32,000 nucleotides of DNA from Thermoproteus tenax Kra 1 (GTDB taxonomy: Archaea; Thermoproteota; Thermoprotei; Thermoproteales; Thermoproteaceae), in NCBI RefSeq assembly GCF_000253055.1, contig NC_016070.1, positions 30,001 to 62,000 of the forward strand. Reading direction: 5' to 3'. Under the pieces are notes generated by a model. That model searched no databases. It saw only the letters and a program-made list of their open reading frames with translations, and was not told where the DNA came from. Position 1 is the stretch's first letter. Each line of letters starts with the position of its first letter. Shown one piece after another: positions 1 through 32,000 of the stretch. A program made the position numbers and the translations under genes.

Positions 1-107
1 TGCCGCATATATTCCCATATAACTCCATGTTCCACAGCGGCAAGATCCCAGAGGGTATCGTCAAAGAGGAGCATCCGGCTTGGTACAAGCAGTTGAAACA
101 ACAATAG
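1..107 (+). CDS. 3' end of an upstream CDS, product unknown (partial at window edge)
   Basis: Frame 3 is open from the window edge to TAG 105-107 (...PHIFPYNSMFHSGKIPEGIVKEEHPAWYKQLKQQ*). Its position upstream of a [NiFe] large subunit suggests a hydrogenase partner. The 34 visible residues carry no Cys ligands, so that assignment is not supported. Confidence 0.35.
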   Translation, partial: PHIFPYNSMFHSGKIPEGIVKEEHPAWYKQLKQQ

Positions 108-145
108 TCCCCCTTTTTGAGACCTCTGCGTTCTATTTTTTGGCG
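108..145 (+). terminator. oligo-T termination signals after the upstream CDS
   Basis: T5 at 114-118 (CCCCCTTTTTG) and T6 at 136-141 (CTATTTTTTGG) lie directly after the stop codon. Archaeal terminators are oligo-T tracts. Confidence 0.4.
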
Positions 146-187
146 CATCAAAGCGGCGGCGAGGCTTTTCAACAGACTGAAAAGCAC

Positions 188-200
188 ATTTTTTAAATTC
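188..200 (+). promoter_or_regulatory. TATA box for the hydrogenase large-subunit gene
   Basis: ATTTTTTAAATTC is centred about 23 nt upstream of ATG 217, which is leaderless-type spacing. Confidence 0.5.
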
Positions 201-216
201 CCCACACCGGTTTACT

Positions 217-2151
217 ATGTCAACGATAAAGCTATGGATAGATCCTATTACGCGCATTGAGGGTCACCTAGCTCTATATGCAGAGGTCGACTCATCTACC
301 AGGAAGGTCACGACGGCGCATACGACTGTGATGATGTTCCGCGGGTTCGAGGTCTTCCTAAGGGGGAGACCTCCCGAGGATGCCATCCATATAACCTCGC
401 GCACATGCGGCGTCTGCGGCGCCGCCCACGCGAACGCATCCACCAGGGCTTGTGACGTGGCCTCGGGCATGACTCCGTATCCCATGGGCAACGTGTTGAG
501 GACTATGGCCTACGCCATGACAGACTACACCTACGACCACTCTATAATTTTGAACATGCTTGAGGGCCCCGACTACAGCGAGGCGATCGTCAGCAAGCTG
601 ACGCCCTCGGTGTGGCAGACGGCGCAGAGCACTCCGGCGAACTACTCGTCGATACACGGATATCGCACGATAGCGGACATCATGAGGGATCTGAACCCCA
701 TTACCGGCAGAATATGGCAACTGACGGTCAAACACCAGAGACTTGCCAGAGAGGCCGGCGTCTTGATCTACGGCAGACACTCCCATCCCTCCACTCTGAT
801 ACCAGGCGGCATAAGCACCGACATAACCCTCTTGGGCTCTATGTTGGAGGAATATTATGCTAGGCTGTCCAAACTGCTCGCCTGGGTCAAGTTCGTCTGG
901 GCTATCTGGCAGGATCTATACGAGTTCTTCAGAGACCACGTCTCCACGCCGGACGGCAAATCCTACGCTCTGACGCAGGGCAAAACCCACGACCCCCCAG
1001 TTCTACTGGCAAGCGGCTGGGGCGACGACCCTGAGGTCTACAGCAGTATAACCGATGAGGCGAACGGAGACTGGAGGCAACTATACGCCAAACTCGACGA
1101 GGCCTACAACGCTAGGTGGGAGAAGCCCGGCTTAGCCATAGGCCACCAGCTGTACAGCCCCAATCCAACTGAGATACAGCTGGGCTACGTCGAATTCGCC
1201 GATTCGTCGTTCTATGAGGATTGGGTCAAGGCCAATGTCGCTCCGCCGTACGGTTGGCTGACCGAGGATCCTATAGGCAGGCCTTTGGTCAACGGCGACC
1301 CGACCCTGCAGAAGTACCACATGTGGAACAGGACGACGATACCGAAGCCAGGCGCCATCAACTTCGCCGATAAGTATACTTGGGCCGCCGAGCCCAGAAT
1401 CGTTCTGCCGATGGGCTCTCTGAAGGGCACAGTGATCCCCATAGAGACGGGCCCCATAGCCCAGCTCTGGATGGACACGCTCCATGCGACTAAGGTCACC
1501 ACAGCGACTGGCCAAACTCTCTGGGAGAGCAACGGGAGCACGCTGAAACTTTATCTGCCCGGCAATACCGTCAACCCCGATCTGCCCGAGGGCACCTACG
1601 GAGAGTTGACGATCACGTGGAATCTGCCTCAGTACTCTACGACTATGGAGCGCTTGCTTGCCAGAGCTGTCCACTTGGCCATGGCGGCCGCCATGGGCTA
1701 TGCGGCCCTCCTATACGCCTTCGAGTTGGTAAATAAGGGAAAGACCCAGACGTCGAGGCCTTGGAGTTATGGAAAATGGCCGAGCTTCAGCTACAGCTTC
1801 GGCTGGTGGCAAGTGCCGCGCGGCAACTGTATGCACTGGTTGGTGCAACAGAACGGGCGCATAGCCAACTACCAATATGAGGCGCCGACTACGCCCAATG
1901 TCAGTCCGCAGAACAGCAGATGCACCGGCCAGTGGCAAGGCCAGTGTAGAGGTCCCTTCGAGATGTCCGTTATAAATAGCCAGGAGACCGAGGAGACTCC
2001 GCCGGATCAGTGGACTGGTTTGGACTTCGTCAGAGCGATCAGAAGCTTCGACCCATGTCTAGCGTGCGCCGTCCACTTCGAGGCCAAGGGCGAGGGCGGA
2101 AGAGTCTACAACGTCATCGAGAAGGTCATCTGGAACGCTTGCTCACTATAA
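217..2151 (+). CDS. [NiFe]-hydrogenase large (catalytic) subunit
   Basis: 644-aa ORF. The N-terminus has RIEGH and RTCGVCGAAH (RxCGxCxxxH Ni-Fe ligand pair). The C-terminus has DPCLACAVH (DPCxxCxxH), followed by a 24-aa tail (FEAKGEGGRVYNVIEKVIWNACSL) of the kind removed by the maturation endopeptidase. Confidence 0.95.
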   Translation: MSTIKLWIDPITRIEGHLALYAEVDSSTRKVTTAHTTVMMFRGFEVFLRGRPPEDAIHITSRTCGVCGAAHANASTRACDVASGMTPYPMGNVLRTMAYAMTDYTYDHSIILNMLEGPDYSEAIVSKLTPSVWQTAQSTPANYSSIHGYRTIADIMRDLNPITGRIWQLTVKHQRLAREAGVLIYGRHSHPSTLIPGGISTDITLLGSMLEEYYARLSKLLAWVKFVWAIWQDLYEFFRDHVSTPDGKSYALTQGKTHDPPVLLASGWGDDPEVYSSITDEANGDWRQLYAKLDEAYNARWEKPGLAIGHQLYSPNPTEIQLGYVEFADSSFYEDWVKANVAPPYGWLTEDPIGRPLVNGDPTLQKYHMWNRTTIPKPGAINFADKYTWAAEPRIVLPMGSLKGTVIPIETGPIAQLWMDTLHATKVTTATGQTLWESNGSTLKLYLPGNTVNPDLPEGTYGELTITWNLPQYSTTMERLLARAVHLAMAAAMGYAALLYAFELVNKGKTQTSRPWSYGKWPSFSYSFGWWQVPRGNCMHWLVQQNGRIANYQYEAPTTPNVSPQNSRCTGQWQGQCRGPFEMSVINSQETEETPPDQWTGLDFVRAIRSFDPCLACAVHFEAKGEGGRVYNVIEKVIWNACSL

Positions 2152-2175
2152 ACGTTTTTGGTCTCCTCTTTTTAC

Positions 2176-2691
2176 ATGAAGGTCCTGGTGGTGGGCTTGG
2201 GCAACCCAATATATGGAGACGATGGCTTCGGCTCTTGTATGGCCCAATTCTTGATGCAGTTCAACGACTTCGTCTACGATGCAAACGCTCACGGCATAGG
2301 CGCGTTGGGCACTCTCTCGGACTATGACGTGTTAATATTTATAGATATAGATGCCAAGCTGCCGCCGGGCGCTGTGGCTGTGGAGAGGATAGAGGGCTCT
2401 CTAACGGTCTCCGAGACGCGGCTGATAGACGCACACAGAGCGCCTCCCTCGTTGTTGGTGGGCTATCTAAGGGCCATGGGCAAGAGCGTCCTCGCGCGGC
2501 TCGTGGCAGTAGGGCCCGCGACCCTAGAGCCGCTCTCTAGGCCCTCTCCACAAGTGGTCTCGGCTGCTAGATCTGTAGTCGCGGAGCTTAAAGGGATCTT
2601 GGCGGAATACGGCCTAGAGCTTAGGTGGAGCGGCGATCCCAGCGAGGAGTTGGTGAAGTGCTACGAGAGAGCTCTGGGGAGCCCGAAATAA
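2176..2691 (+). CDS. hydrogenase maturation endopeptidase (HybD/HyaD/HycI family)
   Basis: MKVLVVGLGNPIYGDDGFG matches the family GxGNxxxxDDGxG N-terminal motif. Later residues DIDA and IDAHRAP sit at the usual Asp/His ligand positions. The gene starts 24 nt after the large-subunit stop. ATG 2176 is preferred over the track's TTG 2158. Confidence 0.85.
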   Translation: MKVLVVGLGNPIYGDDGFGSCMAQFLMQFNDFVYDANAHGIGALGTLSDYDVLIFIDIDAKLPPGAVAVERIEGSLTVSETRLIDAHRAPPSLLVGYLRAMGKSVLARLVAVGPATLEPLSRPSPQVVSAARSVVAELKGILAEYGLELRWSGDPSEELVKCYERALGSPK

Positions 2692-2727
2692 CATACGGGA
2701 ACCTCAAGCCTCGCCCTATGGGGATCA

Positions 2728-2735
2728 TTTATATA
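2728..2735 (+). promoter_or_regulatory. TATA box for the 84-aa ORF
   Basis: TTTATATA is centred about 26 nt upstream of ATG 2757, which is classical leaderless spacing. Confidence 0.5.
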
Positions 2736-2756
2736 CTACCTCGCCTGTATTGATAT

Positions 2757-3011
2757 ATGTCTGAGGATAAAGCCCTGGAGGAGCTGGGGAGATCTCTCGG
2801 CCAACTCTTGAGATCCTATCTTGAGATCAAGGAGGCCTTGCTCAAGCCCATAACGGAGCCTATAGAGAGAGAGTTGAAAGAAGCTCTCGGCGAAGTTCTC
2901 TACAGATGGCTCACAGACTTGGGCCAAGCGAGGGAGCTGCGGCGAGATGTGGACGTAAAGACGTTGTACCAAGAGATCTTGAGGCGCCATGTGGGCGATC
3001 TACAGCAGTAG
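2757..3011 (+). CDS. small helical hypothetical protein (84 aa)
   Basis: The ORF has its own TATA box at the correct distance. Its charged heptad-like composition (EELGRSLGQLLRSYLEIKEALLK...) suggests a coiled coil. I recognise no domain. Confidence 0.5.
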   Translation: MSEDKALEELGRSLGQLLRSYLEIKEALLKPITEPIERELKEALGEVLYRWLTDLGQARELRRDVDVKTLYQEILRRHVGDLQQ

Positions 3012-3588
3012 CTATCTCTACTGGTTCATCTACGGCGGAGAGTTCGACGTACCCGCCGTGTTGGGCAAACTGGTTGGGTTGGGCTACGAGGTTGCTAGAG
3101 CAGGGTACAGAGAGGGCTACGTCTACCTCGACCCCCTCCCCGGAGGATATGCGGGGCGCAGAGTGTACGAGGAGGGCGATGTCTATCTTCTGGCCAATAT
3201 GCAGAGGGGGGCCCTCGGCGTCGCGGCTGATAAATATCAGCTAGTCATGAGGGGCGCCGCCGATGTGTCGAGGGCAATTATGGAGCTGGCGATGCCAGAG
3301 CCGCCTAGGGCCGAGTTCCACGCCTCTCTAGGCGCTACCTTGGACTACTGCAGAGCAGAGCAAGTGAAGTTGGCCGACGTAGAGCTCCAGAAGAGCGGCA
3401 TGATACTCACTGCGGGCGAGCCACAGGGCGGCGACGGGATATACATATCGGTGAACCCCATGGGGGGCAGGAGATATATGGTCTATGCAATTATAGGCGG
3501 CAGATGGGGCTATGTGGCCGAGCACGCAAAGAGGGTGAACGACTTGTTGTCCGCCGTGTTGTCCTATATTTCTTGTCCGTCTAAGTGA
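2989..3588 (+). CDS. hypothetical protein (199 aa)
   Basis: ATG 2989 is the first start after an in-frame TGA (2980-2982). The ORF overlaps the upstream ORF by 23 nt and the downstream ORF by 1 nt (TGATG). Composition is protein-like, with no motif I recognise. Confidence 0.5.
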   Translation: MWAIYSSSYLYWFIYGGEFDVPAVLGKLVGLGYEVARAGYREGYVYLDPLPGGYAGRRVYEEGDVYLLANMQRGALGVAADKYQLVMRGAADVSRAIMELAMPEPPRAEFHASLGATLDYCRAEQVKLADVELQKSGMILTAGEPQGGDGIYISVNPMGGRRYMVYAIIGGRWGYVAEHAKRVNDLLSAVLSYISCPSK

Positions 3589-4697
3589 TGCAAGTTCCCA
3601 ACTACTCGGGCTTGGGCCTGAGCGCTCTGCCCAATACTCTGCTCGAGCGTTTCGGGGCCACGCCGCGCGGCCCAACGCTCGCTAGAGACCTCGGGCTGGG
3701 CAAGAGCGTGGCGCTCGTCTTGTTGGACGGACTCGGCTTCAGCTCGTTCGATAGACACGCCTCCGAGTTGGCCGGCCACCTGCGGGCGGTCTACCGCATC
3801 ACGTCGGTGTTTCCCACCACCACCTCGGTCGCGTTGACCACTTTATCGACTGGCCTAACTCCTTGTGAGCACGGAATAGTCGCCTGGAGCTTTTATTTGA
3901 AGGAGGCCGGCGCCGTCATAGATTCGCTTAACATGAGCCCCATTTTGGGGGAAAGGGATGCATTGAACGCAGCCGGCTACGACTTGAGGTCTCTCTTCAA
4001 CGCTCCGACGATATTCCGCGAACTGGCGAGACAGGGGGTTAGGACTAGGGCGTTCCTCCCGAGGGGGCTTTCGGGGGGCATAAGCAGAGTGCTCTACGAT
4101 GGGACTGAGGTCTTCGAGTACGTATCGGTCTACGACGCCTTTGTGGGCGCAGGGCGCCTCCTCAGGGACGGTCCCTCATATGTGTACATCTATATACCGA
4201 CTATCGACAGCGTGTTCCACAAGTACGGCCCTGAGTCTGAGGAGGGCGATGCCGCCGTGAGGGGCTTGTTAGAGGAGGTGGTTGAGCTGTCGCGGCGCTA
4301 CATGGCCGCGGCCGACGTCATAATTACAGCGGACCACGGACATGAGGAGATAACCAAGAACATCAGTTTGAGGGACGGAGAGCTTCTAGAGAGTCTCATC
4401 ATGCCGCCGCATGGAGATCCGCGCGCCGTCTTCTTGAGGACGAGGGGGGAGGCCCCAGATCTGGGCAAGTTCGGCTCCTTCGAGCTTATAGATAGAGAAA
4501 GCGCCGTGAAGGCCGGCCTCTTCGGAGTATGTAACGGGAGATTCCTCGAGAGGATAGGAGACTATATAGCTCTCCCAAGCCACGGGCTCGCCGCGATGTA
4601 CCTATACAAGCCCAAGAATGAGGATCCCCTTAAATTTAAGGGACACCACGGGGGGCTCTCCGAGAGCGAGCTCTTTGTTCCATTACTTCTGCTTTGA
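3588..4697 (+). CDS. alkaline-phosphatase-superfamily metalloenzyme (type I phosphodiesterase / nucleotide pyrophosphatase-like)
   Basis: LLDGLGFSSFD, SVFPTTTSVALTTLSTGLTPCEHGIVAW (nucleophile Thr / metal-site region of the Phosphodiest family) and ITADHGH are present. ATG 3588 overlaps the upstream stop codon. Confidence 0.75.
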   Translation: MQVPNYSGLGLSALPNTLLERFGATPRGPTLARDLGLGKSVALVLLDGLGFSSFDRHASELAGHLRAVYRITSVFPTTTSVALTTLSTGLTPCEHGIVAWSFYLKEAGAVIDSLNMSPILGERDALNAAGYDLRSLFNAPTIFRELARQGVRTRAFLPRGLSGGISRVLYDGTEVFEYVSVYDAFVGAGRLLRDGPSYVYIYIPTIDSVFHKYGPESEEGDAAVRGLLEEVVELSRRYMAAADVIITADHGHEEITKNISLRDGELLESLIMPPHGDPRAVFLRTRGEAPDLGKFGSFELIDRESAVKAGLFGVCNGRFLERIGDYIALPSHGLAAMYLYKPKNEDPLKFKGHHGGLSESELFVPLLLL

Positions 4698-4733
4698 ACC
4701 GATAAAAATAAAAAACTTTTTAACATTATAAGT

Positions 4734-5300
4734 ATGGTAAAAATATTGATAATCGCAGGAGACGCCGTAGAAGCTCTCGAGATCTTCTACCCCTACTATC
4801 GTCTGAAGGAGGAGGGCTGGGAGGTCGACGTCGCAGCTCCCTCAAAGAAGGATCTACGGACCGTCGTACACGACTTCGAGCCAGGTTGGGAGACCTACAG
4901 CGAGAAGCCTGGCTATCTGTTTAAATGGGTCACTAAGACTCTCGCCGAGGTCAAACCGGAGGAGTACGATGGTCTAGTGATACCGGGCGGGAGGATGCCC
5001 GAGTACGTGAGAGTTGTTGCGGCCGAGGATGTGAAACGGATCGTCAGACACTTCTTTGAGGCAAACAAGCCGGTGGCCGCCATCTGCCATGCGCCCCAGA
5101 TACTCGCCGCAGCTGGAGTAGTCAGAGGCAGGAGGATGACCAGCTATATCGCAGTAAGGCCGGAGGTGGAAAACAACGGAGGGATCTGGGTCGACCAAGA
5201 GGTCGTCGTAGATGGAAACTTGGTGACCTCCAGAGCTTGGCCGGATAACCCAGCTTGGATGCGCGAGTTTATAAAATTGATCAAGGCCAGACTCAAATAA
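4734..5300 (+). CDS. DJ-1/PfpI family protein (intracellular protease/amidase type)
   Basis: The sequence is collinear with Pyrococcus PfpI-type sequences as I remember them: YPYYRLKEEG, LVIPGGRMPE, nucleophile elbow AAICHAPQIL, WMREFIKL. An A+T-rich promoter lies at 4698-4733. Confidence 0.9.
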   Translation: MVKILIIAGDAVEALEIFYPYYRLKEEGWEVDVAAPSKKDLRTVVHDFEPGWETYSEKPGYLFKWVTKTLAEVKPEEYDGLVIPGGRMPEYVRVVAAEDVKRIVRHFFEANKPVAAICHAPQILAAAGVVRGRRMTSYIAVRPEVENNGGIWVDQEVVVDGNLVTSRAWPDNPAWMREFIKLIKARLK

Positions 5301-6092
5301 TCACTTTTTCTCCAACTCTTTTACGTACTTCAAAAGCTCCTCGGCCACGTCGACGCCGCTCGCCTTGGAGACGGCCTTGAACTCAGGTATCACGTTGACC
5401 TCTCCCACGTAGTACTCGCCGTTGCCCATCAAGATGTCGACTCCGGCGTACTCAGCATTTAGAGCCCTAGTGGCCTTGATGGCTAGGTCCTCCACCTCTG
5501 CGTCCGGCTTTATGCCCTCTACATGTCCCCCTCTCGCCGCGTTGCTGCGCCAATCGCCTGGAGGCGGCCTCCTAATCATGGCGGCCACTACTCTGTACCC
5601 CACCACGAACGCCCTTATGTCCGTGCCGTCGCCTATCCTCTCTTGAACTAGATAGACCTCGTCTGGGTCTACGCCCTTCAGAAGGGCCTCTACGTCCTCC
5701 TTGGACTTGGCCAGAGCCACCTTGCGCCCCCAACTGCCGAAGGCCGGCTTCACGATGAACTCCTCGGCGTTAGGTATCGCAGGAGCCAAGCGGGTCCTAG
5801 GGATCGGGATGCCCGAGGCTCTCAGGAACGAAAGCGCCACGGCCTTGTTCCATCCAGCGGCCAGGGCCCTCCAACTGTTGATTGAGATGGAGCCCGAGGA
5901 CTCTATGTGGGCCGCCGCCACCACGGCTCTGTTGTGGCTCAACGCTCTGATGAGGTAGACTCCCTCGTCGACGTCTGTAGATAGATCTAAGCCGTCAACT
6001 TTGACTAACTCGGCCTTAACACCTAGCCTCTCAGCGGCCTTTAACAACATCCTCTCTTCCTCTTTCAATAAATCGACTACGAGCTTCACCAC
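5301..6092 (-). CDS. RimK/LysX/ArgX-family ATP-grasp ligase
   Basis: Size of ~264-275 aa and the typical LysX/RimK layout: short N-domain (KLVVDLLKEEERMLLKAAERLGV), FIVKPAFGSWGRKV, and YLVQERI...DIRAFVVG...GVDIL....YVGEVN. The track start TTG 6128 would overlap carB by 43 nt. GTG 6092 or 6089 (GTGGTGA) overlaps only the carB stop, which is the classic coupling arrangement. Confidence 0.85.
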   Translation of the reverse strand: MVKLVVDLLKEEERMLLKAAERLGVKAELVKVDGLDLSTDVDEGVYLIRALSHNRAVVAAAHIESSGSISINSWRALAAGWNKAVALSFLRASGIPIPRTRLAPAIPNAEEFIVKPAFGSWGRKVALAKSKEDVEALLKGVDPDEVYLVQERIGDGTDIRAFVVGYRVVAAMIRRPPPGDWRSNAARGGHVEGIKPDAEVEDLAIKATRALNAEYAGVDILMGNGEYYVGEVNVIPEFKAVSKASGVDVAEELLKYVKELEKK

Positions 6093-9000
6093 GGCTCTGC
6101 CCTTAGAGTGCCACCTCTTCTGAGCCAACCCCAGGCCCGCGCCAGCTCGAGCCCCAGCGTTGGGTCGAGGACTAGAGGCGTCGAGGTGTCTGCGGCGATG
6201 CGCCTGATTGAGAAGTCTCTCTCGGGGGTCACTCCAGCAGTTATGACTACGTCAACTTTCTTCCACTTGAGCTTCTCCACGATAGATTCGTCTGGCTCAA
6301 GTATGTCGAGCCACTTGAGCTCCCTCTTGATTTCATCTATCAGCCCGGCGTACTCCTCGTCGAATGTATAGACGAGCGCGTTCCTCGAGGGAATTCTGTT
6401 GGGGGTCGCCGACAGCCAGCTCTTGAGCAAGGCCTCCTCGTAGACATCGCCGAAGGAGGCGACCTCGCCTGTGCTGTACATGACGGGTCCAAGCCTCGGG
6501 TAGGCCCCCCTCAGCCTGCTCCAAGAGAACTGGGCTGTCTTCACCCACCATTTGGCCGGACGTAATACTGTCAGCTCCTGCTCCACGGGGAGGCGCTCGG
6601 AGGTCAACACGTCTGCAGTGAGCGACATGTAGTTCACGCCCGTGGCCTTGCTGACAAAGGGCATGGAGCGGCTTGCCCTCAGATTGGCCTCTATCACGTA
6701 CACGTCGTCCGCCACTATGAATTGTACGTTCATGGGGCCCTTGACGTCGAGCTCTCTGGCGAGCGTGTGGACGATTTGGGCCATCTTGTCCACGGCCCAC
6801 TGCGGCGTTTTTCTCGGCGGCATGACCATTGTGGAGTCGCCGGAGTGCACGCCGGGAGGCTCCACATGCTCTATAGCCGTGACAACGGCCCTTCTGCCGT
6901 CTGAGACTGCGTCGGCCTCGGCCTCTATGCCGTAGGGCATGAACTTGGACACAACCACTGGGTACTTCCCGCTGACTTTGGCGGCCCTCCCTAGAAACTC
7001 CAAGAGCTCTTTTTCGTTCCTCGCCACGGCCATGTAGGTGCCGCCCAGGACGTAGCTGGGCCTAAGCAACACTGGGTAGCCCAACTCCTCGGCCAGTTTC
7101 ACGGCCTCCTCTACGCTTTTTGCGTAGAACCACGGCGGCTGTTTTATGTTGAGTCTGTCCAACAAGGCTGAGAACTTCCTTCTGTCCTCGGCCAAGTCCA
7201 CTGAGGATGCGCGGGTTCCGCCTATTTTTACGCCGAGCGCCTCCAGCTTGGGGTAGAGCCTCTGTCCTATCTGTCCGCCAGCGTATAACACTATGATGGG
7301 CCCGCCCTCCTTCTCATATATGTCAAGTATTCTCTCAGCCGTTATTTCGTCGAAAAACAGCTTGTCCACAATGTCCCAGTCTGTGGAGACAGTCTCTGGA
7401 TTGTAGTTGAGGATTGCCACAGGATGGCCGCGCCTCTTGAGCTCGAGAGCCAGATTGACCGTGGCCCAGTCGAACTCGACGCTGACGCCTATTCTGAAGA
7501 CGCCGGCGCCGACGACCAGGTAGTCCGCCTTGGGCGTCGGCTCGTCGAACTCTCCGCCGTACGTCAGATACAGATAGTTTGTCTCGGCGGGCCACTCGCC
7601 GGCGAGCGTATCTATCTTTTTGACGACAGGCCTCCGCCTTGGGATCTCTCTGGCGCCTGACGCGAGAGCTATCTGCTCATCAGAGAAGCCCAGACGTTTA
7701 GCCTCCTCGATAGTCTCAGAGGATATGTCGCCAGCCTCTAACCTCTTCCACATATCTACTACTCTCTTGATGGCGTTGAGGAAGAAACGATCGACCTTAG
7801 TGATCTCGTAGATCTTGTCCACAGATACGCCGAGATAAATGGCCTTGGCGGCGTAGATAGGCCAGTATGGGAGATGTCTCTCCAACGCTCTGAGCGCCTC
7901 CTCGAGCGTTGCCTCTCTGAAGAGGGGACCTCCGACTAGGCCGGGCTCGCCTATATCTATCATCCTCACGGCCTTCTGCCACGCCTCCTCCACGTTCCTC
8001 CCTATGCCCATCGCCTCTCCTATGGACATCATCTCCGGCCCGAGGCCCTCATCTATGCCGAATCTGTCGTTCTCCCAACGTGGATGTTTCACCACTATGT
8101 AGTCTAAACTTGGCTCGAAAGCCGCCACAGTCCTCCTAGTCACTTGGTTCATGACTTCGTCGAGGCGGTACCCCAGGGCCAGCTTTGCCGCTATATAGGC
8201 CAGGGGATAGCCCGAGGCCTTCGAGGCAAGGGCGCTGCTCCGGGACATGCGCGGGTTGGTCTCTATGGCGTACTGCTCGGGCCCCGCGTAGTTTATGGCC
8301 ACTTGCACGTTGCCCTCGCCTATCAACGAGATAGCTCTCTCTACGGCTATGGAGATATTTCTGGCGGTCTGATACTCATCGTCGGTCAGCGTCTGGCAGG
8401 GGGCCACAACTATGGAGTCGCCCGTGTGATAGCCCATGGGGTCGATGTTCTCCATGCAGACCACGGCTGCCACGTTGTCGTAGGCGTCCCTCACCACCTC
8501 GAACTCTATCTCTTTCCAGCCCTCTAAGTATTTCTCCACTAGGACTTCGCCTATGGCGGACTGAGCGAAGGCCTTGTATATTTTGGACTCGAGCTCCCCT
8601 CTATTCCTCGCCTTGAAGGCCCCCGCTCCCCCCAGATTGAAACTGACGCGCACCATCACCGGGTATCCTATCTCCTCGGCCGCCGCCAACGCCTCCTCGG
8701 GGCTTCTGGCTGACCGGCTGGGAGGTATCGGCACGCCCGCCTCGACCATGGCCCTCTGGAAGAGCTCTCTGGAGAGCGCCCTCCTGATGCCCTCAACGGG
8801 CGTCCCCACTACCTTAACTCCATATCTCCCAAGGACGCCCGAGTCGTACAGCTCTACACACGCAGAGAGGGCCGTCTGGCCGCCGAAGCCGCATGCGATG
8901 GCGTCGGGCCTCTCCCTCTCGATTATCTGTTCCAGGAACTCCCTCCTTATCGGAACGAAGTAGACTGTGTCGGCCAACACCTTGGAGGTCTGTATCGTTG

Positions 9001-9142
9001 CCACGTTGGGGTTCACCAACACGGTCTTGATGCCCTCCTCTCTGAAGGCCTTTAGAGCTTGAGAGCCAGAATAGTCGAACTCGGCCGCCTCGGCGATCTT
9101 GATGGCGCCTGAACCTATCACCAGGATCTTCCTAATATCCAT
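6086..9142 (-). CDS. carB: carbamoyl-phosphate synthase large subunit
   Basis: 1018 aa. The N-terminus [48 protein letters not shown] is diagnostic. There is an internal duplication of the ATP-grasp module (second copy ...[21 protein letters not shown]...) and a C-terminal MGS-like domain. Confidence 0.95.
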   Translation of the reverse strand: [1018 protein letters not shown]

Positions 9143-9279
9143 AGCCCTCCTCCCTCTCCTCTATTGGAAAAATCGCCCCGCCGACATCACCCATGGAAAC
9201 AACCCCGTATATAAGTTTGTCTCCGACTGGCTCCACCGTCCTTAGTGATCTCGGGCCAGCCGCCGGCTCAGAAGGGCGA

Positions 9280-9371
9280 CGGGCCCGGTGGGATTCGAAC
9301 CCACGACCTACGGCTCGCTTCAGCGGTACGCCTCCGAAGGCCGCCGCTCTTCCATGCTGAGCTACGGGCCC
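9280..9371 (-). tRNA. tRNA-Arg (anticodon UCG) with an 18-nt intron at the canonical 37/38 position
   Basis: The reverse complement folds as GGGCCCG-UA-GCUC-AGCAUGGAA-GAGC-G-GCGGC-CUUCGG[AGGCGUACCGCUGAAGCG]A-GCCGU-AGGUC-GUGGG-UUCGAAU-CCCAC-CGGGCCC-G. The TATA box CCTTAAAAGC ends about 21 nt upstream of the 5' end. No CCA is encoded. Confidence 0.8.
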
Positions 9372-9602
9372 TCCTCAAACTGGGAATATGCTTTTAAGGT
9401 TTCCGTCCATCATCATGCTGACGGTGGGCGCTCGCCACATTGGACGGCCAACTCCGCTGGGTTGCAGGAGCTCTGTCGGAGCGCCTGGGCCGCGGTCGGC
9501 GATTCGTTTACATCGTAAACTGCAAGCCTTGCCCTTTAGGGTTAGAGGGTCATATGTCGTTGGCGTCAGCGCCTGAGGGCCCCAGACTTCCACCGGCCTT
9601 AT

Positions 9603-9648
9603 GGCGCCGACTTGCGCCCGCCCTCGACGTCCGCCGTCAGTCGGCGCC
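9603..9648 (-). repeat. perfect 10-bp inverted repeat straddling the MFS stop codon
   Basis: GGCGCCGACT (9603-9612) pairs with AGTCGGCGCC (9639-9648) across a 26-nt spacer. The second arm covers the last codons and the stop (9637-9639) of the MFS gene. Confidence 0.5.
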
Positions 9649-10716
9649 TCGCAACGTCGCTGTTGCAGATATAAGGGCCAACGCCGATAAGATCGCCCAG
9701 GGGATGGCGGGGTTCAGCTCCATAGTATATGAGAAGACGTAGCTGAAACCCATGCCTAAGGACATATCGATGACGTTGATCACAGCCAAGGCGGCCGACG
9801 GATTGCCCAACTTGGCGCCCATCGCATAGATAGATGTAATATAGACAGTGTAGCCTAGCCCATAGGAGAAGACTAATAGCGGCGAGATCTCGGCTGGCGC
9901 GAGCGGCAACGCGGCCATTGCAACGGCTGTGAGAAACGCCGAGTAGAACGGGACGGCGCGTTTGTTTCTCACTCTATCGTATATAGACCCCAACATGCCT
10001 CCCAGAAGGCCGGAGGCCATAGTCGCCGATGATATGGCGCCGGCCGCCGAGGCGGGTACCCCTCTGTAGAAGTGTAGCCAAGTGGCGGTCAGACTGTTGG
10101 CGGCATAGGCGGCGCCCCATATGGGAAAGGAGGCCAAGCCCAACTTGGCGGCTCTCCACGAGAGAGACGCTGATGATCTGAGCCCCGGCTCTTTAATCAG
10201 AGGCGCGGACATAGCGACCGCGAGGAGGGCAGGCGCAAGAGCGGCGGCCCTCCAACCCAAAAGGTGCGCCGCATACCCCCAGTAATAGCCGGCAAACGCT
10301 CCTATGTTGAAAGAGGCGTTATACCAACCTAGGGCAGAGCCGGCTGATCTAGGTCTCAAGGCCACTAGGGCGGCGCCGGCGGTCGAAAAGAAGAGTCCGG
10401 CGCCTACGCCGGATATCGCTCTGAACGCCAAAGCGGTCCACCAATTCGGCGAAGTGGCGACAAGGGAGGATCCTATGCCCAGCGTGAAGAGCCCGAGCCC
10501 CGCCGTTCTGATATCGCCTATCTTAGAGCCTATCCAACTTGCAGGTATCTGGGCCGCCGCTGCGCCAATTATAAAGAAGGCCGGCATGAGACCCGACTCT
10601 GAGGGCGGCACAGAGAAGTCTTGTATCATCGCCGGCAACAACGGAGCTAAATAGAACCACATCAAGGCGTACACGGCCCTGGCTGCGAGAATATAGGCGA
10701 ACATATTGAGGCGCAC
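9637..10716 (-). CDS. MFS-type transporter
   Basis: 359 aa, about 10-12 hydrophobic spans, Gly/Ala-rich helices and a short charged loop (DRVRNKR) in the middle. TATA GCTTTAAATAG (10736-10748) is about 26 nt upstream of GTG 10716. ATG 10704 is an alternative start. Confidence 0.75.
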   Translation of the reverse strand: MRLNMFAYILAARAVYALMWFYLAPLLPAMIQDFSVPPSESGLMPAFFIIGAAAAQIPASWIGSKIGDIRTAGLGLFTLGIGSSLVATSPNWWTALAFRAISGVGAGLFFSTAGAALVALRPRSAGSALGWYNASFNIGAFAGYYWGYAAHLLGWRAAALAPALLAVAMSAPLIKEPGLRSSASLSWRAAKLGLASFPIWGAAYAANSLTATWLHFYRGVPASAAGAISSATMASGLLGGMLGSIYDRVRNKRAVPFYSAFLTAVAMAALPLAPAEISPLLVFSYGLGYTVYITSIYAMGAKLGNPSAALAVINVIDMSLGMGFSYVFSYTMELNPAIPWAILSALALISATATLRGAD

Positions 10717-10817
10717 TGCCCTGACGATCGCAAGTCTATTTAAAGCTCTACGGCGCGCCCACAGCGGAAGACGGCCTCAAGCTGGTTCTGATCGTACTAC
10801 GGAGAGGAGGGCCGGCA

Positions 10818-10937
10818 TGCGGCGGCCGGGATTTGAACCCGGGATCAACGGCTCACTGCGCCGATGGTGCGGCCTGGCAGGCCGCCATCCTACTCTGGGG
10901 GCTTTTGGCCGCCCTAACCAGGCTAGACTACCGCCGC
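10818..10937 (-). tRNA. tRNA-Gly (anticodon GCC) with two non-canonical introns (D-arm and variable region)
   Basis: The reverse complement folds as GCGGCGG-UA-GUCU-AGCCUGGUUA(GG)[~24-nt intron GCGGCCAAAAGCCCCCAGAGUAGG]AU-G-GCGGC-CUGCCAG-GCCGC-[~21-nt insert within ACCAUCGGCGCAGUGAGCCGUUGAUC]-CCGGG-UUCAAAU-CCCGG-CCGCCGC-A. 120 nt in total versus about 75 nt mature. TATA AACTTAAAAATTATCG is about 25 nt upstream. Confidence 0.75.
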
Positions 10938-10943
10938 CTATGG

Positions 10944-11921
10944 TCAGGTCAATCGATAATTTTTAAGTTTTTCTTCCACGAGGCGCCACACGACGACTCC
11001 GCCCTCCTCCCTCCCCTCTGCAACTCCCTCGAACTCGAGGTGCACTAGGTGGGACAAAGTCTCGCCTACGGCGAAGAACTTGTTATAGACATCCAGAGAG
11101 TCGAACTGACCTATGTCCCAACTGACTTCCCTGGCGACCTCGAAGGCCGTCTTGGGCCCCCTCGTCAGTATCTCCGCCACTTCGGCGAGTCTCTCTCTGT
11201 GGTGCTCCAGAATCTCGTCGATCCTCTTGTCCAGATCTTGTATAGGGTCGCCGTGCGCCGGATAGCCCATCGCCCCCAACCCTCTCACTTTGGCTAGGCT
11301 CTTGAGATAGTCGCCCAACGGGTCGTAGCCCTCGATCTTAACCCAATAGGAGATATTAGGCGTGATTTTGGGCAATATATGGTCGCCGGTGAACGCGGCG
11401 GCGCCCCTGACATAGACGGTGTGGCCCGGAGTATGACCCGGCGTCCACACAGCCCTTAGTCCACAGGGCAGACTCTCGCCGTCTCTCACAGGAATCCAGG
11501 GGAGCTGCCACACGTCTTCGAAGGCCTTTCTGAATCTGACCATAGGCGCCACCTTCTTCACTTCTTCGAGGAAGGCCTTGGGAGCGCCATGCCTCTCGAA
11601 CTCCTCGAAGAGGCCTCGCAGGAAGCCGTCGAAGTTAGAGCCTATTGAGAGCTCGCGCTCCCCTATGTAGTACTCGGCCTCAGTGATCTGCGACAGAAGG
11701 GACAGCAGAGTTATATGGTCTGCATGGTAGTGTGTGACGAAGACCCTCGTTATATCCTGGGGTCGGGCTCCAAGCTCTCTGAGCCCCCTCAAGAGGCCCA
11801 CCGCGCCATCGTAGGTGGCGAGCCCGACATCTATTAGGGCAAGGCCGTCCTCGCACTCCACAAGATAGGAGTTCACATGGCCGAGCTCCATGCCTGGGAG
11901 GGGCACTCTGATCCTCCTCAT
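10944..11921 (-). CDS. MBL-fold metallo-hydrolase
   Basis: VTHYHADHI (HxHxDH), a later TPGHTPGH and D..H ligands are present. The C-terminal ~80 aa look like a winged-helix appendage. The TATA box (TTAATTAATAAAG on the minus strand) is about 22 nt upstream of ATG 11921. Confidence 0.85.
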   Translation of the reverse strand: MRRIRVPLPGMELGHVNSYLVECEDGLALIDVGLATYDGAVGLLRGLRELGARPQDITRVFVTHYHADHITLLSLLSQITEAEYYIGERELSIGSNFDGFLRGLFEEFERHGAPKAFLEEVKKVAPMVRFRKAFEDVWQLPWIPVRDGESLPCGLRAVWTPGHTPGHTVYVRGAAAFTGDHILPKITPNISYWVKIEGYDPLGDYLKSLAKVRGLGAMGYPAHGDPIQDLDKRIDEILEHHRERLAEVAEILTRGPKTAFEVAREVSWDIGQFDSLDVYNKFFAVGETLSHLVHLEFEGVAEGREEGGVVVWRLVEEKLKNYRLT

Positions 11922-11975
11922 GGCACAATAATCACTTTATTAATTAATACAGTTTAGGACTGTCGAGGCCCTCAT

Positions 11976-12140
11976 CTTTATTATAAAAATTTATTGATTA
12001 TCTTCATTAATATAATAATTTTTTATTAATGTTTTAAATTAATTTTTGTATTTTTAATATAAATTTATTTTTTGTAAATTCAATAATATTTTTTAAAAAT
12101 ATCTAAGAGAAAAATTAAATATAATGTTCACTTAGCTTAT
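11976..12140. other. ~165-nt almost pure A+T tract (divergent promoter region, possibly more)
   Basis: Nearly uninterrupted A/T between the MBL gene and the wHTH gene. It is much longer than the 30-60-nt spacers elsewhere in the window. TTTTTGTA occurs twice, 26 nt apart (12043-12050 and 12069-12076). Confidence 0.6.
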
Positions 12141-12872
12141 ATGCCACACCTCTCTCCTGAGGCTGTTTTGATTTTGACCAGTCTGTTATTGGCTCAGACT
12201 AGGCTACGCTCAAGGGTCTCGCTATACCAACTAGCTAGGAGCACCAGCTTGAGCATGGCTACAGTATATAGAAAGGCGGCGGAGCTATCCAGACTTGGTC
12301 TCTTGCTAAAGTTAGGCAGAGGATCCTACGTGATAACTCCCAGAGGCTCATTCTATCTGGCCACAATCGCGCTTGAGGATGGCAAGCCTGAGCAAGTGCT
12401 CCGAGCGGCCGTGGCGAGGTTGAAGAACGATTGGGGGTTGGAGGAGTTCACAGATGAAGAGGTCGAGGCCTACGTAAGGCTCGTGTCGATTGGTCTCCAA
12501 AAGCTCGGCAGACCTCCCCTGGGCTTCTGCGCCGATGACTTCGGAAGGACCGTGCAAGTCTTGTTGCCTCCCAAGTTCTCCGGCTACGATGTGGTGGATA
12601 TGATAGCTCAGCATTTGGGGGTACCAACCGAGATGGTGAAGAGGGCCGAGCGCGTGATCGCTAAAGCTATTCTGGAGTTCTTTCCGTCCATTAGGCTCCC
12701 AGACGGCTGTAGAAGCGTAGTCATTCCGCATGGAGAGTACGGGCTCAAGTTGACGCCTCTAGCTGCATACTGCCGCGCGAGTGGGTACACTCTGGGTCTC
12801 AAATGTACTTACGGCCGCGTAGCTCTGATGCGAATTTTTCAGAAAGATGAAAATAAAGGTAATATAACATAG
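12141..12872 (+). CDS. putative winged-helix DNA-binding protein (candidate regulator of the adjacent oxidoreductase operon)
   Basis: The N-terminal stretch LYQLARSTSLSMATVYRKAAELSRLGLLLKLGRGSYVITPRGSFYL has a helix-turn-helix plus beta-wing pattern. The C-terminal 150 aa are unassigned. TATA AAATTAAATATAATG lies upstream of ATG 12141. Confidence 0.55.
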   Translation: MPHLSPEAVLILTSLLLAQTRLRSRVSLYQLARSTSLSMATVYRKAAELSRLGLLLKLGRGSYVITPRGSFYLATIALEDGKPEQVLRAAVARLKNDWGLEEFTDEEVEAYVRLVSIGLQKLGRPPLGFCADDFGRTVQVLLPPKFSGYDVVDMIAQHLGVPTEMVKRAERVIAKAILEFFPSIRLPDGCRSVVIPHGEYGLKLTPLAAYCRASGYTLGLKCTYGRVALMRIFQKDENKGNIT

Positions 12873-12880
12873 GAGAAGAC

Positions 12881-12893
12881 CCCCTCTTTTTTC
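12881..12893 (+). terminator. oligo-T terminator after the wHTH gene
   Basis: CCCCTCTTTTTTC (T6 at 12887-12892) lies 9 nt after the stop codon. Confidence 0.45.
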
Positions 12894-12941
12894 GCTAAAC
12901 AAGAGAACAAGTTTAATCTTGCTGCATAAGTACAGTAGTTC

Positions 12942-13946
12942 ATGTCTCAAACCTGGCCTGTGAGCTGGAGCGGTTGGGGGCCGTATATGCCGCCTGACTT
13001 TGAGATGATATGGGGCTGGCGCATCGCTGCGGCTGTGTTCTTCACCGCGCTTGGCGCAATGTCCATGTTGTTAGCCGCGTTCTATGAGATGAGGAAGATC
13101 AAGGGGCTGGCCACCAAGTACGGCATGTTGGCCGGCTGGGTCTTTATCATCATAGCGCTGGCCTTCTTCGTGATAGACCTGGGCAGGCCCGACAGAGCAG
13201 GCAATATAATCTTTATAGGTTGGCCCAACGGCAGACTGGCGCAGTCGTGGATGGACTGGGGAGTTATGTTCCTGGGAGGCATGTTCTTATGGGGCCTTAT
13301 ATATCTGGCGTCGCAGTTCGTTAAGGCCTTCCAGAGGCCGATACTTATGTCGGCGCTATACTTCCTAATTATTATAACCGCCGTGTTGTCAACTGTATAC
13401 ACTGCATTTCTATTCTCTGCTGCTGGCGGTAAGTCGTATTGGTGGAACGGCTCTCTGCCGTTGCTGTGGCTGTCCTCGGGCCTCGGCTATGGCGCCGCGT
13501 TCATGCTTCTGCTGGCTCGCTTCGTGAAGCTAGAGAGGGGGTCTGACTTGGCTAAACTGAGGCACTTTATACACGAGCTGAGCTGGATCGATCTACTCGC
13601 CGTCATCTTTGAGGCGTTCGCATGGATCATATTCTTGAGCGTGGCGTACGCCAACCATATGGAGACGAGAATCCCGCTGACGCAACTGTTGTTTGTCAAT
13701 TATGCGCCCTACTTCTGGGGCTTCGTTGTAACTCTTGGCATTGCTATCCCCCTACTGCTGGAGATAGCGCTTATGAGGACGGACCCCTTGGGCAAATTCG
13801 CCGCGTACGCTGTGCCCATAATATTTCTGGCAGTCATGATAGGAGGATATACTCTGAGATATATCGTCGTGGCTACAGCGTATTACTACAGCCCGTTCAC
13901 CCCATTGACAGAAGCAGTTAGCCAGTGGGGGCCATGGTGGTCGTAG
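12942..13946 (+). CDS. NrfD/PsrC-type integral membrane anchor of a molybdopterin oxidoreductase
   Basis: 334 aa with about 8-9 TM helices. The N-terminal W.WRIAAAVFFTALGAMS resembles the NrfD family signature. The gene sits immediately upstream of, and overlaps, the catalytic subunit gene. Confidence 0.8.
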   Translation: MSQTWPVSWSGWGPYMPPDFEMIWGWRIAAAVFFTALGAMSMLLAAFYEMRKIKGLATKYGMLAGWVFIIIALAFFVIDLGRPDRAGNIIFIGWPNGRLAQSWMDWGVMFLGGMFLWGLIYLASQFVKAFQRPILMSALYFLIIITAVLSTVYTAFLFSAAGGKSYWWNGSLPLLWLSSGLGYGAAFMLLLARFVKLERGSDLAKLRHFIHELSWIDLLAVIFEAFAWIIFLSVAYANHMETRIPLTQLLFVNYAPYFWGFVVTLGIAIPLLLEIALMRTDPLGKFAAYAVPIIFLAVMIGGYTLRYIVVATAYYYSPFTPLTEAVSQWGPWWS

Positions 13947-16900
13947 CAGCAAAGCTAACCAGGAGGGACTTCCTGAAGCTCGCCGCTGTCACGGGCACCG
14001 CCGTCGCCGTCGCGGCCACAATCAGCAAGGAGCAGTTCATATTCAATAAGCTGTTCAAAGAGGGGGGCAAGCTGGAGGCTGCAGCGGGGGACGTCGTGGC
14101 CTTTACGACTTGTTACGGCTGTTTGGGCAGATGTAACGTCCAAGTGACGATAAGCCCGAACAGATTGCCCAGATATATAGCTGGATCGATCTATACCAGA
14201 AATGAGGGCGCCACGTGCGCTATAGGGGCATCTACTATGATGCACTATCTGAGCCCTGGACGTCTAAGGTCGCCTCTATTGAGAGTGCCCACGAGCGAGA
14301 GATGTACGGGGGACTTCATAGAGATAACCTACGACGATATGCTCGACATACTTGTGAACGGAGATGACGCAGCCATTCTGAAGGAGAGGGGCTGGAAATA
14401 TGGGTTCTTGGGCATGAAGAAGATAAACCAGTGCTGCCCCGAGAAGTTCACATATTTCACAGGCAGAGACCAGTATAATCCCGCCGAGAACACTTGGTTC
14501 GCTGCAATGTTCGGCTCTCCGAACCAAGGCGGCCACGGAGGCTTCTGCGCGACTAATATCGCATCTGGCGGCTCCTATATACTGGGAGGCACTTGGTGGG
14601 AGTACGGCGGCTGGGACTCCAAATATATAAAGATATTAATCCTTGCGGGTGTAACTCAAGATCACTTCCCAACTATAATAAGAAGAGAAATAACTAAAGT
14701 TAAGGAACGCGGCGGCATGATTATCTATATGTCCCCCGAGAGGATAGGCAATTTCGGTCAAGTGGCCGACGAATGGTTGCCTGTGATGCCCGGCACCGAT
14801 GGCGCCGTTGTCTGGTCAATAATCCACGAGCTTATATCGGCTTGGAAGAACGGAACTAAGGCCATCGACGAGGAGTACCTCAAGTGGTACACCAACGCTC
14901 CGTGGTTGGTGATAACTAACCCCGACTACTCAATTAATCCGCCTCAAGCTCCCAACACCGGCTTGTTCCTCAGAGTCAAGAACAAGAACGGCGACTGGGT
15001 GCCTGCTGTCATGGGCTCGGACGGGAATCTCTATCCGTTCACCGACGTGCCGTGGCAGAGCGGCGTGTCGCCCGTCTTGGAGTACCGCGGAACTGTCACA
15101 GTCCCCAAGGGGCCTGACACGAGCGACACAGTGACCGTTAACGTTAGGACTGTCTTCACACTGATAGAGGACGAGGCGCTCAAGACGGACTGGACGCCGG
15201 AGAACGTAGAGAAGATAGCCGGCACACCTGCCTATAAGATAAGGGAGTTGGCCCATAAGATAATCGATATATTAAACAACGGCAGAGCCGTAGTACCCGC
15301 CAAATGGACCGACTATCTCGGCAGAGAGCACAATTACTTCATCGGTACGCCGGTCTCAGCGTATATCATGAGGGGAATATCGGCACACACAAACGGCTTC
15401 CAGACCACTAGGGCGTTTGCGCTATTGTTGTCCTTAATTGGCGCCGTGGATACGCCCGGCGGCTGGATGTATAAACCGCCCGCGCCGTGGCCTATACCAG
15501 ACGGCGACTATTGGCCGCCCTATATCACTCCGCCGGACCCCAGAATGAGAGTGACCGCCGATGATTACGCCGCGAATCCCTCCATGTTCACGGGACCCAA
15601 CGGCGAGAAGCTAATAGGAGCTATCGGAGGCACTATGATAACCGAGAGGGTTCTCAACGATGGGACTGTGCAAGTGACTCACGTGTACAAGGTACCGTAT
15701 CCTAAGGCTATCCAAGTAACAACCAAAGTCATAAACTATACTCCCGACAACGTAGTTGTTGACGACAATGGCCATCCGCTGTTGATCGACCGCGCCTTTA
15801 GTTGGGAGTTCCCATTTGCCCTCCACAGAGTGTGGACTGCTGTGAACATCGATGCCGGCCTTGAGTGGCCCTACAGGTTGGAGTTTCTATTGTGGCACAT
15901 AACTAACCCGTATTGGGACAACGCCTACGACATAGACAAAGACCTAGGGCTTCTGACGGCGAAGGACTCCGATGGAAGGTACAGAATACCCTTCGTAGCA
16001 ATAGTGGACACCTTCTATGGAGGCTCGGTGCCGTGCGTAGACCTAGTGATACCTGATACCACGTTCTTCGAGCGCTACGGCGAGCACAGTCTGTTGGACA
16101 GACCTACTAGCGCTGTCTACGGGCCAGCCGACAATATAGAGTGGCCCATACTGCCGCCCTTGTTCAAAGAGGTAAAGCCTTGGAGCGATGGAGAGATCAT
16201 ACTGGGCACTAAGCTGGGCCTGCCGGGCTTTGTGGACGAGAACGGCAATCCGATGTATCCAAACTTGATGTACGACTGGCTCTGGAAGTTCCAGTATGCG
16301 CCGGGCATAGGCGTCCTATATATGGCTAGGGGGAAGGGCGGCACGTCTTGTTGCAAGGGAGAGCCCAACCCAGATCAGATCAAGATGTACGTATATCCAG
16401 GCTACATTCCGGCGTCCAACTACAGCGATCAGAAGACCTATCCTCCGCCCCAAAAGGTGCCCGTCACTAACGGAGTCTATCCGCCCGGCGTCAACCCTGG
16501 CACACAGACTGTGGGACACGCGTTCGGCTACTACGAGCTGCCGCTGGAGATAAGGTACTATCGCCATGTAAACAAGGGGTATCTCAATTGGGCCGCCAGC
16601 GTCGGCATGATGCCCTATGCAAAGCCTGTCATCATCCAGCTGTACTCCGAGATAATTCAGAAGTACAGGCTCGCCGCCTACGGCTTGTGGCAAGGCTACA
16701 ACGCCTACTACTACTATATGTACGAGAAAACTAAGGATCCGAAATATCTGGACTTAGCTAGGAAGAACGCGTCTCCGCCCAACGACTGGTGGGGCTCCCA
16801 TGTGGCCGATATAATCAAGAAGTTCTACGACCCCATACCCTCGTGGTATCCGCCGATCGACTGGCAAGCCTCAGACGGCTCGCCGCCGGACCAGTACCCG

Positions 16901-17644
16901 ATAGCGACTCTGAATAGAAAGACTACGCCGTGGTTCTACCACACGTGGGAGAACCACCATCCGTGGCTGAGGCAGTTAATACCGTACTCGGTCATATGGA
17001 TGAACCCGAAGACGGCGGCTCAGTACGGCATAAGGGATGGAGACTGGATCGAGCTGACGAGCAGAGGCGGCGAGGTCGCCAGAGGCCAAGTGAAGCTGAC
17101 GGAGGCCATTGCGCCGGGCGTCGTCGGCTATTGGAAGTCCAGAAACGCGAGGGCCGGCGCCTTCGGCATACCTCCCAACTCGCTCGAGGTCACCAAGGGC
17201 TTTATGTTCAACGACATATACGTGTACACAAGGCCAGAGAGCTTCGGAGGAGTGGCCAACTCTCAGTACACTGTGGATGGCTTGTTGGCGGCTGTGCAAC
17301 AAGGCAAATATCCCACGTTGAACCTAGATCCCTTCTCGGGCAAGACTGCGTGGGGCGATCTACGCGTGAAGATCGTAAGGATAGCCAACGACAAGCCCGA
17401 GTCGGCTTGGGGAAACGCCGATAGCATCTTGAAGACTCCGCCCAAGCTGATAGTGGGCTCCGAGGCGTGGTCTATAAGCGTGTTCAACTACAACGCTTAT
17501 CAGCAACCGAGCCAGATGGGAATAAGCTGGTATGAGGTCAACAGCGGTTGGTTGCAGTTCCAACAGACCATAGAGGGCAATATGGGCTACCAGTTCGACA
17601 AAGCTATACAGATAAAGAAGACAGGAAAAGCTGAGGGGGTGTAG
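13934..17644 (+). CDS. Tat-exported molybdopterin (bis-MGD) oxidoreductase catalytic subunit, Psr/Phs/Ttr/Sre-like
   Basis: The twin-arginine signal is KLTRRDFLKLAAVTGTAVAVAAT. The N-terminal [4Fe-4S] motif is CYGCLGRC (CxxCxxxC) plus a downstream Cys. GGHGGFCATNIASG is the candidate Mo-ligand Cys segment. ATG 13934 (the track gives GTG 13925) overlaps the anchor gene by 13 nt. Confidence 0.9.
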   Translation: MVVVAAKLTRRDFLKLAAVTGTAVAVAATISKEQFIFNKLFKEGGKLEAAAGDVVAFTTCYGCLGRCNVQVTISPNRLPRYIAGSIYTRNEGATCAIGASTMMHYLSPGRLRSPLLRVPTSERCTGDFIEITYDDMLDILVNGDDAAILKERGWKYGFLGMKKINQCCPEKFTYFTGRDQYNPAENTWFAAMFGSPNQGGHGGFCATNIASGGSYILGGTWWEYGGWDSKYIKILILAGVTQDHFPTIIRREITKVKERGGMIIYMSPERIGNFGQVADEWLPVMPGTDGAVVWSIIHELISAWKNGTKAIDEEYLKWYTNAPWLVITNPDYSINPPQAPNTGLFLRVKNKNGDWVPAVMGSDGNLYPFTDVPWQSGVSPVLEYRGTVTVPKGPDTSDTVTVNVRTVFTLIEDEALKTDWTPENVEKIAGTPAYKIRELAHKIIDILNNGRAVVPAKWTDYLGREHNYFIGTPVSAYIMRGISAHTNGFQTTRAFALLLSLIGAVDTPGGWMYKPPAPWPIPDGDYWPPYITPPDPRMRVTADDYAANPSMFTGPNGEKLIGAIGGTMITERVLNDGTVQVTHVYKVPYPKAIQVTTKVINYTPDNVVVDDNGHPLLIDRAFSWEFPFALHRVWTAVNIDAGLEWPYRLEFLLWHITNPYWDNAYDIDKDLGLLTAKDSDGRYRIPFVAIVDTFYGGSVPCVDLVIPDTTFFERYGEHSLLDRPTSAVYGPADNIEWPILPPLFKEVKPWSDGEIILGTKLGLPGFVDENGNPMYPNLMYDWLWKFQYAPGIGVLYMARGKGGTSCCKGEPNPDQIKMYVYPGYIPASNYSDQKTYPPPQKVPVTNGVYPPGVNPGTQTVGHAFGYYELPLEIRYYRHVNKGYLNWAASVGMMPYAKPVIIQLYSEIIQKYRLAAYGLWQGYNAYYYYMYEKTKDPKYLDLARKNASPPNDWWGSHVADIIKKFYDPIPSWYPPIDWQASDGSPPDQYPIATLNRKTTPWFYHTWENHHPWLRQLIPYSVIWMNPKTAAQYGIRDGDWIELTSRGGEVARGQVKLTEAIAPGVVGYWKSRNARAGAFGIPPNSLEVTKGFMFNDIYVYTRPESFGGVANSQYTVDGLLAAVQQGKYPTLNLDPFSGKTAWGDLRVKIVRIANDKPESAWGNADSILKTPPKLIVGSEAWSISVFNYNAYQQPSQMGISWYEVNSGWLQFQQTIEGNMGYQFDKAIQIKKTGKAEGV

Positions 17645-17646
17645 CC

Positions 17647-18447
17647 ATGGTCCAGCTGGCCATACTAACGGATCTGAGCAAGTGCTTTGGGTGCTCAGCG
17701 TGCATGTTGGCATGTAAGGAGTGGCACGCCAGCGGATGTTACGGCCCGATGACGGATTTGAACCCATGGGGACCTGAGCCAGGCAAAGGGCCGTGGTCTG
17801 TGTTCTTCCTGCGCGTACTACACGTAGAGGTCGGCGAATATCCAAACACCAAGACCTTCAGCGTGCCGATCAGCTGCTTCCACTGCAGAAACCCTGCGTG
17901 CACCACAGTCTGCCCCACTGGCGCCATATTCAAGAGGAAGGAGGACGGCGTTGTGGTAATTAACTATAACGTGTGCATCGGCTGTAGATACTGCGAGAAC
18001 GCGTGCCCCTACGGAAACATCACCTTCGACCCAGTGGAGGGCGTCTCAAAGAAGTGCACTCTGGCAATCGACCGTATATACGACGAGAGTCTGCCCGAGT
18101 ACGAGAGGATACCGCCATGCGTGAGGAACTGTCCCGCGGGCGCGAGGATATTCGGAGACATGGACGACCCCGACAGCATAATCTACAGAGAGGCCAAGAG
18201 ACGCGGCGCCGTCCCTATGGGGCCGGAGTTCGGCACAGATCCTCCGAGCCTCTACATAATGCCGGGCACTCCCGTCAATGTGGCCGGCCGCGACTACCAG
18301 TGGCCCTCTATGACTAAAGAGGAGGAGTTCGCAGTGAGGACGGGGGCAGCCGACGTTCCTAAAATACTGTCTAAACTCAAGGGCGTGAAGCCCACGGGAG
18401 GACACTGCGGTGGAGGAGTAGGCGGATCCACCGGCGAGGGACAATGA
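17647..18447 (+). CDS. four-cluster [4Fe-4S] electron-transfer subunit (DmsB/PsrB-type)
   Basis: The Cys groups are CFGCSACMLAC, CFHCRNPACTTVCP, CIGCRYCENACP and C...PPCVRNCP. The gene starts 3 nt after the catalytic subunit stop. Confidence 0.9.
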   Translation: MVQLAILTDLSKCFGCSACMLACKEWHASGCYGPMTDLNPWGPEPGKGPWSVFFLRVLHVEVGEYPNTKTFSVPISCFHCRNPACTTVCPTGAIFKRKEDGVVVINYNVCIGCRYCENACPYGNITFDPVEGVSKKCTLAIDRIYDESLPEYERIPPCVRNCPAGARIFGDMDDPDSIIYREAKRRGAVPMGPEFGTDPPSLYIMPGTPVNVAGRDYQWPSMTKEEEFAVRTGAADVPKILSKLKGVKPTGGHCGGGVGGSTGEGQ

Positions 18448-19094
18448 TGTTGCGCCTGTCCAAACAAATCTCCCTTTTTAGAGCTCTCCTCTACGACTTC
18501 CTCTCCTCTCTTTTTATCTATCCCTACAGGCTCTCCGACTACGAGGAGCTAGTCAAGTCGAAGCTAAGCGGCGTAAGGTCTGCCTCGCAGTCATTGGCCA
18601 AAATATACGACTTAAGGCACTTGGACTCCCTCCTCGCCTTAGCCGAGGGCGTTGACGACTACGGCGATCTCACGCCCATTGAGGTCGATATGACGAGAAT
18701 AGATTACGCAGTGCCGCCCTACGAGGGCTATCTCCACACCGGCTATCTGGACATGACAGTGGAAGACTCGGTGAAGAGATTCTACGCCGAATATGGAGCG
18801 GGTTTTGAGAGGCAGTTCAGAGATCTGCGGGCCGACCATATAGCGGTTGAGCTAGCCTTTATGTCCTATCTGGCCTTCAAAGAGCACGAGTCGGAGGATC
18901 CCTCTAGATATCTGGAGGGCGAGGAGCGCTTCTTGGTCAACCACTTGTTGACTTGGGTCCCCGTGTTCGTGAGAAGGGCCTTGAAACACGTGGATACGTC
19001 CTATATGAGGGAGGCCCTCCTGTTGACGAGGGAGGTTTTAACACAAGACAAAGATATAATATACGTCCTATTGCATGAGGATGAGGGTTCTTAG
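18444..19094 (+). CDS. TorD/DmsD-family redox-enzyme maturation chaperone
   Basis: ADHIAVELAFMSYLAFKE matches the TorD-family (P)DHIxxELxFM core. The ATGA start/stop overlap with the Fe-S subunit gene indicates coupling. Confidence 0.8.
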   Translation: MMLRLSKQISLFRALLYDFLSSLFIYPYRLSDYEELVKSKLSGVRSASQSLAKIYDLRHLDSLLALAEGVDDYGDLTPIEVDMTRIDYAVPPYEGYLHTGYLDMTVEDSVKRFYAEYGAGFERQFRDLRADHIAVELAFMSYLAFKEHESEDPSRYLEGEERFLVNHLLTWVPVFVRRALKHVDTSYMREALLLTREVLTQDKDIIYVLLHEDEGS

Positions 19095-20391
19095 CAACGA
19101 CGGAAAGGTCGTAGTAGTCGAGGACCCCTCGGAATCGGACCTAGAGAGGATAGCCAGAGAAAACCCAGGCGCACAGATAGTCGTAGTACTGAAGGAGTCG
19201 AAGGCGCCTCCTGCCAAGATCCCTAGAGACCTCCACAGGCTCGAGGTCGCCGCAGTTGAGGCATCTGGCGCCGAGGTAGCGGCCGCGCAGTTGAGGGCCC
19301 GAAGGACTCAGTTCTATATAGAGACTAGCAAGGCGGTCACGCGTAGGGAGCTGTTGAGGGGAGAGATCTTCGTCAAACGGCCTATCCCCCAGGTCCTCCC
19401 CGAGCTCTGCACTGCGAGGTTCGGCTGCTCTGAATGCGCCGACGTCTGTCCCTCGGGAGCTCTGAAGATAGTTGACAGAGAGGTTAAGATAGACCCCTCC
19501 AGCTGCTCAGAGTGCGGACTGTGTATATCTGCATGCCCCACAGGCGCCCTAGTGGCCCCATCCGCCGACGATGTAGAGGTAGCGGCCGCGTTGAACGCCG
19601 CCAGGTTACACGGCTTATCTAAGATTGTGTTCACGTGCTATAAGTCTAACAGAGTGGCTAAGGACGGCGAATACGTCTACAAGCTACCTTGTATCGGGGC
19701 GTTGGGGCCCGAGTGGCTCCTCGGAGCTATCTCAGTGGGAGGAACTGTGGAGGTCAGCTGTCCCGACCCGGGCTGTCCCGCCGGAGGGGCCAAGCCGGCC
19801 GTGGAGTTGGCCAAGAGGGTGGCCGAGGCCTTCGGCATGGCCGCGGAGGACGTGGAGGGCGGCGTCGTAGTGAGAGGGCAGAGGAGGATGATGGCGTTCT
19901 CGGGCGCGAGGCGGAGGGACTATATAGAAATCTTGTCGAAGCTTCGCGACTCCTACACTGGCAAAAGGGCCTTGGAGCTCAAGGTCTACAGAGTGGATGT
20001 CGACCCAAACAAGTGCTCTCTATGTGGCGTATGTTTCGCGAAGTGCCCGCAGAGGGCTTTCGATGTATCCAGAGACGGCGATGCCGTTAAGCTGTACCTC
20101 AACCCGCTCAAGTGCGTTGGATGTGGCCTATGTGAGGCGATATGCCCTGAGAGGGCCATAGCGGTCTCTAGACATGAGGCTCTGCCGGGCGATCTAGAGG
20201 AGAAGGCAGTGGACTATGTCGTCAGATGTAAATCTTGTGGAAGGCCCTTCGACACGATGAGGCACATAAACGCAGTGAAGCAGAAGCTGGGGATAAAGGG
20301 CGACCCAGAGTGGCTCTACCTATGCCCAGACTGCAGGCGCTACTACGCAGCTAAGAGACTTCTGGAGTCCGCTCTGAAGAGAAGCCAATAG
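19075..20391 (+). CDS. polyferredoxin with central MvhD/FlpD-like module and C-terminal Cys4 ribbon
   Basis: There are four CxxCxxCxxxCP motifs (CSECADVCP, CSECGLCISACP, CSLCGVCFAKCP, CVGCGLCEAICP). The central stretch is KIVFTCYKS...KLPCIGALGPEWLLGAISVGGTVEVSCPDPGCP. The C-terminus has CKSCGRPF...CPDCRRY. The gene overlaps the chaperone gene by 20 nt. Confidence 0.8.
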   Translation: MRMRVLSNDGKVVVVEDPSESDLERIARENPGAQIVVVLKESKAPPAKIPRDLHRLEVAAVEASGAEVAAAQLRARRTQFYIETSKAVTRRELLRGEIFVKRPIPQVLPELCTARFGCSECADVCPSGALKIVDREVKIDPSSCSECGLCISACPTGALVAPSADDVEVAAALNAARLHGLSKIVFTCYKSNRVAKDGEYVYKLPCIGALGPEWLLGAISVGGTVEVSCPDPGCPAGGAKPAVELAKRVAEAFGMAAEDVEGGVVVRGQRRMMAFSGARRRDYIEILSKLRDSYTGKRALELKVYRVDVDPNKCSLCGVCFAKCPQRAFDVSRDGDAVKLYLNPLKCVGCGLCEAICPERAIAVSRHEALPGDLEEKAVDYVVRCKSCGRPFDTMRHINAVKQKLGIKGDPEWLYLCPDCRRYYAAKRLLESALKRSQ

Positions 20392-20394
20392 TTG

Positions 20395-20434
20395 AATTTT
20401 TAATAAAACCATTTTCTGTCCTTTTGGAGTTTTT
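20395..20434 (+). terminator. cluster of oligo-T tracts ending the oxidoreductase operon
   Basis: T5 at 20397-20401, T4 at 20412-20415, T4 at 20422-20425 and T5 at 20430-20434, directly after stop 20389-20391. Confidence 0.5.
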
Positions 20435-20466
20435 CTCTCATAATATTTGAGTATTACCACATTACC

Positions 20467-20478
20467 TTTTTAAATTTA
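20467..20478 (+). promoter_or_regulatory. TATA box in a convergent-gene spacer (candidate ncRNA promoter)
   Basis: TTTTTAAATTTA is centred about 23 nt upstream of the first base of the 20495 closing helix. No protein gene needs a promoter here. Confidence 0.45.
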
Positions 20479-20494
20479 TGTAATGTCTACTAAC

Positions 20495-20636
20495 GTCCCA
20501 CGGCTCCACCGCCCCCGGCCTAAGCCGCCGCGGCTCCAACCGCGGCGGCGACGCGGGGATAAAGCCGGCGGCGTTGGACGGGGCAACCCGCCCAGCGCTG
20601 TCGGCCAAATCGGCGCCGACGGCGGGGCCGTGGGAC
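20495..20636 (+). ncRNA. candidate structured ncRNA, module 1 (three-way junction; class unknown)
   Basis: 10/10-bp closing helix 20495-20504/20627-20636. 10/10-bp hairpin 20524-20533/20540-20549. A 19-position hairpin 20564-20582/20587-20605 is capped by GNRA loop GCAA. Four G.U pairs exist only on the + strand. Confidence 0.45.
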
Positions 20637-20648
20637 ACCTATCTTTCT

Positions 20649-20736
20649 CCGCCCTTTATCTTCTCCCTCAACATTTTAACCCAGATGTTGTTCCTCGGAT
20701 CCATAAGCTTCCCACCGAGGGAGAATTAAAGGGCGG
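20649..20736 (+). ncRNA. candidate structured element, module 2 (three-way junction; may be part of the same transcript or a terminator structure)
   Basis: 10/10-bp closing helix CCGCCCTTTA/TAAAGGGCGG at 20649-20658/20727-20736. Two abutting hairpins: 20669-20674/20685-20690 and 20691-20698/20715-20722. Confidence 0.3.
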
Positions 20737-20742
20737 CGGTTG

Positions 20743-21492
20743 TTAAAGCTTGATCACCATGTTGTCCTCTGCAACAATCGCCGGATATCCGGAGTTTTTC
20801 ACCTCTAAGTATACTGTAGGATTGAATTTTTCGTCTATGTGAGTCAAAATGAGGGTGTTTGATCCCACTCTGCGGGCCACATCTATTGCTTGAAGCGTAG
20901 TAGTATGGCCGTATCTAACACAAATGTCCATGTATTGCTCGTTACATGTAGCCTCATGCACCAACACGTCCGCTCCTTGGGCCAGCCTCTCTATGGTCTC
21001 ACAGCCCGGAGAGGTATCGCCTGTGAAGACTATGTCGATATCGGCCGAGACCTTGAACGCGTAGGCCTCCTCTGCTGTATGATGACAAGCCTTAGTGGAC
21101 ACGACTCTAAGACTCCGTCCCTCCAACAACGCGCCCTCGGAAATCCGGCGTAAATGCACTTCATATCTTAGGCCTCTGAGTGTGTGCGGCGCGGCCGCCT
21201 TGAGAGTGTCTTCGACTATCTTGGGCGCAAAGATGTAGATCGGCTTTCTTCTATCTTCTATGTGCGCCTGAAATAACATCTCGGGCAGACCAAGGAAGTG
21301 ATCCATATGGCTGTGCGTTATAAAGACGTAGTCCACCTCGGTCAAAAGCCCTCTGTCAGAAAGCCTATAATGGCACCCCACGCCACAATCCACTAGAAGA
21401 ATGGTATCATCCGTGGTTATTAAGTTGGCCGCCCTCCATCTCTTGGAACCAGGGCTGCCTCCAGCCCCTGATCCTAGTATGGTGAGGTACAT
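20743..21492 (-). CDS. MBL-fold hydrolase, RNase Z/ElaC-like short form
   Basis: The N-terminus LTILGSGAGGSP...ILLVDCGVG and FITHSHMDHFLGLPEML (HxHxDH) follow the RNase Z-type order of motifs. At 249 aa it lacks an obvious flexible-arm insert. It starts 2 nt after the ABC ATPase stop. Confidence 0.75.
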   Translation of the reverse strand: MYLTILGSGAGGSPGSKRWRAANLITTDDTILLVDCGVGCHYRLSDRGLLTEVDYVFITHSHMDHFLGLPEMLFQAHIEDRRKPIYIFAPKIVEDTLKAAAPHTLRGLRYEVHLRRISEGALLEGRSLRVVSTKACHHTAEEAYAFKVSADIDIVFTGDTSPGCETIERLAQGADVLVHEATCNEQYMDICVRYGHTTTLQAIDVARRVGSNTLILTHIDEKFNPTVYLEVKNSGYPAIVAEDNMVIKL

Positions 21493-21494
21493 GT

Positions 21495-22445
21495 CTAATC
21501 GAATAATATCGTCTCTTTTATAGAAAAGTCAACTATTTCCCCTACCTTGTAAGAGGCCGTGGGCGGCACTCTGGCCTTTATCCTGTGGCCATTGAAATCC
21601 AGCTCCACTATCTTGTAGGGGCCCAAGTATTCCTCGCGCAACACGCGCCCCCTCAGAGGGCCATCCCCTATGACTACGTGCTCCGGTCTGAAGCCCACCC
21701 TCTTGCCCTCGCCCATTCCTAACGCTTCGGAAGGAAGTAGGTTGCTCAGGCCAAGGAAGTTAAACACGAATACGCTCCGGGGTCTCGAGTAGAGCTCTGC
21801 CGGGGGGCCCACTTGCTCTATCTTTCCATTGTTTATTACTACAAGAATATCGCCTAAGGCCATGGCCTCCTCTTGGTCGTGCGTGACGTGTAAAACGGTG
21901 GTCCCCAACTCCTTCTGAAGCTCCTTCAGAAAGCCTCTGACCTCAAGCCTCAGCCTGGCGTCTAGATTGCTTAAAGGCTCGTCTAACAACAAGATCTTCG
22001 GCTCTTTGACGAGAGCCCTCGCTATAGCCACCCTCTGTTGTTGTCCGCCGGAAAGCTGGCTAGGATATTTATGTAATTGATCCTGTATGTTCAATATACG
22101 GGCTATTCTCTCTATTCTCTCTTGTATCTGCCTCTTGTCAAAGCCTCTGTTCTTTAGAGGCATGGCTATGTTGTCATAAACGGTCAAGTGAGGGTACAAC
22201 GCATAGTTCTGGAAGACGATGCCTATATCCCTCTCCCATACAGGCAGATTCGTTATATCCCTCCCGTCTAGATAGATGGCCCCCTCGTCGGGTCTCTCTA
22301 AGCCGGCTATTATTCGTAGAAGCGTGGTCTTGCCTGAGCCAGATGGGCCCAATACAACGACATACGACTTATCGGGAACCGTCAGCTCGTCTATCTTGAT
22401 GGTGAAGCCCTTGAACGACTTTTTGATGTTCTTCAGCAACAACAC
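21495..22445 (-). CDS. ABC transporter ATP-binding protein (MalK/UgpC/PotA-like with C-terminal regulatory/TOBE-type domain)
   Basis: Walker [11 protein letters not shown]-loop, signature [15 protein letters not shown], Walker [10 protein letters not shown] and H-loop VTHDQ are all present. GTG start at 22445. Confidence 0.9.
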
Positions 22446-22451
22446 GGTCTC

Positions 22452-24140
22452 CTAGGCTCCCCAGATTTTTTCAAGGTTCTTCCTGACCAAGGCCAGATAT
22501 ACCAACGGAGGCACTATACTTATTAGTCCCGCCGCGGCGACTCCGCCGTAGCTCATAGTCACCGGGCTCATCAACATGCCTATGTATATTGAGAACGTTT
22601 GGGCTCCGCTGAAGCTCAACGGCCGGCTCAAGTTATAGGGCGTATAGGTGAAGGCCAGCGGAAAGACTAATGCGCCCCATGAGAAAAGAAATGCGTATAA
22701 GCCCGCCACGCTTAATCCGTTTTTGCTCAGAGGCAGTATCACCTTGAAGAACGCCCTTATTCTGCTCATGCCGTCTGCCAGAGCGGCCTCCTCTATTCTT
22801 TTATCGAAATTAGAATAATAATTATATAATATCCATATACTATAAGGTATAGTCATAATGGGATATGTTAATACCAAGCCCCATAATGTATTTAAGATAT
22901 TTAATGACTTTAATATAAAATATAATGATACAATATACATTAATGTAGGAATTGACATTAAATAAAGAATATATGTAATAAGTTTATTGCCACCATAGCC
23001 GTGAATCCTCATGTGGTAAGCTGTGGGAGCAGCGAGAAAGATCGTCACAATCGTATTAATTACAGAAATATATAGACTCATTATCAAAAACGGCAGGCCG
23101 TTGCTCAAAGCATTTTGATAATTATCTAGAGCAATAGTAGTAGGTATTATTATAGGTGGAACTTGTATTATCTCCCCAGGAGGCTTTATTGATATTAAAA
23201 TGAGCCACGCTATGGGCGTAAGAACAAATAGGAGGGCCAACGTCAAGACCGTAGCGTGGAGAGCTTTTGGGGTCTCCCTCCGGGGCATCCACGATGGGAT
23301 GGGCATTTTGATGAACACCTTAGCCGATAAAGCCTTTACGTACATCAATGAAAGGGCTGTGCCTATTAAGGTCATTATGACGATCAATGTAGCTGAATAA
23401 CCGAACTCGCCTGCGGCAAACGCCTCGTAACTATAGTAGGCCAGATTGTCAAGAATGCGCGGGCCTGCCTGAGCAGTGCCAATGTAGATTGGGTCGAATG
23501 TGAAGAAACCTGTCAGAGCCGTGAGAATAAACGCGGTCAATATCTGGGGAGATATAAGAGGTAGATCTATCGCTAGGAACTTTCTAGGCCCTGTCAAGCC
23601 GTCTGCCAGAGCGGCCTCGTCGACTGACCTAGAGAGAGCTCTAAGGCCCGAGTATATTATCAAAACCGCTGTGGGATACGACCTCCATACATCTATCAAC
23701 ACCACGGTCCATACTGAGGAGATCGGATTGGTCTTGATTAGCCCATACTCCATAAGATAGTAGCCCAGGCCGTAAAGCGGATTGATTAATAGATACCAAG
23801 CCATTGCTGCGGTGACCGGAGGGATGAAGGCCGGTATCATCAAAAGAAATAGCCATCTTCCACCGAGCCTTTTGAGGGCCAGTGCCGTGGGAATCGCCAA
23901 GATAACCGCTATTGCGGGCGTCGCCAAAGAATATAGTATCGTGTTGCCTACTATCAATGGGCCGTAGGGATCCCTCTCGAAGAGCCATATATAGTTTCCG
24001 AGACCAACCCACTTCAACGTGCCCTCGTAAGTTCTTTCATAGAAGCTTAAAATTATATTACTTATTATTGGATATATAGTCATCAAAAAAAGATAGATTA
24101 TAGAAGGTATAGCCAAAAAAATTATTTGTTTATCTTTCAT
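22452..24140 (-). CDS. fused double-permease ABC membrane component (two MalF/MalG-like halves)
   Basis: There are two EAA loops, VDEAALADGLTGPRKFLAIDLPL and IEEAALADGMSRIRAFFKVILPL, each preceded by about 5-6 TM helices. ATG 24140 forms an ATGA overlap with the binding-protein stop; the track start TTG 24164 is less likely. Confidence 0.85.
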   Translation of the reverse strand: MKDKQIIFLAIPSIIYLFLMTIYPIISNIILSFYERTYEGTLKWVGLGNYIWLFERDPYGPLIVGNTILYSLATPAIAVILAIPTALALKRLGGRWLFLLMIPAFIPPVTAAMAWYLLINPLYGLGYYLMEYGLIKTNPISSVWTVVLIDVWRSYPTAVLIIYSGLRALSRSVDEAALADGLTGPRKFLAIDLPLISPQILTAFILTALTGFFTFDPIYIGTAQAGPRILDNLAYYSYEAFAAGEFGYSATLIVIMTLIGTALSLMYVKALSAKVFIKMPIPSWMPRRETPKALHATVLTLALLFVLTPIAWLILISIKPPGEIIQVPPIIIPTTIALDNYQNALSNGLPFLIMSLYISVINTIVTIFLAAPTAYHMRIHGYGGNKLITYILYLMSIPTLMYIVSLYFILKSLNILNTLWGLVLTYPIMTIPYSIWILYNYYSNFDKRIEEAALADGMSRIRAFFKVILPLSKNGLSVAGLYAFLFSWGALVFPLAFTYTPYNLSRPLSFSGAQTFSIYIGMLMSPVTMSYGGVAAAGLISIVPPLVYLALVRKNLEKIWGA

Positions 24141-25621
24141 GAAACTTTCATTATATTTAGCCAAGTATTGTATATATTGAGTTGCGTTGTCTCGGCATCT
24201 TGTTGGCCCCTTAGGTAGTTGGCCACCTGGTTTATGAAATATGGCCTAAGATCAGTAAAGAAGTTGGTAACTCTGTTGACTAAGGTCAAACGTTGGATAT
24301 CAGTAACATTTGCCCCGGCCTTAAGGAGAGGTACGAAGGGCCTCAGCCAGCTCATCGAGGGTACTTGTGAGGCTGCCTCTATGCCGCTGATTGTGGCTGG
24401 AACGAAGCCCACTTTCTCGGCGCCTAACTTGTACATCTCAGGCGATATCAAGAAGGCAATAAATTGGGCCGCAAGATCGGGGTTTTTGGCATACGGGTTA
24501 ATCCCTATAAAGGTAGGCGCCAAGCCGGTGCCGTAGGGGTTTCTGCCCCCAGGGAGGGGGGCTATCGCTATATCGCCTGCTACCTTAGATATTGAGGCGT
24601 TGTTATATATAGGTATAAAGCTGGTCCACGCGGCCACCATGGCGTAATCACCGGTGAGAAAGAGGTCCCTTAGCTGGTCGTACTCCATGGCTTGGACAGT
24701 TATAGGCGGCTGGAACTGTACCAATTTCTTGTACGTCCTTAGGGCTTGGAGAAACGATGGACACCCCACAGTTATGTTGATGGCGCCATTGGCGGTATAT
24801 CTAAAGTAGGCCCAGTAACCCTGTGTCGGAACGGCGCCTTTGGCGACATCGGCAGGTATACCTACGCATGAGTCGTTTAATGCATAAGTATAGAATACCG
24901 TGATAAAGCCGTTGAATATAGCTTGTTGTAGCCCATCTGGGAACAATAATGCGTATTTGGCAACGTGTTTAGACTGGAGAAACTCTGCCGCGTCTATGAG
25001 CTGGTTCCATGAGGACCACGTAAGTGGGTTTAGATCAAACCCATACTCTTGTTTGAACTCAGCCTGTAGAGTTGCGTTGTCAAAGATAGACTTTCTGTAA
25101 ACTAAGACGTAGCCGAAAACCATTTGGAACGGGACTCCGAAGATCTTCGTAATAGTGCCGTTCCTAGATACCATAACAACCGATACTAGAGCGCTCATCG
25201 GTATGTCGGACTTATTGAAGAGGCCGCTGTTGAAGTAGGGTCTCAGATCGGCGAGGTAGGGGCCCAGAGTTGAGGCTTGTGAGGGGTAGAATATTATTAG
25301 AGATGGATCAGGGTTTTTGTTCTGGAGCGCGGTTAAGGCCGTCTGCACCATCTGGCCAAACGGCACAGGCTCTATTATTACCTTGACGTTTGGGTACTTC
25401 TTCATAAACTCGTTGGCGGCTAGCTGTATGTAGGGCATCAACGTTGGGTCGCCTGTAGGGACAAGCACGGTAAGCGTGCCAGAGACTTGAGCTGTCGTGG
25501 ACTGAGTCTGGGGCGCAGGCGCCGAGGGGGCGCTTTGAGCTTGGTAAAACCATAGCACTGTTGCTGCTACGGCTACTACGACTATGGCAACTACAATATA
25601 GATCGCTAAGCTCCGACGCAT
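24137..25621 (-). CDS. extracellular solute-binding protein of the ABC system, membrane-anchored
   Basis: An N-terminal TM anchor (MRRSLAIYIVVAIVVVAVAATVLWF) is followed by a Ser/Thr/Pro/Gln linker, as is typical of crenarchaeal binding proteins, and then an SBP-family-1-like body. The TATA box TTATAAATA is about 22 nt upstream of ATG 25621, so the track's extension to 25669 is rejected. Confidence 0.8.
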   Translation of the reverse strand: MRRSLAIYIVVAIVVVAVAATVLWFYQAQSAPSAPAPQTQSTTAQVSGTLTVLVPTGDPTLMPYIQLAANEFMKKYPNVKVIIEPVPFGQMVQTALTALQNKNPDPSLIIFYPSQASTLGPYLADLRPYFNSGLFNKSDIPMSALVSVVMVSRNGTITKIFGVPFQMVFGYVLVYRKSIFDNATLQAEFKQEYGFDLNPLTWSSWNQLIDAAEFLQSKHVAKYALLFPDGLQQAIFNGFITVFYTYALNDSCVGIPADVAKGAVPTQGYWAYFRYTANGAINITVGCPSFLQALRTYKKLVQFQPPITVQAMEYDQLRDLFLTGDYAMVAAWTSFIPIYNNASISKVAGDIAIAPLPGGRNPYGTGLAPTFIGINPYAKNPDLAAQFIAFLISPEMYKLGAEKVGFVPATISGIEAASQVPSMSWLRPFVPLLKAGANVTDIQRLTLVNRVTNFFTDLRPYFINQVANYLRGQQDAETTQLNIYNTWLNIMKVS

Positions 25622-25680
25622 ATGATAAACCATAATGTTATTTATAACAATTGAACTTAAGCAGAACAAGTAGTAATTAC

Positions 25681-25776
25681 GCCGGCCTGATTATGGGGCA
25701 GCTCGGGATCTGCTATAGGCCAACCGGGCCTTGGAGGCCCGGCTGGTCGTTGCGCCAGTCAAGCCCGTCCGCCGGC
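25681..25776 (+). repeat. G+C-rich palindrome-closed element in a divergent promoter region
   Basis: GCCGGC (25681-25686) pairs with GCCGGC (25771-25776). The central 13-position hairpin 25718-25730/25736-25748 has 11 Watson-Crick pairs, 1 G.U pair and 1 mismatch, with loop TTGGA. Confidence 0.35.
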
Positions 25777-25842
25777 CATATTAGTTCTAACTTTTTAAAT
25801 AGGAGGCTTAATGAGGCAGAGTGTCGTCTCACTGCGGCAGAC

Positions 25843-26601
25843 ATGAGGGCGGGCGTAATAGATGCAGTCCGTAAGGCTGTAGGAGAGATCATCGGCGTAT
25901 ACGATGCGCCCGACTGGCTGATTGGAGACCTAATAGGCGATCTGGGATCTTGGGACTATGTCGACGAGGTTCTCGCGCGCCGCCTAGTCGAGCTGAACTC
26001 GCCCAAGCTCTTCGAGGCGTTCAAACGCAACCTTCAGCAGTTCAGGCCGGGCCGCTCTAGCATAAGAAAGGCAGCGCCCTATCTTGTCGCAGAGTTGGCA
26101 GAGAACGCCGGCTTCAAGCCCTCCTTCATTAGACTGTTCGGCGTCGTTCTCCCGGCCGTTTATAGGGGCGGCGGCCTCTACACGCCGCTGGTCCCCGTGG
26201 TCGAAGCAAGAAAGCCTGTGCTAAACTTGCTCACGACGATCTCTAAGTATCCAGGCGCAAGCGTCGTCCTATCCTCTGTGGACAAAGTGCCGGGGCTCAG
26301 ATTAGAGATAAGGAGATTGCACAAGGCGCCGTTCTACTACGCCATCGCCGACGGTCTCGCAGACGCAGTGGAGAGGGCAGGCGCGCTGAGGGCTCCGAGG
26401 GACGGAGCCGGCGAGAGGCTGTACTCCTTCTGGAGCGAGCACAGAAGGAGGGGCTTCCTCGTCGTGCCGGGGAGGGAGGTGGCCGGCTACGTGGTGGACA
26501 TGCTGGCCGTGGGCTTGGGGAGATACGGCGCCGTGGTCAAGGCCAGTAGAAGGAAGATAAACAGACTCTCCAAATATCTAGACGCCGTCTACGAGCTCTG
26601 A
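25843..26601 (+). CDS. hypothetical protein (252 aa)
   Basis: ATG 25843 lies downstream of TATA CTTTTTAAATAGG (25789-25801). The region upstream of it in the track ORF (25651-25842) translates as low-complexity sequence and contains the palindromic element. I recognise no motif. Confidence 0.5.
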   Translation: MRAGVIDAVRKAVGEIIGVYDAPDWLIGDLIGDLGSWDYVDEVLARRLVELNSPKLFEAFKRNLQQFRPGRSSIRKAAPYLVAELAENAGFKPSFIRLFGVVLPAVYRGGGLYTPLVPVVEARKPVLNLLTTISKYPGASVVLSSVDKVPGLRLEIRRLHKAPFYYAIADGLADAVERAGALRAPRDGAGERLYSFWSEHRRRGFLVVPGREVAGYVVDMLAVGLGRYGAVVKASRRKINRLSKYLDAVYEL

Positions 26602-26876
26602 GCTTTCGCGGCGGCCGCCCTCCGCTCCCTAATGGACTTGATCCTCCTCTCGTTGAGATCTAAGTGGAAGGAGAGCTCCTCTATTGCGTATTTATTCGCC
26701 ACCTCCCTTCCCTGTTTGATCAACGTCTCGGCGTCGTCCAACCTGCGCTCTGCGATCAGCGACTGCACTTGGTATACGATACACTCGACGAGCTTCTCCT
26801 TGAACTCAAGCGCCTTGGCCTTGTTCCCCTCCCTCTCGGCCCACGCCATCAGCCTCTCCCATCTCTCACATGCCAT
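26589..26876 (-). CDS. small helical hypothetical protein (95 aa)
   Basis: The TATA box AAATTTATAAAC is about 27 nt upstream of ATG 26876. The sequence is charged and helical. It converges on the previous gene and overlaps it by 13 nt. Confidence 0.45.
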   Translation of the reverse strand: MACERWERLMAWAEREGNKAKALEFKEKLVECIVYQVQSLIAERRLDDAETLIKQGREVANKYAIEELSFHLDLNERRIKSIRERRAAAAKAQSS

Positions 26877-26930
26877 AGCCCCCCAGAAGGCCCAGTTTAT
26901 AAATTTAGAGCGTTGAAGTCCTCCTACCGG

Positions 26931-27434
26931 TCAGAGGACCATCAGTTGCGACTTGATCTTCAGGATCTTTGTATAGACGTCCTCCAGGCCTAGCCTCTTG
27001 GCCGTCTTGGCGGCCTTGACCAGCTGTCTGTTCAATTTGTTGATATATTCAGGGTTTTTTATGACCATGCCAGCCATAAGTTTCCTGATGTAGTCTTCGG
27101 CGTCTTGCACGACCCTGTGCACCTCTTGTATCGCGAGCTCCATATCTAGCTCATCGACGACCGCCTTGCCCCCCTTTGCCACATTGATGTTGAGTATTAT
27201 GGGCTCCACGAGGACGCGCCTTTCCGGCCTCACTATATTATATTTCCCCATTAAGTAGCCTGCTATTAAATATCTGACGAGCTCCGAGACTCCCTCCAAG
27301 CCCTCCCTCTTCGCCAACTCCTCCAGGACGGACTTCACCTTTTTGTGGACGCGGACAGACACTATGGACCCCTCCTTGTCGGGAGCGCTGAAAAGCTCGT
27401 CGTACGTGAGATCGAACTGTTTGATCTCGTTCAT
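26931..27434 (-). CDS. hypothetical protein with probable ribbon-helix-helix (CopG/Arc-like) N-domain
   Basis: SIVSVRVHKKVKSVLEELAKREGLEGVSELVRYLIAGYL fits a beta-strand/helix/helix RHH pattern. The TATA box GGTTTATAACTGG is about 23 nt upstream of ATG 27434. Confidence 0.5.
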   Translation of the reverse strand: MNEIKQFDLTYDELFSAPDKEGSIVSVRVHKKVKSVLEELAKREGLEGVSELVRYLIAGYLMGKYNIVRPERRVLVEPIILNINVAKGGKAVVDELDMELAIQEVHRVVQDAEDYIRKLMAGMVIKNPEYINKLNRQLVKAAKTAKRLGLEDVYTKILKIKSQLMVL

Positions 27435-27557
27435 GATTTAGGGGCCAGCCAGTTATAAACCTACATCCCTTAAGATGAATCAAACTCCTGATTTTACGGG
27501 CGCTAAACGCTGTCTTTATAAATCGGCGGAGAGGACAAAGATAAATAGGCGCTGGGA

Positions 27558-28682
27558 TTGGGGCTCGTGGCCGTCGCAGTGTTGTTGGCCATCATAGCGG
27601 CCTCGATCGCTCTGACGGGGGTCGGCCTCTACCGAGAGTGGAAGTTCTGGTCCTCCGACGAGCGTTTCCCACAGTCGTGTAAAAGCGTGGACGTGATAGT
27701 GCCCCTCAAGGGCGCTCCCCAGGGCTTGGAGGAAAACCTATCGGCGATAGTCGGCCAGAGGACGACGGCGCGCCCCAGATACATCTTCGTGGTAGACGAC
27801 GAGGGAGACCCGGCGTATTCCCTGGCCTCTAAATTCGGCGAAGTGGTTGTGGCGGGCAGAAGGGACGACGTGCCTGGGAAGAGCTGGGCGCTGGCGAGGG
27901 CTCTCGGGAGAGTCTCGGGTGACTGCGTGGTTTTAGCCGACGACGATATAAGGCCCGGCCCACAGTGGCTGGAATCGCTCACAGCCCCGCTCTCGACATA
28001 CGAGGCGTCTACGACCTATAGATGGTATGTGGGCAGAGGCCTGTGCACGCGGGCTAGAGCTGCCGTGAGCAACACGGCGTTTACGGCCATGCAACACCCC
28101 AAGTCTAGGTTCCTCTGGGGCGGCTCCATGGCTTTGAGGAGGGAGGTGGTGCACAAGGGCGGCCTGCCCGAGAGGCTGCCTAGGTATATAAGCGATGACT
28201 ACGCAGTATATGAGACTGTCAGAGAGCTTGGGGGGAGGATCTGGTTCTCCAAGGCGGCAATTGCGCCGACTCCGGACCCCGAGTGTAGATGGAAGGACAT
28301 GTTCAAGTGGGCCGTGAGACAGATACTGATGGTGAAGTGGTACTCCAGAAGGGGGTGGATCGCGGGGCTCGTAATATATACACTGGGCTTTGTTTTCGGC
28401 ATCGTTGTGCCAACAGCTGGGTTGGCCTTAGGTGAGCCCGCGCTCTCCCTAGGCTTCGTCCTCCCTCTATTGAACTTAGCCAAGGACTTCGTTAGAGCCA
28501 GAGGGGTCGAGAGATGGACTGGTGTGAGGACGCGCGCGGGCGAGGTCTTGGCCACTTGGGCTCTGGGCAATCTAGTGATACCAGCGACGATCTGGGCCTC
28601 GGCGTTTGTGAAATGCGTGGTCTGGAGGGGGCGGAGATACTGTGAGGGGGACGCCAAGAGGCTCGTAGTGAACTTTAAGTAG
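27558..28682 (+). CDS. membrane-bound GT-A glycosyltransferase (GT2 / ceramide-glucosyltransferase-like GT21 type)
   Basis: An N-terminal TM helix is followed by VDVIVPLKG, YIFVVDDEGDP and VVLADDDIRP (DxD), with C-terminal TM helices. Two TATA-like boxes (27516-27524 and 27537-27549) leave TTG 27558 or GTG 27567 as the start. Confidence 0.8.
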   Translation: MGLVAVAVLLAIIAASIALTGVGLYREWKFWSSDERFPQSCKSVDVIVPLKGAPQGLEENLSAIVGQRTTARPRYIFVVDDEGDPAYSLASKFGEVVVAGRRDDVPGKSWALARALGRVSGDCVVLADDDIRPGPQWLESLTAPLSTYEASTTYRWYVGRGLCTRARAAVSNTAFTAMQHPKSRFLWGGSMALRREVVHKGGLPERLPRYISDDYAVYETVRELGGRIWFSKAAIAPTPDPECRWKDMFKWAVRQILMVKWYSRRGWIAGLVIYTLGFVFGIVVPTAGLALGEPALSLGFVLPLLNLAKDFVRARGVERWTGVRTRAGEVLATWALGNLVIPATIWASAFVKCVVWRGRRYCEGDAKRLVVNFK

Positions 28683-28701
28683 CTGAGCGGCGGGAGCAAA
28701 T

Positions 28702-29004
28702 ATGCCTTGTGTGAACGAGGAGGAGGCCATAAAGGCGGCCAAAAAGGAGGCCTTCGGAGTCCTCTCGTCGTTGAGGAGGCCGGATACAGTCGCAGTGAGG
28801 ATAGGCGAGGATTGGCTGGTGGGCTTCGTCTCTGCGAAGCACCAAGGCAATGTGACGAAGGCGGAGATAAAGTGGGTCTACGTCGACTGCAAGGGGGTCG
28901 CCCTCAACACCATACCCTCTGACGTCAACGACGTCCTGGGGCAGATCTCGGACTCGCTCCACGAGATAATCAAGAGGGAGCTGGAGTCCAGAGTCAGGAA
29001 ATGA
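28702..29004 (+). CDS. small hypothetical protein (100 aa), possibly PepSY-like
   Basis: It starts 19 nt after the GT stop and has an ATGA overlap with the ROK kinase start. EEEAIKAAKKEAFG...WLVGFV...IKWVYVDCKGVAL loosely fits the PepSY pattern. This is a weak call. Confidence 0.45.
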   Translation: MPCVNEEEAIKAAKKEAFGVLSSLRRPDTVAVRIGEDWLVGFVSAKHQGNVTKAEIKWVYVDCKGVALNTIPSDVNDVLGQISDSLHEIIKRELESRVRK

Positions 29005-29906
29005 TCTTGGCCATCGACGTAGGCGCCACTTGGACTAGAGTCCTTCTGGTGAGCAGAGATGGGCGAGTGGAGAGGAGGGAGAAGTTCCGAACCGACGAGA
29101 GCCCGGTTGAGAAGGCAGCGAGACTGGTCGAGGGCTGGGAGTTCGAGGCCATCGGCGTGGGCTCCATCGGGCCCATGGACCTCAGGAGGGGCTGGGTTAC
29201 TGCGTCTCCCAATTCGCCCTCAAAGAGCTTTCCCCTGGTTGAGCCTTTGCTTAAGTTCAAGAGGCCGGTCTACGTGGCCAACGACTGCGTTGCCGCCGCC
29301 TGGGGCGAGTATGTGCTGGGCGGCTGGGGCGTAGACAACCTGGCGTATCTGACTCTTTCCACAGGCTTGGGCGTAGGAGCAGTGGTGAACGGCCATCTGA
29401 TCTTGGGCAAGGAGGGCAACGCCCACGAGTTGGGCCACGCCGTGTTGGACGTTAGGGGGGACGTAAAATGCGGCTGCGGCGGCTTGGGCCACTGGGAGGC
29501 TATGGCTGGCGGGGCCAATATACCTAGCTATTTCAGAGTGTTCGCCGCTAGGTTGGGCCTCAGGGCGCCCGAGGTTAGAACGGCGGAAGATGTATTCAAG
29601 CTGTACAGAGAGGGGGACCGTGTGGCTCAGATGTTCGTAGACCACTGGGTGGACGTAAACGCCGCCGGCATCGCCACGATAACTGCGGCCTACGACCCCG
29701 AGGTTCTCGTGGTGGGCGGGTCTATAGCTCTAAATCATTGGGATCTGGTGGAGGCCGCGGTCGACCGTCTTAAGAAGTATACTCCTCTGACGCCGCCGGC
29801 GCTGGAGAAGGCAAAGTTCGGCGACGACGAGGTGGCGATGGGCGCAGCCGCCCTCGCCATAAGGCCGCCGGATACTCTGAAGAAGTTCGGGTATCCCAGA
29901 TTCTGA
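29001..29906 (+). CDS. ROK-family sugar kinase (glucokinase/hexokinase)
   Basis: ILAIDVGATWTRV is the phosphate-1 motif. ELGHAVLD...CGCGGLGHWE is the ROK Zn/Cys motif. At 301 aa it is similar in size to the ROK hexokinase described for Thermoproteus tenax. Confidence 0.9.
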   Translation: MILAIDVGATWTRVLLVSRDGRVERREKFRTDESPVEKAARLVEGWEFEAIGVGSIGPMDLRRGWVTASPNSPSKSFPLVEPLLKFKRPVYVANDCVAAAWGEYVLGGWGVDNLAYLTLSTGLGVGAVVNGHLILGKEGNAHELGHAVLDVRGDVKCGCGGLGHWEAMAGGANIPSYFRVFAARLGLRAPEVRTAEDVFKLYREGDRVAQMFVDHWVDVNAAGIATITAAYDPEVLVVGGSIALNHWDLVEAAVDRLKKYTPLTPPALEKAKFGDDEVAMGAAALAIRPPDTLKKFGYPRF

Positions 29907-29972
29907 GCGTTTGTCTCTGCCAACAGACCGCTCCCCCTCCGTCGGCTCGAACGATATAAAACGTTATGAAAG

Positions 29973-30067
29973 TGCGGGGGCCGGGATTTGAACCCGGGTC
30001 CTCCCGGTTATGAGCCATACGCGGGACTTCGTCCCTGGGCGCTCCAACCAGGCTGAGCTACCCCCGC
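29973..30067 (-). tRNA. tRNA with CAU anticodon (elongator Met or Ile2) carrying a 20-nt intron inside the anticodon stem (29/30)
   Basis: The reverse complement folds as GCGGGGG-UA-GCUC-AGCCUGGUUG-GAGC-G-CCC[AGGGACGAAGUCCCGCGUAU]GG-CUCAUAA-CCGGG-AGGAC-CCGGG-UUCAAAU-CCCGG-CCCCCGC-A. G1-C72 and the stem CCCGG/CCGGG argue against an initiator. TATA AAAATTTAAAAAATCG is about 26 nt upstream. Confidence 0.8.
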
Positions 30068-30134
30068 AAGAAGAAATAGCGCGCGATTTTTTAAATTTTG
30101 CCGGCGATCGCGCGAAAGAGATAAAGCGGGCCAG

Positions 30135-30207
30135 TGGGCCCGCCGGGATTCGAACCCGGGATCTCCCGCGCGTGAGGCGGGCATCCTAGCCGCTAGACTA
30201 CGGGCCC
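30135..30207 (-). tRNA. tRNA-Val (anticodon CAC), intron-less
   Basis: The reverse complement folds as GGGCCCG-UA-GUCU-AGCGGCUA-GGAU-G-CCCGC-CUCACGC-GCGGG-AGAUC-CCGGG-UUCGAAU-CCCGG-CGGGCCC-A. TATA ACTTAAAAATAGAG is about 27 nt upstream. Confidence 0.9.
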
Positions 30208-30243
30208 TTGACGCCATCTCCACACTCTATTTTTAAGTATTTT

Positions 30244-30423
30244 TGCCCGTTTATCCCTAGGCGCTCATTATTGACAACCTTTGACTCGCGCCCAGGGACT
30301 TCCTCCTCGTCCGCGCCTTCACGGGCACCCGAGGTGCCTCCGGCGCGGCGCCATCGGGCATGGGGGGCAACGGCACTGCCCCCTCTCCTCCAGTCGGGGC
30401 AGAGCCCCTCATGGAACTGCCCC
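30244..30423. other. G+C-rich non-coding block of four consecutive strong hairpins (candidate ncRNA or decayed gene; strand unresolved)
   Basis: Stems at 30254-30264/30288-30298, 30311-30317/30342-30348 (with inner 30324-30329/30333-30338), 30363-30369/30377-30383 and 30396-30402/30417-30423. A bracket helix lies at 30244-30249/30355-30360. The only ORFs here are low-complexity and overlap the tRNA. Confidence 0.3.
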
Positions 30424-30592
30424 TCACCGCCGTACACGTATTTAAGCCCTCCGCCCGCGCCGAAGACGCAGGGTTTTCCTCAACGATAAGAAGTATGAAA
30501 CAGCCTCAGTGGCGCTCTTTGGCCCAGAGCGACGGCTCTATAGTCGTTTAAGCCGCAAGAGAGGCGGTGCACTCTTCCGTTTCTCAACTCCT

Positions 30593-30619
30593 TAGCGCCG
30601 TATCTCACTAACGGCGCTA
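30593..30619. repeat. perfect 9-bp inverted repeat upstream of the radical SAM gene
   Basis: TAGCGCCGT (30593-30601), a 9-nt spacer, then ACGGCGCTA (30611-30619). Confidence 0.5.
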
Positions 30620-30766
30620 TAGAGCTGTTCCTCCATATACGGCATAGGTCGGGGCGCCTTTTCTAACTCGCTGTCGATAAGGCACTACATCGGAGAAATT
30701 TGCGTGTCCCGGCACGGCGAGCTCGACGAGAGGGATCAGCAGATAAATATAGTAGTCGACAAAGAC

Positions 30767-31876
30767 ATGGATCCCCGCAAGCTCGCCGCAGAGTTCGACA
30801 GAAGGCCTCTGCTGGTGTTCTGGGAGTCCACTAAGGCGTGCCCGCTGGCGTGTAAACATTGTAGAGCCGACGCGATATTGAGGCCGTTGCCGGGGGAGTT
30901 GGCCACTTGGGAGGCTAAGGCGCTGTTTGAGCAGATTACTGAGTTCGGCAAGCCGTATCCAGAGGTCATAATCACGGGAGGCGACCCTCTAATGAGGATG
31001 GACCTCTTCGAGCTCCTAGATTACGCAAAGGAGCTGGGGCTGCCGGTCTCGCTCGCCCCAGCTGTCTCTAAGAACTTGTTGGACGCCGTACCCGAGCTCA
31101 GAGGGAGAATAAAGAGCGCCTCGGTGAGCCTCGATGGGCTTAAGGCGACGCACGAGGAGATCAGGGGGGTCCCCGGGATATTCGACCAGACTCTGGAGGC
31201 GATTAAGGCGCTTCTCGGCGAGGGGATAAAGGTCCAAGTAAATACATTGGTATGGCGCAAGTCTCTACAGGAGCTTCCCGACGTCCTGAAGCTCATATAT
31301 GATCTAGGCGTGAGAGTGTGGGAGGTCTTCTTCCTGATAGAGACGGGGCGCGCCGTTAAGTCCCTCGACATAACGCCGCAGGAGTACGAGGACGTTGTCC
31401 AGTTCTTGGTCGACGTCTCAAGATACGGCGTCCAAGTAAGGACCGTTGAGGCGCCCTTTTACAGGAGGGCCAAGAGGTTGAGAGCCCAGGGGATGGCGTA
31501 CAGCTCGCCCCTATACGATAGGTTAGTCTCTAGGCTAAGGGAATTGATGGGAGATCCGCAGAGGCCCTTGGACCCAGCCGTAGTGCCCACCAGGGATGGC
31601 CACGGCATTATCTTCGTCGCATACGATGGGACTGTGTTTCCCAGCGGCTTCCTCCCCTATCCCCTAGGGAACGTGAGGAGGGAGTCCCTCGTCAAGATAT
31701 ACAGAGAGCACCCGCTTTTGTTGAAGATGAGACGGGGGGAGTTCGGCGGAAGATGCGGCGTCTGTGAGTTCAGAGACATCTGCGGCGGGTCTAGGGCGAG
31801 GGCGTTCGCCGCATTTAAGGATCCCTTGGCCGAGGATCCAGCTTGTATATATATACCAAACAAAAAATCTAATTAA
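30767..31876 (+). CDS. radical SAM / SPASM-domain protein (AhbC/AhbD/NirJ-like)
   Basis: RPLLVFWESTKACPLACKHCRA contains the CxxxCxxC radical SAM cluster motif. The C-terminal GRCGVCEFRDICGGSRARA is SPASM/twitch-type. TATA GATAAATATA (30742-30751) is about 21 nt upstream of ATG 30767, which is preferred over the track's GTG 30704. Confidence 0.85.
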   Translation: MDPRKLAAEFDRRPLLVFWESTKACPLACKHCRADAILRPLPGELATWEAKALFEQITEFGKPYPEVIITGGDPLMRMDLFELLDYAKELGLPVSLAPAVSKNLLDAVPELRGRIKSASVSLDGLKATHEEIRGVPGIFDQTLEAIKALLGEGIKVQVNTLVWRKSLQELPDVLKLIYDLGVRVWEVFFLIETGRAVKSLDITPQEYEDVVQFLVDVSRYGVQVRTVEAPFYRRAKRLRAQGMAYSSPLYDRLVSRLRELMGDPQRPLDPAVVPTRDGHGIIFVAYDGTVFPSGFLPYPLGNVRRESLVKIYREHPLLLKMRRGEFGGRCGVCEFRDICGGSRARAFAAFKDPLAEDPACIYIPNKKSN

Positions 31877-32000
31877 AAGAAAAATTGAAAAATGTAAAAT
31901 AATAAATTAATTATTGATAATAAATATTTTATTAAAGAAAGAGTAATATCTATATAGGTATATTGAGTAGTTATAAATAATTGCGATATTAGATACATGG
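31877..32000. other. second long A+T-rich spacer, truncated by the window end
   Basis: More than 120 nt of almost pure A/T follow the radical SAM stop codon. The composition is similar to 11976-12140. Confidence 0.5.

Follow-up and report, generated by a model that had tools for sequence, protein, structure and literature searches.

A probable gene for a structured non-coding RNA between two convergent genes of Thermoproteus tenax

The Locus

The window analyzed here is a 32,000-nt stretch of the Thermoproteus tenax Kra 1 genome (contig NC_016070.1, positions 30,001–62,000, forward strand); coordinates are counted from its first nucleotide. A polyferredoxin gene, with its stop at 20391, and a minus-strand gene for an MBL-fold protein, with its stop at 20743, converge on a spacer that carries a G+C-rich block with its own TATA box. 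The block has a G+C content of 71–78%, compared to 28–35% for the spacer directly upstream. An initial annotation, made from the letters of this DNA, had read the block as an unannotated, strand-specific structured RNA, followed by pyrimidine/T tracts at 20643–20648 and 20654–20664 and preceded, in a spacer needing no promoter, by a TATA box (TTTTTAAATTTA, 20467–20478). All of these positions, including those of the two stops, are correct as quoted, and the core reading is supported by conservation, TATA box spacing, compensatory changes, and strand bias. The features of the putative transcription unit are:

20440..20466, plus strand: A+T-rich upstream block (28–35% G+C), putative promoter element, with a TATTACCAC motif at 20452–20460
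20467..20478, plus strand: TATA box TTTTTAAATTTA, read from the sequence, with core TTTTTAAA at 20467–20474
20493..20640, plus strand: gene for a structured ncRNA, from covariance-model matches (model R1, 139.2 bits; model R2, 120.1 bits); mature RNA probably ~20495–20637
20637..20669, plus strand: pyrimidine-rich 3' trailer ACCUAUCUUUCUCCGCCCUUUAUCUUCUCCCUC, probable termination or 3'-trimming zone; C/U-rich trailers follow the closing helix (P1) in all groups of homologues

Homologues and Genomic Contexts

There are 29 further copies in hot-spring contigs from MAG, Logan, ENA, and JGI collections, including three truncated where the contig stops. All of these contigs carry the label Thermoproteus and represent several uncultured archaea, a narrow distribution as far as is known. 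In the JGI metagenomes, a pattern with three anchors (GGCCTAA, GGGGAT, and GGGGYAACCC) gave 18 matches, all 18 of which are true homologues at 80–140 bits; some of the invariance among the copies is imposed by these anchors. Seven more homologues were found via their flanking genes. The copies form three sequence groups in two unrelated genomic contexts. In one, the RNA is next to the MBL-fold gene and may point either way; in the other, it separates tpiA from a small wHTH gene. The RNA of the window and that of group ii are convergent with the MBL gene and within ~30–105 nt of its stop. At two loci (L001 and L082, 86–88% identical) the orientation of the RNA is reversed with respect to both flanking genes, and at two others (L147 and L148) it is intact next to truncated MBL genes. 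The RNA is absent from MBL loci lacking a neighboring polyferredoxin gene (L002–L005, L083–L087), and from beside the MBL gene in Pyrobaculum loci (L163–L165); in a group-i genome (L166), there is no second copy within 10 kb of tpiA. L001 also has a possible relic of the RNA terminus beside the MBL stop (inverted repeat I2, a 12/14 match), which is absent in L082 and was treated as chance.

In one Thermoproteus lineage, two diverged paralogs probably co-exist in each genome. Their cores are near-identical over ~90 nt, the differences being three G.U-compatible changes in the 3' strand of helix P4; P1 differs at many positions, all of them compensated. One locus (L158) has a hybrid sequence, derived from both paralogs.

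Promoter and Ends of the RNA

In all 18 copies with upstream DNA, the first G of P1 is preceded by a TTWTAAA sequence (TTATAAA or TTTTAAA) whose last A is 20–21 nt away. This spacing is constant across the three groups, including those from contigs of 62–68% G+C, and in L001 and L082 the box is inverted along with the RNA, bearing out the earlier claim that the RNA has a TATA box of its own. The minus strand has no conserved TATA box. In each of the three groups, a motif akin to TATTACCAC (TAATACGAC, GATACAAC, or TATTACGTT) is found at an equal distance 5' of the TATA box, and the A+T-rich block containing it may well have a promoter role. The gene is a self-contained unit, consisting of promoter plus RNA.

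Archaeal transcription starts ~25 nt downstream of the TATA box; together with the position of the box, this would place the start at ~20494–20497, so that the RNA would have no leader. Formation of the 3' end could take place within the pyrimidine-rich trailer, or else an exonuclease could shorten the transcript as far as P1. A search for a terminator of the bacterial type was negative, and a long T run or oligo-T terminator is not conserved in the trailers of the different groups.

Predicted Structure

The minimum free energy predicted for the plus strand is -107.7 kcal/mol, compared to -76.3 ± 4.2 for 200 dinucleotide shuffles (z = -7.5; 0/200); for the minus strand it is -104.2 kcal/mol (z = -4.8). 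Comparative data give a four-way junction, composed of P1, a P2–P3 arm, P4, and P5, with ~75% of the nucleotides paired and with short junction and loop segments as the invariant single-stranded residues. The initial annotation had described a three-way junction. Its helices stand: the closing helix (10/10 pairs), the first hairpin (10/10), and the second hairpin with its GCAA loop and one A.C mismatch are all at the positions given, as are four G.U pairs (20505/20626, 20568/20601, 20570/20599, and 20574/20595). The order of the junction does not, since the comparative data add P2 and P5. The elements of the fold are:

20495..20636, plus strand: P1, closing helix, GTCCCACGGC (20495–20504) with GCCGTGGGAC (20627–20636); full arms 20495–20511 / 20620–20636, 17 positions
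20512..20558, plus strand: P2, arms 20512–20517 / 20552–20558 with C20554 bulged, from comparative data; encloses an asymmetric internal loop and P3
20518..20523, plus strand: 5' side of the internal loop, GCCUAA, invariant in the alignments; opposite side GA at 20550–20551
20524..20549, plus strand: P3 hairpin, arms 20524–20533 / 20540–20549 (10/10 pairs), loop CUCCAA at 20534–20539
20559..20563, plus strand: junction strand J2/4, AUAAA, unpaired in every predicted structure
20564..20605, plus strand: P4, long hairpin, arms 20564–20582 / 20587–20605 (18/19 positions paired), GCAA tetraloop at 20583–20586
20606..20609, plus strand: junction strand J4/5, CAAA, preceded by C20605; consensus C-N-R-A-A across groups
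20610..20619, plus strand: P5, a 3-bp mini-hairpin (20610–20612 / 20617–20619) within the perfect 10-nt palindrome UCGGCGCCGA, from covariation

P1 is 17–19 bp long across the homologues; in the window it includes one A.C at 20508/20623 and one U.G at 20505/20626. Four of its pairs have compensatory double changes (U-A/A-U, C-G/G-C, A-U/G-C, and C-G/G-C). In P2, where 97–98% of cells are paired, one pair alternates between C-G and U.G; all variation in this helix is one-sided. P3 has one compensatory change (G-C to U-A), as well as C-G/U.G variation. P4, whose arm is 17–18 bp in the fold description, has an A.C mismatch at 20578/20591 that the homologues conserve. Two of its pairs are compensatory, among them the series G-C, G.U, A-U, and five toggle between G.U and either G-C or A-U, on the plus strand only. 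J2/4 is A-rich in all groups, with a one-base change in length. The outer pair of P5 changes from U-A to C-G in the tpiA-linked group (CCGGCGCCGG), a covariation by which both hairpin and palindrome are kept; intermolecular pairing by way of the palindrome would be possible. The same covariation contradicts an alternative, P4-like pairing suggested in the initial annotation.

The invariance of GCCUAA in the internal loop is partly imposed, because GGCCTAA was one of the anchors of the metagenome pattern, and that of the P4 tetraloop is likewise in part a product of the search pattern. The GCCUAA/GA loop may resemble the UAA/GAN internal-loop motif, with CA in place of GA on its 3' side in L001 and L082. 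A K-turn was considered at this position and rejected: the non-bulged strand fits, with GA beside P2, but the bulged strand has A/U instead of the essential G of the G.A pair, and L001 and L082 have CA.

Covariation and Strand

In the model-fitted alignment, 95.6% of 865 cells are paired and eight pairs have changes on both sides; none of 500 shuffles reached the observed covariation score. An independent alignment and folding (MAFFT plus RNAalifold) gave an identical structure, with 98.4% of cells paired and nine double-change pairs. When the pairing partners are slid by one to three columns, only 35–59% of cells are paired in this second alignment; over the two alignments the range is 32–59%. 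Compensatory double changes are found in four of the five helices (P1, P3, P4, and P5, with P2 the exception), although the number of independent events is small, because only three or four lineages contribute.

Read on the plus strand, the alignment has 92 G.U cells, compared to 31 A.C cells, and 95.6% of cells are paired, compared to 88.6% on the minus strand. The approximately threefold excess of G.U over A.C identifies the plus strand of the window as the RNA strand. Covariance-model scores are similarly divided, at 139–170 bits for the plus strand versus 30–52 bits for the reverse; in the window itself, R1 gives 139.2 bits (E = 5e-27) and 29.8 bits, respectively. Both results back the earlier argument that the asymmetry between strands points to RNA, rather than to a DNA palindrome. 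This is very probably a conserved RNA gene, and not a chance palindrome.

Coding Potential and Known RNA Families

The 87-aa ORF that spans the RNA (20483..20746) is not conserved: the homologues differ by single-base indels, which at four internal alignment columns were counted as evidence that the sequence is non-coding. Only two called ORFs overlapping the RNA were found in a collection of 5.8 billion proteins, a number that was likewise counted on the non-coding side and is uninformative as a proxy for distribution.

No family in Rfam 15 matches the RNA. A scan of the window at gathering thresholds returned three tRNAs only, and permissive scans (E ≤ 10) of three representatives, one per group (the window, L146, and L143), gave sub-threshold noise apart from a recurring antisense match to PyrR205 (RF02803). 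The RNase P, SRP, 5S rRNA, and tRNA models matched none of these three at E ≤ 10. ARAGORN likewise found no tRNA at the locus; at another place in the window, a two-intron tRNA is recognized by the Rfam tRNA model. The RNA has no T-loop, CR-I/CR-V nucleotides (including a CR-V-type ACAGAA..GGCUUA), SRP54-binding AGCA/GGAA loops, or loop E. Identification as a C/D sRNA was rejected for want of both boxes, TGATGA and CTGA being absent from 20493–20640; identification as an H/ACA RNA was rejected on the grounds of near-perfect hairpins with no guide pocket, and of a PyrR205 score below gathering. The initial annotation, which saw no cloverleaf and no C/D boxes, was right to leave the class unassigned; the loose likeness to RNase P CR-I that it mentioned is not supported by the RNase P models. 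In the part of the literature covered, no matching structured RNA motif from Thermoproteus or the Thermoproteales was found.

Possible Functions and Alternative Explanations

On the sequence evidence, there is very probably a real, independently transcribed gene for a structured ncRNA here, and positions 20493–20640 of the plus strand are likely to be an independent gene whose ~145-nt product belongs to a family not described before. With both of its ends locked by P1, such an RNA could form a heat- and nuclease-resistant particle. Because some 75% of it is paired and its invariant unpaired segments are short, it may work in trans by virtue of its shape, binding proteins or serving as an RNP scaffold, rather than as an antisense guide. 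The RNP scaffold part of this proposal is reached by exclusion: no conserved protein partner is encoded beside the RNA, no recognized protein-binding motif was found in it, and the K-turn consensus failed. A trans-acting structural or protein-binding RNA is accordingly a tentative assignment, with somewhat less than an even chance of being right. A more elaborate version, in which the RNA would be the subunit of a Thermoproteus-specific RNP or ribozyme, carried in an invertible and duplicable promoter-plus-RNA cassette, with the ~90-nt paralog cores homogenized by gene conversion and the P5 palindrome mediating homodimer formation, is rather improbable as a whole.

At the RNA level, the functional molecule might be smaller than the transcript. 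If P1 were a processing stem only, the ~105-nt core (P2–P5) could be released or circularized; the near-identity of the paralog cores beside a P1 that differs widely, with every change compensated, would fit this, and rRNA processing stems likewise show compensated divergence. Thermoproteus also circularizes its permuted SRP RNA, by means of the tRNA splicing endonuclease (PMC4731332). However, P1 is a continuous helix without a bulge-helix-bulge motif, the position of the TATA box leaves no space for a leader able to pair with the trailer, and gene conversion, of which the hybrid L158 could be a product, explains the near-identical core equally well, making a processing stem a fairly unlikely reading. 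The strand might also be wrong: the weak antisense matches to PyrR205, which recur at an identical position in each of the three groups (22.5 bits in the window, 19.7 in L146, 13.6 in L143), could mean that the functional transcript is an H/ACA-like pseudouridine guide on the minus strand, related to Pyrobaculum sR205. These scores are far under the gathering score of 35.6 bits, though, and the match consists of a 16–18-nt G+C-rich stretch (GGCGGGUUGCCCCG) with the K-loop part of the model mismatched; the hairpins are so nearly perfect that there is no pseudouridylation pocket, and the minus strand pairs worse and has no conserved TATA box. The probability of such a guide is close to negligible. 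A highly diverged, split, or permuted form of a universal RNA (RNase P RNA, SRP RNA, 5S rRNA, or a multi-intron tRNA) deserves mention because these take unusual forms in the Thermoproteaceae, with RNase P RNA of type T, SRP RNA that is permuted and circular, and intron-rich tRNAs (PMC3579882, PMC4731332), and because a four-way junction with a GNRA loop is superficially like a tRNA or an SRP S domain. It is extremely unlikely nonetheless: the models for all four are silent in all three groups, ARAGORN is empty, the diagnostic loops are missing, such an RNA would not be expected as two paralogs in one genome, and T. tenax and T. uzoniensis have their type T RNase P RNA and 309-nt SRP RNA at other loci.

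The block could also be a cis element of its neighbors, such as a bidirectional terminator, an insulator, or a 3'-UTR structure between the polyferredoxin and MBL genes. Where it converges with the MBL gene, within ~30–105 nt of the stop (the window and group ii), its placement would suit an element of this kind, as would the common occurrence in Pyrobaculum of ncRNA genes that converge on the 3' ends of protein genes (PMC3388794). Against this, the RNA and its TATA box are also present at the unrelated wHTH–RNA–tpiA locus, have the opposite orientation to both neighbors in L001 and L082, and persist intact next to truncated MBL genes, while other MBL loci do without the RNA, so that an element serving these neighbors is very unlikely. 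Mobile or repetitive DNA (a MITE or REP-like palindrome), with hairpins that matter as DNA, could account for the inverted-repeat termini formed by P1, and for a unit that has been turned around in one lineage and also occupies a second locus. The initial annotation had named numerous near-identical copies as a sign of a MITE. What was found is one copy per locus at 30 loci, two contexts in all among the 18 metagenome matches, and no more than two copies attributable to any one MAG, as counted over the loci and contigs examined. The three-anchor pattern has no match in 2.9 million viral contigs, and together with the single copy per locus this argues against a MITE. Target-site duplications or flanking direct repeats were not seen; the termini change in a compensatory manner, and pairing favors G.U over A.C, a strand bias not expected of a DNA palindrome; and the conserved promoter lies outside the repeat. 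Mobile DNA is thus a highly improbable explanation. A viral or mobile origin was also considered by k-mer searches of IMG/VR, in which 16- and 17-mers gave chance matches only, and was rejected on this result and that of the pattern search. An independently transcribed RNA gene remains the preferred reading.

Relation to Other RNAs

Archaeal ncRNA catalogues are made up mostly of guide RNAs (C/D, H/ACA, crRNA) and universal RNAs; to our knowledge, Crenarchaeota have few large orphan RNAs whose intricate folds are backed by solid comparisons. The finding alone opens no long-standing question, and the known distribution is narrow, but a ~145-nt RNA with a four-way junction, a conserved promoter, and a probable pair of concertedly evolving paralogs is a well-defined target for biochemistry, with partner proteins, possible dimerization, and extreme thermostability as points of entry. 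It also indicates that genuine RNA genes of Thermoproteus, a genus already known for a minimal RNase P and for an SRP RNA that is permuted and circular, still go undetected when annotation relies on Rfam. Covariance models R1 and R2 would permit annotation of the family in genomes and hot-spring metagenomes.

Its closest parallels in general character may be the Hgc-type orphan ncRNAs of hyperthermophiles, reportedly found by Klein, Misulovin and Eddy in 2002 in screens for G+C islands. Like these, it is a sharply bounded G+C-rich island in a hyperthermophile that folds very stably, has a promoter to itself, and lacks an assigned function; unlike them, it has a four-way junction and is restricted to contigs labelled Thermoproteus, and there is no similarity in sequence or structure (HgcG scores only 7.3 bits, against a threshold of 77). 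With sR205 (PyrR205), the only Rfam family to recur in the permissive scans of all three groups, it shares a 16–18-nt G+C-rich hairpin-like stretch and an origin in the Thermoproteaceae, but the match is antisense and scores 13.6–22.5 versus 35.6 bits, the RNA has no K-turn/K-loop or guide pocket, and it is ~145 nt long compared to 61 nt. The likeness to tRNA consists of a four-way junction and a terminal helix that pairs the 5' and 3' ends; here, however, P1 has 17–19 bp rather than 7, and T-loop, D-loop, and anticodon loop are lacking.

The type T RNase P RNA of the Thermoproteaceae (RNaseP-T), which is present in Thermoproteus (PMC3579882), is also compact, G+C-rich, and lineage-specific, with a closing helix and stacked hairpins, but the RNA described here does not match its model, lacks the CR-I/CR-V nucleotides, and has covariation that contradicts a P4-like pairing. 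The SRP RNA of T. tenax and T. uzoniensis offers a different precedent: it is 309 nt long, has a TATA box ~26 nt upstream, and was missed by standard models, and its gene in T. tenax lies between ppdK and ppa (PMC4731332). Both are thus Thermoproteus RNA genes with their own TATA box that escaped standard models. They differ in length (~147 versus 309 nt), in locus (MBL or tpiA versus ppdK/ppa), and in that the present RNA has no SRP54-binding loop, Alu domain, or leader/trailer bulge-helix-bulge. There is a resemblance to the SRP S domain in the junction of a closing helix with two long hairpins, one of which has a GNRA or GNAR loop; the GCAA tetraloop of P4 fits both consensus sequences.

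Structure and Location of the RNA

Sequence comparisons indicate that the G+C-rich block between the polyferredoxin and MBL-fold protein genes is a real RNA family not described before; no prior description was found in the literature searched, whose coverage was incomplete. The initial annotation's central reading, an unannotated, strand-specific structured RNA, is supported by homologues, covariation, strand bias, and a TATA box at a fixed distance. On re-reading of the window, all its coordinates and sequences were correct, as were the two flanking genes; its three-way junction was replaced by the four-way junction that is predicted from homologue alignments, with the following elements.

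Features of the RNA and its flanking genes (window coordinates)
Polyferredoxin gene, 438 aa: ends 20391, + strand
MBL-fold protein gene, 249 aa: ends 20743, - strand
Helix P1: 20495-20511 / 20620-20636, + strand
Helix P2: 20512-20517 / 20552-20558, + strand
Asymmetric internal loop of the P2-P3 arm: GCCUAA facing GA, + strand
Helix P3: 20524-20533 / 20540-20549, + strand
Junction strand J2/4: AUAAA, + strand
Helix P4: 20564-20582 / 20587-20605, + strand; GCAA loop, conserved A.C mismatch
Junction strand J4/5: CAAA, + strand
Helix P5: 20610-20619, + strand; perfect 10-nt palindrome, outer pair covarying from U-A to C-G

The block is 71-78% G+C, the spacer directly upstream 28-35%. For 20490-20640, the + strand has a minimum free energy of -107.7 kcal/mol, vs. 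-76.3 +/- 4.2 for 200 dinucleotide-preserving shuffles (z = -7.5), and the - strand -104.2 kcal/mol (z = -4.8). No comparable block occurs anywhere else in the 32-kb window.

Homologues and Genomic Contexts

Two loci reached via the MBL protein, L001 from a Thermoproteus sp. MAG and L082 from a Logan contig, have the element, 86-88% identical and flanked by the same pair of genes; with the window as reference, it is inverted relative to these genes together with its TATA box. Conservation among the three ends sharply outside the unit running from TATA box to P1 and a short trailer. Along the compared 286 nt of spacer, a further Logan contig (L081) matches the window exactly, and its MBL protein is 99% identical; the best named relatives of the window MBL protein are “Thermoproteus sp.” MAG proteins (59-67% identity). 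A covariance model (R1) built from the window, L001, and L082 sequences had no match in MBL loci without a neighbouring polyferredoxin gene. Scanning JGI metagenomes with the pattern GGCCTAAN{26,36}GGGGATN{15,23}GGGGYAACCC yielded at least 18 loci, the 18 listed all being true homologues (80-140 bits, one copy each), and contigs encoding neighbouring proteins supplied seven further copies. The copies form three sequence groups.

Genomic contexts of the RNA copies, by compared locus (L-numbers)
Group i (window, L001, L082): adjoins 3' end of MBL gene
Group ii (L139, L146-L149, L153, L155-L160): adjoins 3' end of MBL gene
Group iii (L137, L138, L140-L145, L152, L154, L161): wHTH - RNA - tpiA, an unrelated context

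RNA and MBL gene are convergent in the window and group ii, and co-oriented in L001 and L082. In group iii all three genes share one strand: an 80-aa wHTH gene comes first, then the RNA, then tpiA 140-800 nt further on. In L147 and L148 the RNA is intact (130-140 bits) and the adjacent MBL gene is cut to 75-112 residues (L147:413-748, L148:2954-3178), with solute-binding-protein gene fragments alongside.

Genomes of one Thermoproteus lineage probably carry two paralogs of the RNA, because four or five “Thermoproteus sp.” MAGs (JCHS_4 and accession series MCI446…, MDT78… [two MAGs], and MFP3199…) fall into both the group ii MBL and the group iii tpiA/wHTH protein clusters, and one ENA assembly has both MBL-linked and tpiA-linked RNA loci. 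The paralog cores are near-identical over ~90 nt, with three G.U-compatible changes in the 3' strand of P4; P1, J4/5, and P5 differ, with compensation. One MBL-linked copy, L158:3789-3935 (GCA_032249075.1), has J4/5 and the 5' side of P5 as in the tpiA-linked paralog; compared with L155-L157 and L161, its hybrid segment CUAAACCGG pairs with CCGA to give a C.A mismatch. This hybrid of both paralogs suggests gene conversion between them.

PaREP1-family genes lie near both the MBL-linked RNA loci and the tpiA loci (L155-L159, ~5887-6435; L163:3918-4388 and 16887-17303; L166:1181-1762 and 9395-9868), marking these regions as rearrangement-prone. Two odd copies from metagenome Ga0080004, one with the 3' part of the RNA swapped for unrelated G+C-rich sequence (L151:8219-8342) and one with an aberrant 3' strand of P1 (L141:7555-7677), are probably assembly chimeras rather than pseudogenes.

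Covariation, Strand, and Coding Potential

Standard pairs make up 95.6% of 865 cells when 21 sequences, 17 of them distinct, are aligned by fitting to the model. Eight pairs, within P1, P3, P4, and P5, are changed on both sides, although independent events are few because the sequences span only three or four lineages, and the search pattern itself fixes its three anchors as invariant; P2 shows one-sided variation only. None of 500 column shuffles reached the observed covariation score, and pairing falls to 32-59% if the 3' partners are shifted by 1-3 columns. An independent MAFFT and RNAalifold analysis of 11 representatives gave the same structure (98.4% paired, nine double-change pairs).

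The proposed assignment to the + strand holds: pairing is 95.6% of alignment cells on the + and 88.6% on the - strand, G.U cells outnumber A.C cells on the + strand reading (92 vs. 31), and R1 scores are 139-170 bits on the + and 30-52 bits on the reverse strand. The RNA is not coding, since homologues have single-base indels at four internal columns and only two called ORFs in a 5.8-billion-protein collection overlap it.

Promoter and Ends

All 18 copies with upstream DNA have TTTTTAAA, TTATAAA, or TTTTAAA, with the last A 20-21 nt upstream of P1's first G; the TATA box originally ascribed to the RNA thus recurs at the same spacing, the inverted loci L001 and L082 included. Upstream of it the DNA is A+T-rich and includes a motif resembling TA(T/A)TAC; this whole arrangement, TATA box included, is kept even in contigs of 62-68% G+C. 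Archaeal start sites lie ~25 nt past the TATA box, from which we infer that transcription begins with the first bases of P1, at ~20494-20497. The trailers are pyrimidine-rich, with no conserved oligo-T run; the 3' end is probably formed within the trailer, or else by an exonuclease that trims the transcript back to P1.

Between the RNA 3' end and the MBL stop codon is a second long imperfect hairpin (20649-20737; arms CCGCCCTTTATCTTCTCCCTC and GAGGGAGAATTAAAGGGCGG; z = -4.2 to -4.9 on either strand). Its central ~45 nt (GGATCCG..AACA.CTGGGT.AAAAT) are kept in L001 and L082 and its arms are not; a role as a 3'-UTR or terminator element of the MBL gene is possible.

Possible Identity and Function

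A gathering-threshold scan of the whole window against Rfam 15 found three tRNAs and nothing else. When 20380-20760 was scanned permissively (E<=10), models for RNase P, SRP, 5S, tRNA, and riboswitches were all without a match, so that the loose resemblance to RNase P first noted was not sustained. Both SRP and RNase P identities are further rejected because Thermoproteus has its own SRP RNA, permuted, 309 nt long, and located between ppdK and ppa (PMC4731332), and a type T RNase P RNA (PMC3579882). The best permissive match, at 20573-20626 on the - strand, was to PyrR205, a Pyrobaculum H/ACA-like sRNA (22.5 bits vs. a gathering score of 35.6), and it recurs antisense to P4 in the other two groups (L146:6706-6765, 19.7 bits; L143:6413-6466, 13.6 bits). 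It is carried by GGCGGGUUGCCCCG vs. GGCGGGUUACCCCG in that family's 3' guide region; membership is rejected given the sub-threshold score, the 16-18-nt G+C-rich stretch on which the match rests, and the mismatched K-loop part of the model. No explanation for its recurrence was found beyond chance or G+C-rich convergence.

A mobile origin, as a MITE, would entail many near-identical copies, as the initial annotation had pointed out. A MITE is very unlikely on the loci compared: in 30 loci there is one copy per locus, in two contexts, without target-site duplications; pairing is strand-biased; and in viral contigs the three-anchor pattern had no match and two 16-17-mers gave chance matches only. 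A cis-acting role for the two flanking genes, MBL and polyferredoxin, is rejected by the second context, the inversion in L001 and L082, and absence from other MBL loci compared.

In the modelled fold roughly three in four nucleotides pair, a 17-19-bp helix clamps both ends together, and those unpaired residues that are conserved form short segments of junctions and loops. Such a fold would suit a heat-stable RNA that acts in trans, as a structural or protein-binding molecule, better than an antisense guide, and this reading is put forward tentatively. That P1 is instead a processing stem from which the core is released seems quite improbable. The P5 palindrome could mediate dimerisation.

Other RNA Genes in the Window

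A fourth tRNA gene, at 10818-10937 on the - strand, was missed by the whole-window gathering scan and by ARAGORN, and scored 45.1 bits in a small-region scan. Its anticodon loop (CUGCCA) makes it probably Gly-GCC, and it has two insertions, one of 31 nt in the D-loop region and another of 22 nt that follows the anticodon loop. tRNA-Arg(TCG) (9280-9371, - strand) and tRNA-Ser(CGA) (29973-30067, - strand) have insertions of ~18-21 and 20-31 nt near the anticodon region. Such insertions are typical of Thermoproteaceae, and the introns in the window's tRNA genes fit a host from this family.
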